Assembly: GCA_963733035.1 (NCBI GenBank)
Contig: CAVTBU010000005.1
Coordinates: 2,432,001-2,496,000 of the forward strand
DNA length: 64,000 nt
Reading direction: 5' to 3'
DNA from: Pirellulales bacterium
GTDB lineage: Bacteria > Planctomycetota > Planctomycetia > Pirellulales > PALSA-1355
The notes below the pieces were generated by a model. The model was not told the DNA's origin. It saw nothing but the letters and a program-made list of their open reading frames with translations, and did no database searches. Each line of letters opens with the position of its first letter. The first letter of the stretch is position 1. The translations under genes were made by a program, and so were the position numbers. Shown one piece after another: positions 1-64,000 of this stretch.

Positions 1-218
1 TGCGAATTCGCGGCCGGCAACCGGCGCTGTACGAAGCCGCCGTGCCGCGCGAAAAAGTGCAAGGCCGGGCCGCCCAGAGCTTGCTCAAGCGGTTCTTCGG
101 TGGTTCGGCAGAGCAGCTTGTCATGCGCTTGGTCGAGGACGAAAAGCTTTCCCCGGAAGAATTGGCCCGCCTGCGTAAGAACCTATCACGCGGCCGGCCG
201 CGCGGGAGGAAACCATGA
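1..218 (+). CDS. BlaI/MecI/CopY-family repressor, 3' part (5' end outside window)
   Basis: Frame 3 reads ...LYEAAVPREKVQGRAAQSLLKRFFGGSAEQLVMRLVEDEKLSPEELARLRK..., the BlaI C-terminal dimerisation motif. Its TGA (216-218) overlaps the ATG of the M56 gene. Confidence 0.88.
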   Translation, partial: RIRGRQPALYEAAVPREKVQGRAAQSLLKRFFGGSAEQLVMRLVEDEKLSPEELARLRKNLSRGRPRGRKP

Positions 219-3200
219 ACGGATCTTTGATCGCATTGCTAGTGGTTGTTTCATTACTACTGACTGTCAGTCTGATCGCGGACGACTGCCTGTCACGGCG
301 AAGGCCACTATTGATGTCCGCGCTGTGGAACGGCTCGTTGATTGCCCTACTGTTAGCACTGCCCACGGCGATGTTCATGCCGCGCTGGGAGATACCGCTG
401 CTGCCGCCAGTCGAATCGCATGGCGAGATGGCAGCCACCAACGAACCCGTCGTGACGGATGACCTCGTCGAAGCTCAGCCGATATACGTTCCACCGACCT
501 TCGACGTGCAGCCACTACCGGCAACAATCGCCGTGCCGACGGTTTCGAGACCATCGCCGATAGATTGGACTCGCATCATCAGGCGCGGCCTGACGGTCGC
601 CTACGTGCTGGGGGCGGCCGTCTCGCTGGTGCGACTGGCAGCCAATCTGGTCGCCGTAACGAAATTACGAGACGCGGCACGCCATTTGGAACAAGCCACG
701 TGGCGATCGCGCCTGGAGGTTTGGCGCGCGAAAACCGGCATCTGCGCCCGACCGGATTTGTTATTCAGCGAGCAAGTCTCCGTACCGATTACGCTCGGGT
801 GGCGGCGTCCAGCGATCGTGATTCCTCAAGACTTGATCAACCGTGCTCGAGCGGAGGCGATCGATGCGATCCTGGTGCATGAGCTGGCACATGTGCGGCG
901 CGCCGATTGCGCATGGCAATTCGTCGAGCATCTGGTGCACGTTTTTTATTGGTTCCATCCACTTGCCTGGCCAATCGGCCGCCGAATCGCAGCGGTGCGG
1001 GAAAGAGCTTGCGACGACTTTGCCATCTACCTGCTCGCCGATCGCCGGGCCTATGCCGAGACGTTGCTCGCCATGGCCACGCGTATGGCCTCGCGACACA
1101 GGCTCACCCTGGCGATGGCCGTGGTACGGACAACAAAGCTCGAAAGGCGATTGACCGCCATTGAATCGAGCCGCGGCGCAGCGCTGGTCCGCCTAGGCGG
1201 CTGCACGCGAGCCGCACTGACCTTGGGGCTTTCGGCTGTCGTTGCCGCCGGGCTGGTCGCGCGGCTGGTTCATGCCGAGGCTGAGCCGGCGCCGCCGCGC
1301 GGCGAAGCAATTGCGTCCGCTGAGTCGGACTCGGCCCCTCCAATGCAGCCCGAGGAGAAACAGCAACGCGAGAGGGATACTCCGCTTGCTGGAGAGAAAG
1401 AGTCTGCATCGGCGAAGGACTACACGTTCACCGACAACGTCGTAAACAAGCTTTCGCAGCGAAAACGCGACGCGGCAAGGCGTCTCTTCGTCGATCTCCT
1501 TAGGCAGCAGTACGACCAGGCCGTGGAGCTGTTTTCGCCGCAATTGCGCGAGACTCTTACCGGCGAGAGACTCGCGCGGCTCTTCGACAAGCTGGCCAAA
1601 CAATTTGGCAAGCTTCAGCCGCGGGCAGTGCTCTACCTCGGCCGGCTTGGCGACAAGGAACTTCCCGATCTAATGCTCATCTGGGGACAAAAGCATTTCC
1701 TCTCCGTGCGCCTGCTGTTCGATGATCAAGACAAGATCGCTGGCTTGTGGATCGGCAGCAACTCCTTGGCCGCCCAGCCCGATCAACCACCGATCAAGGT
1801 GGGCGAAGATGAACGTGAGTTCACTACCGCCAGCATGATTGCATTTGGCGAACCCATGATGGCGCTAGTCGCCAAAGCCAACCTTTCGCTTATCGTGGAG
1901 TGGTTCGATGCCAGCGGTAAGCAGTTGACATTTGGTGAGCCGCCCGGGGTTTTTGTCTCGTTCTTTCGCGCCATGCACGACGGCGAACCCGCTCAAGCAA
2001 GCGACTGGAACGACACCGTCGACCACATCCGCTGGCGACACATCGCCAACGAATCGCCGCTGGAGAATCGGGCGGAACACCTGGCGCCAGGGACCTACCG
2101 CGCGTTTTGGTCGCGCGTCAGGGACGCGGGTTATCAACTGAGCGACCCGATCACGCTCGACGGCTCGGTGCAAGCCACGGTCGTGAAGACGACGGAGCAG
2201 CCAGGTGCGAAAGTGATCGTTAAGCTCGTCGACGATCAGACTGGCAAGCCCATCCAAGGCGCCGACGTGCGCGTCACCAGCGACGACCCACGAATTCCGT
2301 CCTACCGCTACGGCAGCAGCGAGTTCCCGGAAGCAACGATCACGTTCGACGGCATGCTATCGGGCCGCCATCGCATCGATGCCCATCGACCGGCAAAGCA
2401 GCCCGGCGAGAACGACTACGAACAAGTCGAGACGCCTGTCTATGTCGAGCTTGAGCGCGGAAAAACCTCCGAAGTCACGATCAAGCTGCGTGGCAAGCCC
2501 GCGGCAGATCAAGGTCTCAATGCTCGCTTACGGTGGATCGCCACCGGTAAAGTCATCGATTTGGAGGGACGCCCCATCGCCGGCGCAATCGTGCGGGCGG
2601 CAACGGGCGAGGGCACGCTTCTCGGCGGAGGATCGACGACGACCGACGCCGACGGGCGCTTTCGTCTGCACTTCGGCGAGGGGATTTGGAGCGACAATCC
2701 CGTGAACTTGCAAGTGGCCGTGCTCTCTGCGTCCAAGCCCGGCTACTTCGAAACCAACCTGAACCGGCAGGGCGGCCTCGCCATGGCACGCAGCCAACCC
2801 GCTGAAGACGACCTGCGGCACTGGGGTGGTCAGAAAGTCGTCTTTCTGCCCGGCGAGCCGCGCGAGCTGAACTTCGAGCTGGCCCGGGCGGCGACCATTC
2901 GCGTGGAGTTGGTGGACGCAGCAGGAGAAGACCTGGCCGAGGCGAGCGTTTCGCTATCGGATCAGGCAAAGGAGTGGAACGGCGTGGCGTCGGGTGAAAC
3001 CAGTCGCGGCGGCGATTACACCTTTGAGAATGTGCCGGTCGGCAGAGCGTCGTGGATTGCCGCGACCGTGGACAAAAAGCTGAGTGCCCGGTCGCTGCCG
3101 TTCACCTTGCCGCGCGCGGAAAACTACCGCATGAAATTGAGATTTCGGCAGGACGAAGCCAACGATCTGAATCTGCTGGAGGTGCAATCGATCACCAGCG

Positions 3201-3925
3201 CAGCGGGCGAGGAAATCAAGGACAAGGTCCTGGGCGATGACCCCTTGGCGCGGCCGCCCGTCACCGATGCAGACCAGGCCGAAGCTCGCGACCTCCTCAA
3301 GAAACTACTGGACGCCAACTCCCCGTGGTGGTTTGCGCGGCCGCCAGCGGAAATCGCCAGCATTCGCTACGACTTCTGCTTCGCCAGCGGTGATCGCCGC
3401 AACTATGCGTTCGAGCAGGACCAGGAGAAGTTCGATCATTGGGTCGCGCATGGATTGTCGTATTCGTCGGCAACCGCCATGCTCTGCGCGAACCGCAACG
3501 CGGTGGCCTTCCGGCTGGTGGAGATTCAGCCCAACGTGGTTCGGCTGGCCTATACGACGACGACTCGCTGGGGATACTCCGTCGGCAACGGCGTGCAGGG
3601 AACATGGCGCGGCTTTCAATCGGGTGGCGTGCGCGATGGCATCCTCTCGATCGATCCGCGGCGGTGGGTCCCCTTGGAGCATAAGTTTGGCGATATGCGC
3701 GAAGTGTTTTCCGACTACGTCAAGCTGCCCTCCGGCCAGTGGGCGCCGCGGAGCGTGCAAATCATCGAGGGAGATCGCCCGAAGTTCGATTGGAAGTTCG
3801 ATCTCTACGAGCCGGGCGTCTGGCTGTTCTCTTCGAGTCGCGACACGCGGAACCCCGACGCACCGCCGATCGCCCGGCTGGAGAACGTAATGATCAACGG
3901 CGCTCCCGGAAAACTCATCAACTAG
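215..3925 (+). CDS. BlaR1/M56-family membrane metallopeptidase with large extracytoplasmic region (DUF3887-like and carboxypeptidase-regulatory-like domains)
   Basis: N-terminal TM helices, HELAHVRRAD...YWFHP...RERACD M56 motif, a DUF3887-like segment (QYDQAVELFSPQLRE...DKIAGLWI) and GKVIDLEGRPIAGA...TDADGRF repeats. Translationally coupled to blaI. Confidence 0.9.
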   Translation: MNGSLIALLVVVSLLLTVSLIADDCLSRRRPLLMSALWNGSLIALLLALPTAMFMPRWEIPLLPPVESHGEMAATNEPVVTDDLVEAQPIYVPPTFDVQPLPATIAVPTVSRPSPIDWTRIIRRGLTVAYVLGAAVSLVRLAANLVAVTKLRDAARHLEQATWRSRLEVWRAKTGICARPDLLFSEQVSVPITLGWRRPAIVIPQDLINRARAEAIDAILVHELAHVRRADCAWQFVEHLVHVFYWFHPLAWPIGRRIAAVRERACDDFAIYLLADRRAYAETLLAMATRMASRHRLTLAMAVVRTTKLERRLTAIESSRGAALVRLGGCTRAALTLGLSAVVAAGLVARLVHAEAEPAPPRGEAIASAESDSAPPMQPEEKQQRERDTPLAGEKESASAKDYTFTDNVVNKLSQRKRDAARRLFVDLLRQQYDQAVELFSPQLRETLTGERLARLFDKLAKQFGKLQPRAVLYLGRLGDKELPDLMLIWGQKHFLSVRLLFDDQDKIAGLWIGSNSLAAQPDQPPIKVGEDEREFTTASMIAFGEPMMALVAKANLSLIVEWFDASGKQLTFGEPPGVFVSFFRAMHDGEPAQASDWNDTVDHIRWRHIANESPLENRAEHLAPGTYRAFWSRVRDAGYQLSDPITLDGSVQATVVKTTEQPGAKVIVKLVDDQTGKPIQGADVRVTSDDPRIPSYRYGSSEFPEATITFDGMLSGRHRIDAHRPAKQPGENDYEQVETPVYVELERGKTSEVTIKLRGKPAADQGLNARLRWIATGKVIDLEGRPIAGAIVRAATGEGTLLGGGSTTTDADGRFRLHFGEGIWSDNPVNLQVAVLSASKPGYFETNLNRQGGLAMARSQPAEDDLRHWGGQKVVFLPGEPRELNFELARAATIRVELVDAAGEDLAEASVSLSDQAKEWNGVASGETSRGGDYTFENVPVGRASWIAATVDKKLSARSLPFTLPRAENYRMKLRFRQDEANDLNLLEVQSITSAAGEEIKDKVLGDDPLARPPVTDADQAEARDLLKKLLDANSPWWFARPPAEIASIRYDFCFASGDRRNYAFEQDQEKFDHWVAHGLSYSSATAMLCANRNAVAFRLVEIQPNVVRLAYTTTTRWGYSVGNGVQGTWRGFQSGGVRDGILSIDPRRWVPLEHKFGDMREVFSDYVKLPSGQWAPRSVQIIEGDRPKFDWKFDLYEPGVWLFSSSRDTRNPDAPPIARLENVMINGAPGKLIN

Positions 3926-3964
3926 TTGACGAGCCGCGCGTTTGGCGGGCTGCGGCGAACTTGT

Positions 3965-3993
3965 TTGACAGTACCTGTCGACCCTGCTACAGT
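3965..3993 (+). promoter_or_regulatory. sigma70-type promoter upstream of the riboswitch
   Basis: TTGACA-N17-TACAGT, about 15 nt before the riboswitch P1 stem. Confidence 0.75.
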
Positions 3994-4007
3994 ACCCCGC
4001 ATAGCGT

Positions 4008-4212
4008 GCGTTGGTGGTCGGCGTTTGCCTCTGAAACGTCGACAAAACAGGGAACTCCGGTGCAATTCCGGGACGGCCCCGCCGCTGTAACCGAGTGCTT
4101 AAGGAAGCTGTTTCTTAGCCATTGTTGAGCTGGCCGAAGTCGCAAGACTTTGCCCGCGTGCAACGAGAAGGCCAGTCTTCCCCAGCTCGGGAGTCAGAAG
4201 ACCTACCAACGC
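4008..4212 (+). ncRNA. Cobalamin (B12) riboswitch
   Basis: AGGGAACTCCGGTGCAATTCCGGGACGGCCCCGCCGCTGTAA core, GCCATTG...GAGAAGG, and a B12 box GAGTCAGAAGACCTACC. P1: GCGTTGGT 4008-4015 pairs with ACCAACGC 4205-4212. P2 hairpin at 4017-4043. Confidence 0.95.
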
Positions 4213-4392
4213 TTGACTGACGGAAGTTTTCGCGAGGGACGAGAGCTTTCGACCGTTCGTAGGCCTCAATTAGGACGCCGCTAATCGTCGGCTTGTGCCT
4301 TGTAACCCAACGCGGTTTGGCCGTCTGACCGTACGCGCTTGCGCGCATCTGTCCGCCGTCCCCGCTCGTTGCCGTTGGCATGCGCCACGACG

Positions 4393-5271
4393 ATGCGCTC
4401 ATCGTTTGCCGTGACTCCGTCCGCAAGCAATCAACGTCGCCGAATCGCCGCCTTCACCCTGGTGGAGCTGTTGGTCGTGATCGCGATCGTCGGGCTGCTC
4501 GTGGCGCTGTTGCTGCCGGCGGTGCAGGCCTCACGCGAAGCCGCCCGGAGGACGAAGTGCCTGTCGAATCTGCGTCAACTCGGCGTGGCGCTGCAAACGT
4601 ATCACGACGTGTTTCACGTCTTCCCGCGGGGCGGGTGGCCGGCCGCAAGCGCCAACATCAGTTGGACCGCTTCGATCCTGCCCCACTTGGAAGAGCAATC
4701 GCTCTACGATCGTCTGAATCGCACCGTGCCGTATACCGACGTTACGAATCGCGACGCCGGCCAGACGCCCTTGGCCCTGGTGCTGTGCCCTTCGTCGCCC
4801 AAAGAGAGCATCTGGAAATCGTCGGCCGATTTACCGGCTTCCGCGTCGAATCGTTTTGCACGCACCGATTATGGAGCGATCAGCGGCGAACGCGGACTGC
4901 GGTCGCCCACGGCAAGCAATGTGCCAGAGCGCGGCGTCATGATTCTGGAGCGCAACATCTCCCTGTCGGGCATCCTCGACGGCGCTTCGCACACGATTCT
5001 CATTGGCGAGGCGCCCGAGGGAATCCATTCGCTGTGGATCAGCGTTCGCAATCTTTACGACCAGTCGGGACCGATCAACGCCCCGGCGACATATGCGCCC
5101 GCCTTCGTCTTCTTCGACTACGGTCAGGAACTGAGCAGCTATCACCCAGAGGGTGCGCAGGTGCTATTCGCCGATGGCTCCGCGCGGCTGCTCGACAAAG
5201 AGCTCGACGTGCGGACTCTGGCGGCGCTCTGCTCCCGCGACGGCGGCGAAGCGATCGACGGTGACTTTTGA
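4393..5271 (+). CDS. DUF1559 prepilin-type N-terminal cleavage/methylation protein with C-terminal H-X9-DG motif
   Basis: AFTLVELLVVIAIVGLLVALLLPAVQASREAARRTKCLSNLRQLGVAL at the N-terminus and SYHPEGAQVLFADGS at the C-terminus. Start chosen at ATG 4393. Confidence 0.93.
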   Translation: MRSSFAVTPSASNQRRRIAAFTLVELLVVIAIVGLLVALLLPAVQASREAARRTKCLSNLRQLGVALQTYHDVFHVFPRGGWPAASANISWTASILPHLEEQSLYDRLNRTVPYTDVTNRDAGQTPLALVLCPSSPKESIWKSSADLPASASNRFARTDYGAISGERGLRSPTASNVPERGVMILERNISLSGILDGASHTILIGEAPEGIHSLWISVRNLYDQSGPINAPATYAPAFVFFDYGQELSSYHPEGAQVLFADGSARLLDKELDVRTLAALCSRDGGEAIDGDF

Positions 5272-5397
5272 TCGGGTGGCAACGATGTATTTCTCAATCT
5301 CCAACACACACACGATGAGGCAGGTGGCGCGTCACCTAGCTCGTATTGCTTGAACTTCATTGGCAACTTACTCACACCGCGCGGAGTGCACCGAAGC

Positions 5398-6312
5398 ATG
5401 AAAAAATTGATAAGAAACTATCTGAGGAGCGGACTGCTGTTGGCGTCGACGCTGGCGGCGCTCGGGCAGGCGGCACGGGGCGACATTGTGAACTTCGACG
5501 ATCTTCCACTGGGCCCCAACTCCCATTGGAGCGGGCCGGATCCGACCGGCGTGGATCAGCCCGACCCGTACGGCGGTCCGCTGCCGGTGAAAGTCGGCAG
5601 CTTCACCAGCGGCGGCGTAAAATTCGGCAACGAATACAATCCCAACTACGACAGTTGGGGCGGCTTCGCCTATTCCAACGATACCGACAACACGACGGTC
5701 GGTTACGGCAATCAGTTTGGAGTCTACGCCGGATCGGGAAATGATCCGGGCGGCGATAACTTCGGCGTGGCGTTTGGCTACGTCGACAACTTCAGCCCGT
5801 CGGACCCGAACCAGCTCGACCAACTGCCGTATCTCGAGTTTCCGCAGACGGCGAATCCCCAGTCCATTTACGTCACGAACATGACCTATGCCGCAACCAC
5901 GATGCGCGACGGAAACCCGTTTGCCAAACAATTCGGCGGAGCAAGCGGCAACGACCCCGATTGGTTCAAGCTGTCGATCTACGGAACCGATGCACAAGGG
6001 AGCCTGGTGCCTGGATCCGTCGAGTTCTATCTGGCCGACTATCGCTTTGCCGACAACGCCAGCGACTATATTCTCGACAGTTGGGCGCCCGTCGACCTAT
6101 CAGCGCTGGGGAGTGTGACGCGATTGTATTTCAATCTTTCGTCAAGTGACTCCGGGCCCTTCGGCATGAACACGCCGAGCACGTTTGCGATCGACGACTT
6201 GCAGTTCATACTCGTGCCGGAACCAGGCACAAGCGTCTTGGCCGGCCTGGGATTGTTGGCGCTGGCATGGGCCGGCAGCCGCGGGCGGCGACCCCGTCAT
6301 CCTGCCGCCTGA
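5398..6312 (+). CDS. DUF4465-domain surface protein with PEP-CTERM anchor (BtuJ-like, putative B12-binding)
   Basis: Signal peptide; SWGGFAYSN, YVTNMTYA, DWFKLSIYG, VEFYLADYRF, WAPVDLSALG and SSDSGPFGMNTP motifs; ends VPEPG + TM helix + Arg cluster. Confidence 0.88.
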   Translation: MKKLIRNYLRSGLLLASTLAALGQAARGDIVNFDDLPLGPNSHWSGPDPTGVDQPDPYGGPLPVKVGSFTSGGVKFGNEYNPNYDSWGGFAYSNDTDNTTVGYGNQFGVYAGSGNDPGGDNFGVAFGYVDNFSPSDPNQLDQLPYLEFPQTANPQSIYVTNMTYAATTMRDGNPFAKQFGGASGNDPDWFKLSIYGTDAQGSLVPGSVEFYLADYRFADNASDYILDSWAPVDLSALGSVTRLYFNLSSSDSGPFGMNTPSTFAIDDLQFILVPEPGTSVLAGLGLLALAWAGSRGRRPRHPAA

Positions 6313-6436
6313 CCTCTAACCAACAAGTCACCTGCCGCCTGGCAACGGCCACGACTTCCCGCGAGTTAATGGCCTGATTCTCAAGTTTGTTATTTTTCTA
6401 CTCACATCGATGTTAATGTTCTAACGGCCAAAATCA

Positions 6437-6465
6437 TTGACTTCCCGCATCGGTGGGGGTAGTTT
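6437..6465 (+). promoter_or_regulatory. candidate sigma70 promoter in AT-rich intergenic region
   Basis: TTGACT-N17-TAGTTT. Confidence 0.45.
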
Positions 6466-6746
6466 AAACGCGTGCGACATGAACCAAGGCCATGTATCAA
6501 GACGCCGATGAAGCAAGCCGGTGACAATCATCCATCGCGATGAGCTTGTCGACGGACTCTCTTTCGTAACTCCCGCCGGTCGCTACGGCCCGGTGAGCAG
6601 TTCCACCTGGTAGCATTTGGGCCATTTCTCTGCGCGGGCACGAATCGACGGCTTCGTGCGTCATTCTGGCCCGAATGATGCGCACGGAAAGAGAGTGGAT
6701 ATACCCATGCACCAGTTTGCTTTTGGCGGCGCAGGGACCGTTTGTC

Positions 6747-8770
6747 ATGAAAGAACATTTCATTCTCGCCGCTTTCGTTTTATCCCTTTTTGTCGGGCGC
6801 GGGCCCCGGCCGCGGACTACAACTGGAAATCGCCGGTCTCTGGCAGCGCCGGTACGGCGAGTAATTGGACGCCAACCGGCGTGCCAGGGCAGTCGGACAG
6901 GGCAATCTTCAACCTGGGTTCGGCCGGCTACACTGTTTCACCCGGAAACGCGTTCGTCGGTCAAGTCTACGTCAACAACGACACCGTGACTGTCACTCGT
7001 AGCCTCGTTGACGCTGTTGAGCCCAACCTGCCGGCCATTCAACTCGGCAACAACTCAGGTGACATGGCCAAGCTAACATTGACCGACAGCGTGACGTTGA
7101 TGGGAAACGAAATCTGGATCGGCGCCCAGGCGAACACGCAAGGCACGATTACCATCAACCAGGGCATGTTGTCGACATCGACGTTTCAACCCGGTAACTC
7201 GCCCGCGCAGATTGTCGTGGGCGCCGCTGGGACAGGAACGCTCTCCGTACTGACGGGCACCGTGCAGGAGATTGGTACGACAATCATCGCCAGAGACGCC
7301 CTGTCGCACGGAACTTTCAGCTTGGATGGCAGCGACTCGCTCTACTATTCACTGGGATCCGGATTGACCGTCGGGCAGGGGGGAGTCGGAACGTTCTCAC
7401 TCACGCAGGATTCAGTCGCCTATGTGGCGGGGAACCTAATGGTGGGAGAGGATGCCGGATCAAATGGCACGATCAACGTCGCAAGCCAATCGACGCTGAC
7501 CTCGGCTTTGGGAAGCTATGTCATGCAATCGGCCACGATCGGCGGGGCGGGAACCGGCGAGCTTGACGTTACGGGCGGGGGCAAAGCCTACCTGCTGGGT
7601 CCCCTGGTCGTGGGCCAGGCACAAGGTTCCGAAGGAACGGTCATCGTCGATGGATCGCAATCGACCCTCGCACCATTTAGCTCCGGTACGCTACCCAAAT
7701 TATCGCTTACCGTGGGTGATGCCGGTGCGGGAACGATGTCGGTACTAAACGGCGCACAAACCTCACTGGGCGGCACGATCACAATCGGTAATAGTGCCGG
7801 CAGCATGGGCCATTTCATCGTCGACGGCGCCGGCTCGCACGTGCAATCGGCACAATTCGGCAGCCAATCGGTCGACAAGATGATCGTGGGAGCGTCTGGC
7901 AACGGAACGCTCTCGGTGACGGGGGGAGGTGTCGTCGACCTCATCAATGCCAACGTTTATGTCGCGCAAAACGCCGGCTCCATGGGAACGATCGAGGTCG
8001 CCTCGGGCTCCCAGTTGATCGCCAACAACTTGGACATCGGCGCCGTGGGAACCGGCCTGGTTTCGATCGGCAACGGTAGTAAGGTCAGAGTCTGGACCGG
8101 GCCCGTGGAGAATCACGCCGGAGGTACGATCGACCTACAAGGCGGAACGCTCCAACAGTACTTTGACAACACGAACGTCGAAGTCCACAACTCCGGCACA
8201 CTCGACAACAACGGTACGGTGATCGGAAACGTCACCAATTTGCCAACAGGAATTGTGTCTGGTTCGGGCACGATCACCGGAACGCTATCCAACCAAGGGG
8301 GCATGCTCGCACCAGGCAACTCACCGGGAACGCTGTCCGCCGGTTCGCTCGATTTCCAATCCGGCACGCTGCAGATTGAAATGAACCGAGCAATGGAAGC
8401 CGCCGGCGGTCCCGCCGGTTGGGACCTGCTGAACATCCAAGGCACGGCGGCACTCGCTGGCCCCCTCCAAATCGAACTCGTTTCGTTGTCGCCAAACGAT
8501 CAGCCCGGAAACGTCTACGATTTCAACCCTTTGCAAGACTATCAATGGCTCTTCCTGAACGCCAGTGGAGGAATCACGGGCTTCGATGCCAGCAGTTTTG
8601 CGATCGACTTATCGCATTTCTCCAATGCCTATTCGGGCCAATTCTTTGTGACGGAAGTCGGTAACGCGCTTTTACTCAACTACAGCGTGCCAGAACCGGC
8701 GACGCTGGTGCTGGCCGGCGTCGGACTGGTGCTGTTCGCAGGGGCGGCCAGGCGCCGCCGACGGTCTTGA
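6747..8770 (+). CDS. PEP-CTERM surface protein with T5SS/PEP-CTERM-associated Gly-rich repeats (frameshift near 6800)
   Basis: Signal peptide MKEHFILAAFVLSLFVG is in one frame and the mature part AADYNW... is in another. Repeats of the type LxVGxxGxGTLxVxxGG, then LAPGNSPGTL, ending VPEPATLVLAGVGLVLFAGAARRRRRS. Confidence 0.85.
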
Positions 8771-8899
8771 ACGCAAACCCGCTTCAGGTAAGCGGCTTTA
8801 CTTGGACAACCCAGTGCCAACAAATTACGCCAAGCCCAAATGCAGCCCCGGGCCGGCAGCCGATTGACAGCGCGCCATCGGCTCGGATTCAATCGAGTC

Positions 8900-9700
8900 A
8901 TGAGCTCTTCGCGAGACCACAATCGGCAAGCCTGGGACAAGCGCGCACGCGCCGGGGCACGCTTCACCAAGCCGGCAGCGGACGAAGAATTTCGCGATCC
9001 ATTGGCCGCAGTCGATCCCTCCGGCTGGCTCGGCAGCAGTATCACGGGCAAGCGCGTGTTGTGCCTGGCGGCCGGCGGCGGCCGGCAGAGCGCGCTGTAT
9101 GCCGCGGCCGGCAGTACGGTGACGGTGGTCGACATCAGCGGCGAAATGCTCGCCATCGATCGCGAAGTGGCAGCCGAGCGCGGCCTGTCGCTGCGAACCG
9201 TGGAAGCTTCGATGGACGATCTCTCGGCGCTCGCGCCGGCGAGCTTCGAGATCGTGATCCATCCGGTGAGCACGTGTTACGTACCTGACGTGCTCAAGGT
9301 CTTTCGCGAAGTGGCGCGGGTGCTGGTTTCCGGCGGCGTGTACGTGAGTCAGCACAAGCAACCGACGAGTTTGCAAACCTCGGTCGAGCCAACCGCACGA
9401 GGATACGAGGTCGCCGAGCCGTATTATCGCCGAGGTCCGCTGCCGCCGGTGGTGGGCAGCTCGCATCGCGAGGCGGGTACGCTCGAATTTTTGCATCGCT
9501 GGGAAGAACTCGTCGGCGGAATATGCCGCGCCGGCTTCGTGATCGAAGACCTCGTCGAACCGGTGCGCGCCGACGAAACCGCAGCCCCGGGAACGTTCGC
9601 GCATCGCAGCCAATACGTAGCCCCCTACGTGCGCATCAAGGCCCGCCGCCGCGGCGACGCGCAAGTGACCGCCGAGCCAGCCAAAGTCTGGTTGCCGTAA
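8900..9700 (+). CDS. Class I SAM-dependent methyltransferase
   Basis: VLCLAAGGGRQ motif I, VVDIS, FEIVIHPVS and ARVLVSGG. Confidence 0.9.
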   Translation: MSSSRDHNRQAWDKRARAGARFTKPAADEEFRDPLAAVDPSGWLGSSITGKRVLCLAAGGGRQSALYAAAGSTVTVVDISGEMLAIDREVAAERGLSLRTVEASMDDLSALAPASFEIVIHPVSTCYVPDVLKVFREVARVLVSGGVYVSQHKQPTSLQTSVEPTARGYEVAEPYYRRGPLPPVVGSSHREAGTLEFLHRWEELVGGICRAGFVIEDLVEPVRADETAAPGTFAHRSQYVAPYVRIKARRRGDAQVTAEPAKVWLP

Positions 9701-9871
9701 GGGGGCGTCAGCGATCCGGCGAATTCGCTTTCCACGCGAAATCCCAGAGGGAGATCACTCACGACAGGCATTTCCGCGTGCGGATTGTTGCGATCGGGGC
9801 TTGCGACAACTACGATACTGCGCGTGTGCGCACTTCGATTTATCGGCGATTTTCAATAGGTTGGGCAGCTC

Positions 9872-10531
9872 ATGAGAAACATTCTGGCCATGGTAGCAAT
9901 GGCGGCGGGGATTCTACTGGGAGTTTCAGACACGACGAACGCATCCAGTTTAGTGCTTGCGTCACAGCAATTAACCGTGGACAGCGACGGAGACGCCACG
10001 CCCGATTTATTCGACAATGCTCCAGGCACCGCAAACAACCAGGCGGACGCCGACGCGGACGGAATTGGCGACATCATCGATCCCACACCGAATGCCTCGA
10101 ACCCAAACTTGGGTGATCCTGGTTTCATTCTTGCTCCGGCCATGCCGATCGTGGCAGGTGCGAACGCGAACTTCGATTATCTTGTGTTGGTTACTCCGCC
10201 GGGAGGATGGGGCCGAATTGAACTCGATTTCGATCAGGACAACGTGGCCGACGCCGTCTTTTTCGGGCCGCTGACGGCCGTCATGGACACGATCAGCATC
10301 CCGGCCGGTTTATTCGTGGACCCCCTGTGGGATCTCTACACGCCAGGCACGTACACCGTTGCCATGAAGGCCTACGCTCCAGGCATGTCGTCTGCCAACT
10401 GGGCACACCCGTACGTGACGGTGTTGCCGGTTCCTGAGCCAAGCACTTTGCTTCTGGCAACCCTGGCCTACATCGTCACGATGTTCGGATGGACACGCCG
10501 TGCGTCGCCTTGCAGGGAATTTCACCGCTAA
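9872..10531 (+). CDS. Small PEP-CTERM protein with thrombospondin type-3-like Ca-binding repeat
   Basis: Signal peptide, DSDGDATPDLFDNAP...NQADADADGIGD, and VPEPST + TM helix. Confidence 0.8.
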   Translation: MRNILAMVAMAAGILLGVSDTTNASSLVLASQQLTVDSDGDATPDLFDNAPGTANNQADADADGIGDIIDPTPNASNPNLGDPGFILAPAMPIVAGANANFDYLVLVTPPGGWGRIELDFDQDNVADAVFFGPLTAVMDTISIPAGLFVDPLWDLYTPGTYTVAMKAYAPGMSSANWAHPYVTVLPVPEPSTLLLATLAYIVTMFGWTRRASPCREFHR

Positions 10532-10711
10532 TTCTCGTGCCTTGAAATCGGCAATCGACCGCCGCCAAACGTGGCAAAAATGACCGTTCTGCCCGCTGGG
10601 GCGAGCCAGCCATCCGGGCGTTGCATTCGCCTGGACGCTCGATCAAGATAGACAAGCCTCAGCGCTCGCCGTGCGAACTTTCCGTCAGAACCTGCCAAGG
10701 ATTCCGCCCGC

Positions 10712-11559
10712 GTGACCCATCCTGCGATCCAAGAAATCGTGGCCGTGTTTGGCCAGCCCGTGGCCGGCAACCCCACCCAGTACATGATGGAAAAAGCGTT
10801 CGCCCAATTGGGGCTCGACTGGCGCTACCTGACGCTGGAAGTCGCGCCGAAAACCTCGGCGATGCCATTCGCGGCATGCGGGCGATGGGCTTTCGCGGCT
10901 GTAACCTGACGATTCCACACAAGGTCGAGGTGATCCAGTATCTCGACGGCACGAGCGAAGCCGCCACGCTGATGGGCGCCGTCAACTGCGTGAATCGCGT
11001 CGACGACAAGCTGATCGGCGAGAACACCGACGGCAAGGGCTTCGTGCAGTCGCTCAAGCAAGTTGCCGACCCCGACGGCAAGAACGTGGTGATCTTCGGC
11101 GCCGGCGGCGCGGCGCGGGCGATTGCCGTCGAGATTGGCCTGGCCGGCGCGGCGGCCATCACAATCGTCAATCGCAACGAAGCGCGGGGCCAGGAATTGG
11201 CCGCTCTGCTCAACGACAAAGTGAACGTGCCCACGACGTTTGTGCACTGGGAAGGCGACTACGAAGTGCCGCCCGAGACCGAGGTGTTCATCAACGCCAC
11301 GTCGATTGGCCTGAGCGACGCCGACGCGCGGATTCCGCTGGTCGTCGAAACGCTGGAGTCGGACATGATCGTGGCCGACGTGATGTTCAATCCGCCCGAG
11401 ACGCGGCTGATGCGCGACGCACAATCGCGCGGCTGCCAGACGCTCGACGGTTTGGGCATGCTGGTGAACCAGGCCGTGATCGGCTTTCACATCTGGACCG
11501 GCCGCGATGCCGATCCGCAGGTAATGCGCGAAGCGCTGGAAGAGTTTTTGGGGCTTTGA
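10712..11559 (+). CDS. aroE: Shikimate dehydrogenase-family protein (frameshift near 10848)
   Basis: N-terminus VAVFGQPVAGNPT joins in another frame to GCNLTIPHK, GAVN, NTDGKG, GAGGAARA, INATSIG and GLGMLVNQA. Confidence 0.85.
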
Positions 11560-11641
11560 GAAACAAGCAAGAAACACAACGATTGTTACCAAGCGCGCGC
11601 CGCCATCTGGCATCGTGCAGCTGAGAGAGGACAACCTAGTG

Positions 11642-14038
11642 ATGACCAACGTCTGGCGGATTTTTGGCATAGGCTGCGCGTGGGCCATCGGTGCAACATT
11701 GGCTATCGCGGAACCGGCTCCCACCGGAAACAAATTGCTGATGGCCGATTCGCTGGCCGGTTGGACGTACGGCGCCCAGCCGCCGGCACATTGGATCATC
11801 AGCGACGGCCGCTTGACCGGCAACGCCGAGTCGACGCCGCTCGTGTCGGGCTGGACCGTGGGCGACTTTGAGCTACGCCTCAATTGGTCGGTACGCGGCT
11901 CGGGCGCCTGGACGGTTGGTCTGCCCGATGTACCAGCCGGGAGCGGCCTGCAACTGACGCTTGCCGAAGGGGACGGCTGCGGGGCTGTGCGCGACGGGGA
12001 TCAAACGCTTTCCTCGGGAAGCAAACTCGAGGCGGCCAGCGCCGACGGCTTGCACTCAGCCGACATTCGACGCGCGGGCAGCCGATTGACGGTGATCGTC
12101 GACGGACGCGTGGTGAGCGAAGTGGAGATCGACCGCAATCGCCGCTTCGGACTGTCGCTGGCCGTGCCCAATGGAGAAGCTTCGCTCGAGGATCTGCGGC
12201 TGGAAGAGCCACGCGGTAATCCACTGTTCAACGGCCACGATCTGAACGGCTGGCACGTGAACAACAAGAAGGGCGATTGGAAAGTCGAGAACGGCGAGGT
12301 CATTCCCACGTTCCACACCGGCCTGCACTACCTGCGCACCGACCGCGAGTACGCGAACTTTACCTGGTCGTTCGAATACACGATCGACAAGGGAGGCAAC
12401 TCGGGCGTCGCCATTCGCACGGCCGAAGGAGGCTGGCCCTCGGGCGATGGCATGGAACTGCAAATCCTCGATCGCCCCGGCCTGGTCAAAGACAGCACGA
12501 TGGCCATCTACGGAAACTTGCCGCCGCTGGAGCGGGCCGACAAGACCGGCCAGTGGAATCGCGTGGTGATCAAAGCCGACGGGCGGATGATTTCCGCCTG
12601 GGTCAACGGCGAGCTCGTGCAGCAAGTCAACACCGCGCATCTGCCGGAGATCAAGCACCGGCATTTGAAAGGCTGGCTGGGCGTGCAGGACCACGGCGGC
12701 AATCCACACTTCCGCGAAATCTATCTGCACGAGGCTCCCGACGGCATGGGCCTCGACGCTTGGTACGCACCCCGCCAGGAAAGCGGCGCGTACCTGGTGC
12801 TCGATCGGCTGATGAACACCGAACGGCTGTCGCGCGTCGATGGTCTCACTTCCGGCGTTGTCAGCACGACCACTTCCAAGGGCGGAGAACAAGTGCTGGC
12901 CGAGTTGACTGGTCCCGGAGCGCTGGTCCGCTGCTGGCAGGAATTCCCAGGCGGACGCTTGAAGTTCTACTTCGACGGAGAAGAGACGCCGCGAATCGAC
13001 TGCGCCGCCGAACATCTGTTCGAGCACGTGCCGGGCGTCGCTCACGAACAGCAGCCCACCTTGATGTGTTTGCCGTATGCCAAAAGCCTGAAGGTCGTCG
13101 TCAGCGATCCGCTGGAAGTGCGATACCAATTGAACTACGTGAACTTTCCGGCCGACGTACCCGTGGAGAGCTATTCGGTCGAGCGGCCGGGTATTCCGCG
13201 CGGGATGCTCGAAGCCATTTCGTATCGGCATCAGGGCGTGCAGGGAGGCAAGCTTCGCGAAGCGGAGATTTACGACCGCGTGAGCGTCGAGCCGCGAACG
13301 ATCGAGCCCGGCACGACCGTCGAGTTGGCCAGGCTCGAAGGCGCCGGCCTGGTAAACTGGCTGCGATTGCATGCCAGTCGAGAAACGCTCGACGACGACA
13401 ACCTGTGGATCGAGGTGACCATTGACGGCGAGTCGCTGCCGGCAATTGCAGCGCCGGCCCGATTCGTCTTTCCGGCATTTGCCGGCGGCAGGTCGAACGA
13501 CTTCAACACGATGATCCAAACGCTGGAGGGCGGCTACGTGAACATGCTGGCCATGCCCTACGGCAATGGCCTCACCGTCGCGGCCCGCAATCGCGGCGAC
13601 AAGCCGATTGAGAAAGTCGGCTTTTCGATGTCGGTCGATCGGGCCACCGGCGGCAAGGCCGCCGACTATGCCGGGCGGATGCGCTTGCGGGGCGTTTACG
13701 AACCCGCCGGTCCGGCCACCAAGGAACTCGTCGAGCAACATGGCAAGGGACGCTGGGTGGCAATCGTTTACGAGCAGCCCAACGAAGCGACCACCGGCAT
13801 TACGGCGCTGGCCATCGACGGCCAGGAAGTGGACGGCTGGCGCATGGACGATCTCGATCCGCTGTGGGGACGACCGGGCGAAGGCGAGAATTATTACACG
13901 GCGCTGGCCGGCCATCGAGAGTCACTCGGCTGGCGTTACCTCGTCCTGGAACCGGTCAGTTTCGACCAGTCGCTCGTGCTCAAGCCGCGGGGCGAGAAAC
14001 TCGGCGGAAGGTTGGCGCTATTCTACCTGGCCGAGTAG
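11642..14038 (+). CDS. Secreted DUF1080 (two copies) plus DUF2961/GH172-like fusion protein
   Basis: Signal peptide; LFNGHDLNGW, GGNSGV, ELQILD, GQWN and GVQDHGG (DUF1080); LAELTGPGALVRCW, FYFDGEETP and MPY (DUF2961-like, present twice). Confidence 0.8.
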   Translation: MTNVWRIFGIGCAWAIGATLAIAEPAPTGNKLLMADSLAGWTYGAQPPAHWIISDGRLTGNAESTPLVSGWTVGDFELRLNWSVRGSGAWTVGLPDVPAGSGLQLTLAEGDGCGAVRDGDQTLSSGSKLEAASADGLHSADIRRAGSRLTVIVDGRVVSEVEIDRNRRFGLSLAVPNGEASLEDLRLEEPRGNPLFNGHDLNGWHVNNKKGDWKVENGEVIPTFHTGLHYLRTDREYANFTWSFEYTIDKGGNSGVAIRTAEGGWPSGDGMELQILDRPGLVKDSTMAIYGNLPPLERADKTGQWNRVVIKADGRMISAWVNGELVQQVNTAHLPEIKHRHLKGWLGVQDHGGNPHFREIYLHEAPDGMGLDAWYAPRQESGAYLVLDRLMNTERLSRVDGLTSGVVSTTTSKGGEQVLAELTGPGALVRCWQEFPGGRLKFYFDGEETPRIDCAAEHLFEHVPGVAHEQQPTLMCLPYAKSLKVVVSDPLEVRYQLNYVNFPADVPVESYSVERPGIPRGMLEAISYRHQGVQGGKLREAEIYDRVSVEPRTIEPGTTVELARLEGAGLVNWLRLHASRETLDDDNLWIEVTIDGESLPAIAAPARFVFPAFAGGRSNDFNTMIQTLEGGYVNMLAMPYGNGLTVAARNRGDKPIEKVGFSMSVDRATGGKAADYAGRMRLRGVYEPAGPATKELVEQHGKGRWVAIVYEQPNEATTGITALAIDGQEVDGWRMDDLDPLWGRPGEGENYYTALAGHRESLGWRYLVLEPVSFDQSLVLKPRGEKLGGRLALFYLAE

Positions 14039-14066
14039 CGCTGGCACGAAAACCGAAACAACGGGA

Positions 14067-15095
14067 CTAGACCGGCTGCTGCTGCGTGATGCAGTGGAAG
14101 GCGCCGAGGCCCCATACCAGATCGACTGCTTCCATGCCGCGAATTTGCCGGCCGGGGAACAATTGGGCTAGCGTTTCAATGGCCACGGCGTCGGCCGGGT
14201 CGTTGAACGCCGGTACGATCACCACGCCGTTGGCGATGTAGAAATTCATGTAGCAGGCCGGCAGACGCTGGTCGTCGTAGTAGAGTGGGCGCGGCATGGG
14301 AATGGGAACCACTTCCAGCGGCCGGCCCTCGGCATCGCACAGCATTTGCAGCCGGCGATAATTCTCTTGCAGCGGCGCGTAGTTCGCATCCCGCGGATCG
14401 TTCTCCAGGGCGCACACCACCGTGGTCGGACCGACGAAGCGGGCCAGTTCATCGATGTGGCTGTCGGTGTCGTCTCCTTCGACGCTGCCGGCGATCCAGA
14501 GAATCTTGCTCGCGCAGGCATAGTCGATCAAATAACGTTCGATCTCTTCACGCGACAGCGCGGGGTTCCGGTTCGGGTTAAGAAGACAGGGCTCGGTGGT
14601 CAGAATCGTGCCGGCGCCGTTGCCTTCGATGGCGCCCCCTTCCATGACGATGCCCGGCGAAAAGACACGTCGCTTGGTGAGCCGCGCGACTTGCGCGGGC
14701 ACGGCATTGTCCAAGTCAAACGGCGGATACTTGCCACCCCAGGCGTTGTACTCCCAATCCACCAGTGCCGGCTCCAACCCGGTAGGCCCCGAGAGAAACA
14801 TGGGACCGTGGTCGCGCGCCCAGACGTCGTTGGTGCGAATATCGTGCAGCGTGACGTTCGGAACGTCGCCGACCAACTCGCGAGCCTGGGCCATCACGGC
14901 CTCGCCGCCAGCGCAGAGATGCACCGGTTCGAATTCGGCCAGCGTTTTCACGAGTGCTTGCCAGACGGCCGGAATCGGCTCGAACTTGCCGGGCCAGGTC
15001 TCGGGCTTGTGCGGCCAGGCGAGCCACGTGGCCGCATGCGGCTCCCATTCGGCGGGCCAGCGATATCCAAGCGCCTTCGGTGTGGATTCGGACAT
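14067..15095 (-). CDS. aguA: Agmatine deiminase
   Basis: RWPAEWEPH, WARDHGP, EGGAIE, DDTDSHID and GAFHCITQQ. Confidence 0.93.
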   Translation of the reverse strand: MSESTPKALGYRWPAEWEPHAATWLAWPHKPETWPGKFEPIPAVWQALVKTLAEFEPVHLCAGGEAVMAQARELVGDVPNVTLHDIRTNDVWARDHGPMFLSGPTGLEPALVDWEYNAWGGKYPPFDLDNAVPAQVARLTKRRVFSPGIVMEGGAIEGNGAGTILTTEPCLLNPNRNPALSREEIERYLIDYACASKILWIAGSVEGDDTDSHIDELARFVGPTTVVCALENDPRDANYAPLQENYRRLQMLCDAEGRPLEVVPIPMPRPLYYDDQRLPACYMNFYIANGVVIVPAFNDPADAVAIETLAQLFPGRQIRGMEAVDLVWGLGAFHCITQQQPV

Positions 15096-15127
15096 GCTTG
15101 CAAGATCCGCCTCTGCCGTGCGCGGGT

Positions 15128-17671
<2,544 letters not shown>

Positions 17672-17734
17672 GATTGCTACAATGGGCGATGTCGTTTTCA
17701 TCGCCTGAACTTTCCAACCAAGAGGATCGCCGCC

Positions 17735-18242
17735 ATGAATCGACTCTTTGGCTTGATGTTCGCGTGCCTATTGCTCGTTTACTCGTCTCTTGCGCGCCGA
17801 CGACGACGCACCGAGCAAACCGGCCGAGCCATCGCAAGAGGAACTGGAACAAGCGTTGGCCGAAAAGCTGTCCGGAGCCACGCTGGTGGGGCAATTCACG
17901 GTGAGCGACATGAACGACGGCAAGCCGCTCGCGCAAGATCGCTACACGCTCGGCAAAGTTCACAAGCTCCCCAACGGACTGTGGTCGTTCGAAGCGCGAA
18001 TTCAATATGGCGACCACGACGTCAAGTTGCCGCTGGCACTGCCGGTGAAATGGGCTGGGGACACTCCCGTCATCACGGTCACGAAAATCGCCTTTCCGGG
18101 CTTGGGAACCTATTCGGCCCGCGTGTTGTTCTACGGCGATTCGTACGCCGGCACTTGGAACGGCAGCAACCATGGCGGCGAAATGTGGGGCAAGATCGAA
18201 AAGGCCGACGCCGCGGACAAAACGGACAAGTCCAACGAGTAG
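17735..18242 (+). CDS. Secreted hypothetical protein (frameshift near 17790)
   Basis: RBS GAGGA; signal peptide MNRLFGLMFACLLLV continues in another frame as RADDD...LSGATLVGQFTV...WAGDTPVI...GGEMWG. Confidence 0.75.
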
Positions 18243-18270
18243 TCGTTGGTCGCCAGCGGAAAGGGTAAAG

Positions 18271-18510
18271 ATGTATTACCTCTACGGCGCGAAAACCGGC
18301 GGCCCGAAAAAGCTCGTTGCCACGTTCGACTCCGAACAGCAATTGTTGGCCTATGTCCGTTGGGCAACGCTCTCGGAAAAGGAAGGCATTTGCAAGTTCG
18401 AGCAAGGAAGCTCGCTGGTCGGCAGCCAGGCTTGGAGTTATTCGACCGAGCCCGAAACCGACGACGACGCGCAAACGGTCGATCACAATCCGACGCCCAG
18501 CATGCTCTGA
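18271..18510 (+). CDS. Small hypothetical protein (79 aa)
   Basis: MYYLYGAKTGGPKKLVATFDSEQQLLAYVRWATL...; coding-like codon usage and an AGGG RBS. Confidence 0.7.
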   Translation: MYYLYGAKTGGPKKLVATFDSEQQLLAYVRWATLSEKEGICKFEQGSSLVGSQAWSYSTEPETDDDAQTVDHNPTPSML

Positions 18511-18535
18511 CGGCGAATCGTGATGACCGCTGACG

Positions 18536-19231
18536 TCACGCCAGCGCAATTGCCGAGACGACCGCCAGTGCCGCGGTCTCAACTCGTAGAATGCGCGAAC
18601 CCAAGCCGACAGCGGTCCAGCCGTGGCGATTCGCCTGGCTCCGTTCGTCGTCCGTAAAACCCCCTTCGGGTCCGACAGCGATCACGATTCGTGGCGGCAG
18701 CTCCGCAGGCAGGGCGATCGGTTGGGCGCCCGGATCGGCGAACACTCGAAGTGCGGCGGTTTCGCCGGCCAGAAATTCCGCGGCCGCCGCTGGAGCCGTG
18801 ATTTCCATCAGTCGATTTCGACCACACTGCTTGCTCGCCTCGATGACCGCGCGGCGGAGTCGTTCGAGCGCCGCCGGCGATTCGCGATGGTTGCTTCGCT
18901 CGGTCATCAGTGGCATCAGGCGGGCAACGCCCAGCTCGGTCGCTTTTTCAACGAGCCAGCGCTGCCGATCCCCTTTTGGCAAGGCAACTCCCAATGCGAT
19001 CGAAACCGATAGCTCCCGATCGACCTGCTCGCGGGCGAGTATCTCGAGGTCGATCTCCGCGCGGCCAACACGCGTGACCGACGCGGCGAACTCGGCGCCA
19101 GTGCCGTCAAACAACGTGACCTGCTGGCCGGCTTTGGCGCGCATGACGTGCGCCAGATGATGCGCCTCCTGGCCGACGAGTTGGGCGGTGAAACCGGCGA
19201 CGGGCGTGTCGACGAAATAGCGGTCGGCCAT
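18536..19231 (-). CDS. rsmE: 16S rRNA m3U1498 methyltransferase
   Basis: HHLAHVMR, EKATELG, EASKQCGR, VGPEGGF and ILRVETAA. Confidence 0.95.
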   Translation of the reverse strand: MADRYFVDTPVAGFTAQLVGQEAHHLAHVMRAKAGQQVTLFDGTGAEFAASVTRVGRAEIDLEILAREQVDRELSVSIALGVALPKGDRQRWLVEKATELGVARLMPLMTERSNHRESPAALERLRRAVIEASKQCGRNRLMEITAPAAAAEFLAGETAALRVFADPGAQPIALPAELPPRIVIAVGPEGGFTDDERSQANRHGWTAVGLGSRILRVETAALAVVSAIALA

Positions 19232-19377
19232 CATTGCCAGCAAGTGGTGCCAGTGCCGCGGACGAGCGCGACAAGGTGTTTATCTCAAGCGGTTGCAGCC
19301 ATTCTACCGAAGATGATAACGGTGCGGAACCAACCTGCGCACGTGCTAGCTTGCGCTTAACCTGAGCGAACGGTCGT

Positions 19378-20205
19378 ATGTATCAAGCTTACTGGGGTCT
19401 GTCCAAGAGTCCGTTTCGTGGGCATCTCGATCCGCGCAGTTTCTACCAGGGACCGTCGCAGGACGAGGCTCTGGCCCGGCTCCACTTTCTGGTGGAAGAG
19501 CGCCGGACGCTGGGCCTGCTGCTGGGCGCGGGAGGCAGCGGAAAGTCACTGCTGTTGGAAGTCTTCGCCAAGGAATTGGGCATCGTCCATCGCGAGCACG
19601 CGCTGATTAGCCTGCTGGCAATCAACCGCGGTGAGCTGCGGTGGCTCTTGGCCGGACAGCTCGGCGCTGAGTCGCTCAGCGCCAAGCGAGACTCGCAGCT
19701 CTGCCGCGTCATCGACGACCACATCCTGGCCAATCGTTTTCAGCAGATCTCCACCGTGCTTCTGCTCGACGACGCCGACGAAGCGCAAGCCGACGTGCTC
19801 GACGAGGTCGTGCGGCTGGCCCAGTTCAATCAGGCTCACGACGCCGGGCTGACGCTGGTGCTCACCGCGCGGGCCGAGCGCTTGCACCGGCTCGGCACGC
19901 GAATCCTGGAGCTGGCGGAGCTTCGCGTCGACCTGGAAGGTTGGGACGTGGACGATACGGCCGCGTTTATCAAGCAGGCGCTAACCGAAGCCGGCCGATC
20001 GACGCCGATCTTCACCCCGCCAGCCCTGCGGCGATTGCACGAGCTATCGGGCGGCATTCCGCGGCGCGTCAAACAACTGGCCGACTTGGCGCTGGCAGGG
20101 GGCGCGGGCTCCAATCTGGCCACGGTCGAACCCGACCTGATCGAAGCGGCCTACCAGGAGCTGGGCGTCGACACCGGGACGGTCGTGACCACTGGGACGC
20201 ACTAG
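19378..20205 (+). CDS. ExeA-family AAA ATPase
   Basis: MYQAYWGLSKSPF, Walker A GAGGSGKS, Walker B LLLDDAD and SGGIPRRV. Confidence 0.88.
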   Translation: MYQAYWGLSKSPFRGHLDPRSFYQGPSQDEALARLHFLVEERRTLGLLLGAGGSGKSLLLEVFAKELGIVHREHALISLLAINRGELRWLLAGQLGAESLSAKRDSQLCRVIDDHILANRFQQISTVLLLDDADEAQADVLDEVVRLAQFNQAHDAGLTLVLTARAERLHRLGTRILELAELRVDLEGWDVDDTAAFIKQALTEAGRSTPIFTPPALRRLHELSGGIPRRVKQLADLALAGGAGSNLATVEPDLIEAAYQELGVDTGTVVTTGTH

Positions 20206-20374
20206 GGGCGCCCGCGGAAGCTACCACGCAAGTGGTCGATAAATCGTGGTGCGAACGGCGGTTTTCCGCTCGGTTCAGCCGATCTGGCCACGCCGAGCGG
20301 GGGCGTCTAGAATAGGTCCGTCGTTCGATGCCCCTCGTCTCCCCTCGGGGGCCGCTGCTCACGGAGATTGCAAC

Positions 20375-20929
20375 GTGTCCAAAGCTACCTTCGCCGCTCC
20401 GTCTTCCGCGCCGCTTGCGGAAGACGTGGTCGACCTAAAAGACCCGATCGTCGCCGTGGTTTTGGCCTGGCTCATCCCGGGGCTTGGCCATCTCTATCAG
20501 CGGCGCACGGCCAAGGGTTTGCTGTTCATGATCTGCATCTTGAGCACGTTCATCTTTGGACTGTTCTGCAGCAGCGGACATGCGGTGTATGCCTCGTGGA
20601 CCGATTGGGACCGCCGCCTGCCCTATCTGTGCCAGGTGGGCGTGGGCTTGCCGGCGCTTCCGGCGCTGATGCAAAACTACCTGGTGCGCAGCGGCAAGGC
20701 GCCGCTGTTCGACGGCGCGATGGCGCCGCCTGCCACGCCGCAGGAACTGAACGACTGGTACCGCAAGCTCAACAAGTACTTCGAACTCGGCACGGTCTAT
20801 ACGATGATCGCCGGGCTGTTAAATGTGCTGGCGATCTACGATGCCTGGGGCGGTCCGGTACAGATGGTCGAGTCCGACGATCGAAAGAAGAAGCCGGATG
20901 ACAATCCTGAAACGCCTCCCAGCAGTTAG
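20375..20929 (+). CDS. DUF6677-like membrane protein
   Basis: LAWLIPGLGHLYQ and ELGTVYTMIAGLLNVLAIYDA; GTG start after GGAG. Confidence 0.75.
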   Translation: MSKATFAAPSSAPLAEDVVDLKDPIVAVVLAWLIPGLGHLYQRRTAKGLLFMICILSTFIFGLFCSSGHAVYASWTDWDRRLPYLCQVGVGLPALPALMQNYLVRSGKAPLFDGAMAPPATPQELNDWYRKLNKYFELGTVYTMIAGLLNVLAIYDAWGGPVQMVESDDRKKKPDDNPETPPSS

Positions 20930-20944
20930 CGCCGGAGAATAACG

Positions 20945-21151
20945 ATGTTTGCACTTCAGCTACCGCTGGCCGAGATCGACATGATGTGGTACGCGGTCCC
21001 ACTGATCCTGGTGATTAGCCTGGTGTACGCCGCCACGCATCACGAGGCGATGGGCGCAATTCTGCAACATGCGGCGAGGCTGGCGCTGATGATCAGCGGT
21101 TTCATGCTGGCCATCATGGTCGTGCTGGCGATCGTCTCCTGGCAGCTTTAA
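20945..21151 (+). CDS. Small two-TM membrane protein
   Basis: YAVPLILVISLVYAATHHE motif and an RBS GGAG. Confidence 0.7.
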   Translation: MFALQLPLAEIDMMWYAVPLILVISLVYAATHHEAMGAILQHAARLALMISGFMLAIMVVLAIVSWQL

Positions 21152-21310
21152 ACCCGCGCCGCGGCCAACCGAGCCTCTTCGACGGGACCCGACTGCCGCC
21201 ATTCGGGGCGCGCGTCCTGCGTGGCCTATAATTCCCTCGCGGACGTTTGACTCCCCGCGCTGCGAATTGACGGATTGCCCGTGGCATCGCATCCGAAAGG
21301 ATCACGAGAT

Positions 21311-21580
21311 ATGGGAATCGCCGAATTCTTTGCTTGGATCGGGTTCGGATTGATTGTCGGCATGATCGCCCGGTTCCTCTGGCCGGGTCGGCAGCCGGTG
21401 GGTTGCCTGGGCACGGTGCTGTTGGGCGTGTCCGGCTCGATTGTGGGAGGCGCGATAACATACGCGCTAACCGGCGGACCAGCGCGCGACTATCACCCTG
21501 CCAGTTGGCTGATGTCGATTGTCGGCGCCATCCTGGTGCTGTGGGTTTTCGGTGCGACACGCGGGCGAGATGCTCCCTAG
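21311..21580 (+). CDS. GlsB/YeaQ/YmgE (transglycosylase-associated) membrane protein
   Basis: WIGFGLIVGMIARFLWPG...LGVSGSIVGG...SIVGAILVL. Confidence 0.88.
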   Translation: MGIAEFFAWIGFGLIVGMIARFLWPGRQPVGCLGTVLLGVSGSIVGGAITYALTGGPARDYHPASWLMSIVGAILVLWVFGATRGRDAP

Positions 21581-21822
21581 CGCAGGTGCCAAAAGGGCGC
21601 CTTTTCCCGCACGCCGGTGTGCTCGCCGGGCTGTGACAGGTGCCCCGATCGGGCCGGTTTTGCCGGCGGTTTTCGCAACAGACGCGTGCGTAAATCCTTG
21701 CAATCGACGGACCCGCGCGCGACAATGAGTTTTGGAGCGGCGCAGCACCGGTTGGCCGGGCCACGAGGGCCAAAGCCGGGCGGAACAGAGTCCATTTTAA
21801 ATTTTGTCGTTCGGTGGCAAGC

Positions 21823-22860
21823 ATGTCGAGCGCTCTAGTTGCGCCTGAAGAGGCCGAACCCGCGGTGACCGAGCAGATGCTCGAGTTCCTGCCCTCTTGG
21901 CTGGTCTCGCTGGTGGTGCATTTGACGCTGGTGCTCTTGCTGGCGCTGCTCACGGTATTTGGTGAGGGCGGCTTTCATCGCAACACCATCGTGCTCGATT
22001 GCGAGACGGCGGGCCCCGACGGCACGGCCGACGACGAGCTCCTCGCCGCATCCCTCGAGATGCCCAGCGAGTTGGCAGCTCCCGAAGAAATCGAACTTGA
22101 GCCTCAGGAAGTTGCCGACCTGGCGGCCATTTCGCCCGACACGCTGTCTCCGATCGAACTGGTGAGTCCCACGGCCGGCCAGACTAGCGCCGCGCCCAAG
22201 GAAGTAGCCCCCGAAGGCAAAGGGGCCGCGCCGGCACAAACGGCTATCTTTGGCTTGGCGGGCGAGGGCTCCGACTTTGTTTACGTGTTCGACCGCTCGC
22301 AGAGCATGAACTCCACGCTCTCATTTCAGAGCGAGGGCGAAACGGTCTTTACCGTCACGCCTCTACAGGCCGCCAAGGCCGAGTTGCTACGCAGCCTCGG
22401 AGACCTGGGTCCGGAAAACCGCTTTCATATTCTCTTCTACAACCATGAAATGTGGATGTTCGACCCGGGCCGCAGCGCGCATCGGGGGCTGATCGTCGCC
22501 ACGCCCGAGAACAAACACCGCGCCACGGCGTTCATCCGCAGCGTCTACGGCGACGGGCAAACGCGGCACGTGCCGCCGCTGGAAGCAGCCATTCGCATGC
22601 GGCCAGACGTCATCTTTTTGCTGACCGACGGCGAGGACAAGGACGACCCCACGCCGGCCGAACTGGCGCGGCTTCGAAAACTGAACGGCGGGCGATCGAA
22701 GATCAACGTCGTGCAGTTCTGCTATGAGCCGCGGACCGACGGAGCCCTGGTGACGCTGGCCAATGAAAACGGCGGGCGGCACATTTTCATGAACATCGCG
22801 CAGATGGGCCCCAGCCTGGCCGGCATGGCACAGGCCAAACCTCCGGCACCAAATCCTTAG
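21823..22860 (+). CDS. Membrane-anchored von Willebrand factor A domain protein
   Basis: SWLVSLVVH TM helix, MIDAS FDRSQSM, and FLLTDGE. Confidence 0.85.
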   Translation: MSSALVAPEEAEPAVTEQMLEFLPSWLVSLVVHLTLVLLLALLTVFGEGGFHRNTIVLDCETAGPDGTADDELLAASLEMPSELAAPEEIELEPQEVADLAAISPDTLSPIELVSPTAGQTSAAPKEVAPEGKGAAPAQTAIFGLAGEGSDFVYVFDRSQSMNSTLSFQSEGETVFTVTPLQAAKAELLRSLGDLGPENRFHILFYNHEMWMFDPGRSAHRGLIVATPENKHRATAFIRSVYGDGQTRHVPPLEAAIRMRPDVIFLLTDGEDKDDPTPAELARLRKLNGGRSKINVVQFCYEPRTDGALVTLANENGGRHIFMNIAQMGPSLAGMAQAKPPAPNP

Positions 22861-23042
22861 CCCGCGCGGCGCCTGGCTGCCGAACCCAAGGACGGCGGCG
22901 AGCGTCTTGTGGCGGCTTGCCGCATATTCGCTCGGCCCGCGCGTGATGCTTCGAACGGCGCTTGAGCTCCGTTTGCAAACCGCCCGCCGTTGGGCTATAT
23001 CTGGCAGTTTGCCTTTCATTCGGTCTTCGAGAGTATGGATCC

Positions 23043-24728
23043 ATGGCGCTTAACAAGTACAGCTCGCGCATCACGCAACCCAAATCGCAAGGCGCCAGCC
23101 AGGCCATGCTCTATGGCACGGGCCTGACGCGCGAGGACATGGACAAGCCGCAAGTCGGCATCGCCAGCGTCTGGTATGAGGGCAATACCTGCAACATGCA
23201 CTTGAACGACCTGGCCGCCAAGGTCAAGGAAGGGGTCAAGGCGGCTGGCATGGTCGGCATGCGATTCAATACCATCGGCGTTAGCGACGGGATCTCGATG
23301 GGTACCGAGGGAATGTGCTACTCGCTGCAATCGCGCGACTTGATCGCCGACTCGATCGAAACCGTGATGGGCGCCCAGTGGTACGACGCCAACATCTCGA
23401 TTCCTGGTTGCGACAAGAACATGCCCGGCTGCCTGATCGCCATGGGCCGGCTCAATCGTCCCTCGCTGATGGTCTACGGCGGCACGATCAAGCCGGGCCA
23501 TCGCATGCACGACGGCCAGGACGAAAAGCTCGACGTCGTCTCGGCGTTCCAATGCTACGGCGAGTACCTGGCCGGCACGCTCGACGAAAAAGGGCGCGAG
23601 GAAGTCGTGGCCAAAGCCTGCCCGGCGCGGGCGCCTGTGGCGGCATGTACACGGCCAATACCATGGCCTCGGCCATCGAAGCGATGGGCATGGCGCTGCC
23701 CTATAGCTCGTCGATCCCGGCTGTCGATCCGGCCAAGATCGACGAATGCCACCGGGCCGGGGCCGCCATTCGCGTTTGCCTCGAAAAAGACATTAAACCG
23801 CGCGACGTCATGACCCGAGCGGCATTCGAGAACGCGATGATCGTGGTGATGGCTCTGGGCGGTTCGACCAACGCGGTGTTGCATTTGATTGCCATGGCGC
23901 GCGCCGTGGACGTGCCGTTGACGATCGACGATTTCCAGAAGGTGAGCGATCGAATTCCGTTCCTGGCCGATCTGAAACCCAGTGGCAAGTACGTGCAGGA
24001 AGACCTGCACAACGTCGGCGGCACGCCGGCGGTGATGAAGTACTTGTTGGAAAAAGGGTTGCTCGACGGCAGTTGCCTCACGGTAACCGGCAAGACCATC
24101 GCCGAAAACCTGGCCGATCTGCCCGGATTCAAGGCCGGCCAAGACGTGTTCCACACGCTCGAAGACCCGATCAAGCCGACCGGTCACATTCAAATTCTGC
24201 GCGGCAATTTGGCGCCCGACCGGCGCCGTGGCCAAGATCACCGGCAAGGAGGGCCTGCGGTTCAGCGGGCCGGCCAAGGTCTACGACGGCGAGGAAGATA
24301 TGCTGCACGCCCTGGAGCGCAAGGAAATCGTCAAAGGGGACGTGGTGATCATTCGCTATGAGGGTCCCAAGGGGGGCCCCGGCATGCCGGAAATGCTGAC
24401 GCCGACCTCCGCCATCATGGGCGCCGGCCTGGGCAAGGACGTCGCCCTGATCACCGACGGACGATTTTCCGGCGGCTCGCACGGCTTCATCGTCGGGCAC
24501 GTGACGCCCGAGGCTCAAGAAGGTGGCCCGATCGGGCTGGTCAAAAGCGGCGACATTGTGACGCTCGATGCGACGAAGAACGAGATTTCGGTCGCCGTAT
24601 CGGACGAGGAGATGGCCCGCCGCCGCGAGAAATGGCAGACGCCCCCCTTCAAGTTTACCCGCGGCACGCTCTACAAATACATCAAGAACGTGAAGAGCGC
24701 TTCGGAAGGCTGCGTGACGGACGAATAG
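23043..24728 (+). CDS. ilvD: Dihydroxy-acid dehydratase (frameshifts near 23620 and 24220)
   Basis: [51 protein letters not shown] and TDGRFSG spread over three ORF pieces. Confidence 0.93.
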
Positions 24729-25067
24729 CTCGTCGGTCACGTTTTCGAAGTGTGCGCAACTCGATCGTCGACTTCCGATTTTGCGCTCGCGATTGTTGCG
24801 CTGTTGGGCGCCTTCGCCGCTTGGCGCAGTTGTCGCAGGAGAGAACTTTCACGCTCTCGGGGCGCTTTTGGACGGAACTCACCTTGACGCGCTTCGGGAA
24901 GAACGGTTCAATTCGCGAACTTAGGTGAGACGAAGAGGCGCCGCCTCCGGCGCTTTTTGCGACGCGAGTGTTTGCTCGCTTCGCTTATGGCGGATTTCCC
25001 TGCCCGGGTGCCCACGGGGAAACGCATACTAAGAAGTCCGGGTACCCCTAATCGAGGAGCCACGGAA

Positions 25068-25208
25068 ATGGCAACCAAGAAGTCGACGAAGAAGGCCACC
25101 AAGACTCCGGCGAAGAAGGCGGCCAAGAAGACCGCCACCCGTTCGCCGAAGAAGAAGGCGGCCGCCAAGAAGACGGTCAAGAAAGCCGCCAAGGGCAAGA
25201 AGAAGTAA
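25068..25208 (+). CDS. 46-aa Lys/Ala-rich histone H1-like protein
   Basis: Strong RBS GAGGAG, nearly all AAG codons, 20 Lys and no acidic residues, followed by a terminator. Confidence 0.8.
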   Translation: MATKKSTKKATKTPAKKAAKKTATRSPKKKAAAKKTVKKAAKGKKK

Positions 25209-25241
25209 ATCGCTTCTTGTGCAACGGAATACCGACGAGAA

Positions 25242-25282
25242 AGGCCGGCTCCCTGGTCGATCAGGGAGCCGGCCTATGTTTT
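25242..25282 (+). terminator. Rho-independent terminator
   Basis: Perfect 14-bp stem AGGCCGGCTCCCTG/CAGGGAGCCGGCCT followed by ATGTTTT. Confidence 0.75.
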
Positions 25283-25434
25283 GCGCGTCAAGCAACACGA
25301 ACTCCGGCACGACCGCTTCGACCGGCGTGGGCGCCACGCCCCCGATACCATGCGTTGCCGGCTTTTGGCCCATTTCAGCCCTTTTCAGTCGAAACCGACG
25401 GGGGCGAGCGGCGTCCAGCGCAAACGGGGCGCGG

Positions 25435-25463
25435 TTGACGAAAACCTTGTTGGCCGCTAGAGT
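25435..25463 (+). promoter_or_regulatory. candidate sigma70 promoter of the helicase gene
   Basis: TTGACG-N17-TAGAGT. Confidence 0.55.
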
Positions 25464-25554
25464 TAGAGTATCAAAGTGGATCGCAATATCCCCTCCCGGT
25501 TGCGGACTGGCTGCGACCGATCGTTCTCCTCCGCCAGTTGTGTTGGTAGTTGCG

Positions 25555-26865
25555 TTGCAAAGTAGCACGAAAGAGAAAACCCCGCCCGCAAGCTCTTCTT
25601 CCGGATTTGATGGCCTGTCGCTTTCCGAAACCATGATGGTGGCTTTGGGGAAAGCCGGCTATCTCGAACCCACGCCGATCCAAGCCGGGTTGATCCCGCG
25701 CGCCATGGAGAGTGTCGACGTATTGGGCCAGGCTCGCACCGGCACCGGCAAGACCGCGGCGTTCGTCATTCCGATCCTTGAGAAAGTTCAAAACGGCAAG
25801 AAGTCGCAAGGGCCCCAGGCGTTGATCCTGGTGCCCACCCGCGAATTGGCCGTCCAGGTTCGCGAGGAAGTGGTGAAGCTGGCTCACGGCCGCAAGATTC
25901 ACTCGGTGGCCGTGTACGGCGGCAAGCCGATCCGTGGCCAGATCGAAAAGCTCTCGCGAGGTGCCGAGGTCGTCATTGGCACGCCCGGCCGCGTGCTCGA
26001 TCACATGGGCCGCGGCACGCTCCGGCTCGACGATCTGCAAATCGTCGTGCTCGACGAAGCCGACCGGATGCTCGATATTGGCTTTCGCCCGGACATCGAA
26101 AAGATCTTGCGCCGTTGTCCTCGCTCGCGGCAAACGCTGCTGCTGAGTGCCACGGTGCCGCCGCCGGTCGAGCGGCTGGCCAAATCGTACATGCACGATC
26201 CCGAGACGCTCAACTTCTCGCCCAGCGACATTTCGGTGCACACGATCGAGCAGTTCTATTGCACGGTCGATGGCGATCGGAAGTTCGACCTACTGGAGCA
26301 TCTGCTCAAGCGCGAACAGCCGCAGCAGGCGATCGTGTTCTGCCGCACCAAACGGGGCACCGACAAGGTCGAGCGGCGGCTTACGAAGCGCTTCGAGGGC
26401 GTGGCCTGCATCCACGGCGATCTGGCGCAGAGTCGGCGCGATCGGGCCATGGCCGCCTTTCGCGAAGGGAAGGTCAAGATCCTCGTGGCCACCGACGTGG
26501 TCGGCCGGGGCATCGACGTCACCGGCATTTCACACATCTTCAATTACGACATCCCCCAGTTCTGCGACGACTACGTGCATCGCGTCGGTCGTACCGGCCG
26601 AATGGGTCGCGAGGGCGTGGCCTACACGTTCGTCACACCCGAAGAAGGCAACGAACTGACGCGGATCGAAATGCGGATCGACAAACTGCTGGTCCGCGAC
26701 GAAGTGCCCGGTTTCGCCACGGTCAGGGTCGAAGCCAACGCCGGCCGCCCCGTAGCCACCGAAGACGGCACTGCTCCGGCACCCGAGCCCGAACCGCCCA
26801 AGAAGCCCGCCCCGCTGCTCGGCCGCGGTGGCCGCCCGCCCAAGCGTTTTCGCCGGGCTCTGTAA
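25555..26865 (+). CDS. DEAD-box RNA helicase (start uncertain)
   Basis: Q motif PTPIQ, ARTGTGKT, PTRELA, DEAD, SAT and HRVGRTGR. Confidence 0.93.
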   Translation: MQSSTKEKTPPASSSSGFDGLSLSETMMVALGKAGYLEPTPIQAGLIPRAMESVDVLGQARTGTGKTAAFVIPILEKVQNGKKSQGPQALILVPTRELAVQVREEVVKLAHGRKIHSVAVYGGKPIRGQIEKLSRGAEVVIGTPGRVLDHMGRGTLRLDDLQIVVLDEADRMLDIGFRPDIEKILRRCPRSRQTLLLSATVPPPVERLAKSYMHDPETLNFSPSDISVHTIEQFYCTVDGDRKFDLLEHLLKREQPQQAIVFCRTKRGTDKVERRLTKRFEGVACIHGDLAQSRRDRAMAAFREGKVKILVATDVVGRGIDVTGISHIFNYDIPQFCDDYVHRVGRTGRMGREGVAYTFVTPEEGNELTRIEMRIDKLLVRDEVPGFATVRVEANAGRPVATEDGTAPAPEPEPPKKPAPLLGRGGRPPKRFRRAL

Positions 26866-26967
26866 TTCGCCGCGCGGAATGCACGGGGCACGAGCCGGCG
26901 TGAATTACAATGGACTTGTGCGACCGCTCCCCGCGCCGCCCACGTTCTCCTCTGGCAATTGCTGGCC

Positions 26968-28242
26968 ATGACACGACGGCTAAAACCGCTGATCGCGCTG
27001 CTCGGGCTTGCCCTGGTGCTGTCGTCGTCGGTCGCAGGCGCGGCCGATCCACCGGGATTGCGCACGCTCTCGTCCCAGCACCTGACGCTCGTCACCGATC
27101 TACCGTCGGATGCCGAACTCGACGCGCTGCCGGGGTACTTCGATCAGGCGTTTACCCAGTGGTGCGAGTACTTTGGGGTCGATTCCGCGGCTCATGCCGA
27201 CTGGCACGCGAAGGGCCACCTAATGCAATCACGCGAGCGGTTCCAGGCCGCGGGCCTGTTGCCGGCGGAGCTGCCCGAGTTCACGACTGGGTATTCGTTC
27301 AACGACACGTTCTGGATCTACGACCAAACCAGTGTGTACTATCGTCGCCAGTTGCTCCTGCACGAGGGGACTCACTCGTTCATGAATGTCCTGCTCGGCG
27401 GCACCGGTCCCCCGTGGTATGCCGAGGGAACCGCGGAGCTTCTCAGCACGCATCGCCTGGCTGACGGCCAGATCCAACTCAATGTCATACCTCGCGACCG
27501 CGAGGAAGTGCCCAAGTGGGGGCGCATCGAAGTGGTGCAAAACGATTTTGCCCAGAGGCACGCGCTGACATTGGCCAAGGTCTTTAATCTCTCGGGCACG
27601 GTGCACGGCACCATCGAGAACTACGGTTGGTGCTGGGCGGCTGCGGCGTTTCTCGAACACCACCCGCGCTATCACGACCGCTTCCGACAATTGCACGTCC
27701 ATCTGCGTCAGCCCGACTTTGCCGAGCGGGTGGATGCAACCTTTGCCGACGACCGGGCGCGGCTTGACGAAGACTGGCAGATCTTCGTGGCCGACATCGA
27801 CTACGGCTACGATTTCTCCCGCGCCGAAGTGTCTTATGCCGCGGGCAAGCCGCTTGCCACTCGGCAAGCGAACCTGACCGTGGCCGCGGATCGTGGTTGG
27901 CAGGCGAGTGGGATTGCTCTGGAAGCGGGCCGGAAATATCGCCTCCGGGCCTCGGGCCGCTATCAAGTGGTCGGCGGAGAATCACCCTGGATGAGCGAGC
28001 CCGGCGGCGTCACGCTGCGCTACGTGCGGGGCAAGCCGTTGGGGTGCTTGCTATACGCCTTGCGTCCGGACGATCCGGCCGCCAAACGTCCGAGCGGATT
28101 GATCCGACCGCTGGTCGCGGGACTCGAAACCACGTTGACCTCATCGCAAAGCGGAACACTCTATTTCCGTATCAACGACTCAGCCGGCGAGCTGTCCGAT
28201 AATGCCGGCGCGGCCGAAGTGGAGATCACGGCGCTGCCGTGA
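26968..28242 (+). CDS. Secreted zincin-like (DUF1570/peptidase MA-like) protein with C-terminal LecA-like domain
   Basis: Signal peptide, LLHEGTH...PPWYAEGTAE, and VAADRGWQASGIALEAG. Confidence 0.7.
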   Translation: MTRRLKPLIALLGLALVLSSSVAGAADPPGLRTLSSQHLTLVTDLPSDAELDALPGYFDQAFTQWCEYFGVDSAAHADWHAKGHLMQSRERFQAAGLLPAELPEFTTGYSFNDTFWIYDQTSVYYRRQLLLHEGTHSFMNVLLGGTGPPWYAEGTAELLSTHRLADGQIQLNVIPRDREEVPKWGRIEVVQNDFAQRHALTLAKVFNLSGTVHGTIENYGWCWAAAAFLEHHPRYHDRFRQLHVHLRQPDFAERVDATFADDRARLDEDWQIFVADIDYGYDFSRAEVSYAAGKPLATRQANLTVAADRGWQASGIALEAGRKYRLRASGRYQVVGGESPWMSEPGGVTLRYVRGKPLGCLLYALRPDDPAAKRPSGLIRPLVAGLETTLTSSQSGTLYFRINDSAGELSDNAGAAEVEITALP

Positions 28243-28363
28243 TCAGCGACTTCCGCGCGGCGTTCGGCCTCGCTCGATAACGACGCCTGGCCCGCATCGG
28301 CGCGCCGTCCCCCGGACTCGGCCTATGCTATTTAGGATGGACTGCCGGCGGGATAGACGCCAA

Positions 28364-28392
28364 TTGACGATTCGCGGCATGTGCCCGACAAT
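28364..28392 (+). promoter_or_regulatory. candidate sigma70 promoter of glyA
   Basis: TTGACG-N17-GACAAT about 50 nt before the ATG. Confidence 0.45.
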
Positions 28393-28442
28393 GTGACATC
28401 CTGATCTGCTTTGTCCGCTCTCCTGGGGGGAATTTCCGTCCC

Positions 28443-29711
28443 ATGAATTTTATTCTCGAAGAAGACCCCGAGGTCTGGACTGCCATTGCCGAGGAAATTG
28501 ATCGGCAGCAGGACGGCCTGGAAATGATCGCCAGCGAAAACTACACGAGCCCCGCCGTAATGCAGGCCGTGGGCAGCGTGCTGACGAATAAATATGCCGA
28601 GGGCTATCCGGGCCGCCGCTATTACGGCGGTTGCGAGCACGTCGACGTGATCGAAAATCTGGCGCGTGACAGGGCCAAGAAGCTGTTCGGTGCCGAACAC
28701 GCCAACGTGCAACCCCACTCGGGCAGCCAGGCGAACTTTGCCGTCTACATGACCGCCCTCCAGCCCGGCGACACCGTGCTGGGGCTCGATCTGGCACACG
28801 GCGGCCACCTGACGCACGGAATGAAGCTGAACATCTCGGGCATCCTCTATCACTTCGTTAGTTACGGCGTGAAGTCGGACGACCATCGCATCGACTTCGA
28901 CCAGGTGGCCCGGCTGGCCCGCGAGCACAAACCGAAAATGATCGTGGCCGGCGCCAGTGCTTACCCGCGCGAGATTCCCCACGGCAAGTTTGCCGAGATT
29001 GCTCGCGAAGTTGGCGCCAAGCTATTCGTCGACATGGCACACTACGCGGGCCTGGTCGCCGCCGGACTGCATGACAACCCGGTGCCCGTGGCCGACTTTG
29101 TCACCACCACCACGCACAAAACGCTCCGCGGACCTCGCGCCGGTTTGTCGATGTGCAAGGCCGAGTACGCCAAGGATCTCGATCGTTCCGTCTTTCCGGG
29201 TATCCAGGGCGGGCCGCTGATGCACGTGATTGCCGGCAAGGCAATTTGTTTCGGCGAGGCTCTGCGCCCCGACTTCAAACAATACGGGCAGGCGATCATC
29301 GACAATGCCAAGACGCTGGCCGAAGAGCTGATGGCCGGCGGCCTGCGACTCGTCAGCGACGGCACCGACAACCATCTCTTGCTGATCGACGTCACCGCCG
29401 TCGGTTTGGGCGGCAAGCAGGCCGAAGCCGTGCTCGACACCGTGGGAATTACCGTCAATAAGAACATGATTCCCTACGACGAGCGCAAACCAATGGACCC
29501 CTCGGGCATTCGTGTCGGCACACCGGCGCTCACCACGCGCGGCATGGGGCCCGACGAAATGAAGAAAATTGCCGGCTGGATGTTCGCGGCGCTCAAGTCT
29601 CCAGACGACGCAAAGTTGCACACCGAGATTCGCGGAGACGTGTTCGACCTGTGCGAGAGCTTTCCCGTGCCCGCCGCGCGGCTGTCCGAGGTCGATGCCG
29701 ACGAAGTCTGA
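28443..29711 (+). CDS. glyA: Serine hydroxymethyltransferase
   Basis: [28 protein letters not shown] and [11 protein letters not shown]. Confidence 0.97.
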
Positions 29712-30186
29712 GCGCATCGGCGCTACGTTGGCCGATAGGCCTCCAAGGGCTGCGCGACCAGCGACCGCCCCCTGGGCGCCGGTGGCACTGCGCCCCAGGC
29801 AGGCTCGATCGCTTGACCGCAACATAAACGCAGCGGTCTTCTCCGGATAGGAAGGCCGCGACTACGCCGGACGGATTTGACGCGTTTTGGCATAAGGCTT
29901 GCCCATCGTACACATTCGCAAGGGCAGCACTTCTGCCGGCCAAAGAGTGGTTCTTTACCTGTCGTCCGTCGTACTGCGATGCGATCGGATGTGGGAAGAA
30001 AAGCACTTCTTGGAAACTTCGGTTCGTTCGAATCGAAGCAGAGGTGGCTGTCCTTGCGTTTTTTCTTGCGCCGCCAGCATGGCATCCGCGCGCTTGCGAA
30101 CTCCCATTCTCCCGGCACGCCGCGAGCCCTATAATCGGACAGTTGAACTTGCAGCTTGAAGTTGATCTGTCAGCCACGGAAGTGCC

Positions 30187-30645
30187 ATGCCTGAAACGTC
30201 CCCCAAGAGCCGGATCCTGATTGCCGACGACAACGGTCCCAACGTCGAACTGCTGGAGGCGTATCTCAGCGGGCTCGACGTCGAGGTGGCCGTGGCCGTC
30301 GACGGGCGGGATACCTTGGAAAAGGTCGCCTCTTTTCAGCCCGATCTGATCCTGCTCGACGTGATGATGCCAAAGCTCAGCGGCTTCGAGGTCTGCGAGA
30401 AACTGAAGTCCGACCCCGCGACCAGCGGCATTATGATTCTGATGGTCACGGCGCTAAACGAACTGGGTGACATCGAGCGGGCCGTGGAAGTTGGCACCGA
30501 CGATTTCCTGAGCAAGCCGGTCAACAAGCTCGAACTGCTCAAGCGCGTGGAGAACATGCTCAAGCTGCACCATGTAACCGACGAAGTGGAACGGCTGCGC
30601 CAGTACATCGCCCAGATGGAAGACGCCACGGGTCCGAGGTGCTAG
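30187..30645 (+). CDS. Single-domain response regulator with C-terminal coiled tail
   Basis: ILIADDN, LLDVMMP, MVTA and FLSKP. Confidence 0.92.
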   Translation: MPETSPKSRILIADDNGPNVELLEAYLSGLDVEVAVAVDGRDTLEKVASFQPDLILLDVMMPKLSGFEVCEKLKSDPATSGIMILMVTALNELGDIERAVEVGTDDFLSKPVNKLELLKRVENMLKLHHVTDEVERLRQYIAQMEDATGPRC

Positions 30646-30777
30646 CAGCGCACGTCGCCAATGCGTGACTGGTCTTGCTCCGACTCCCGCAACTGGGTAT
30701 ACGAATCGTCCACCAAGAGTCGGGCAGCTAGCGGCGGATTGCTTTCTTTTTGAGCCTTTGAGACAAGGACGTCTCCC

Positions 30778-31620
30778 ATGTCGCGCGCGATCGTGGTCGT
30801 GCCGTGTTACAACGAAGCTCGCCGGCTGAACATGCGGGCCATTCAGGATTTTGGCCGCCGCACCGAGTCGGCCGAGTTGCTGTTCGTCAACGACGGAAGC
30901 CGCGACGAAACCCTGGAATTGCTCGAACATCTCAATACCACGAATCCACGCCGGTTCAGCTTCTTGCACCTGGCCGCCAACCGCGGGAAGGCCGAAGCCG
31001 TGCGGCAAGGCATGCTGATGGCCATTCGCGCGGGCGCCGACTACGTGGGCTTTTGGGACGCCGACCTGGCGACGCCGCTGCTGGACATCGAGCCGTTCTG
31101 CCAAATACTCGATGGCAAACCGCAAATTGACGTAGTCGTTGGCACCCGCATGCGTCTGCTTGGCCACGCCATCGATCGCCGCCCGCTCCGCTATCTGCTG
31201 GGACGCGTGTTTGCCAATACCGCATCGCTGGCCCTGGGGGTCAAGCTCTTCGATACGCAGTGCGGGGCCAAGCTATTTCGGGTGACTCCTTCGCTGGCGG
31301 CCGTTTTGGAACGTCCCTTCTCGACGCGCTGGATCTTCGACGTGGAGATCTTCGCCCGCCTGAAGCAATCGCGGCGTGCCGCGCGATTGCCGCTACTCAA
31401 CGAGGCGATTTACGAGTTTCCGCTCGACGCTTGGCGCGACGTCGCCGGGTCGAACGTCAAGGGGCGCGACTTTGTCAAAGCCTCTTGGGAGCTGGCCCGC
31501 ATCTACTGGACCTACCTTCGCCCCGGCGCACCACCCGCCGTGGCGCTGCCCAAAACCGCCGGTGGCGTGGCAGCACCCGCTGTCCCGCGGGAGTCGCGCG
31601 GCGATCAAAAGGCGGCGTAG
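30778..31620 (+). CDS. GT2 glycosyltransferase (dolichyl-phosphate glycosyltransferase-like)
   Basis: VVPCYNE, VNDGSRD, NRGKAEAV, DADLATP, DTQCGAK and FDVE. Confidence 0.9.
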   Translation: MSRAIVVVPCYNEARRLNMRAIQDFGRRTESAELLFVNDGSRDETLELLEHLNTTNPRRFSFLHLAANRGKAEAVRQGMLMAIRAGADYVGFWDADLATPLLDIEPFCQILDGKPQIDVVVGTRMRLLGHAIDRRPLRYLLGRVFANTASLALGVKLFDTQCGAKLFRVTPSLAAVLERPFSTRWIFDVEIFARLKQSRRAARLPLLNEAIYEFPLDAWRDVAGSNVKGRDFVKASWELARIYWTYLRPGAPPAVALPKTAGGVAAPAVPRESRGDQKAA

Positions 31621-32243
31621 TCGTCATCCGCCAGCTGCGAGGGAGCCGGATCGAAGCCGAATTGCTGGGGGCTGGTAAGAAACTTGGGGGCCTCGCTGGT
31701 TTTGCCTTCGGCACTATGCCAACCAATGTCGAGGCGGTGAACCATGTCGACCGCCTGGCGGAGCCGAAACTTCTCGAACGCCTGCCGCGACACAATCTGG
31801 AATCCGCGCCGCGCTTCGCTCGCCTTCGGCTTCCAGGCCAAAAGCTTCTCCATCCAGGGCTGCTCGGCGATCGGGGGCAGCGCATCCTGACGGCTGAGTC
31901 TCCACTGCGTATCGCGCAGTTGCCACAACGTCCGCAGATCGTCCGGGTCCAGGCAGTAGTCCTCGTCGCTCACGAGGATGACTTCGCCGTGCGTGTGGTC
32001 CAAACCGGTTTGAATCGCCTCGCTCAGGCCCAAACGCACCGGATGGCGAATCACTCGAACCTGCGGATAACAATTCGACAGATCGCGGGCCACGTCGGCC
32101 GTATCGTCGCTCGAGCCGTCGTCGAGCACCCACAGGTGGAAGGGTCGCTTCAGATCCGACAGGACTTCCAGAATCTCGGTCACGTCGGCCGCAAGGTTTC
32201 CCTGGGCATTATAGACGGGCAATAGCACACTCAGCGCGTTCAA
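31605..32243 (-). CDS. Short, divergent GT2-domain protein
   Basis: LSVLLPVYN and VLDDGSSDDT; TTG start after GGGAG; divergent C-terminus. Confidence 0.7.
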   Translation of the reverse strand: MNALSVLLPVYNAQGNLAADVTEILEVLSDLKRPFHLWVLDDGSSDDTADVARDLSNCYPQVRVIRHPVRLGLSEAIQTGLDHTHGEVILVSDEDYCLDPDDLRTLWQLRDTQWRLSRQDALPPIAEQPWMEKLLAWKPKASEARRGFQIVSRQAFEKFRLRQAVDMVHRLDIGWHSAEGKTSEAPKFLTSPQQFGFDPAPSQLADDDYAAF

Positions 32244-32531
32244 TAGAATGGCTCCCAATTGCAGTCTCAAGACACGATCGGTGACTCGCCGTGAGCCGGG
32301 CCAACTGGCCAGTCACCCCCCTCGGCCGCCCACTATTGATCGGAGATGGCCAAAGCGCAACTCTACTGGGGCCAGTCGAATGCGGGCTGTGCGCGCTGTA
32401 ACGACGGAAGCAACTCAACCGAGGGCAGTCGCGCCGGCATGGTCGCCCGCGCGGCGGTTAACACTCGGTCGACCGCCCCGTTCGTCACAGCCAGCAAAAA
32501 CGGGCGGGAAAAGCCAATCGGGCGAATTGAA

Positions 32532-34921
32532 CTAGCGCGGCACGACCGACACCGCATAGTCGCGGCCTTCCCAGCGCTCCCCGTCGGTCCAACGAAACGT
32601 GAAACGGATCGGAGACCGCTGTTCAGGCGCAACGGGCAAATCGACGTACGAGATGCCAAGCTCCAGGTCGCAGGCCGGGGTGTCCTGCACCGTTTGCCAC
32701 TCGTTGGCCGTCCAGTGCAATGCAAACTCGGCGGGCGCTGAATTCGCAGCGTTGCCCCCGCCGGCACCTGCGTTGCATGTCGATTCGGCTTCCAGACCTC
32801 AATCGTCGGCGGGCGCTGGCCCGAAAGGTATCGTTCGGCAACGTGCGGCAGAAAGTCGTAAACCTGGCCGTCGGCCACCGATCGCAACAGCGTGAGGTAC
32901 TCGGCATGCGCCCACACCAGCGGCATCGCCGAACCGGTCGGAGCTCCAAGCCACTGCCGCGCCTCCGGTCGATCGGGCGCGTCCCAAACCTGCTCGGGCA
33001 ACATGCCGCTGGCCGCAAATCCCTCCAGGGCCCGGATGTAGGGCTTAACGTCACGTCCCGCGGCAAGCTCATAGTGGGCTCGCTCGCCGGTAAGCAGGGG
33101 CCAACCGCGTCCACGCCCCCAGCCGTCGAATGCCCCGCCGTCGTCGCGCTGGCCATAGCCGTCATGGTTATAGCGCCGCCAGCAAGGGCCATGCGGCGTT
33201 TCCACTTTGAGCAGTTGATCGACCACACGCAGCGAGTCTTCCATCAACGGATCACCCGCCTTGCGAATGCCGTAGCGCACCAGCTCGAGGAAGCCGGCAT
33301 CCACGATGTCCTTGGCCGGGAACAGGTACTGCGAGCCGGGTGCCTGATTCTTGATGGGCACCATCGCCCGGTTCGGATCCTCCAAAGGCTCCGGGTCGCC
33401 AATCTCAACCGGCAGGATCCTGATGTAGTGCCGGGAGATGCCCGGCACGAGCGTGCTTTCGGTGGTGACCGTCCAGCGCTCGATGTTGCCCTCGAGAAAA
33501 TCGGCGTAGCGCCAGAGGTATTCGGCCACGTGCTGGTCGCCATGCTCGCTGGCCATTTCCGCCGCACAGGCCAGGGCCGCGATATTGGCCGCCAACGACG
33601 ACGGCGAGTAGCCGCTGTTCTCCTCCCAGCGTTCCTGCGGCGTGGCCGGCCCTTTCCGCACAAGATATCCGGCCGCGCTGAGCACCATCGGATAGGGATC
33701 GAATTCGCGAAGCGCGTGGGCCTGCTTCACTCGCCAGGCCAACAGGATGGCAAACGACACTTCATCGAGTTGCACGCCGTCCCAGTAGGGCTCGCCGCTG
33801 ATCCAGAAATTCTGATGAAAACCGCCCCCGTCTGCCTGCGTGCAACAAAGGTAGACCAACGAACGGTAGGGCGTGGCCGTGTTGCCGGTTGCCAGCAAGG
33901 CCGTGGAGCTGTGCACCATATCGCGGGGCCAAACGAGATGATAGCCACCCAGATCGTCATCCCCCTTTGCTTCGCCCCAGGGAATGCTGAGCGAGGCGAT
34001 CAGGGCGCCAGGGTAACTCTTGTCCTCGTGGGCCAAGAGCAAACTATGACTGCGGCGATAGAGCAGGCCATCGTCGCCGGTCGCGTTTTTCAGCGGAGCG
34101 ACATGGCCGCAGGTGCGCTGCCACTGTTCGATGAAACGTTCGCGGTGCGTGCCGAACGGTGTCTCGATCGATTGCACCAGCGTGGTCTGAGCATGATGCA
34201 TACTTTCGCCCAGCGCCACGCCCAGGGTGAACTGGTACGAGGTGCGCAGGTCGAGCTGCGCCACCAGAGCGATATTGCCGTCGATTGCCGAATCGAATTC
34301 CCAGTCCATTTGGAAATTGTCGGACAGGTCGGTCCAACCGTCGCTGCTGCCCACGTAGCCGCAGGATCGCTTGAGAAAGGGAACCGAGGCCCCCATCGCC
34401 AGCCAGGTGTTGCCCTTGGTGGCCATCAGCATCTCGCGGCAGGCCATCGTTCCCAGGAAACCGCTGTTGCCACGGCCACAGCCTTCCAGGTGCGGAGCCA
34501 ACAGGGCGTAGACCTTGAGCTGCTCGAGCAGGGTCTCGTCCGCTTCGATCCGCGCGTTGACAAGCAGGCAAGCATAGTGCGGATCGGTAATGATCTCCTT
34601 GACGATTCGATAGCCGTGCTGTTCGTTGGTGTTGGTGAGACGAAAACCCAGCGAATGCTCGGAAAGCTGCTCCAGTTCCCAGGTCGTGTCACGGCGTTCG
34701 TCGTGGAAGAACGTCTCGCCGTCGGTGATCAAGAACTGCAGGTCGCGAATCTGCGGCCGGTCAATCGTTGGGTAGTAAATCTCGCTGACGATGCCCGCGG
34801 CCAGCGTGAACCACAGCCGGCTGCCGGCAAAGTACGCAGTGCCCACGGCCGACTTGTCGCTGCGCGTCCAGCGCGGCTCGATACCCGGGGCTCCAAAGGC
34901 GGGACGATCTGTGCGGCACAT
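32532..34921 (-). CDS. GH15 glucoamylase/glucodextranase (frameshift near 32738)
   Basis: AFGAPGIEPRW, SEIYYP, GGYHLVWPRD, QLDE, QERWEE, LPEQVW and PLVWAHAEY. The C-terminal domain LHWTANEW... lies in another frame. Confidence 0.9.
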
Positions 34922-35160
34922 GGCGGGGATCTTGCTTGGGCGAAGTGGGTCCAGGGAAGGCTAGCGCTCGTTTTTGCAGACGAATCCCACCCCGGGCAAA
35001 CCGCACCGCAGGGGACCAGCAAAGTCTAGCTTGCCGCCGGAGATCGTGCGAAATCCCCGAGGAATTGTCCCCCCCGTCCCCCCGTCCAGCGGTTCCCACG
35101 GGCGTATACTAAAAGTACGGAACTCCTCGGCCGCCTGTGTCCCTATCTGCCCGAGCTGTC

Positions 35161-37146
35161 ATGAGCATCGACACCGACCTGGTCTCCATCGGCATCCACC
35201 ATCACCAGGCGGGACGCGTCGAAGAGGCGCTGGCGATTTACCGGCAGGCACTCTCTGGCGATCCGCAAAATGCGGCCGTGCTGAGTTTGTTGGGCGCGGC
35301 CTGCATCAACTTGCATCGCTGGGACGAAGCTGCCAGGCACCTGGCCGAGGCGCTCCGCTCCGACCCGAACCTTCCGGCCGTGCACGACAACCTGGGCGTG
35401 TTACAGGCCAAACAAGGCCGCCTCGGCGAAGCGGTGATCAGCTTTCGCCGGGCCGCCGAGCTGAGTCCCAACAATCCCCAGACGCAACTCAACCTGGCCG
35501 CGGCACTCGATCGCCAGGGAGATACCGCTGGAGCGATCGAAGCCTATCGGGCTGCCGCCCATTTGGCTCCCAACTCGCTCAAGGCGCATCGCGAAGCCGC
35601 GCGGCTCTTGCAGGCCGCTGGCCGCCTGACCGAGGCCGTACCCCATTTGCGACAGCTCGCGCGATTGAAAAGCCAGGACCCCGAAACCCGCTTTGAACTG
35701 GCCGCCGCGCTGGCCCAGTCCGGACAAACGGGAGACGCGATTACGGCCTATCAGGAGGTCTTGGCGCTCAAGCCCGACTCGGCCGAGGCGTGCGTCAATC
35801 TCGCTCAGCTCTACGTCGATAAGCGCGACTACGGTGCCGCGATGGAGGTCGCCCAAAACGCCGTTCGCCTGCGGCCTCGATTTGCCGAGGCCCACTTGAA
35901 CCTGGCCACCGCGCTGATGGGACTCAAGCGAAACGACGAAGCCCGAGTCGCGCTCGATACCTGCATGCGACTCAAACCCGAGCTTGCCCAGGCCTACAAC
36001 AACCTGGGCAACATCCTGGCCGACGAGTTCGACTTTGTCGGTGCCCAGCGCGAGTATCAGCGGGCGCTGGAGCGCAATCCGCAAAACGCCCAAGCCCTGT
36101 ACAACCTGGGAATCGCAGTGCTTCGGCAAGGTGACGTGCAGCCGTCACTCGAGTACTTCGAGCGTGCGCTACTGTTGGCGCCCGACTATGCCGAGGCCCA
36201 TCACAACCGCGCCAGCGCACTGCTGCTGCTGGGGCGGTTCGAGGAAGGGCTGGCCGAGTACGAGTGGCGATTCCGTTCACGCGATTTTCCTTCGTTCCGT
36301 CCCCGTTGGAAGGTTTGGGAAGGGGGTTCACCCGCCGGAAAGACGCTGGTGCTCGTGGCCGAACAGGGATTGGGCGACACGCTGCAATTCGTGCGCTATG
36401 CGCGGATGCTATCGGCCGAAGGGGCGCGGGTGATCGTCGAGTGCAATCCGGCGCTGCACCCCATTCTGGCCCGCACGCCGGGCGTCGAGCAGTGGATTGG
36501 CCCGGCCGATCCGGCGCCCGCGGCCGATGGCTGCGTGCCGCTGATGAGCATGCCGCATCGCATGCAAACCCGCGTGGAAACCATTCCCTCGGAAGTGCCT
36601 TACATCTTCGCCGACCATGAGCGCACGGCAGCCTGGCGCGACCAGGTTGTTGAACAAGGCCGGTTTCGCGTCGGCATTGCCTGGCAAGGAAACCCTCACG
36701 CCCCCTTCGACCGCGAACGCTCGATTCCATTGGAACACTTCGCTCCGCTGTCTCGCATCCCCGGCGTGCGCCTGTTTAGTTTGCAGAAAGGGGAGGGGAG
36801 CGAGCAACTGGCGGAAGTCGCCGAAAAGTCGGGCATCGTCGATTTCGGCGAGCGGCTCGACGCCGCCGATGGTGCGTTCACCGACACCGCCGCGATCATG
36901 CAGCACCTCGACCTGGTGATCACCAGCGACACGGCCATCGCCCACCTGGCCGGAGCCCTCGGCGTGCCGGTTTGGGTTGCGCTTACCGCGGTGCCCGACT
37001 GGCGCTGGCTGCTGGAGCGCGAAGACAGCCCCTGGTATCCGACTGCGCGGCTGTTTCGGCAGCATGAGTTTGGGGATTGGGGCGAGGTGTTTAAGCGGAT
37101 GGCCCTGGAACTCGAACGTTTGTCTGGCGATCGAAGTCGCCCATAG
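35161..37146 (+). CDS. TPR-repeat protein with C-terminal GT9-like glycosyltransferase
   Basis: About 10 TPRs (AYNNLGN, ALYNLG), then AEQGLGDTLQFVRY, VGIAWQGNP and DLVITSDTAIAHLAGALG. Confidence 0.9.
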   Translation: MSIDTDLVSIGIHHHQAGRVEEALAIYRQALSGDPQNAAVLSLLGAACINLHRWDEAARHLAEALRSDPNLPAVHDNLGVLQAKQGRLGEAVISFRRAAELSPNNPQTQLNLAAALDRQGDTAGAIEAYRAAAHLAPNSLKAHREAARLLQAAGRLTEAVPHLRQLARLKSQDPETRFELAAALAQSGQTGDAITAYQEVLALKPDSAEACVNLAQLYVDKRDYGAAMEVAQNAVRLRPRFAEAHLNLATALMGLKRNDEARVALDTCMRLKPELAQAYNNLGNILADEFDFVGAQREYQRALERNPQNAQALYNLGIAVLRQGDVQPSLEYFERALLLAPDYAEAHHNRASALLLLGRFEEGLAEYEWRFRSRDFPSFRPRWKVWEGGSPAGKTLVLVAEQGLGDTLQFVRYARMLSAEGARVIVECNPALHPILARTPGVEQWIGPADPAPAADGCVPLMSMPHRMQTRVETIPSEVPYIFADHERTAAWRDQVVEQGRFRVGIAWQGNPHAPFDRERSIPLEHFAPLSRIPGVRLFSLQKGEGSEQLAEVAEKSGIVDFGERLDAADGAFTDTAAIMQHLDLVITSDTAIAHLAGALGVPVWVALTAVPDWRWLLEREDSPWYPTARLFRQHEFGDWGEVFKRMALELERLSGDRSRP

Positions 37147-40100
37147 CCGACGAGTTCCTTTCGGGCTGCGGGTCTAGCCGGATTGTGACTTCGCCCTCCG
37201 ACTGGTCGAAGTGGTACACCTGCTTGCCGGCGGTGATTTCGACCGGTACGTCAATCAGCCCTCGGTATTCGGCCGAACCTCCGTCGTCGGTGGCCTCGAC
37301 GAAGACGTCGCCGCCAATGAGGTCCCCGTAGCGGATGCCCTCCGCTGGGTGAAACTGGTAGCGCTGCCGCACACCGAGAATGGGCTTGCCTTTGCGTTGC
37401 TGAAGTTTGTCCAGATCACCGATCACGCGAATCTTCAAATCACGCCGCGGTGGTATCGCTACGCGAATGTCCGACTGCCCGGCCTGCACGGGCGGCAGCA
37501 TCACTTTCGCACCGTCCGCCGCTTCGGCCATTACGAGATAGTACGCGCCTTTCCGCAACTGATCGATCGAAAAATGGCCGTCCTCGTCGACACGAACTTC
37601 CCGAGGTTCCGGACGGCTGATTGTGCTATGCCCAAAGACGGCCACCCGCATCCTGAGGGCCGCACCTTTTGCAGGCGCGCCACCGGGTGAAAGCAATATG
37701 CCGGTTGCCGGCCGGGCCATGCGCAACTTGAACTTGAGCGGCGCGTCCGGCGGACCGGGAACCGAAGTGTTGGTGGGCAACGTTGTGCTCAGCGGTTGAT
37801 AGCCAGGGGCACTTACCGAGAGTTTATACGCCGCCTCCTGCGTCAAATGGCTGAGCGCCAAGGTACCGTGCGCATCCGCTTTGTGCGGGATTGCGGGGCC
37901 TGACGAACCGTTTCCCAAGGCAGGAACCGCCACGACCTCGGCTGGAACAGGGTCGCCATCTTCATTTTCAAAATCGAGGTACCACGTCACTCCCTCCCGA
38001 AGCATCAGGCGCACATCGGCAAGCTGCTGCCCCGGCTCCAGATCGAAAGGGCCGGCAATTGCCGGAGCGAAGTCATCCGCGAAAAACGCGAGTCGAACGG
38101 TGCCGGCCGGTATGGTTAGCGTGAATCGGTCTGTGAAGCGATCCGCCGTCCCCATCGTCGTGTTGCCGTTTCGATCCAGGTGCTGATAGTGCAGCATGCC
38201 TTCGCGTGTCGCCGGCGAACCGTCCGCCAGGACGATGCGGCCGCTGATGGTGGCTTTGGCATCGGCGGGCGGCTTCGGATTGGTCCGCGTGCCATTGGCA
38301 GGCACGCCGTCCGATGGATCCAACGTCAGTGTGATTTCTTGACTCTCTGTGATTCGTCCGAAAGGATAGCCCCGGTTGCCAATCCATAGGGTCAGCTCGC
38401 CGGGCATCAGCCCCCCACACTCCGCGAATCCACCTTCGGCCGTCGGCGTGACAGAGACATACTTGTTAAACAAATCGAACACCGTGGCATTCTTGACGGG
38501 CTCAAACTTGAACGGCTGGCGGATGTTCAAGACGGGTCGACCATTCCGTAGCGGAAGTCGGCCAACGTCGCCGACAATTCGAATGCGCACATCGATTCGC
38601 GGGGACACCGCGACCCGGATATCCGTCTGTCCGGCTTGCAGGAGCGGCAGCGCGGCTTTGGCGCCGTCCTGGGATTCGACAACATATTGGTACCACCTGT
38701 CGTCCTGCAATTGGTCGAGCGTGAAGCGTCCGTGCAGGTCTGTCTTCGTCGTAGTGTCGTCATTGTAGATGGAGAGTTCACCCTCATGTGCCGAGGCGCG
38801 CAAACTAATCGTGGCATCAGCCAGCGGCTGACCACTCTCGTCAACGACAACGCCGCCGGAGAGCCGCGCCTTTTTGAGTTCGAGCGTCACGGTTTCACCG
38901 GAGCGAATCTTGCGATACTGATCGAATCCGCTTTGATAGCCCGGTGCGCGGGCATTTAACGCATAGGGCACATCTGCCAGGTGCGTCAGCTCGAAGCGGC
39001 CATCGGAACCGCCGGTAATCGTAGGGGACGCGCCAGTGGCGTCGTCTCCGATTCGGGGGAGTGCCACGATCTGCACATTCTCGATCGGCTCGCCCGTACT
39101 GCTTTTGACCTGCAACGTTGCCGAGAAACCCTCTTCCAGCGTGAGTTTGATGTCATCCAGGTGGGCGCCAGCGGCAAGCGTGAAGGGGCCCTTCCAGGCC
39201 GGCGCATAGCCATCGGCAAAGTACTTCAGCCATACCGTTCCGGGTACAACAGCACCGGAAAACCGATCGGCAACTCCTTCCTCAAGAAGTCCGGAGTGGC
39301 CACTTCCCGAGTTATCTCTTTGTACGTAGTACAGAGACCCCGTACCGCGGTGCGGCGAACCGTCGGCCAGTAGGATGCGGCCGCTGATGGTGGCCTTGGC
39401 ATCTTTCGGAGGCTTGGGGGCCGCCGGCAGATTGTCGACCGTAGTCCACTCAAACTCGCGCACTTGAAACTCAAACTGCTTGATCTCGTCCGGTTTGAGG
39501 TCCTTGAACACGTAGATGGATTGGTTCACCGTGTCTGCGGCAATCATGTGCGAAAAACGAGTAGCGCCGTGAGTGCCGTTCGCGCGATCGATCGCGACCA
39601 ACCTTGTATCCTGGTCAAACCAGTTGTGCGAAACCACGATCATCGTGTCACCGTCCTTCTCGAACGCACCGGAAAGGACGATTCCTTTGCGCCGGTTGTC
39701 ACCCTGTGCTTGAGCGTACGTGTCGCCGCGGTAGACCGTGGTCCATGCGCCGTTCGCAATGCCTACGCGCAGTGTCAGCGTCTTGGCCGCTTCCGGTACC
39801 ACGGCGAGCTCCTTCAGTACGATCGGCTGTCGATCGTGGAACTCGATCGATGGCAACGTTCCGCGCAATCATTTGTCCCGAGCTAATCTCATAACGAACA
39901 GCCGAAGTGCGAGTCAGACCCGGTAGCTCAAAGACGACTTGTCGGCAATTTGGCGGTTTCATCAGGTCGGTGTTACGGTTACCACCGATACGGTTCGGCG
40001 AGGGAGCCGCACACGGATCGCCCTCCATGTTCCACCATTGCGGCTCGCCGGTCTTCAAGGCATCGCTTCGGCCAATCGCCAATACTTTGACAGCAGGGAC

Positions 40101-41363
40101 ATCGGAGGGCTCAGCCTTCTTGTCCGGCGGTTTGACAACCTGGCTCACCGCGTCCGGTTCGCCTGATTTTGCTAGTGACGTCGATACCGACGACGGATGC
40201 GAGAATCCGATAACTGGAGTCGCGATTAGTGCGATGGCAAGCGCAGTCACCGCAACTGCGTTTCCCCGTGAAAGACGCAGTGGATCGCGCATGGGTTCGT
40301 CGAGCAGCGCGGCCACGCGGCGCCGCAACTGGCTGGGTGAACCTCCATCGGCAGCCAGGGCGGCAATATCCGCTTGCGCAAGCAAATGACTTGTCGTCGA
40401 TTCGAAGCACTGCATCTCCACCAAATGGACGAGCGCCCCGGCATATCGAATGCGCGTCTGAATGGATGCGCCAGCCGCGCGGCCACAGGCCAGTTCGTCG
40501 CAGCAGAACTCACGCAGCGCGCTGACGCGGTGGCTCAGGTACCACAGCCCCGGATTGAAGAACAGCACTGACTCGGCCAACCGCTGCAGGAAATGTACCC
40601 ACAGGTCGTGGCGCCGCACGTGGGCCAACTCGTGAGCGAGGATCATTTCTAGTTCCGCCGCCGACAAACCGCTGACTGCCGCCAGCGGGAACACGATGGT
40701 TGGACGAACCAAGCCGGTCACGCAAGGCATCGCCAGCCGCTGGGAAATCGCCAGCCGCGGTACGGCATGCAGCCGCCAGCGCTCGGCGAGCGAGCGGAGT
40801 GAAGTTGCCAGGGGGGCGCTGATGAGCGGCTCCGCTTGGGCCAGCAGCCGCTGGCTGCGCCACACCCCGCGCAAGAGTCGCCCCAACATAAGCAGCACGC
40901 CCAGCGCGTACAGGACCACGACCCAGCGGGTGATCCGCTGCGCCATCGGGTGTGGTTCCGCCGCGGCCGGAACCGTCGCACTCGCGGAAGCGGGTGGTGC
41001 TTGCCGGTCGGTTCCGGCCAAGTTGGCGAAGGGAATTGTGGCGGAACGCTGATCCCGCTCGGCAATCGAAACGAATTCGACTTCGGAAGTTTGCGCCCGC
41101 CGCGCATCAGGCGGTGAGAAGGACGCCGGCTCAAGCACCGACCAAGTCGTTGCCACGGCGGCCAGTCCCAACACTAGCGCGGCGACGTGCAAGTTGTATC
41201 GCCACTCGACCGATAATCGCTGCAACAGCCGATCCATGAGCCAGACCACACCCGCCAGCGCCGCAAACTGCCATAACGAATGGAGCAGCGTTAGGCACAA
41301 CCGGCCGCTAAACGAGGCGTCAACTCCCAAGCGTTCGACGAGCATGCTCCAGGCGTTCATCAC
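37091..41363 (-). CDS. BlaR1/M56 metallopeptidase with large repeated extracytoplasmic region (frameshift near 39865)
   Basis: LLHSLWQ, HELAHVRRHD, LFFNP and REFCCD, continuing into the 925-aa ORF with carboxypeptidase-regulatory-like repeats. The start overlaps the blaI stop. Confidence 0.85.
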
Positions 41364-41755
41364 GGCTGCTCCTTGGCCTTGCGATTGATCAGCTTGCGAA
41401 GCTCGGCGAGTTCCGCGGCGTCGATGTCAGACGTTTCGATCAAGTTGAGCGCCATTTCGGCCGGCGATCCGCCAAACAGTCGCGTGGCCAGATCGCCCAG
41501 CACGCCACGCTGCAGCGTTTGCTGCTGGAGCTTGGGCGAAAACAAGTACGCCTTGCCTTCCTTGCGTCGGCGCAGAAAGCCCTTGCGAACCATGATGTTG
41601 AGCATCGTGATCACCGAACTGTGGGCCAGCTCGCGCCGGGCATCGGCGGCCAGCCGGGCACGGACCTCGCGGACCGGCAGCGGCGACTCAGCCCAGAGGA
41701 CCTTGAGGATCTCGAGCTCCAGTTCCGTGGGATATTCGGACTCGCGTCGGGCCAT
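41360..41755 (-). CDS. BlaI/MecI/CopY-family repressor
   Basis: PTELELEILKVLW...VREV...SVITMLNIMVRKGFL...LFGGSP. Confidence 0.93.
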   Translation of the reverse strand: MARRESEYPTELELEILKVLWAESPLPVREVRARLAADARRELAHSSVITMLNIMVRKGFLRRRKEGKAYLFSPKLQQQTLQRGVLGDLATRLFGGSPAEMALNLIETSDIDAAELAELRKLINRKAKEQP

Positions 41756-41826
41756 GTTTTTGTTCCGCGGAAAAGAAACCTCTCTGGCAGGAATCGTGTG
41801 AGGCAATTCCAAGCCGTCTCCAACAC

Positions 41827-41887
41827 CATCTAATTCTTTAGACAGTTCACGCCGCCAAGTCAATAGAACCATCTAATTTTTTAGATG
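41827..41887. promoter_or_regulatory. Twin palindromic operators around the blaI promoter
   Basis: TCTAA-TTCT-TTAGA (41829-41842) and CATCTAA-TTTT-TTAGATG (41870-41887). A minus-strand TTGACT (41858-41863) lies between them, and its N17-spaced TAAAGA falls within the first palindrome. Confidence 0.75.
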
Positions 41888-42093
41888 ATGTGGCGGCGTG
41901 GCGAAAAACCAGCCCGCCGCTCGCGACGGATCGGCGGCGCCCGCGGCAATGCCGCACGGGTGGCAAAGTCTACCTAAAGTCCGCCCCCAACTTTTCTTGC
42001 ACTTCGCCCGCCAAGCGGCTACCTTGGAGGGGCCCGCCGGGCTTGATGTGGCCCGCCTTGCCTGCCTGCTTTTTCGCCGCGAAGGTGCGATTG

Positions 42094-43557
42094 ATGAGCA
42101 CTCGGTATCACACGATTCCCCAGCACTTGCGTCTCCATCGCCGTGCGGCCATTCAGGCCGGGGCGGTCGGACTTTTGGGGCTGGGGATGAATCACGTGGA
42201 CGGGCTGCGAGCGCTCGCCGCCACGACGGACCGGGCGGGTTCGAGCGATCCCAAGGCCAAGAACGTCATTTACATCTTCCTGTCGGGCGGATTGGCACAG
42301 CACGACAGCTTCGACATGAAGCCCGGCGCTCCCGAGGGGATTCGCGGCGAGTTCCATCCGGCCGCCACGCGCACTCCGGGCTTGCAGATTTGCGAGCACC
42401 TGCCGATGCTGGCCGAGCGGAGCAACCTGTGGTCGCTGGTGCGCTCAATGCATCACGGCCAGCCGGAGCACTCGGCCGGCCACCTGCTGATGCTCACCGG
42501 GCGGAACAAACTCCCCATCGGATTCAACCCCTCGAAGCCGAAACCCACCGACTGGCCCTCGATGGCGGCGATTGCCAACGCCATCTGCAAGCCGCGCAAC
42601 AACGTGCCACCGTCGGTCGTGCTTCCCGAGGTGTTGATTCATCGCGAGGGGCGGGTCATCCCCGGCCAGTTTGCCGGCGAGATGGGCTCGCAGCGTGACC
42701 CGATGTTCATCAGCTACGCCCGTTTCAGTAGCACGGCCTACGGTGCCTGGCCCGAGTATGGGTTTCACCATGCCCACGGGCGCGAGAATCCAAAGGATAT
42801 GGCCTTCGAGGCGCCGAATCTTTCGCTGCAGGCCGACATGGACCCGCGGCGGTTCGATCGGCGATTGCAACTGCTCGACACGATCGGTGAGCAAGCCGAA
42901 GAGCTCGAGCGCGCGGCCGAGAACGAGGCGTTCGATCGCGAGCGACAGAAAGCAATCTCACTGCTGGCCGACAAGAAAACGCAGGCCGCCTTTCGCATCG
43001 ACAACGCCAATCCGAAAACGCTCGATCGCTACGGGCGGAACACCTTCGGCTGGTCGCTGTTGATCGCGCGGCAGCTCGTCGAAGCGGGCGTACGCATGGT
43101 GCAAGTGAACCTGGGAAACGACGAAACCTGGGACACGCACGGCAACATCTTTCCTTCCCTGAAAGACTTCCTCTTTCCGCCGACGGATCGAGCCGTGTCC
43201 GCGCTGCTCGACGATTTGCAAGACCGGGGATTGTTGGATTCGACCTTGATCGTGATGGCCGGTGAAATGGGAAGAACCCCCAAGATCTCGCATCTGCCGG
43301 CGCACTACGCCCTGCCGGGCCGCGACCACTGGGGCACGCAAACCGTGTGGCTGGCCGGCGGCGGCGTGCAAGGCGGACGCGTGATCGGCGCCACCGACAA
43401 GATCGGCGCCCTGCCGGCTGCCAATCCGCAAACGCCCGAGAACATGGCCGCCACGATTTACCAGGCCCTGGGCATCCCGCGCGAGCTCGCCTGGCACGAC
43501 CACACGAACCGCCCCCACTTCGTGTATTTCGCCGACCCGATCCCGGGTTTGACCTAA
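42094..43557 (+). CDS. DUF1501 domain protein
   Basis: RRAAIQAG Tat-like leader, IFLSGG, DSFDMKP, ARQLVEAGV, WDTH, GEMGRTP and GRDHW. Confidence 0.93.
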   Translation: MSTRYHTIPQHLRLHRRAAIQAGAVGLLGLGMNHVDGLRALAATTDRAGSSDPKAKNVIYIFLSGGLAQHDSFDMKPGAPEGIRGEFHPAATRTPGLQICEHLPMLAERSNLWSLVRSMHHGQPEHSAGHLLMLTGRNKLPIGFNPSKPKPTDWPSMAAIANAICKPRNNVPPSVVLPEVLIHREGRVIPGQFAGEMGSQRDPMFISYARFSSTAYGAWPEYGFHHAHGRENPKDMAFEAPNLSLQADMDPRRFDRRLQLLDTIGEQAEELERAAENEAFDRERQKAISLLADKKTQAAFRIDNANPKTLDRYGRNTFGWSLLIARQLVEAGVRMVQVNLGNDETWDTHGNIFPSLKDFLFPPTDRAVSALLDDLQDRGLLDSTLIVMAGEMGRTPKISHLPAHYALPGRDHWGTQTVWLAGGGVQGGRVIGATDKIGALPAANPQTPENMAATIYQALGIPRELAWHDHTNRPHFVYFADPIPGLT

Positions 43558-43596
43558 ACGGCCAGCCCACAGGTGTGCACAACCCGAGTGCGCGGT

Positions 43597-44145
43597 TTAC
43601 GAACCGGTCGATGGCTTCGACGTTTCTACGTCCGACATCGCCTTGCCGATCTGCGACGAGCGCAGCCGTCCGATTTCCCCGTCGGGCGACACCGCCATCC
43701 AATAAACCCAGTACTCGTGGAGATTCTCCGAATCCGGGGCCAATTGGACGACGATCTCCGGTGAGGAGCCAATTCGCACTTCGTGACGTGCGCCGGGGTG
43801 CGAGTGGTGTGCCGCGATGAAGCGGACCTTAGCCAGTTCTTCGAGGATTGCGCGCGGACGGCGGGCTCGCTGGCCATCGACAGATACGGTTGATCGATCG
43901 TTCGTTGCCCGCATGAGCCGGGCGCGCATCAGATACCTGGCATAGGCATTCGTCGTTTCGATGCCAATTGCGATCAGCAGCGCCGTCGTGAGCAACCAGG
44001 CGAAAATCAGGCGACTCCAGAATCGGTGGCGATGGCTGGGCGGAAGCGCTCGTGGACGAAAATTCGGTACCCACCAGATCACGGCGAAAATCAACACCGC
44101 GCTACCAACCGCGCACGCGATCAGAATGGCATTGTGCACGCTCAT
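43597..44145 (-). CDS. Hypothetical membrane protein
   Basis: Two hydrophobic helices and an RBS GGAG; fills the gap between a terminator and the DUF1501 gene. Confidence 0.55.
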   Translation of the reverse strand: MSVHNAILIACAVGSAVLIFAVIWWVPNFRPRALPPSHRHRFWSRLIFAWLLTTALLIAIGIETTNAYARYLMRARLMRATNDRSTVSVDGQRARRPRAILEELAKVRFIAAHHSHPGARHEVRIGSSPEIVVQLAPDSENLHEYWVYWMAVSPDGEIGRLRSSQIGKAMSDVETSKPSTGS

Positions 44146-44172
44146 GCCGGCAGAATTGCTCCGGGGCGAAAC

Positions 44173-44213
44173 AAAAAACGGGGATGCAACTCGCTCTCAG
44201 AGTTGCACCCCCG
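44173..44213 (-). terminator. Rho-independent terminator ending the molybdoenzyme operon
   Basis: Minus strand CGGGGGTGCAACTC-loop-GAGTTGCATCCCCG followed by TTTTTT. Confidence 0.85.
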
Positions 44214-44252
44214 ACCATTCTACAGAATGCCGAGATATTCCGCGTGCCGTGC

Positions 44253-44489
44253 TTACAACACTGCTTCGTAACAGGTGCGGGCACTGTTGCAGCCGCGGCG
44301 TTCGACGAGCTGATCGTCGGGACCGAGGATGTGCAGCGTGTGGTTGCACCAGCAGTGGCCGCTGCCCATGGCGTCCATTTCCGGCGGCGGCTCCATTTGG
44401 CCGGCGACATAGATCGCCTTGGAACGCATGTGCCGACAGATCGGCTGGACCGGCCCGGCTTCTTCATCAAACGATCGGCTATATGCCAT
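44253..44489 (-). CDS. Small Cys/His-rich protein (78 aa)
   Basis: RBS GAGGAG; ICRHMRSK...HCWCNHT...GPD...C...CYE; lies before the terminator. Confidence 0.75.
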   Translation of the reverse strand: MAYSRSFDEEAGPVQPICRHMRSKAIYVAGQMEPPPEMDAMGSGHCWCNHTLHILGPDDQLVERRGCNSARTCYEAVL

Positions 44490-44565
44490 GAGGTGACTCC
44501 TCGTTAATTCAACGTTTCAGGGTGCATGCCGCAGATCCCCCCGCCAAAGCCGGGGGCTGACGTGA

Positions 44566-45557
44566 TTACGACAACCCTCCGGTTTCGAGTCCGGCGGCCA
44601 GCAGCAGGGCCCGCTTCACCGAGACTTTGGCCAATTGAACTTTGTACTCGTTGTGCGACAGCGGCGTGGCCACGCTCACGGCGGCCTGGCCGGCGGCTTC
44701 GGCCGTTTCGTGCGTGACGGGACGGCCGACAATCGTTTCGGCCGCTTCGCGCGAAATCCAGGGCGTCGGCGCCACCTGGCCGAGCACAACGCGGGCTTCG
44801 CGAACCACGCCCCGCTCGACAAGGATCGAAGCCGCCGCGGCCACCAGCGGATACTCGGGACCGACGCCGTGACGTACCTCGTACGACGCGCTGGTGCGCC
44901 CCTCGGGATGCGGCAAAACGATCTGCGAGACGAACTGGTTCGGCTCCAGCATGTGTTCGCGCTCGCGCTCGCTCTTGGGCGTGCGGTAGAACACCTCGAG
45001 CGGCATCAGCGTTTCGTCGGCCGGATTGGGACCCACGATCTTCACCCGGGCATCGAGCGCGACCAGTGCCGGCGCCAGCGCGAGGGACAGACGAACTTTG
45101 CCGCTCCGGCGTTGCCAAAGATGGCATGGAAGCGGTTGTCCCCCTCGACCACCGCCCGACCGCGGTCGGCCAGCAGTCCGCCGTTGTCGCGGAAGAACCA
45201 GCAGCGCGGCCGCTGGCAAAGTTCGCCCCCCAGGGTGCTTTGCGAACGCAGTTGCTGGCTGGCAATCTCGCCGATGGCCTGGCGAATGGACGGGTAGAAC
45301 TCAGACACTGGATTGTCGGCCAGGTCCTCAAGCGTGACCATCGCGCCGATGCGGACGGCCACCGAGTCGGCTTCGATCGTCTTGAGCGAGTCGACGCGAT
45401 TCAAGCTGACCACGCGATCGGGTGTGACGATCATTTTCTTCATTAAACCGATCAGGTCGGTTCCGCCAGCCAGAACTTCGCTCCGGCCGCGTTCGGCCGC
45501 GAGCAATTCCAGGGCTTCCTGCTCGGTACGGGGCGACGCATATTCAAAGGCTTTCAT
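44566..45557 (-). CDS. Xanthine dehydrogenase-family FAD-binding subunit, PaoB/YagS-like (frameshift near 45080)
   Basis: MKAFEYASP, AGGTDL and TLGGELCQRPRC, then LAPALVALDA...VLGQVAPTPW...NEYK. Confidence 0.88.
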
Positions 45558-47761
45558 CAGGCATTCCTCGCTTGCAATTGCAATGTGTCCAGAACCCGCT
45601 TGGGTGTCATCGGCAACACCGGCACCCGAATGCCCAGGGCATTGGCCACGGCATTCGAAATCGCCGCGCCGGGGCTGATTACCGGCGGCTCGCCCAAGCC
45701 GATTACGCCGCGTTCGCGCTCGCTCTCGGGCTCATAGATTTCCACCACGAGCTCGCCGACGTCACCCAACCGCGGCAAGCGGTAGTCGGCGATTTCGGCA
45801 TTGAGGAACGCGCCGGAGCGGGGATCCATGATCCGTTCCTCGAACAGTGAGTAGGCGATGCCCATGATCATGGCACCGTAGATCTGGCTCGACGCCGTCT
45901 TGCGGTTGACCACCAGGCCCATGTCCTGCACGGCGACGAACTTCTTCATCTTGATCTGGCCGGTCTCACGGTCGACCTCGACTTCAGCCATTTGCACGCC
46001 CGCGACGCCCGAGCTCGAAAGCTTCGAGTTCCGACCCGGCTGGCCGCGGCCGGTGACTTCCAACGGGCTCATGCCCAACAGGCTGCAAGCTTCTTTCCAG
46101 CTCAACCCCTTATCGGGATCGTCCTTGACGAAGATGCGGCCCCCCTTGGCAACCAGCGATTCGGCCGGCACGCCCAGCTTCGAGGCCACCTTTTCGTTCA
46201 GTTGGGCCAGCGCGTCGAGCCCCGTGCGGCGATTCGACTCGCTGACGCCGCCAACCGTGGTGCTGCCGCCCGAGGGTCCGGAGGCCGGGTACTTCGAGCT
46301 GCCAATGTTGACTTTGATGGCCTCGACCGGCAGGCCAAATGTTTCGGCCAGCACGATGGCAATCACGGTGCGGGTGCCGGTGCCGAGGTCCTGGCTGCCC
46401 AGGAACGTTTCGACGCCGCCGTCGGGATGGATCTTCACCATACAGGTCGACGGATGTCCGCCGCCGCCCCACGTGTGGATGGCCATACCCAGTCCATCGA
46501 CGACCGAGCCGCGTTTGTCGCCCTTGCCGTGGGGATGCCATTTAGCTTTCCAGTCCATCAGCTTGGCAGCGATTTTCATCTCCTCGGCATAGACCTTGCG
46601 CCGATCCTCGTCTTCGACGTTGACCAGGTTCCGCTCGAAGACGTCATAGCTATCCAAGCCGAGCTTGGCCGCGACGTCGTCGATCGACGTTTGGGTCATG
46701 GCACACCCTTGCGGATGGTTCGGAGCCCGCCAGGCCCGCACCGGTGCCGTGTTGATCTTCACGTTCGTACCGCGACGACGATAGTTGGGAGGAACGATCA
46801 CGTACGGGATCACCGACTGGTTAACCGGCGCGCCGCCGAATCCGCCGGCACTCCAGAAGTGGGTATCCCAGACCTTGATCACGCCATCCTTGTCGGCGCC
46901 CACCTTTGACAGGGCGTAGCCCGAGGGACGCGAACCGGCGTTCTTCAGTTCCAGGTCGCGATCGAGCATCAGTTTGACCGGTCGGCCCAGTTCCTTCGAG
47001 AGCTGCGCGGCCAGCGAATCCCAGCGGTCCACGGCAAACTTGCTGCCGAAGCCTCCGCCGATGTAGTCGCAGTGCACGGTGACGTCGTCGGCCGTCACCT
47101 TGAGCGGCGCGGCGAACTGGCCGGGCGTGCCCGAGACGTTTTGCGTCGAGAGGTGGGCGGTGAGCTTGCCGTCTTTAAAATCGCAGGTCGAGCCGTGCGG
47201 TTCGAGGCACATGTGCGTGATGGCCGAGATGCCATAGAGGCCCTCGACCACGGCCGCCGATTCCTTGAACAGCCGCTCCAGTTCCTTGTCCTCAAAATCG
47301 TTTTCCTCGTCATCGCCGGGCTCGCGCTCGAGCTGCACCTTGCCGCCGGCCTTGGCCGTGCGGCCGGCCGCTTCGGCGGCTTCGAGGTCGTCGTCCGCGA
47401 CAAACACGTCCAGCGGCTCATAGGTCGCGGCAACGGCCGCCAGGCCTTCGGCCACGGCGCCTTCGGTTTCGCCAACCACGACGGCGATCAGATCGCCCTG
47501 CCACTGGATTTCATCGCCGACCTTCTTCATTTCGCGCACGGCCACCACGCCGGACACCTGCTCGGCCTTGCTGAGATCCAGCGACTTGATCTTGCAGTGA
47601 GCGTGGGGGCAACCCAGCGCGCGGCCGATCAGCACTTTGTCGGGGTTGATGTCGTAGCTGTATTTGGCGGTGCCGGTGCACTTGGCGACGCCGTCGATCT
47701 TGTCGAAGCTGCCACCGAGTACCGAGGAGTCCTTTTTATCGGGCCACACGTATTCAACCAT
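45557..47761 (-). CDS. Xanthine dehydrogenase-family molybdopterin-binding subunit
   Basis: DGVAKCTGTAKY, LEPH, STQ, GGGFGSK, WRAP, DLGTG, SGGS and GLGEPP (catalytic Glu). Confidence 0.93.
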   Translation of the reverse strand: MVEYVWPDKKDSSVLGGSFDKIDGVAKCTGTAKYSYDINPDKVLIGRALGCPHAHCKIKSLDLSKAEQVSGVVAVREMKKVGDEIQWQGDLIAVVVGETEGAVAEGLAAVAATYEPLDVFVADDDLEAAEAAGRTAKAGGKVQLEREPGDDEENDFEDKELERLFKESAAVVEGLYGISAITHMCLEPHGSTCDFKDGKLTAHLSTQNVSGTPGQFAAPLKVTADDVTVHCDYIGGGFGSKFAVDRWDSLAAQLSKELGRPVKLMLDRDLELKNAGSRPSGYALSKVGADKDGVIKVWDTHFWSAGGFGGAPVNQSVIPYVIVPPNYRRRGTNVKINTAPVRAWRAPNHPQGCAMTQTSIDDVAAKLGLDSYDVFERNLVNVEDEDRRKVYAEEMKIAAKLMDWKAKWHPHGKGDKRGSVVDGLGMAIHTWGGGGHPSTCMVKIHPDGGVETFLGSQDLGTGTRTVIAIVLAETFGLPVEAIKVNIGSSKYPASGPSGGSTTVGGVSESNRRTGLDALAQLNEKVASKLGVPAESLVAKGGRIFVKDDPDKGLSWKEACSLLGMSPLEVTGRGQPGRNSKLSSSGVAGVQMAEVEVDRETGQIKMKKFVAVQDMGLVVNRKTASSQIYGAMIMGIAYSLFEERIMDPRSGAFLNAEIADYRLPRLGDVGELVVEIYEPESERERGVIGLGEPPVISPGAAISNAVANALGIRVPVLPMTPKRVLDTLQLQARNA

Positions 47762-48374
47762 TGCCGCCTCCTTTCACCACGTCGAGGACCGCCGGAATGA
47801 TGTTGGCGTAGGTGCCGCAGCGACACAGGTTGCCATTCAAGCCTGCACGAATTTCTTCTTCGGTTGCCTTGGGATGCCTGGCCAGGAATGCCTTGACCGC
47901 CATCACGAACCCCGGCGTGCAAAAACCGCACTGCGAAGCATCGTGATGTACGAACGACTCGGGCACCGGATCGACCTTGTCGCCAGAGAGCAGGCTCTCG
48001 ACCGTCACGATCTGTTTGCCGACACAGTCCATCGCCAGCACGCTGTTGGCGCTGACCGGCTTGTTGTCGACCAGTACGGTGCTGCCGCCGCTGGAACCGT
48101 CGACGCTGATCGGCTTGGCACCGGTCAGGTTCAGGCCATAGCGGAGGGCTTCGAGCAGCGTCGAGCGCGGCTCGACTTCGACCTTGTGCGGCTTGCCGTT
48201 GACGTTGAGCGTAATCGTGGTCGCGTCGGCGACCAGCGTCGCGCCTTGCGCTTCGGCTTCGAGCCCCGGTGCGCCGGCGATCGCCGTGGCGGCAGCGGCA
48301 GCTCCGGAGCCCTTCAAAAATGCGCGGCGGCTAAAACCGGATTTGCCGTGCGCCGGATGCTCGGGCATACTCAT
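47754..48374 (-). CDS. Tat-exported [2Fe-2S] small subunit with degenerate N-terminal cluster
   Basis: SRRAFLK Tat signal, TLLEALR, and intact QCGFCTPG and NLCRC. The first cluster motif reads SVDGSSGGST...AN. Confidence 0.92.
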   Translation of the reverse strand: MSMPEHPAHGKSGFSRRAFLKGSGAAAAATAIAGAPGLEAEAQGATLVADATTITLNVNGKPHKVEVEPRSTLLEALRYGLNLTGAKPISVDGSSGGSTVLVDNKPVSANSVLAMDCVGKQIVTVESLLSGDKVDPVPESFVHHDASQCGFCTPGFVMAVKAFLARHPKATEEEIRAGLNGNLCRCGTYANIIPAVLDVVKGGGNG

Positions 48375-48615
48375 GCGAGAGACCCCCTTGCGAATGATTG
48401 GGGATGAGAAACGGTAATTTGCGTGGAGTTTTCGGACCAAAAGTCCAGCAGTGTTATAAGGCCGCACAGAGCGCGAATCAAGCGCGCGACCGCGAGACGA
48501 ACGGATTCTTGGCCGGAACTGCCCCGCCGCTGGCGATCGCTAGACAAGGCGGCGAAAAAACGAGTGATTATGGACCGGCTGGGGGCAAGATTCGTTCGCG
48601 CGATCGCGCAGGCCG

Positions 48616-49151
48616 TCAAGGCTCGAAAACTTCCTCGACTGGCCGCTCGCGGAGCCGCGTTTCGCCCTGGCAGCACTCACAGGGCTTGAGAATGTACATC
48701 GGAATGGCACAAATGTCGCACCAATAGTCGACTTCCACCAGACCCTTCTCGGTCGGTCGGCGAATCCGAATCACTTGGATCAGCGGCACCTTGGCATACC
48801 GCCGCACCAGCAGTTCGACTTCCATGCCGCGCAACCGCTCGTCGACGACGAACAGCGCCCCCGCGTGTCGGGCACCAGCGGCCAAAGCCGGCCGTCGGCC
48901 ATCTCCAACACCACCTGTGTATGCGCGGCGTCGGGCTCGGTGGTAATGCCATAGAGTCGCTCGAGCGCCTCGTCGAGCCATACCACCTTGCCGCGCAGCG
49001 ACTCGGTCTGGTACTCGGGCTCCGCGTTCGGCGACGCGACTTGGTTCGCGTCTGGCTTCTCCGGCAGCGGCGTTTTGTCAGCCGCCACGCAAGGCAGGTC
49101 GATCAACGATAAGGCGAGCAGGAACATCACAATCAGAAATGCCGATCTCAT
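48616..49151 (-). CDS. Secreted hypothetical protein with C-terminal CxxC...CxCC motif (frameshift in G5 run near 48860)
   Basis: Signal peptide MRSAFLIV..., then LRGKVVW...DTRG, shifting to ALFVVDERL...YWCDICAIPMYILKPCECCQG. Confidence 0.75.
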
Positions 49152-49341
49152 CGGGTGCCATGCTTGCGCTTCGCAAGCATGCGGCCAGCGCGGCTCTGAG
49201 ACCGCGTTTGAATCTCGGTTGAGTTTCGTCGACATCAACATCAATCTTGTCACGCGTACCTATCGGAATGCTTGCGAAGCGCAAACATGACACCCGGCGC
49301 AACGCCGCTCAAATACTAGCGATGGATCTCAGCCCCGCGAT

Positions 49342-49995
49342 TTACTCGTCGGCCGTGCCCACGACGATCACTTCGATTGGCAACTTGCCGCCGTTGCCGG
49401 GGAGCCGCGCGGCCCACCACTCCGGCTCTTCGATGTGCCGCATGGCCGGCGCTTTGCCTTCGGCCGGCTTGAGCAGCGGCATGATCGCCGGGTGCGTTGA
49501 TTCGGCCGCTTCGGCACTCGTGGCGAAAAAGTCGGTGCCGGGCTTGGTGGCCGGATCGGTATCGGCCTCGGCCGGCAACATCAGCAAAAAGTCGCGAGTG
49601 TCGAACGTGCCAATATGGTTGCCGTCGACCGGTTGTTGCCCGTACCGAAGCGTGTACGTGCCGCGGGCGATTTCCTGGCCGCGAAAGTCGGCCCCCTTGC
49701 GCGGGAACTTGAGCGCGCCCACCAGCGAGCCCGGCTCGAGCGGATAAAGCACCGAGAGAGTTGGCTCGAAATCAGGCTTGGTGGCCAACTCCTTGGCCAG
49801 CCAGATCTCGACCACTGCCTTGCCGTCTTCGCCAATGATTTTGTAGCCCGAGGGATCGAGCTTCGCGACCATGTCGGCCGCCAGGTCGTCGGCCGGCGGT
49901 CCGTCGTCCAATTTTTCGATACGATAAGCGTCCGCCGCCAGAGCCAATTGGCCCCACAACATCATCGCCGCCACCGCGGCCAGCCACTTGGTCAT
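49342..49995 (-). CDS. Secreted hypothetical protein
   Basis: Signal peptide, DFRGQ...YTLRYGQQPVDGNHIG...RDFLL...HPA, and an RBS GGAG. Confidence 0.8.
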   Translation of the reverse strand: MTKWLAAVAAMMLWGQLALAADAYRIEKLDDGPPADDLAADMVAKLDPSGYKIIGEDGKAVVEIWLAKELATKPDFEPTLSVLYPLEPGSLVGALKFPRKGADFRGQEIARGTYTLRYGQQPVDGNHIGTFDTRDFLLMLPAEADTDPATKPGTDFFATSAEAAESTHPAIMPLLKPAEGKAPAMRHIEEPEWWAARLPGNGGKLPIEVIVVGTADE

Positions 49996-50145
49996 AATCG
50001 TTCGTGCTCCACTGAGTTGGTTGGTCGCGAATCAAAGTCGCCAAATACAGTCAGCCAGCAAAGGCGGAGGAGCCCTTCGATGGCATCACGATTATAGGGC
50101 GCGCGACGGGCGAGTGGCAAAACGGGCGGAAAAACCGGCTAAGAA

Positions 50146-50947
50146 TCAATTTGCCGTGGACGTCGGCACCTCGCGCTGGTCGTGCAGAAAGATGAGTACG
50201 CCAGCGGAAAGGTGAGGCTTTAGAGCCTCAAGACACGGCGCGTGGGCGAGGTTTTCGAGGAAACCGCTCGTTGCGGCATGGCGCAGGTTGGCGGCCCCAT
50301 ATCCCCAGCAGGTCGAGACCAAATGGCCGAGTTCTTGAAGCGATTCGGGAGACGCTTCGCTGATAATGTTCTTGAAAAAAGCGGCTGAACTGCTCCAAGA
50401 CGTCGCGAAACGCGTTTGGATCGGCTGAGTTGCTTAGCCGTTCGATGTCGCCGTGCCAATACTCGCGAAAGGCTGGAAATAGAATCACCAGCCGGTCCAA
50501 GAGCGCACCGGCCGATGACGGCAAGTTAAGCGGCTCCGCTCGGTTCATGAGACTCAGCACATGCATAACACCGCCCACGAAAAAGTAAATGAGCGCCACT
50601 GGAAGCATTGCCGTTTGATGGACATAGCGAGTTAGCCCGAGCAGGGACGTTAATGCGCCGGCGACATAAAAGAACGTCGGGCGAGGAGGGCGGCCTGTGC
50701 GTACTCCCCAAGCAATGGACCAGAGAATGTACGTGAGCACCGGATATGCAAGCATCGCGATCGACAATTCGAACCACCACGTGCGGTTGAGATAATAATC
50801 CCAGGTCCAGTGAATCGCAGGCGGCAAGATCAACTCCGTAACACATCCGATCGCCGGAACTGCGGCAGCAACGCCCAGGAGAATGAACAGCCACGAACAC
50901 AAGATTCGCCCACATCGCTCCCATCGACTTGGCTGTGACGATTTCAT
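50146..50947 (-). CDS. Hypothetical membrane protein with soluble C-terminal domain (probable frameshift near 50375)
   Basis: Four TM segments. A shifted frame reads ...EASPESLQELGHLVSTCW...GFLENLAHAPCLEALKPHLS... to a stop at 50146. Confidence 0.55.
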
Positions 50948-51070
50948 GGTAACCGCTCCCACAACGGCCACAGGATTGCAATTGAACCCGTCTGTCGACG
51001 GACGGTCGGGTGAGCGTTTTCGGGATTGCTACTAAAGCGAATCCCACTTCTGCAGTCTATCAAACCGCGC

Positions 51071-51098
51071 AAAAAGAAAGCCGCCTCACCGGGCGGCT
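51071..51098 (-). terminator. Rho-independent terminator after the DUF1326 gene
   Basis: AGCCGCC/GGCGGCT stem followed by TTCTTTTT on the minus strand. Confidence 0.65.
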
Positions 51099-51123
51099 CT
51101 CTGTCAAATTCTAATCGCGGCGC

Positions 51124-51792
51124 CTAGTACGAAAAGCTCGCCAGAAACGCGCTGCGCGTGCCGGGGTTCGACCACTTGGTTCCCAGCGCCGGGCCGTTGA
51201 AATTGCCCACTTCCGTGTAGGCCGGCGTGGCGTTTTTCACTTCGTTGAGCGGCGGGTAGAACGTCACCTCGTTCGAGCAGACGCAGTCCCCCTTCTTTAG
51301 CTGACGGGTCGTGATCTCGGCCAGCTTGCCGGCCTTGAGCATGCCCACCGCGGCGAAGTGGTCGGCCGTCATCTCGATCGGTGCCGAGACGACCTTCACG
51401 ATCTTGCCCGAGTGCTTGGCATAGCGCGAGGCGAACGCCACCAGCGCATCATGCTGCTCGGGAGTCGCCTTGCGGTCGACAATCACCAGCGAGCGGATGT
51501 TTTGCGGGTTGATCTTCAGCGTGCCGCCGAAGCCCAGGGTGTCGGTGGCCGTGGTGACGACGACGACTTTCAGGCCGGCCAGTTCCACGCCGTCATAGCT
51601 GCCGCGCTCGATGTTCCAGGCCATCATCGCATCGTTGCCCGACAGGCCCACCTGGCCGTTGGCAAAGCAGGGGCCGGTATAGACGTCGCAAGTGCGGGTT
51701 TCCAGATAGTCTCCCTTGAGGCCATCGGCTGACGAAACCGGAGCATGAGCCAGCGCGGCCAGGGCGCACACGGTGCTAAGAAAGCGAAGCAT
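51124..51792 (-). CDS. Secreted DUF1326-domain protein
   Basis: RBS AAGGAG, signal peptide, GDYLETRTCDVYTGPCFANG and DCVCSNE. Confidence 0.82.
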   Translation of the reverse strand: MLRFLSTVCALAALAHAPVSSADGLKGDYLETRTCDVYTGPCFANGQVGLSGNDAMMAWNIERGSYDGVELAGLKVVVVTTATDTLGFGGTLKINPQNIRSLVIVDRKATPEQHDALVAFASRYAKHSGKIVKVVSAPIEMTADHFAAVGMLKAGKLAEITTRQLKKGDCVCSNEVTFYPPLNEVKNATPAYTEVGNFNGPALGTKWSNPGTRSAFLASFSY

Positions 51793-52056
51793 GGCGAAAG
51801 AACTCCTTAAGGCTTGGATCGCTGGGGCGCTCGGCTCGACGGCGAGCCGGATCGCGGCGGTTGCAAGTAGCATTTTAGGAGTGCCCGGCGGCAGGGTCCA
51901 GTTCGTTGAGATCCGTCCGACATTCCCAAAGAAACGGCCGGCTCAGCCGGCAGCAACACAATCACCACCATTTTTCTTGCTTCGCACCCTAATTAATTAC
52001 TAGAATGCCCCTTATTATCGGATACCATTTGCCCCCTCTGTGGAATGGTATGGATC

Positions 52057-55000
52057 ATGTCACTCAATCCTCGCCAGGTTGTCGGACGCCTACGCCGCTT
52101 TCGATTCCACCGCGCGTCGTTCGAGCCACTTGAAGCACGACAACTGCTGACCGCTTCACCCGTTCTGTTGGCGGATCTGGGTGGTCCCGGGTCGTCGGGG
52201 CCAAGCAACCTGGCTGACGTTGGCGGCGTCACCTATTTCCAGGCCGACGACGGAATTCATGGCGCCGAGCTGTGGCGCAGCGACGGGACCGCCGCGGGCA
52301 CCTACCTGGCGCGCGACATTGATCCCGGCAGCTGGGGATCAAAGCCCGGGGAGCTGGTCAACGTCGACGGAACGCTCTATTTTGCCGCCACGACGCACGA
52401 CCTGGGCACCGAACTTTGGAAAAGCGACGGCACGACCGAGGGGACCGTGCCGGTTGCGGACATCGTGCCGGGCGTGGCCGGGTCCAGCCCGCGCAATTTG
52501 ACGGCTGTCGGAAACGTTCTGTTCTTTGAGGCCGGCGACGCAAGCAACGACTGGGAATTGTGGCGGAGCGATGGCTCGGCCGCAGGCACCTATCGGGTGA
52601 AGGACCTGAACACCAACGGCAGTTCCTTTCCGGGCCATTTCACGAACGTCAACGGGGTGCTGTTCTTCGAGGCCTCGGACGGGTTTTTCGGCCGCGATCT
52701 CTGGAAGAGCGATGGGACCGCCGCCGGCACCGTTGTCGTGGGCAACGCCTCTAACTACAAGAACCAACGGCCACTGTTCCTCACCAACGTCGATGGCACT
52801 TTGTACTTTACGGCCTATAGCAACGACTCCACCCGCAGGCTGTGGACCAGCGATGGCACGAGCGCCGGCACACACAGCATTTCGGCGTATGCGTACCCGA
52901 CCAACCTGACGAACTTCGCCGGCGCGCTCTACTTCGGAATCGCCTCAACGCTCTATCGCGCCAACAGCCCCACAGACATTCAACAAATCGCCGAGTTGAA
53001 TCCGGGCATTGGCAGCAGCGCCTTCGCCAGTTTGACGCCCGTTGGAAACCAGCTCTTTTTCGCGGGAGCCACAACCGCCGATGGCAAGGAGCTGTGGGTT
53101 ACCGACGGCACCACGCCCGGCACGCACATGGTGGCAGATCTGGTGCCCGGACCAGACGGCGTGCTGCCTAACAATCTGGCGGCGGTTGGCGACACGTTGT
53201 ATTTCACCATCTCCGACAGTTACGAGTCGCTTGGCGGCAGCGAGCTTTGGAAGAGCGACGGAACGGCTCTCGGGACCGTGCGCGTCAAGGATATCTGGCC
53301 CGGGCCCGACGGCGCAGGTCCCAACAACCTGACAAACGTGGGCGGAACGCTGTTCTTCTCGGCACTCGACGTGGCGAGCGGCCGCGAACTTTGGACGAGC
53401 GATGGTACCGAGCTCGGCACCGCACAGGTGCTGGATATCAACCAACAACCCAGCGCCGATTCTTCGCCTCAGTCGTTCACGGCGGCCGGCGCGATCACCT
53501 ACTTCGTGGCCACGTCCCTCGAATTTGGAGCCGAGCTGTGGAAAACCGATGGAACCACCGCCGGCACGGTAATGGTCAAGGATATTCGTCCCGGCCGAGA
53601 CAGTTCGGGCGCCGCAAGGTTGACTGCCGTCGACGGAACCTTGTTCTTCTTCGCAAACGACGGTAGCGGCTACGCCTTGTGGCGCAGTGACGGCACCGAT
53701 GAAGGCACCCAGCCCGTTCCCTACGATTGGACATCCGCGTTTGATCCCACGACCGCGCTCGTCAATGCGAACGGCACGCTTTACTTTGGGCTGCGGGATG
53801 AAAACGCCGACTATCGTCTCTGGACCAGCGACGGGACGGCCACCGGCACGCACGTTGTCGCGGGAACGCAGCCACTGGTGCCGTGGACCAACTCGCAAAC
53901 CACTTGGGCGAACCATCTCGTCAACATCGGCAGCGACCTCTACTACGTCGCCGTCAATGCCAACGACAATCTCAGGCAGGAGCTGTGGAAGTACGACATC
54001 GTGAGCGCGACCGAGCAGAAGCTGGCGGACTTGTCGGAGGTGCAAACCCAGTATGCGGAATACAACCTGGTCAACGTATCAGGAACCTTGTTCTTTAGCG
54101 TTCGGTCGGCCAGCGGAGCATACAACCTCTGGAAGACCGATGGCACGCCCGAGGGCACGCAGGCTCTGTCCGACATTGCGATGTGGCAAGGGGCAACGCC
54201 GGCCAACGTCAATGGACGGCTTTTCTTCGCCGCCAGCGATGCCGACTCCGGCGTGGAACTCTGGACCAGCGACGGCACGCCCGAGGGCACCGTACGCGTG
54301 GACGACCTGGTGCCCGGCAGCGGCAGTGTCTATCCCGGCGGACTCACGGCGGTCGGCGACACGCTGTTCTTCGTATCGCGCGAGCCTCCTGGATCGGGAA
54401 GCCCCTTGTGGAAGAGCAACGGGACGGCCGCCGGCACCATGCGCGTCAACGCGCCAGACATCTACAATATGACAGGGCTGACGAACGTAAGCGGCGCTCT
54501 GTACTTCCTGGCGCAGCGGTCTGGCGCTCTCGATGAACTTTGGACCAGCGATGGAACGAGCGCCGGCACCGGGCAGGTTGGCACGGTTCAGCCAACTTCT
54601 AGCTCAAGCCTGGCCAATGTTAATGGCATGTTGTTCTTCGCCGGAAATGACGGCGTGCACGGCGCCGAGCCGTTCATCGTCGCACCGCCGGTGGTAGCGC
54701 GGCTGTTCTACAACAACTCTTCATTTGACGGAAACACACCCGCCGCCGGCGCCAGTGACGACGCCGCGCTGGCGATCGACAAGCTCCCCTACCTGCCCGG
54801 CTCGGGGCGGGCGGGCACGAACAACGTCTCCAGCTACTACCAAGGCATCAACGGACTTTTTGTCGACCTGGCTGGCCCGCACGGAGAAATCACCGCGGAT
54901 GACTTTACCTTCAAGATCGGCAACAGCAACGCCCCCGATACGTGGATCGCAGCTCCGTCGCCGGTCTCGATCGCGGTTCGTCCCGGTGCCGGCGTGGCCG

Positions 55001-55662
55001 GCAGTGATCGCGTGGAATTGATTTGGGCCGACGGCGCGATCCAGAACATCTGGCTGCAAGTCACCGTGCGCGGCAACGACGCGGCCGGCGGTTTCGATAC
55101 CAACACCGGGCTGGCGGCGAGCGACGTGTTCTACTTTGGCAACCGGATTGGCGATACGTTCGTTGCCACGCCCGACGCCGTTCTTGTAACCAACGCCGGC
55201 GACGAAGTCGGAGCGCGAACGCATTTGGGCTTCATGCAGCCCATCACCAACGTCTATGACTTCAACAAGGACGGACAGGTCAACGCCAGCGACATGATTA
55301 TTGCCCGGCTCAATACGGGTTACTTGTATCGCATCGAACTCCCCAACCCGACACCGCTTGTCCAGGCCGCGGCGGTGACGGCAGACAGCGGAACGTCGCA
55401 GATTGCCTTTGCCCTGGCCGCGCGGGATCATGCCGTCGGTCAACAGAATTCCAAAGCTGGCGATGAACGCCTGATGCAGCTCGGGTTGTGTGATTTCTTG
55501 GCCGCTACGCGTAGCCAGCGCTCATTCGCCGCGATGGCGCCCGCAAGGCTTTGGCTCGCGTCACTCGCCGACCTCTCTCAAGATGCCGGGGAACTATCGG
55601 GTACGAGCGAGGAGTTGGACGACTGGCTCTTGGAATCCATCGCCGTCGGACCAGTCGAATAG
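52057..55662 (+). CDS. LEPR-XLL extracellular protein with ELWxxDGT repeats and C-terminal dockerin-like module
   Basis: FEPLEARQLLT, about 16 ELWxSDGT-type repeats, and FYNNS...DFNKDGQVNASD. Confidence 0.92.
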   Translation: MSLNPRQVVGRLRRFRFHRASFEPLEARQLLTASPVLLADLGGPGSSGPSNLADVGGVTYFQADDGIHGAELWRSDGTAAGTYLARDIDPGSWGSKPGELVNVDGTLYFAATTHDLGTELWKSDGTTEGTVPVADIVPGVAGSSPRNLTAVGNVLFFEAGDASNDWELWRSDGSAAGTYRVKDLNTNGSSFPGHFTNVNGVLFFEASDGFFGRDLWKSDGTAAGTVVVGNASNYKNQRPLFLTNVDGTLYFTAYSNDSTRRLWTSDGTSAGTHSISAYAYPTNLTNFAGALYFGIASTLYRANSPTDIQQIAELNPGIGSSAFASLTPVGNQLFFAGATTADGKELWVTDGTTPGTHMVADLVPGPDGVLPNNLAAVGDTLYFTISDSYESLGGSELWKSDGTALGTVRVKDIWPGPDGAGPNNLTNVGGTLFFSALDVASGRELWTSDGTELGTAQVLDINQQPSADSSPQSFTAAGAITYFVATSLEFGAELWKTDGTTAGTVMVKDIRPGRDSSGAARLTAVDGTLFFFANDGSGYALWRSDGTDEGTQPVPYDWTSAFDPTTALVNANGTLYFGLRDENADYRLWTSDGTATGTHVVAGTQPLVPWTNSQTTWANHLVNIGSDLYYVAVNANDNLRQELWKYDIVSATEQKLADLSEVQTQYAEYNLVNVSGTLFFSVRSASGAYNLWKTDGTPEGTQALSDIAMWQGATPANVNGRLFFAASDADSGVELWTSDGTPEGTVRVDDLVPGSGSVYPGGLTAVGDTLFFVSREPPGSGSPLWKSNGTAAGTMRVNAPDIYNMTGLTNVSGALYFLAQRSGALDELWTSDGTSAGTGQVGTVQPTSSSSLANVNGMLFFAGNDGVHGAEPFIVAPPVVARLFYNNSSFDGNTPAAGASDDAALAIDKLPYLPGSGRAGTNNVSSYYQGINGLFVDLAGPHGEITADDFTFKIGNSNAPDTWIAAPSPVSIAVRPGAGVAGSDRVELIWADGAIQNIWLQVTVRGNDAAGGFDTNTGLAASDVFYFGNRIGDTFVATPDAVLVTNAGDEVGARTHLGFMQPITNVYDFNKDGQVNASDMIIARLNTGYLYRIELPNPTPLVQAAAVTADSGTSQIAFALAARDHAVGQQNSKAGDERLMQLGLCDFLAATRSQRSFAAMAPARLWLASLADLSQDAGELSGTSEELDDWLLESIAVGPVE

Positions 55663-56349
55663 GCCAAGACCAGCTGCGATTGCATTCGAGCGGTTCGCTC
55701 CGCCGCCTCCAGCGCTACCGGTTCGCGGAAGCACCATCTGCGAACTGTGCATTTCGTTCGCAATAAATCTTCTGGACATCCGCCAATCGTTTCCCTACGC
55801 TGAGCGTTGGCGTGTGGGCCACCTTCTTTTGGATCCTTATGATCCCGCGGGCCCACGCGGACGAAAATCGGGTCGACGGCAGGCAGGACGAAGAGGCTCG
55901 CGGGGGCAACGCGAGAGTCCAGCCGAGCGATTGCGTCGTCGTTTTCGTTCTTGGATTTGTTACGGACAGAGGAAGAAGCCATGTTTATCCGTCGATCGGT
56001 CCCGCGCGGACCAGCGCCGCTGCGCGCACCAGAGATTCCGTCGGCACTCGCCTATCGCCACTTGGTCTGCGCGCTTTCCCAAACCGGGGTGTCGATTTGC
56101 AATCGACCGGTGAACGGAATGTGAGCGTCTGGACAAAGATCTACGTCGCGCTGCCTGCCGTGCTGTTTGCGCGGCCGTGAAGCGCGCCTTTGCGCAGTTG
56201 GTTGCAAAGCGGGCGGAGGCCCGGCACCGGCTGGTCGCTGGGGCGCGCGAAGCATGTCGCTCCGGCGGCCGGCCCGGTGTGAGTGGCCAGCTTGCTGCGA
56301 ATTCACGCGGACGCATCTCACGCCGACAATTGCGAACGGATCGATCGCG

Positions 56350-59300
56350 TTACTGACCGTCGGGCTCGTCCATTAGCAGCGCGGGAGTCGTCGGCGGAGG
56401 AGGCGTTTCGATCACTTGGTCGGCGGGCTCCCAGGCAGGAACAACCACAAGGAGCGCATCGAGGGTGTTCCACGAACCGGTGGTCATCGTGAGAATCAGG
56501 CCGGCAGTGATGGCGCCGCTTTGTGCCGAACCGGCGTCGACCGAGATCAGCTCCAGCGGCGGCGCCTGCTTAAGTAACTGGTTAATCACGATGATCACAT
56601 CCGCCATGGTCACTCGACCATCGCGATTGAAGTCCGCGGCATAGTCGATCGGCTGAGCCATTTCACCGTGCGGATCGCGAAGGATCTGGTTGACAACACG
56701 AAACAGGTCGGACGTGCTCACCCGTGCTCGATCCGGCTCGTTGCCGGTGTCGCCGACGTAGTTGCCGAAGAAGAACGTATCGGACTGGGCCAGCCCCGTG
56801 TTGCCGTTGGCCAGCACGATGACCTGCAGCCAGGTGTTTTTGATCGCGCCGTCGGCCCACACGATTTCGACGCGGTCGGACCCGCCGACGCCGGCACCGG
56901 CGAGCACAACGACCGACAGCGGATCGGGGGCGTACGACCAGTGTGACGTATCGCTGCTGGCGCCAAGACGGAAGATGAAGTCGTCGGTCGTGATCGTGCC
57001 GTGCTGACCGGCGAGGTCGACGATGACACCGTTGATGCCACCGCTGTAGCCGGTGTAGTTGGAAAATGTGGCCGTTTGGCCGGGCAACAGGGCAGTCTTA
57101 TCCGTGGCGATGGCCGCATCGTCGGCGGCGTTGGCCGTCGAGTCGTTCCCGTCGAAGGCCGAGTTGTTATAGAAAATATCCCGACCGGCGACGCTCGCCA
57201 GGCCGGGAACGTAGATGCTGATCTTCGAAACGGCGGCTTCACTCTGATTGGTACCGTCGCTGATCACCACGCTCACGTCCACCGTCGTTCCCGCCGCACG
57301 GCTGGCTGCGGTCTGGAAGGTCGCGCTCCGCAGAACTTGCTCGTAGTGGGCGATCGAATCGCTGCCCGAAAGCGTGAGCACGCCGCCGGTGAACGCGGCG
57401 GTGATGAGCGTGCCCGCGACGTCGACCGAGAGCATATCGCCAGGCAGATAGCCGGCGATGGCAATCGTGGCCCCGGCAAGCTGCGTGGCTCCGGCCGGAA
57501 AGATCACCAGCCGGTCGGGATTCCCTACCGGCACCGGCGCGCCATTGGGAATGAAATTCCCCTCGTAACCGATGCCAGGCGGCTCCCCATTGAGATCGAC
57601 GCCAAGTGTGCGCGGGACGGCGAAGCGATCAAGGTGCACCGTGAGAAGATTCTGTAAAGTCAGATTTGAATAGTCGATCGTTCGGGGCGAATCCAACCAG
57701 GTGATTGTCACCTGACCGTCGAGGGCGAGCATGCTCTCGACGCCGGCCTGGCCGAGCCAGCTGCCAACCGAAAACGAACCGCCAATCGCATTGCCTGACG
57801 GATCGTAGGCTCGAATACGAATCGTACCCGGTCTGTCGATGTAGGAATTTGAAACGGAATACGTCGTCCACGGCGTAACATTGATTGTGTCCAGCGGAGT
57901 TATCAGATCGGCGGGTTGAGACACGTACACGGAGAACCGCACGAAGAAGTTGCCGGCAGCATCCATCGCAATGGCGATCGGTTGGCTGAGGACGCTTTCC
58001 GGCGTATCGCTTACCTGCTGGGCACCCCGCAAAAAACGCCCCTCCGCATCGAACCGCTGCACAAACACCTGGTGTTCACCGTTATTGGTTTGAATCCAAC
58101 CGGCGACGAAGCTTCCGGACGCATTGGTTGCCAGCGCGAAATTGCTGGCGCCCACGGCGGGTCCAACCAGCACCGGGTCGAACAGGGGCGTTCCATCCGC
58201 TCCGAAGCGCTGCACAAACACGCCCGACGACGGATGCCTCGCGTCGGTCCAGAGCGCGACAAAGCTGCCGTCGGGGCCGAGCGCGACTTGTACATTCGTT
58301 CCGACGCCCAGCGAAATCGTCGGCCCGACGCTATGTCCGTCGCGGTCGAACTGCTGAATTCGCGCCTGCGGATCGCGAGACGGGGGTGGACCGGGGCCGA
58401 TGATCGCCCGAGAATCAGTATGCGTGTAGCCAACCAGGATGCCGCCGGAATCCGTCATTTGAAATGATGTGATCGTTCCGTACACATCGGCAAGCGTGAA
58501 TTGATCTCCGACAGCCTGCCCGTTGCCGTCGAACCGCTGTGCAAGACGTCCCGTTTCAATATTGTCAAAAATGGAGGCGAAGAGGGCACGCCAGGAAACG
58601 ACGAACTCCCCATCGGCCGTTGCCGCGATGTTCAAGCCGCTTCCGTACCATCCCCCGGAGTCAACCACCATGACGTCTCCGATCGCGGTGCCGTCCGAAT
58701 CGAAGCGCTGTGCCAGGATCCTGCTTTGACTCGTGTCGAGAGTGTTCCTGGGATTGTCAATCCAGGCAACGATATACTTGCCGTCGCCGTAGGTTGCGAT
58801 GGCCGGCGTATCTCCCGAACTTGCCCGTCCGACGCTAATATCGGGCAGCGTGGTTGACGCCGAGGAAACAACGAACGTGCCGTCGAAGTTGCCGCCCGTT
58901 TGAAGATCACCGTCTCCGTCGAGCGCACGACCGATCGTGTCGTAAATCGAATCGAGCGCCACGAGGCGATAGGAGCCCGCATCCAATTTCTCGGAAAGGG
59001 AGAGAATCGCCTGGTTACCCGCGGTGAAGTCAATGCCGCTGATCAGATGGCTGACGTCGACGTTCCCGTTGTACAGTTGCCAATTCGCCGGATTGAGCAC
59101 ACTATGAGCGCCTGCCGCGCCGTCGGTGTTGGCAACTCTCGAAAAGCTGACGATGATCCGGTCTGGGTGGAAATAGATCACGTTCGACGCTTGCTGGGCG
59201 CCGTCTCCCAATTCAACGAGATCCACACGCAGCCCGTCGATGGCATCGAGAGGCTGAACGTATTGCGGCGCGACGATCGCACTGGCCGCCAGCATTTGGC

Positions 59301-59394
59301 GCTCCTCCAGCCCCTCGAAAGACAACCGCGCGAGCGAGGAGCGAACGCGGTGATGGGAGCGAGGGCTCGGCGCACGGCGACGGGGTGATGGCAT
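56350..59394 (-). CDS. LEPR-XLL extracellular protein with QRF/RF repeats and C-terminal dockerin-like module
   Basis: FEGLEERQMLA, ALDGDGD, repeated AQRFDxxG units, LTLSG...YEQVLRS, and FYNNS...DFNRDGRV. Confidence 0.88.
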   Translation of the reverse strand: MPSPRRRAPSPRSHHRVRSSLARLSFEGLEERQMLAASAIVAPQYVQPLDAIDGLRVDLVELGDGAQQASNVIYFHPDRIIVSFSRVANTDGAAGAHSVLNPANWQLYNGNVDVSHLISGIDFTAGNQAILSLSEKLDAGSYRLVALDSIYDTIGRALDGDGDLQTGGNFDGTFVVSSASTTLPDISVGRASSGDTPAIATYGDGKYIVAWIDNPRNTLDTSQSRILAQRFDSDGTAIGDVMVVDSGGWYGSGLNIAATADGEFVVSWRALFASIFDNIETGRLAQRFDGNGQAVGDQFTLADVYGTITSFQMTDSGGILVGYTHTDSRAIIGPGPPPSRDPQARIQQFDRDGHSVGPTISLGVGTNVQVALGPDGSFVALWTDARHPSSGVFVQRFGADGTPLFDPVLVGPAVGASNFALATNASGSFVAGWIQTNNGEHQVFVQRFDAEGRFLRGAQQVSDTPESVLSQPIAIAMDAAGNFFVRFSVYVSQPADLITPLDTINVTPWTTYSVSNSYIDRPGTIRIRAYDPSGNAIGGSFSVGSWLGQAGVESMLALDGQVTITWLDSPRTIDYSNLTLQNLLTVHLDRFAVPRTLGVDLNGEPPGIGYEGNFIPNGAPVPVGNPDRLVIFPAGATQLAGATIAIAGYLPGDMLSVDVAGTLITAAFTGGVLTLSGSDSIAHYEQVLRSATFQTAASRAAGTTVDVSVVISDGTNQSEAAVSKISIYVPGLASVAGRDIFYNNSAFDGNDSTANAADDAAIATDKTALLPGQTATFSNYTGYSGGINGVIVDLAGQHGTITTDDFIFRLGASSDTSHWSYAPDPLSVVVLAGAGVGGSDRVEIVWADGAIKNTWLQVIVLANGNTGLAQSDTFFFGNYVGDTGNEPDRARVSTSDLFRVVNQILRDPHGEMAQPIDYAADFNRDGRVTMADVIIVINQLLKQAPPLELISVDAGSAQSGAITAGLILTMTTGSWNTLDALLVVVPAWEPADQVIETPPPPTTPALLMDEPDGQ

Positions 59395-59602
59395 GGTCGA
59401 AGCTGCGGAGAGGACAGCGTTTCAGCGGCTGCGCAGAGCCATCCTCAATCCGGCTCCGCGGCCTCCAGGTTCCAGCGACTTCCCCTCGCAAGGAGGGAAC
59501 GTCGCCATCAGTTTAAGCGAAGTGCCGCACATGCGCCAAATAAAAATTTCGAGCAGCGCGCACTTGGCCGCCGACCAGAAACGCCAGTTCACAACTAGCT
59601 TA

Positions 59603-60799
59603 TCACTTCCGCGCTCGCGGGTGCTTCAGCGGCAGCCAGGCGCCGCCGTCGGCGCTGCTGGCCACCGACTGCTGGATGAAGTACATGCCTTCGACGCCGT
59701 CGTTGATGTTCGGGTAGACCGTGTCGGTGGTCTCGAACTTCTCGCCGGTCGCCCGGGCGGCCATCGCGTCGTAGGCGGCGCGGTAGACGTTGGCGAAGGC
59801 CTCGAAGAAAGCCTCGGGGTGTCCGCTCGGCAAGCGGCAGGCGGCCTGGCCGGCGGCGTTCATGTACGGAGCATTCGGATCGCGGGTGTAGATGGCGTGC
59901 GGGTGGCCGTTGCGGCGGAAGAGCATCTTGTTCGGTTCTTCCTGCCGCCAGAAGAGCGAACCCTTGGTGCCGTCGATTTCGATCGACAGATCGTTCTCGC
60001 GGCCGTGGCTCACTTGCGAGGCGGTGACCGTGCCAAAGGCGCCGTTTTCGAAGCGGATCAGCGCGGTGCCGTAGTCGTCGAGCTTGCGACCCTTTTCGAA
60101 AATCTGCAGGTAGCAACTGATGGTCTCGGGCAACAGACCCGTCATGTAGCGGCCGAGGTTGTAGGCGTGCGTGCCGATGTCGCCAAAGCAGCCGGCGGCG
60201 CCGCTCTTGGCCGGATCGGTCCGCCAGGCAGCCTGCTTCTGGTCTTCGCTTTCGATCCGCGTGCGGAGCCAGCCTTGCATGTAGTTGGAACGCACGGCGT
60301 TGATCTCGCCCAACTCGCCCGAGAGGATCATCTCGCGCGCCTGGCGCACCAGCGGGTAGCCGGTGTAGTTGTGGCTGACGGCAAACACCGCGCCGCTCTT
60401 GTCGACCACTTTGGCCAGTTCCTCGGCCTGCTTGAGATCGAACGTCATCGGCTTGTCGCAAATGACATTGAAGCCGGCTTCCAGCGCGGCCTTGGCGATT
60501 TCGAAATGCGTGAAGTTGGGCGTGGCCACGCTGACGAAGTCGATTCGCTGGTCGGCCGGCAGCTTGGATTCGGATTCGATCAATTCCTTGTACGAACCGT
60601 AAGCCCGCTGGGGCGGAATATCGTAATCGGGCGCCGAGGCCTTGGCCTTTTCGGGATTCGAGGAGAGCGCGCCAGCCACCAGAGCCGCGCGGTTGTCGAG
60701 CACCGCCGCGGTTGCATGCACGCGACCGATGAAAGCTCCCTGGCCGCCGCCGACCAGTCCCATGCGAAGTTTGCGATTCAGTGCGCCGTTGGTGGACAT
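59603..60799 (-). CDS. Gfo/Idh/MocA-family oxidoreductase
   Basis: [30 protein letters not shown] and PSGHPE. Confidence 0.93.
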
Positions 60800-61089
60800 A
60801 GCTCGCTCGTCTCCTCGTATCGGAATGAACCGCGCCGGTGCGGCACGGCTTGATGTGGGGCCTCTTTTTTTAACACATGCAGCCGGTGCTGTCGCGAGGG
60901 CGCCCACGCGAACTTCGGCTGGCTTTCGTCGCCCTAAAGCGGTACGATCGACGTGAGACGCGTTTCGCCGGCCCGGCCCCATTAAGCGACAATCGGGCAG
61001 CGAACCAACAAGGTGCTCGACGGAACGAACGACCTTGCTGGCGCGGGCCGTTGACCGCGCCGACCGAATCCGCGAAAGGATCTCCAGCC

Positions 61090-61614
61090 ATGACCAATTC
61101 GCGAACCGTATGGATGGCGGCCGGCCTGGCACTTGGTTTGATTGTCGGCCTGAACGTGGCCGGCATCTGGCCGCAGATTCCGGTGCACGCCGTGGCGACG
61201 CACGGCCAAGACAATTTTGCCATCGCCACCGGTCCGCTCGACAACGACGTGGAAGCGATCTTCGTGCTCGACGCGGTGACCGGCGATCTGAAGGCCGCGG
61301 CGATGAACGTTCAATCGCGGCGGTTCAACACCTGGTATGAATACAACGTGTCGCGCGATTTGCCTGTGACCGGCAGCAAGAACGCCCAATACCGCATCGT
61401 GACGGGGTTCACCAATATCCGACAGGTTCCCGCCGCCGGACAGCTCGGCCGCACCGTGGTCTACGTCGCCGAGGCGACGACCGGGCAAGTGGCGGCCTAC
61501 GGAGTCCCCTGGGTGCCCGGCCGGTTCACGTCGCCGGTGCCGCTGCGGATGAACCTGATTCTGCTCGACCGCTGGCAGTTCCGCACGGTCCCCGTCCGCG
61601 ACCTTCAACCCTAG
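61090..61614 (+). CDS. Membrane-anchored hypothetical protein
   Basis: RBS AAGGA, N-terminal TM helix, and FAIATG...EAIFVLD...YVAEATTG. Confidence 0.75.
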   Translation: MTNSRTVWMAAGLALGLIVGLNVAGIWPQIPVHAVATHGQDNFAIATGPLDNDVEAIFVLDAVTGDLKAAAMNVQSRRFNTWYEYNVSRDLPVTGSKNAQYRIVTGFTNIRQVPAAGQLGRTVVYVAEATTGQVAAYGVPWVPGRFTSPVPLRMNLILLDRWQFRTVPVRDLQP

Positions 61615-61643
61615 ACCCACCCATCGCACTGTCTGATCACACC

Positions 61644-61844
61644 GTGAAGATCCTCGTCAACGGCGTCCCGCGCGAAGTCGCCCCGGGCACCACCATTGCC
61701 CAACTTCTGGACGAACTCGAAGTCACTGCCCGAGCGGTCGCCGTTGAGGTAAACTTAGAGCTCGTTCCCCGCGCCCGCCATGCGGAACACAAGCTGCAAG
61801 AAGCCGACCAATTGGAAGTGGTTACGCTGGTGGGCGGGGGATAA
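61644..61844 (+). CDS. thiS: Sulfur carrier protein ThiS
   Basis: 66-aa ubiquitin-like fold ending VGGG, directly before thiG. Confidence 0.95.
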   Translation: MKILVNGVPREVAPGTTIAQLLDELEVTARAVAVEVNLELVPRARHAEHKLQEADQLEVVTLVGGG

Positions 61845-61892
61845 CATCCGTGCTTTCGATTGCCGCCGTCCACGAACCCCTAGTCACCCGCC

Positions 61893-62725
61893 ATGTCACT
61901 GCTGCACGAGATCGATCATCTGCAAATCGGTACGCATACGCTCAATAGCCGGCTCATTGTCGGCACGGGCAAGTACGCCAACTACGAGCTGATGAGCCAG
62001 TCACTGGACGCTTCGGGCACCGACTGCATCACCGTGGCGGTGCGGCGCGAACGGCTGATCGACAGCCAGGGGCACAACATTCTCGACTTTATCGACACGC
62101 GGCGGTATACGCTGTTGCCAAACACGGCCGGCTGCTTTTCGGCCGACGATGCCGTGCGGGTGGCGCGGCTGGGCGCGAGATTCTGCTGGGGCTCGAAAAT
62201 CCCGGCGCCGATTGGGTCAAGCTGGAAGTGCTGGGCGATACCAAAACGCTGCTTCCCGATCCGGTGGCCACGCTCGAAGCGACCGAGAAGCTGGTGGCCG
62301 AGGGGTTTCAAGTGCTGTGCTATACGAGTGACGATCCGATCGTGGCTCGCCGTCTGAAAGAAGCCGGCGCCGTGAGCGTGATGCCCGCCGGCAGTCCGAT
62401 CGGTTCGGGGCAGGGAATTCTGAATCCCAACGCCATTCGCATTTGCCTCGAATATCTCAAGGACGGCGATCCGGACTATCCGGTGATCGTCGACGCCGGA
62501 GTGGGCACCGCCAGCGACGTGACGATCGCCATGGAGCTGGGAGTCGACGGCGTGTTGCTCAACACCGGCATCGCGCACGCCCAGGATCCGCTGCAAATGG
62601 CCCGCGCCATGAAGGCCGGTCTCGAAGCCGGCCGGCTGGCCTATCTTTCCGGCCGGATTCCCAAGAAGCTCTACGCCACGGCCAGCAGCCCGGAAACGGG
62701 CACAATTGCGCCGAAGCCGCGGTAG
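61893..62725 (+). CDS. thiG: Thiazole synthase (frameshift near 62172)
   Basis: [10 protein letters not shown] and LPNTAGC, then [23 protein letters not shown] and ASSP. Confidence 0.93.
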
Positions 62726-62773
62726 GCGACGCTTGCCACTTGCCTACCGAAATGATCTTCGGCGCGGCAGTGA

Positions 62774-63988
62774 TCAGTCCACGGCGGTTTGTCGCCCGCT
62801 AGCGTGGAGGTAGATGACTGCCGCCAGCAGCGTCTGAAAGGGAGCCGTGATCAGGCCACCCAGTCCGCACGTGACGGTGGAAAGCAAGTTGCCAATTAGA
62901 ATCACAGGAAAGAGCAACAAGAAAACCGGCAGCAAGTTGTGCATCATAAGCTTTGCAGACAGGCCAAGCGCCGCCAGCACGCCCTCTTCTTTATCCACCA
63001 ATGCCAGGGGAGCCAGGCTGAGTAGGATCGCGACGAAAATCCCCGGCACGATGAGCAGGAACGTCCCCATGCCGACCGCAAGGAACATCAGCAGAAATAC
63101 ACCCACGCCCGGCCAGAGCAATGGCAGCGAATCAATCAGCATCGAAACTTCCGCTGGCTTGCCGCGCGCGAGTTGCAGCATGAACTTGCAATAACCCAGC
63201 GTGAGGTACGTAAGGACGAGAAGATTAACGGATACGAAAAACACGACCACTGAATTCGCCAAAGCGACGGATCCGATCTTCAGCGCGACGACCACCTGGG
63301 CAAACGCCAAGATGGCTCCAATCAAAAGGCCATGAGCCAGGCCGAAGCCAATCATGACGATGACCGTCGCTCCGATACAGGATCCAAGCTTCGCCTTAAA
63401 AATCGCCCACGTCGTCCGCATCGTTTCGCCATAGCGGATTCGCTGAACCTCCCCGTTCTTCCGTGTCGGACGTTCGCTGGCCCTTGGCGATTGGTATGGA
63501 TTCGATTCTAGCGGGCGAGCGGTGGCCGGAGCCGACTGCTCGAAGTCAAGCATCGCGGCGATGTCGTCGAGTGGGTTCTCCGCGCTCGGGTCGCTCGGCG
63601 TTTCATGCGGCACTACGCTTTCCAGCGGCGTAGCAACCGGTACGGCCACCACTGGCAGCGCCTGCGCGGGTTGCGTGTCGACCGGCGAGGCCGGCACCGC
63701 CGAGGCCGGCTTTGCGGTTGTCTGCGGCGTCACCGGCTGGGCCTTCGGCACGGCGGCCGGAGCGGCAGGTTGCGCCGGAGCAGGAGCGGCGGGGCGCGGT
63801 TTCGGTTGGGGCTTCGGCGCGGAGGGCGTGCTCGACGGTGGCGCCATTCCCGGCGGCCAGCGATCGGCGGCCAGATTCGGCACGGCTACGGTCCCGCCGC
63901 ATTGCCGGCACTTCGCCTTGCGACCGGCCATTTCCTCAGGCGCCCGTAGCGGGGCCTGACAAGCAGAACATTTGAACTGAATCGTCAC
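62774..63988 (-). CDS. Zn-ribbon / Pro-Ala linker / multi-TM membrane protein
   Basis: CSAC...CRQC, a long Pro/Ala linker, NPYQSP and about 5 TM helices. Confidence 0.78.
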   Translation of the reverse strand: MTIQFKCSACQAPLRAPEEMAGRKAKCRQCGGTVAVPNLAADRWPPGMAPPSSTPSAPKPQPKPRPAAPAPAQPAAPAAVPKAQPVTPQTTAKPASAVPASPVDTQPAQALPVVAVPVATPLESVVPHETPSDPSAENPLDDIAAMLDFEQSAPATARPLESNPYQSPRASERPTRKNGEVQRIRYGETMRTTWAIFKAKLGSCIGATVIVMIGFGLAHGLLIGAILAFAQVVVALKIGSVALANSVVVFFVSVNLLVLTYLTLGYCKFMLQLARGKPAEVSMLIDSLPLLWPGVGVFLLMFLAVGMGTFLLIVPGIFVAILLSLAPLALVDKEEGVLAALGLSAKLMMHNLLPVFLLLFPVILIGNLLSTVTCGLGGLITAPFQTLLAAVIYLHASGRQTAVD

Positions 63989-64000
63989 TCGGAGCGTCCC

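Follow-up and report, generated by a model that had tools for sequence, protein, structure and literature searches.

What role could a prepilin-like protein have in an operon that begins with a Cobalamin riboswitch and ends with a gene of a B12-binding family? This question is raised by a short locus in the window, by which we mean the whole 64 kb stretch of DNA analyzed herein, taken from a genome assembly (G000) of 6.6 Mb that is 92% complete. The prepilin-like protein (gene A) belongs to the DUF1559 family, for which to our knowledge no function is known, and its neighbor (gene B) belongs to the DUF4465 family. We propose that they form a B12-repressed corrinoid-capture operon with a pilin-type envelope step, and we put the probability of this reading at roughly 0.55. 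That the gene pair serves in the acquisition of B12 is very probable, and the assignment of an envelope-crossing or hand-over step to the pilin part is tentative, at somewhat less than even odds; in other words, the B12-linked capture module is real and the mechanism of its pilin part is what we infer. DUF1559 forms the largest paralog family of planctomycetes, and 68 copies, two of them essential, are reported for Planctopirus limnophila (PMC10632474).

The locus begins on the forward strand with a sigma-70-like site at 3965-3993 (TTGACA, a 17 nt spacer and TACAGT with an extended -10 TG), which agrees with the consensus at 10 of 12 positions and has its 3' end 2 nt ahead of the riboswitch. 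The near-consensus promoter of the initial annotation is promoter-like by sequence; a consensus scan of 3800-6700 gave two sites versus a shuffle mean of 0.7. The annotated full cobalamin riboswitch was recovered with the Rfam covariance model (RF00174) on the same strand at 3995-4224, with a full-length aptamer including the B12-box region that covers model positions 1-189 of 189 without truncation and has a bit score of 86.9 (gathering score 31.5, E 4.6e-20). It is the sole Rfam family match within the window and the single Cobalamin riboswitch in the assembly, where 150 of 327 first-look candidates were scored, and an independent nhmmer profile run over the genome again returned just this element. 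Such a riboswitch would be expected to repress the downstream genes in a B12-dependent manner. Directly 3' of the aptamer, at approximately 4220-4251 (+ strand), lies a conserved hairpin with the loop GCGAGGGA, which may be the P13/L13 element of the expression platform. RNAalifold on seven orthologous leaders gave it 14 pairs, of which seven show changes in both partners; the remainder of the leader is unconserved among these sequences. The hairpin loop may pair with the C-rich L5 loop. A single-sequence fold of the leader was no better than shuffles (z +1.5), and the leader scan found no terminator and could not delimit the expression platform.

The two genes follow on the + strand, gene A at 4393-5271 (292 aa, with ATG 4393 picked by eye and an in-frame TTG at 4339 also possible as the start) and gene B at 5398-6312 (304 aa), and their earlier annotation as a DUF1559 prepilin-like gene and a DUF4465 gene with a PEP-CTERM tail is confirmed by Pfam and NCBIfam scores above the cut-offs. 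Between them is a 126-nt intergenic spacer (5272-5397, +), in which a scan of the + strand found neither a terminator-like nor a promoter-like site and across which the genes are probably co-transcribed. In orthologous loci the spacing ranges from overlap up to about 260 nt, or an extra gene, termed X, lies between.

The synteny of riboswitch, DUF1559 and DUF4465, which the initial annotation proposed to survey, is conserved. Six of the 401 Planctomycetota genomes sampled have DUF4465, with seven loci between them, and all six of those outside the window have an RF00174 match and an adjacent prepilin-type gene. Among these, L011 has a divergent pair of riboswitches, one directed at the DUF4465 gene and the other at the DUF1559 gene, and at L011, L012 and L014 the DUF4465 gene does not follow the pilin gene and has a separate riboswitch. 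Named records gave 80 DUF4465 loci (58 from Planctomycetota, 16 from other phyla and 6 from Verrucomicrobiota). Of the 58 planctomycete loci, 53 have a riboswitch, 41 have a prepilin ORF no more than 3 kb away and 38 have the two together, and a prepilin ORF accompanies 2 of the 16 loci from other phyla. The order riboswitch-pilin-DUF4465 is seen in 20 named-record loci and several further genomes, on the same strand and with spacings down to overlap, and the same architecture is present in the cultured Rhodopirellula baltica BR-MGV, R. sallentina SM41, Stieleria tagensis, Novipirellula herctigrandis and Maioricimonas sp. JC845. It might still be argued from the 126-nt spacer, and from the abundance of DUF1559 paralogs (two related genomes have 63 and 115), that the gene order is coincidental or merely regulatory, with the riboswitch acting on gene A alone, gene B having its own promoter and the two sharing no function. 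We regard this as extremely improbable. The conserved synteny, the recurrence of the arrangement with spacings down to overlap and the separate riboswitches of those DUF4465 genes that are not downstream of a pilin all speak against it, and a chance arrangement is not credible, since of the approximately 25-33 DUF1559-like ORFs in the source genome it is one from a dedicated clade that lies directly between the single riboswitch and the single DUF4465 gene.

A Cobalamin riboswitch is present in 140 of 151 Planctomycetia genomes, and 27 of the 30 best-scoring riboswitch loci of this class have a prepilin motif that begins 79-322 nt 3' of the aptamer, although DUF1559 is the first gene in only 4 of a second set of 20 further riboswitch loci (14 from the same order and 6 from one other family). 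Most Planctomycetia have the riboswitch ahead of a prepilin-like gene with no DUF4465 nearby; hence the function of the pilin cannot depend on DUF4465, which is not a core partner of the riboswitch-led pilin. These operons often run on into B12 genes (DUF6580, Peripla_BP_2, FecCD and BluB-CobQ-CobO-CobT), and one locus of another class encodes, in order, riboswitch, DUF4465, X, prepilin, BtuF, an ABC ATPase and FecCD. The unnamed X protein has its own PEP-CTERM sorting signal, as does DUF4465.

The prepilin-like proteins of these loci fall into two clades, neither of which contains any of the 47 ordinary DUF1559 paralogs from three genomes that served as controls in the trees. Clade II (26 rows; support 99 with FastTree and 96 with IQ-TREE SH-aLRT) holds gene A, 19 of the 20 proteins from riboswitch-pilin-DUF4465 loci and six from additional loci, so that gene A belongs to a dedicated, DUF4465-coupled clade whose members nearly all lie between a riboswitch and DUF4465. 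Clade I (48 rows; support 98, and 99 in a smaller tree) is more divergent and holds most of the riboswitch-led pilins of the class, with 25 of these, all 21 from loci of the order DUF4465-X-pilin and two from other-class loci; a small lipoprotein-like ORF directly follows its genes. At two loci (L014 and L158) the DUF1559 gene adjoining DUF4465 groups with the ordinary paralogs, which indicates that adjacency can arise by chance in paralog-rich genomes. That riboswitch-linked prepilins form two clades free of ordinary paralogs is new, and these clades adjoin a proven B12-binding domain family and B12 transporter genes. Since a riboswitch is a ligand-specific label, the two clades behind Cobalamin riboswitches give DUF1559 a first candidate ligand that is concrete and testable. 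The ligand-linked role that the initial annotation offered for the DUF1559 family can thus be proposed for the two clades, but not for the family as a whole.

Gene B is the sole DUF4465 match in the genome, and an HMM check leaves no doubt of its family (PF14717, 178 bits against a cut-off of 25, E 2.8e-52, profile positions 2-176 of 176). The protein has a Sec-type signal peptide (residues 1-28, by eye), a beta-jellyroll and a PEP-CTERM tail that starts at residue 273 (VPEPGTS...RRPR; PF07589, 22.2 bits against a cut-off of 20.7, residues 273-292, VPEPGTSVLAGLGLLALAWAGSRGRRPR), and the genome has two Exosortase_EpsH matches of 215 and 195 bits. By phmmer it matches 9hmu (E 8.8e-27) and BtuJ1, 9fct (E 1.5e-16). 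Its AF2 model (pLDDT 93.6) adopts the augmented beta-jellyroll seen in the solved B12 complexes, and Foldseek places it with 9hmu_A (E 3e-19, TM by target 0.87), 9fct_B (E 1.8e-16, TM 0.84) and 9i2l_A (E 4.4e-14). Cobalamin binding by DUF4465 proteins, which the initial annotation invoked, is published: PMC13398666 reports it for BtuJ1/2 and six further divergent members, eight in all, and one of the binders comes from the planctomycete Mucisphaera calidilacus. Hence B12 binding by DUF4465 was already known, and the link to a pilin, for which our literature searches gave no report, is the new part; a word count gave zero for pilin, DUF1559, PEP-CTERM and Planctomyc in PMC13398666 and for Planctomyc, Verrucomicrob and pilin in PMC13616437. 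The proposal that gene B encodes a surface B12 binder is in keeping with its family, fold and PEP-CTERM tail, but its HI loop reads NTPSTF rather than NTP(A/S)YF, with Thr in the position of the B12-contacting tyrosine (NTPAY motif) that PMC13398666 gives as kept in 97% of homologs. This tyrosine is present in all six other sampled planctomycete copies and in 81 of the 120 nearest database homologs, with Thr in 16 and Phe in 12, and non-Tyr residues cluster in loci with the pilin upstream (6/20 versus 1/21 and 2/39 in the other architectures). High-affinity B12 binding is consequently not assured for the Thr subgroup. The tyrosine of the DE-loop helix is kept (VTNMTYAA in gene B aligns with VTNTTYDY in BtuJ1 and VTNTVYAY in D5EK51); this residue, Y164, is invariant in alignment A1 and on our reading probably corresponds to the tyrosine numbered Y146 in PMC13398666. 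We consider gene B a putative corrinoid binder that is probably located at the cell surface.

The source genome needs B12, as it encodes a full MetH, an MCM-type B12 subunit with MeaB and a B12 radical-SAM protein, and a search of the 92%-complete assembly gave no match to MetE, CbiC, CobN, BluB, CobQ, CobO or CobT. As gene B's DUF4465 subgroup has lost a B12-contacting tyrosine, the ligand of the module could be something other than complete cobalamin, such as a corrinoid precursor, another cobamide or another tetrapyrrole, with the riboswitch merely reporting B12 status. The failure of the markers tried to find genes for the corrin ring and lower ligand is compatible with this, in that it leaves the imported form unspecified. 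However, the protein retains the DE-loop tyrosine and, apart from the Thr, its NTP motif, the predicted fold superposes on the B12 complexes (TM 0.84-0.87), MetH requires a complete cobamide and a precursor would be useless to a cell lacking CobS/CobT-type genes, all of which make a different ligand very unlikely.

The absence of btuB and btuFCD from the window, as initially annotated, holds, and genome-wide there is no match to FecCD (the BtuC-type permease) and no full-length TonB-dependent receptor in the 92%-complete assembly, although missing genes could lie in its unassembled part. Five receptor queries match only the plug region of one ORF, a 489-aa ORF on another contig that has the sole Plug match and no barrel match. 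No canonical BtuB-BtuFCD uptake locus was therefore found in the assembly. In the named-record loci a TonB-dependent receptor flanks DUF4465 in 8 of 16 cases from other phyla (one a Plug match only), in 1 of 6 from Verrucomicrobiota and in none of the 58 from Planctomycetota, with 76 of 88 large ORFs scanned. DUF4465 is accompanied by a TonB-dependent receptor in other phyla and by a pilin-like gene instead in planctomycetes, a pattern with a bearing on the passage of a 1.3 kDa cofactor through the planctomycete outer membrane. Two Planctomycetia genomes (G504 and G432) do contain riboswitch-controlled TonB-dependent receptors, so the class has not entirely lost this route.

Gene A matches DUF1559 (PF07596, E 1.3e-42, 147.2 bits against a cut-off of 23.3), the N_methyl motif (PF07963, E 6.6e-06, 25.9 bits against 21.2) and the H-X9-DG motif (TIGR04294, 29.6 bits against 19), the H251 and D261-G262 residues of which are conserved in alignment A2. 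A class-III-type leader, MRSSFAVTPSASNQRRRIAA, precedes FTLVELLVV, and Ala occupies position -1 and Glu position +5. The AF2 model (pLDDT 86.8, pTM 0.82) has an N-terminal helix (residues 23-74) and a beta-rich head, and the top 17 structural matches are all pilins or pseudopilins at low Z, the best being 6xxd_A (Z 5.0, with 121 aligned at rmsd 3.4); no Foldseek match reached E <= 0.001. Assignment as GspG (TIGR01710) was rejected, as the score was 37.3 bits against an equivalog cut-off of 88.85 and only the N-terminal helix (residues 20-73) matches.

From these features a mechanism can be proposed. Low intracellular B12 would cause the riboswitch to permit expression of the two exported proteins from the promoter at 3965. 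The gene B protein would leave the cytoplasm by Sec export, be sorted to the cell surface by an exosortase via its PEP-CTERM tail and capture corrinoid there. Processing of the gene A protein by a prepilin peptidase would yield a pilin- or pseudopilin-type element that replaces the envelope step of BtuB in other phyla, such that the corrinoid is passed from the surface binder towards the inner membrane. Inner-membrane import would fall to unlinked genes, for which a DUF4430-DUF6580 pair on the same contig is a candidate. Every role given here to the pilin-like protein is a proposed one, and the cooperation of the two proteins suggested in the initial annotation is likewise hypothetical; prepilin peptidase matches at two loci and six secretin matches are present in the genome.

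The same features could be read in two other ways. The gene A protein might be a membrane-tethered periplasmic B12 binder, reminiscent of an archaeal bindosome, whose prepilin N-terminus serves only as an inner-membrane anchor, or lets it assemble as a short surface structure, and whose head feeds an inner-membrane importer with no outer membrane crossing. The Pfam short name of DUF1559 (SBP_bac_10), the label 'solute-binding proteins' used for the family in PMC4807772 and the NCBI name 'DUF1559 family PulG-like putative transporter' for a homolog of 58% identity (Aeoliella mucimassa carries a 58%-identical homolog) point in this direction, as do a head about twice the size of ordinary pilin heads and the frequent position of clade I genes directly ahead of DUF6580 and FecCD inner-membrane components. 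Yet a number of these operons have a BtuF-type Peripla_BP_2 gene already, which would make a second periplasmic binder redundant, the distribution complementary to that of TonB-dependent receptors points to an outer-membrane role, and neither periplasmic binding proteins nor known B12 binders are among the listed structural matches of the head, where the pilin matches are themselves weak. We judge this reading unlikely. Less likely again is that the gene A protein makes no contact with B12 and is a dedicated pseudopilin of a T2S-like machine that exports DUF4465, X and small lipoproteins and is co-regulated with its cargo. The pilin/pseudopilin-type N-terminus and predicted fold, the secretins and prepilin peptidases of the genome and the constant presence, beside genes of this type, of a secreted partner such as DUF4465, X or a small lipoprotein-like ORF would suit such a machine. 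However, DUF4465 and X carry PEP-CTERM signals of their own in a genome with two exosortases, a lone pseudopilin gene with no ATPase, platform or secretin nearby is atypical of type II systems, and proteobacterial loci have the same cargo with a TonB-dependent receptor instead of such a gene.

A pilin-type envelope step for corrinoid is thus the reading that we favor, and its extension is possible, if doubtful: Planctomycetes and some Verrucomicrobia may import B12 by a pilus or pseudopilus route via a secretin rather than a TonB-dependent receptor, with the prepilin-like protein taking corrinoid from DUF4465 or X across the outer membrane. If so, the DUF1559 paralogs, of which a genome has tens to more than 100, would by extension form a set of pilin-type proteins that each capture a particular substrate, which would explain the uptake of large molecules with few or no TonB-dependent transporters.

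Comparison with known systems places these proposals in context. Classical B12 uptake of the E. coli type involves a riboswitch in the btuB leader, the TonB-dependent receptor BtuB and BtuFCD. The present locus likewise has a Cobalamin riboswitch in a 5' leader, here that of genes whose envelope products would serve B12 acquisition, and sampled DUF4465 loci of Proteobacteria and Bacteroidota have a TonB-dependent receptor beside the binder, but in the window it is the prepilin-like gene that lies beside the binder. With the DUF4465 B12 binders BtuJ1 and BtuJ2 of Bacteroides thetaiotaomicron and D5EK51 of Coraliomargarita akajimensis (PDB 9FCT, 9I2L and 9HMU), gene B shares its family and fold, and its product is likewise exported. 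Its locus, too, is riboswitch-controlled, and both the NTP motif and the tyrosine of the DE loop are conserved. Gene B differs from them in its anchor, which is of the PEP-CTERM/exosortase type and not a lipoprotein export signal, in having Thr for the HI-loop tyrosine and in being paired with a pilin-like gene with no BtuB, BtuG or BtuH nearby.

Like type IV pilins, the DNA-uptake pilins ComP and ComGC, and T2S pseudopilins such as PulG, GspG and EpsG, the gene A protein has the N-terminal methylation motif with Glu5 and a predicted long N-terminal helix with a beta-sheet head, and the best matches of its model are PilA4, EpsG, ComP and PulG, at the level of a common arrangement only (Z <= 5.0). 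Unlike them, it has a head about twice as large (292 aa versus targets of 111-208 aa), a C-terminal H-X9-DG motif and Ala rather than Gly ahead of the cleavage site, and it is not encoded alongside assembly genes. In the bindosome of Sulfolobus, sugar-binding proteins have pilin-type signal peptides. As an idea this is similar, a substrate binder being placed at the cell surface by a class III signal peptide and the pilin-assembly machinery, although it belongs to another domain of life, has no sequence relation and binding by DUF1559 is hypothetical. Competence pili provide the precedent for a pilus that brings a substrate, in this case DNA, through the outer membrane, and the parallel we propose is that corrinoid may be carried or guided across the outer membrane by a dedicated prepilin-like protein.

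We propose, with a probability of about 0.85, that the prepilin-like DUF1559 gene (gene A) and the DUF4465 PEP-CTERM gene (gene B) serve B12 acquisition under riboswitch repression. The initial annotation had described a promoter, a full cobalamin riboswitch and these two genes, and all four elements were confirmed at their positions on the + strand. A promoter-like site (3965-3993; TTGACA, 17 nt, TACAGT, with TG ahead of the second hexamer) is followed by a Cobalamin riboswitch (3995-4224) that matches Rfam model RF00174 over its full length (1-189 of 189) at 86.9 bits (gathering score 31.5). The 292-aa product of gene A (4393-5271) matches DUF1559 (PF07596, E 1.3e-42) and has an N-terminal methylation motif and a C-terminal H-X9-DG motif, and gene B (5398-6312, 304 aa), whose DUF4465 assignment was upheld by the HMM (PF14717, E 2.8e-52), has a PEP-CTERM tail. 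No intrinsic terminator was found on the + strand within 3995-6312, and from the riboswitch through gene A and the 126-nt spacer that precedes gene B this strand shows neither terminator-like nor promoter-like sites.

The leader has a fold energy no better than that of shuffled sequences. Directly 3' of the aptamer, at ~4220-4251 (+ strand), is a hairpin with the loop GCGAGGGA that is common to seven orthologous leaders and in which 7 of the 14 pairs are kept via changes on both sides, while the rest of these leaders, ~140 nt up to the start codon, shows no conservation. We infer that this hairpin is the P13/L13 element, the loop of which could kiss the C-rich L5 loop. Upstream, 40 nt separate the promoter-like site from the end of a gene (215-3925, + strand) for a 1236-aa BlaR1-type M56 peptidase with CarboxypepD_reg domains. 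A similar gene lies ahead of the riboswitch in L127 and probably L138, two related loci of other genomes, so close relatives share the synteny of this region. On the 3' side, PEP-CTERM proteins are encoded at 6617-8770 and 9872-10531 (both + strand), one of them with T5SS/PEP-CTERM-associated repeats, and a methyltransferase is encoded between them at 8840-9700. At ~6440 an AT-rich region with a TTGACT that resembles a promoter element was seen by eye, so these PEP-CTERM genes are probably a separate unit.

That DUF4465 proteins of the BtuJ type bind cobalamin, as the initial annotation had stated, is borne out by published work. In Bacteroides thetaiotaomicron the surface lipoproteins BtuJ1 and BtuJ2 are reported to bind B12 (PMC13398666; PMC13616437), as are six more divergent members, among them D5EK51 of the verrucomicrobium Coraliomargarita akajimensis and a planctomycete protein from Mucisphaera calidilacus (PMC13398666). 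Against 9hmu, the entry for D5EK51 with B12, gene B gives a sequence match of E 8.8e-27, and its AlphaFold model (pLDDT 93.6) superimposes on 9hmu with a TM score of 0.87 and on BtuJ1 with 0.84. The B12-contacting Tyr of the HI loop (NTPAY) is given as present in 97% of DUF4465 homologs in PMC13398666, whereas the HI loop of gene B reads NTPSTF, with Thr in place of this Tyr. The module might therefore take a different corrinoid ligand owing to the Tyr-to-Thr change, an explanation to which we give a slim chance. The Tyr is retained in all six other planctomycete DUF4465 copies from a sample of 401 genomes; among the 120 nearest database homologs of gene B the residue is Tyr in 81, Thr in 16 and Phe in 12, with the Thr and Phe forms concentrated among the closest. 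In 80 named-record loci a non-Tyr HI loop occurs in 6 of 20 with the window's gene order versus 1 of 21 and 2 of 39 of the others. Hence the loss of the HI-loop Tyr is a lineage feature and not an error. Novipirellula, Neorhodopirellula and Rubripirellula have giant proteins (1500-2000 aa) in which several DUF4465 domains are combined with dockerin repeats, and in five loci (L164, L165, L185, L187, L196) such a gene, with two to three NTPAYF motifs, lies directly 3' of a riboswitch-led pilin gene.

The AlphaFold model of gene A (pLDDT 86.8, pTM 0.82) has a helix at residues 23-74 and a beta-rich head. Its sequence profile matches solved pilins in the PDB over the N-terminal helix alone (residues ~8-75), and Foldseek returned no PDB match to the fold at E <= 0.001. 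In an exhaustive structural scan (VIA-align) the top 17 rows are pilins or pseudopilins, including PilA4, EpsG, ComP and PulG, with a best Z of 5.0, and an Atlas search with the head recovered DUF1559 clusters only. The protein is thus predicted to be pilin-shaped with an unusually large head. No B12-binding fold was among the structural matches listed for the head, a result that excludes none, and the modelled structure would speak neither for nor against B12 binding. A complex prediction for DUF4465 residues 29-272 with DUF1559 head residues 44-292, using both alignments, scored 0.01 against an answer mark of 0.32 and is neutral on binding. Of 397 longer DUF4465 proteins, the best 120 were checked for fusion to DUF1559, and none showed it (PF07596/PF07963 in 0 of 120, prepilin motif in 0 of 120). 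Gene A could encode a bindosome-like binder tethered in the periplasm, which we consider unlikely, or a secretion pseudopilin for B12-binding exoproteins, which appears less likely still. Exosortases, prepilin peptidases and secretins are all encoded in the assembly. We favor, tentatively and at somewhat below even odds, the reading that gene A performs an envelope step equivalent to that of BtuB.

The arrangement of riboswitch, gene A and gene B could also be a coincidence, a view that we find hardly credible and on which the synteny surveys bear directly. DUF4465 was detected in 6 of 401 sampled Planctomycetota genomes, at seven loci, and the conserved association that the initial annotation had suggested surveying holds in that all six loci outside the window have a Cobalamin riboswitch and an adjacent prepilin-type gene, at positions that vary between upstream, downstream and divergent. 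Locus L011 has back-to-back divergent riboswitches (6596-6721, - strand, and 6926-7130, + strand), each with its own gene behind it (DUF1559 in one case, DUF4465-PEP-CTERM in the other); the minus-strand copy covers model positions 47-167 only. Locus L009, from another class, has the order riboswitch, DUF4465, X (an unnamed secreted protein), prepilin, BtuF, ABC ATPase and FecCD. More generally, 140 of 151 Planctomycetia genomes have the riboswitch, most of them exactly one, and 50 of the 222 matches were examined as loci. Of the 30 best-scoring loci, 27 have a prepilin motif that starts 79-322 nt 3' of the aptamer, and the genes further down in 20 riboswitch-prepilin loci include DUF6580, which follows the pilin gene in several operons, Peripla_BP_2, a Diphthami_syn_2-type PP-loop protein and FecCD, with BluB-CobQ-CobO-CobT in one. 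The PP-loop ATPase and a BtuF-like Peripla_BP_2 protein recur 3' of the riboswitch-led pilin in L085, L086, L092, L093 and L103, and in several such operons the BtuF-like protein starts without an obvious signal peptide.

Another 20 riboswitch loci, 14 selected for relatedness to the window (same order) and six to represent one riboswitch-rich family, were less uniform. DUF1559 is the first gene in four and the second ORF in one, DUF4465-PEP-CTERM is first in four, and a MetE-like gene, as judged from its N-terminal sequence, leads four; a TonB-dependent receptor and a ribonucleotide reductase lead two each, FecCD is downstream in one, and the lead gene is unassigned in two. The riboswitch-DUF1559-DUF4465 arrangement recurs in four other genomes of the window's order (G330, G516, G450 and G462). 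A survey of named records took the best 80 of 598 DUF4465 relatives and marked riboswitches with an nhmmer profile that finds only the true site in the assembly and recovers 18 of 20 Rfam-called control sites, the two misses being those of L115 and L116. Among the 58 Planctomycetota loci, 53 have a riboswitch, 41 a prepilin ORF within 3 kb and 38 both, and in the 34 with full flanks the riboswitch is present in every one and the prepilin ORF in 26. The six Verrucomicrobiota loci have four of each, and the 16 from other phyla have 11 riboswitches and two prepilin ORFs, both in records labelled only 'uncultured bacterium'. Cultured strains that share the window's architecture include Rhodopirellula baltica BR-MGV, R. 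sallentina SM41, Stieleria tagensis, Novipirellula herctigrandis and Maioricimonas sp. JC845, with Aeoliella mucimassa as a further candidate.

TonB-dependent receptors have a distribution complementary to that of the prepilin genes. A Pfam scan of 76 of the 88 ORFs of at least 480 aa in these loci, leaving out 11 that overlap the DUF4465 match as well as L165:1-2217, placed a receptor beside DUF4465 at 8 of the 16 loci from other phyla (one by Plug only), at one verrucomicrobial locus and at 0 of the 58 planctomycete loci. The pilin-like gene and the receptor hence lie in the same place in different phyla. BtuB-type uptake does exist in Planctomycetia, as a Cobalamin riboswitch lies ahead of a complete TonB-dependent receptor at L115:362-2518 in G504 and L116:469-2484 in G432 (both - strand), genomes of the window's order.

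Trees were built from the riboswitch- or DUF4465-linked prepilins and a background of 47 DUF1559 paralogs, of which 18 are from the assembly and 29 from two related genomes with 63 and 115 copies. They contain two riboswitch-linked groups with none of the 47 inside. Clade I is divergent with a long stem (48 rows, FastTree support 98; 26 rows, SH-aLRT 99 in the first tree) and holds most riboswitch-led pilins of Planctomycetia, all 21 pilins from loci ordered riboswitch-DUF4465-X-pilin, three of them verrucomicrobial, and two other-class loci. Clade II (26 rows; support 99 in FastTree, SH-aLRT 96 in IQ-TREE) is nested among ordinary DUF1559 proteins and holds gene A, 19 of the 20 pilins from loci ordered riboswitch-pilin-DUF4465, and those of G330, G239, G156a, G516, G450 and G462. 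Gene order therefore maps onto clade. The exceptions are the DUF1559 genes beside DUF4465 in L014 and L158, and that of L122, which fall among background paralogs; L019 and L021, riboswitch-led without DUF4465, are unstable, as IQ-TREE places them within clade II or as its sister and FastTree outside it.

Gene A has more than 120 database homologs at 52-79% identity, and its nearest relatives in the trees, at no more than 65%, are from a Pirellulales MAG (L123) and a Planctomycetaceae-labelled MAG (L127), both of which have the X gene, whereas the assembly has no copy. X accompanies DUF4465 and a prepilin gene in many loci (e.g., L009:5200-6327, - strand; L010:5567-6472, L013:4993-6030 and L123:3607-4473, + strand). 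It is a secreted protein of ~290-375 aa with GPY...DFAVFEN...GGFDLDAVG motifs and often a PEP-CTERM or dockerin tail, and in the Phycisphaerae-type L166, L167, L177 and L188 it is seemingly fused behind DUF4465 in ~605-aa ORFs. X matched no Pfam family, and a profile of three X proteins searched against PDB sequences for a relationship to BtuH gave nothing below E 0.17. For X the Atlas shows unnamed clusters only, and among the structure neighbours there are clusters from Bacteroidota in which DUF4430 or DUF4465 occurs as well.

The assembly (GCA_963733035.1; 6.65 Mb, 10 contigs, 92.3% complete) has exactly one Cobalamin riboswitch match, with 150 of 327 candidates scored and the separate nhmmer profile in agreement, and exactly one DUF4465 match, gene B. 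It encodes a full MetH, an MCM-type B12 subunit with MeaB, a B12 radical-SAM protein and one Peripla_BP_2 protein, and at this completeness MetE, CbiC, CobN, BluB, CobQ, CobO, CobT and a FecCD-type permease were not found. The absence of btuB noted for the window extends to the assembly at 92.3% completeness, in that five full-length receptor queries match only the plug region of one 489-aa ORF on another contig, in which Plug was matched and the barrel was not. With MetH present and the textbook uptake genes not found, the organism looks like a MetH-dependent B12 auxotroph, a reading made on a genome of which ~8% may be missing. Outside the window, a DUF4430 gene is directly upstream of the only DUF6580 membrane protein gene (contig C5:1122919-1124100, - strand; 1453-2007 and 2080-2691 of the extracted locus L099), with no riboswitch detected next to the pair. 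DUF4430 is described as the domain at the C-terminus of transcobalamins in PMC4350170, and we regard the pair as a candidate for B12 import across the inner membrane. In the proposed pathway, surface DUF4465 would capture the corrinoid, and the gene A protein, processed by prepilin peptidase and assembled by pilus or pseudopilus machinery, would pass it inward, with the inner membrane crossed by an unlinked importer, for which DUF4430-DUF6580 is the candidate.

Outside subscription-only papers and supplements, we found no literature that links pilins or DUF1559 to cobalamin or its riboswitch, and none that mentions DUF6580. PMC13398666 makes no mention of pilins, DUF1559, PEP-CTERM or Planctomycetes, and PMC13616437 none of pilins or Planctomycetes. 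Riboswitch and DUF4465 binder both belong to known kinds. What is new is a dedicated pilin-like partner where a TonB-dependent receptor would be, together with PEP-CTERM anchoring of the binder, two prepilin clades that follow the order of the genes, an HI loop without its Tyr in the window's DUF4465 subgroup, and, at the level of the genome, what looks like a MetH-only auxotroph with DUF4430-DUF6580 as its candidate importer.

Follow-up and report, generated by a model that had tools for sequence, protein, structure and literature searches.

What becomes of a molybdenum hydroxylase when the ligands of one of its two [2Fe-2S] clusters are replaced: does the enzyme still work, and by what route would electrons leave it? 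The question is raised by a three-gene operon within a 64,000-nucleotide stretch of DNA (the window, by which we mean the whole stretch analysed) that encodes a small iron-sulfur subunit (S), a molybdenum subunit (L) and an FAD subunit (M). Two [2Fe-2S] clusters are treated in reviews as a fixed feature of the xanthine oxidase family (PMC3958847, accessible part). An initial annotation of the window proposed that all four Cys ligands of FeSII, the cluster between FeSI and FAD, are replaced in S and that the fold was kept as ligation was lost, which would imply an electron exit other than the canonical relay, or a non-redox role. Here we follow that proposal through homologs, phylogeny, selection, predicted structure and gene neighborhood. 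The coordinates of the features discussed are collected in Table 1.

Table 1. Features of the S-L-M operon and a conserved neighboring gene, in positions of the window
Feature	Coordinates	Strand	Remarks
Small subunit S, 206 aa	47754..48374	-	Translation; TAT signal, cluster-free N-terminal ferredoxin-like domain (predicted), C-terminal [2Fe-2S] (FeSI) domain
Twin-arginine motif SRRAFLK, residues 15-21	48312..48332	-	
Former FeSII site, S90/S95/S98/N110 replacing C-x4-C-x2-C-x11-C	48045..48107	-	Residues 90-110
FeSI ligands C149, C152, C184, C186 (QCGFC...LCRCG), intact	47814..47933	-	
Molybdenum subunit L, 734 aa	45557..47761	-	8-base overlap of L start with S end
Glu691 codon, in GLGEPP	45689..45691	-	Aligned with Glu of PaoC GVGELG
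FAD subunit M, about 330 aa	44566..45557	-	Split in the window by one lost base near 45076-45078; start shares one base with L stop
Secreted DUF1326 protein	51124..51873	-	Conserved neighbor of the S-L-M subfamily; Pfam DUF1326 1.5e-13

The small subunit and its former FeSII site

Residues 90-110 of S read SVDGSSGGSTVLVDNKPVSAN and, by translation, map exactly to the interval given for the former FeSII site. In HMMER alignments, the FeSII Cys columns of PaoA (5G5G chain A), 5Y6Q chain A, and CutS fall without gaps on S90, S95, S98, and N110, for which the codons are AGC, AGC, AGC, and AAC. The FeSII motif C-x4-C-x2-C-x11-C, a mark of heterotrimeric enzymes in the xanthine oxidase family, is absent from S. 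The four FeSI Cys that also characterize the family are all present, and their columns are invariant in the S alignment. Apart from these four ligands, the only Cys of S is C117, which is variable among the aligned orthologs, and a search of S for alternative Cys that might ligate FeSII found none. Each of the two further small-subunit paralogs of this genome carries the full set of eight Cys. The reading first made from the sequence, of an S/S/S/N replacement at exact spacing with AGC codons for the three Ser, beside an intact Mo-proximal motif and Mo-subunit Glu, was borne out at each of these points by translation, codon check, and alignment (to PaoA, 5Y6Q, and CutS for the replaced positions; C149/C152/C184/C186 for the Mo-proximal motif; Glu691 on the Glu of PaoC).

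Pfam recognizes Fer2_2 in the C-terminal half of S (2.2e-27) together with TAT_signal, and finds no match to the Fer2 domain; the TAT signal is matched by both PF10518 and TIGR01409. The top NCBIfam model is PaoA, with a score (144.9 bits) that misses the equivalog cut-off of 322, and the top solved structures are 5g5g_A (PaoA; 2.1e-34) and 5y6q_A. An AlphaFold2 model of S, computed from an 84-row alignment, has a mean pLDDT of 84.6 (86-98 over residues 51-200). Its top Foldseek match, extending over the whole mature protein, is 5y6q_A (E 2.9e-17, TMt 0.93, rmsd 1.8 A). Since the alignment includes Cys-bearing homologs, which bias the prediction to the canonical fold, the model indicates compatibility with that fold and not the shape of the loop without a cluster.

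Breadth of the Cys loss among homologs

A word-indexed protein search with S yielded a set of best 120 homologs with 69-99% identity, whose named sources are Planctomycetota or Pirellulales. There is no Cys at any of the four FeSII positions in 118 of the 120, and the remaining two (P0115 and P0122) retain the first Cys only. By their four-position states, the 118 comprise 101 SSSN, eight SSSS, six STSG, and three SSST. The FeSI Cys are complete in all 120 (118 by pattern, and P0065 and P0081 by reading the sequences). Of 40 related genomes in the same order, 21 have an ortholog of S (63-85% identity, with paralogs next at ≤46%), and the four Cys are missing at all 21 of these loci.

An exhaustive HMMER search gives the wider background: Among the best 150 representatives of 50%-identity clusters, 131 have all four FeSII Cys and three are fragments. 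The 16 without a full FeSII set comprise nine of Ser type, three with one Cys, two of Asp type, and two that are unclear. Replacement of the Cys thus goes far beyond chance.

The former ligand loop has the form TGAKP[IV]SxDGSSG[GA]STV, almost invariant in the 118 anchored homologs. D92 and G96 occur in 118 out of 118, and Ser is kept at position 1 in 116 and at position 2 in 112. Among 20 orthologs, Ser is found at positions 1, 2, and 3 in 20, 20, and 18, always with AGY codons, and position 4 is N, S, or A. An independent short-read contig (run X2, 1521 bases; protein P0003, 99% identical) spans the S gene and has an identical loop.

Had the state of S been due to recent decay, as the initial annotation recognized, close orthologs would be expected to keep Cys; they do not, either in the 21 loci or in 118 of the 120 homologs. 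Its judgment that indel-type sequencing errors were unlikely likewise agrees with the Cys-less state common to the short-read contig and those homologs. The names that sources attach to these proteins, "(2Fe-2S)-binding protein" and "YagT iron-sulfur-binding subunit," overstate their cluster content.

The molybdenum and FAD subunits

L contains the domains expected in the xanthine oxidase family, an a/b-hammerhead and two that bind MoCo (Ald_Xan_dh_C, MoCoBD_1, and MoCoBD_2; PF01315, PF02738, and PF20256, all above cut-offs), and Glu691 provides the active-site Glu near the C terminus. The top NCBIfam model for L is PaoC, again short of the equivalog score (315.9 bits against a cut-off of 1180). 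The top solved structure, 5g5h_C (PaoC), aligns end to end over residues 13-727 (E 8e-69).

The first piece of M matches PF00941 (FAD_binding_5, 7.3e-28), identifying it by sequence as an FAD subunit with predicted FAD binding, and the top solved match for M is the Methylobacillus aldehyde oxidase 5Y6Q (2.9e-44). In the window, M runs for about 160 residues through FAD_binding_5 and then falls out of frame, the remainder (LAPALVALDA... to GLS) continuing in another frame to 44566. In relatives the two parts join in one frame of about 330 aa (...CPSRLAPAL...), and M is a single frame in all 18 related loci where it follows L. As a check on the frameshift, contigs of four public metagenome runs were aligned over 44500-49300. 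A contig from run X3 (151 bases, otherwise identical) and one from run X2 each add one base behind 45076; X2 also adds one base behind 48853, inside a split upstream gene (48616-49253). Because the X2 and X3 contigs carry the missing base, the frameshift of M in the window is an assembly error. We conclude that single-base indels are a weakness of this assembly and that the M gene as it occurs in nature is whole. We also note a split, frameshifted-looking paralog of the Mo subunit on another contig (C6) of the same genome.

M keeps most of the columns conserved in PaoB and in deep relatives, including AGGxDL, TxGG, and GVAPxPW. It lacks the four-Cys [4Fe-4S] loop of PaoB type: In all 18 Ser-type loci with M, the first Cys alone is kept (CL[RKQSG]A). 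Which Cys of PaoB ligate the [4Fe-4S] cluster we presume from their conservation and from general knowledge of these enzymes.

Order of the losses and a second, Asp-type lineage

We built a tree of L from 66 rows (IQ-TREE, LG+G4, quick search), with FeSII states assigned by alignment. L sequences that were frameshifted, split, or shorter than 650 aa were left out (L039, L048, L053, L055, L063, L133, and L140). The 20 Ser-type rows form a single clade (SH-aLRT 100), which the names of the sources assign to the order Pirellulales. Its sister is a Planctomycetaceae clade of 13 rows; enzymes of Acidobacteriota are sister to the pair, with deeper rows beyond.

In the deeper rows, the Cys of a loop in M follow the pattern C...C...C(...C); the homologous loop in PaoB, 5Y6Q chain B, and HcrB has four Cys. 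In M of the Acidobacteriota, the Planctomycetaceae, and the Ser clade, the first loop Cys alone is left. Since the nearest Cys-bearing relatives are thus already without three of the four [4Fe-4S] Cys, the [4Fe-4S] ligands were lost first and FeSII later. In the Pirellulales, the tree and alignments indicate that the FeSII loss has a single origin at the base of this large clade and appears to be permanent, being neither decay nor sequencing error.

In nine rows of the Planctomycetaceae clade, ligand positions 1 and 3 are occupied by Asp or Glu; these rows are interleaved with four Cys-bearing rows, and the L tree requires at least four state changes in total. The Asp type (D/E-x4-x-x2-D) accounts for about 112 of the best 120 homologs of one small subunit (L049). 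As this lineage is separate from the Ser clade, FeSII would have been dispensed with at least twice, with differing replacement residues. An Arg-to-Asp change at PaoB position 186 of M, found in both Cys-less lineages, was considered as possible co-evolution with the FeSII loss; this reading was dropped because the Cys-bearing Planctomycetaceae L047 and L052 are already without the Arg.

Selection and rates

We calculated dN/dS by the Nei-Gojobori method as medians over 190 pairs of 20 orthologs, the loop being taken as residues 84-112. The N-terminal domain and the loop both have a median of 0.29 and the FeSI (C-terminal) domain one of 0.13, values that are rough because dS is near saturation for many pairs. 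Relative to L, the rates in the Ser clade are 0.97 for the N-terminal domain, 0.76 for the C-terminal domain, and 1.17 for M; in the Cys-bearing sister clade the corresponding rates are 0.79, 0.91, and 1.07. These figures suggest a modest relaxation of the N-terminal domain in the Ser clade (0.97 vs. 0.79), and the rate of M relative to L appears essentially unchanged (1.17 vs. 1.07). Fixed differences between the Ser clade and the Cys-bearing clade number six in S (D75E, C90S, R92D, C95S, C98S, and G191N), none in M, and four in L. Four of the six in S (C90S, R92D, C95S, and C98S) are located in the ligand loop.

The check proposed at the outset, whether the Cys loss defines a conserved clade under purifying selection, therefore has a positive answer (SH-aLRT 100; dN/dS about 0.29), and the view that ligation of FeSII was lost with the fold kept fits the homologs, the purifying selection, and the AlphaFold superposition. 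At the level of sequence, the loss of the ligands, its age, its conservation, and the intact state of the rest of the enzyme can be taken as shown. The enzyme probably still works, since the Mo site, FeSI, the TAT signal, and all three subunits are under constraint, and we consider a true, ancient, and selected loss of FeSII in a working enzyme to be very likely.

Operon and neighboring genes

Of the 20 Ser-type loci, 18 have S, L, and M side by side without interruption. The SSAA sublineage (L040 and L042) has a DinB-like or DUF5671 gene after L instead of M. One genome of this sublineage (G039) carries M intact on a separate contig, as an ortholog of 57% identity; in the other (G082), the one query used found no M ortholog. 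That M is unlinked or was not found in this sublineage weakens the claim that FAD is always needed. For maturation of the molybdenum cofactor, the genome has a single XdhC-family gene (XdhC_CoxI), located outside the operon on contig C8.

The DUF1326 gene adjoins S-L-M in the window. It has the same place in nine of the 18 Ser-type loci L023-L040 and in 14 of the 34 loci L041-L074, a set that takes in Acidobacteriota and Armatimonadota. A fold search with its protein gave a weak match only, to acetoacetate decarboxylase-like proteins (E 8e-4, TM 0.34), and an Atlas search gave DUF1326 clusters only. A complex prediction combining S residues 46-206, M of L023 (from the same genus), and the DUF1326 protein had a score of 0.00, which is evidence neither way.

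The secreted protein encoded upstream at 48616-49253, with a C-terminal CxxC...CxCC, was considered as a replacement electron carrier and rejected: It is confined to the family of the window itself (12 loci), is absent from other Ser-type families, and so cannot explain the Ser clade.

Proposed electron path and alternative explanations

On balance, we favor the reading that S-L-M is a TAT-exported, three-subunit molybdenum hydroxylase related to PaoABC, which has lost FeSII for good and whose electron wire was pruned stepwise. The first step would have been the loss of the PaoB/HcrB-type [4Fe-4S] ligands from the FAD subunit, in an ancestor common with the Acidobacteriota enzymes. The second would have been the loss of FeSII, by Cys-to-Ser replacement in the Pirellulales clade and separately by Cys-to-Asp replacement in the Planctomycetaceae. 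The N-terminal ferredoxin-like domain would then be a spacer without a cluster, by which the FAD subunit is held against the Mo subunit, the isosteric Ser and the new invariant Asp tying the old ligand loops together.

We infer that the FeSII site holds no cluster of any kind and that FAD is present, and the whole electron path follows in the same conditional sense. Substrate oxidation at Mo would reduce FeSI as usual. From FeSI, electrons would most likely reach FAD by one slow tunnelling step over roughly 20 A, or would be taken up by an outside periplasmic acceptor. In bovine XDH, FeSI and FeSII are about 12 A apart and FeSII and FAD about 8 A, so that without FeSII the gap would be about 20 A; this is beyond the usual limit of 14 A for physiological electron transfer and counts against the long step. 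For such a gap, the Moser-Dutton rule gives an estimate of roughly 10-200 per second. That FAD remains the electron exit is in our estimation quite possible, if somewhat short of an even chance.

The retention of Ser and the invariant Asp92 argue against a cluster-free spacer, as a simple filler would not require so much constraint, and they could point to an ion newly bound there. A natural molybdenum hydroxylase with a gapped wire, in which electrons make a single FeSI-FAD jump of about 20 A or the Ser/Asp pocket has been refitted for another ion or cofactor, is a proposal we put forward tentatively and hold to be doubtful. If it is true, Planctomycetes gave up FeSII at least twice after [4Fe-4S], and otherwise similar enzymes, with three, two, and one Fe-S centers, form a series in nature on which electron-transfer theory can be tested.

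One alternative is that the wire is no longer needed. The chemistry would be redox-neutral or contained at the Mo site, with FeSI in a structural or tuning role and the FAD subunit as a scaffold, much as acetylene hydratase, of the DMSO-reductase family, keeps its [4Fe-4S] as a structural or tuning cluster. The stepwise loss of the distal redox centers, first [4Fe-4S] and then FeSII, points in this direction, as do the unlinked or missing FAD gene of the SSAA sublineage and the absence of ligands for both clusters from E. coli XdhD. Against it stand an M whose rate relative to L is no higher than among the Cys-bearing sisters and which keeps its FAD-domain motifs, and a catalytic Glu and FeSI ligands that are all intact; moreover, we know of no redox-neutral member of the xanthine oxidase family. 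We regard this alternative as unlikely.

The former FeSII pocket might instead bind a divalent cation in a structural role (Ca, Mg, or Zn) or a redox center other than Fe-S. In the Ser clade it would do so through Asp92 and the hydroxyls of the conserved Ser, and in the second lineage through Asp or Glu at positions 1 and 3. This would account for the almost invariant loop with its universal D92 and G96, for the Arg-to-Asp change at 92 as a fixed clade difference, and for an independent lineage that is acidic at the same positions (e.g., D-x4-[SATD]-x2-D). Yet the two lineages made chemically unlike choices, Ser and Asp; positions 3 and 4 vary (SSAA, STSG, and CSAN); and Ser is just the isosteric substitute for Cys. 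An all-oxygen-ligated [2Fe-2S] cluster is without precedent to our knowledge. A bound ion or center of this kind seems to us quite improbable.

That the operon is a decaying or nonfunctional remnant, or that the substitutions are sequencing errors, is extremely improbable and refuted as far as sequence can: The FAD gene of the window, the gene at 48616-49253, and the C6 paralog do look frameshifted, but the missing bases are present at 45076 (X2 and X3) and 48853 (X2), M is in one frame wherever it lies downstream in the related loci (18/18), the same Ser codons occur in 20 out of 20 orthologs, dN/dS is well below 1, and the Cys-less state is common to 118 out of 120 homologs.

Comparison with known systems

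The loss of the bridge between FeSI and FAD, with both neighbors retained, means that a large, conserved, and widespread clade of Planctomycetes from soil and water breaks the two-cluster rule of the family. The Cys-bearing sisters, in Acidobacteriota and some Planctomycetaceae, together with the deeper [4Fe-4S]-type relatives, provide a ready comparative series. It opens three questions to study: what portion of the wire a Mo hydroxylase requires, whether exposed Fe-S clusters are shed by secreted enzymes, and which acceptors periplasmic PaoABC-like enzymes really use.

S-L-M resembles PaoABC, the periplasmic aldehyde oxidoreductase of E. coli (5G5G/5G5H), in combining small Fe-S, FAD, and Mo subunits in a heterotrimer whose small subunit carries the TAT signal, and in having the same insertion loop (QRxRCxYF) in the FAD subunit. 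The physiological electron acceptor of PaoABC is likewise not known, according to the accessible part of PMC3958847. Unlike S, PaoA is complete in its eight Cys, and the loop of PaoB contains four, for [4Fe-4S]. The gene order also differs: In E. coli it is paoA-B-C-D with an XdhC-type chaperone, and the operon here runs S-L-M and contains no XdhC-type gene. The aldehyde oxidase of Methylobacillus sp. KY4400 (5Y6Q) is both the top solved match for M and the top structural match for the S model, but its small subunit has the four FeSII Cys and its medium subunit the four loop Cys.

4-Hydroxybenzoyl-CoA reductase (1RM6) is a relative of all three subunits, and the [4Fe-4S] loop of its FAD subunit is homologous to the loop that has degenerated in M; it differs in having the full cluster set. 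Inverted electron flow in this enzyme is named in the title of a study cited in PMC3958847. The aldehyde oxidoreductase of D. gigas (MOP; 1SIJ/1VLB), also of the xanthine oxidase family, has a shortened wire too, being without an FAD domain (PMC3958847, accessible part). The shortening is at the opposite end of the wire, since MOP keeps both [2Fe-2S] clusters and drops FAD, whereas S-L-M keeps the FAD subunit and drops the cluster between FeSI and FAD.

A parallel in ligand loss is E. coli K-12 XdhD, in which residues 1-178 contain no Cys and thus none of the eight ligands. Ligand loss in the xanthine oxidase family is therefore not unique to S. With NADH, the purified XdhD-YgfM complex reduces urate (Li et al. 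2025, PMC12507026); in the accessible text of that paper, neither "2Fe-2S" nor "cysteine" occurs. Like S-L-M, this urate reductase has ferredoxin-like domains without cluster ligands and keeps an FAD subunit. It is unlike S-L-M in being fused and cytoplasmic and in having lost the ligands of both clusters, and its identity over the S region is 25%. The fused XdhD-type model TIGR03313 does not recognize S (24.9 bits) or L (147.7 bits), which are separate genes, at its cut-off of 1101.9.

A full-text literature search that covered few subscription journals found no described FeSII-less member of the family, which is not proof of such an enzyme being unpublished. Compared with XdhD, S-L-M has lost FeSII alone, keeps FeSI strictly, and is a secreted heterotrimer. 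What is new here is this selective loss of the bridging cluster in such an enzyme, with a traceable stepwise history and a second, chemically different loss in parallel.

Relocation of the FAD-subunit gene and a persistent cysteine

In the SSAA sublineage, the Ser-type loci with SSAA at the four former ligand positions (L040 on contig C154 of genome G039, and L042 in G082), the FAD-subunit gene is gone from the operon. G039 carries an intact copy on a separate contig (C280, locus L150), and a search of G082 with one query found none. Of the four Cys in the FAD subunit's former [4Fe-4S] loop, the first (in QRPRCWYFR; position 119 of L023 in alignment A3) is invariant in all 36 sequences and has long outlasted the other three ligands.

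A second lineage without the FeSII Cys

In Planctomycetaceae, a second large clade has its FeSII Cys replaced in the pattern D/E-x4-[SATD]-x2-D. Rows of this Asp type are interleaved with Cys-bearing rows on the Mo-subunit tree, which implies either several losses or exchange of small-subunit genes.

Genes neighboring the operon

The small secreted protein encoded immediately upstream of the small-subunit gene matches no Pfam or NCBIfam family and is restricted to the window's own family (also at L023-L027, L030, L033-L036, and L039). Its C-terminus, DYWCD[IV]CAI[PS]M...KPCECCQG, is strictly conserved, and the protein may bind metal. The secreted DUF1326 protein next to the S-L-M operon contains a single invariant Cys, and Y, E, R, and W residues are also conserved in it. 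The only matches to its AlphaFold model (pLDDT 85) are weak ones to acetoacetate decarboxylase-like folds. The same adjacency recurs at L045, L048, L050, L051, L057, L058, L060, L061, L066-L068, L070, L072, and L074, spanning Planctomycetota, Acidobacteriota, and Armatimonadota, and the DUF1326 protein may belong to the same pathway as the enzyme. The 1205-aa ORF has no Pfam match.

Features of the operon neighborhood, frameshifts, and related loci
Feature	Location	Strand
DUF1501 protein	window 41890-43557	+
Small secreted protein	window 48616-49253	-
DUF1326 protein, secreted	window 51124-51873	-
1205-aa ORF	window 52045-55662	+
Frameshift, FAD-subunit gene	window 45076-45078	
Frameshift, small secreted protein gene	window 48853	
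Frameshift, Mo-subunit paralog gene	window's genome (G000), contig C6 958314-959031	
Asp-type clade members	L049 7001-7591; proteins P0274-P0393; loci L130-L139	
E. coli K-12 xdhD	L126 9317-9850	

Assembly quality

Single-base frameshifts split three genes of the window's genome. At both sites within the window the missing bases are present in contigs from other runs, and the assembly therefore looks indel-prone; its further "pseudogenes" should be treated with distrust.

Comparison with E. coli XdhD

Residues 1-178 of E. coli K-12 XdhD, which make up its ferredoxin-like N-terminus, include not a single cysteine, yet the database record labels the protein "Fe-S binding subunit."
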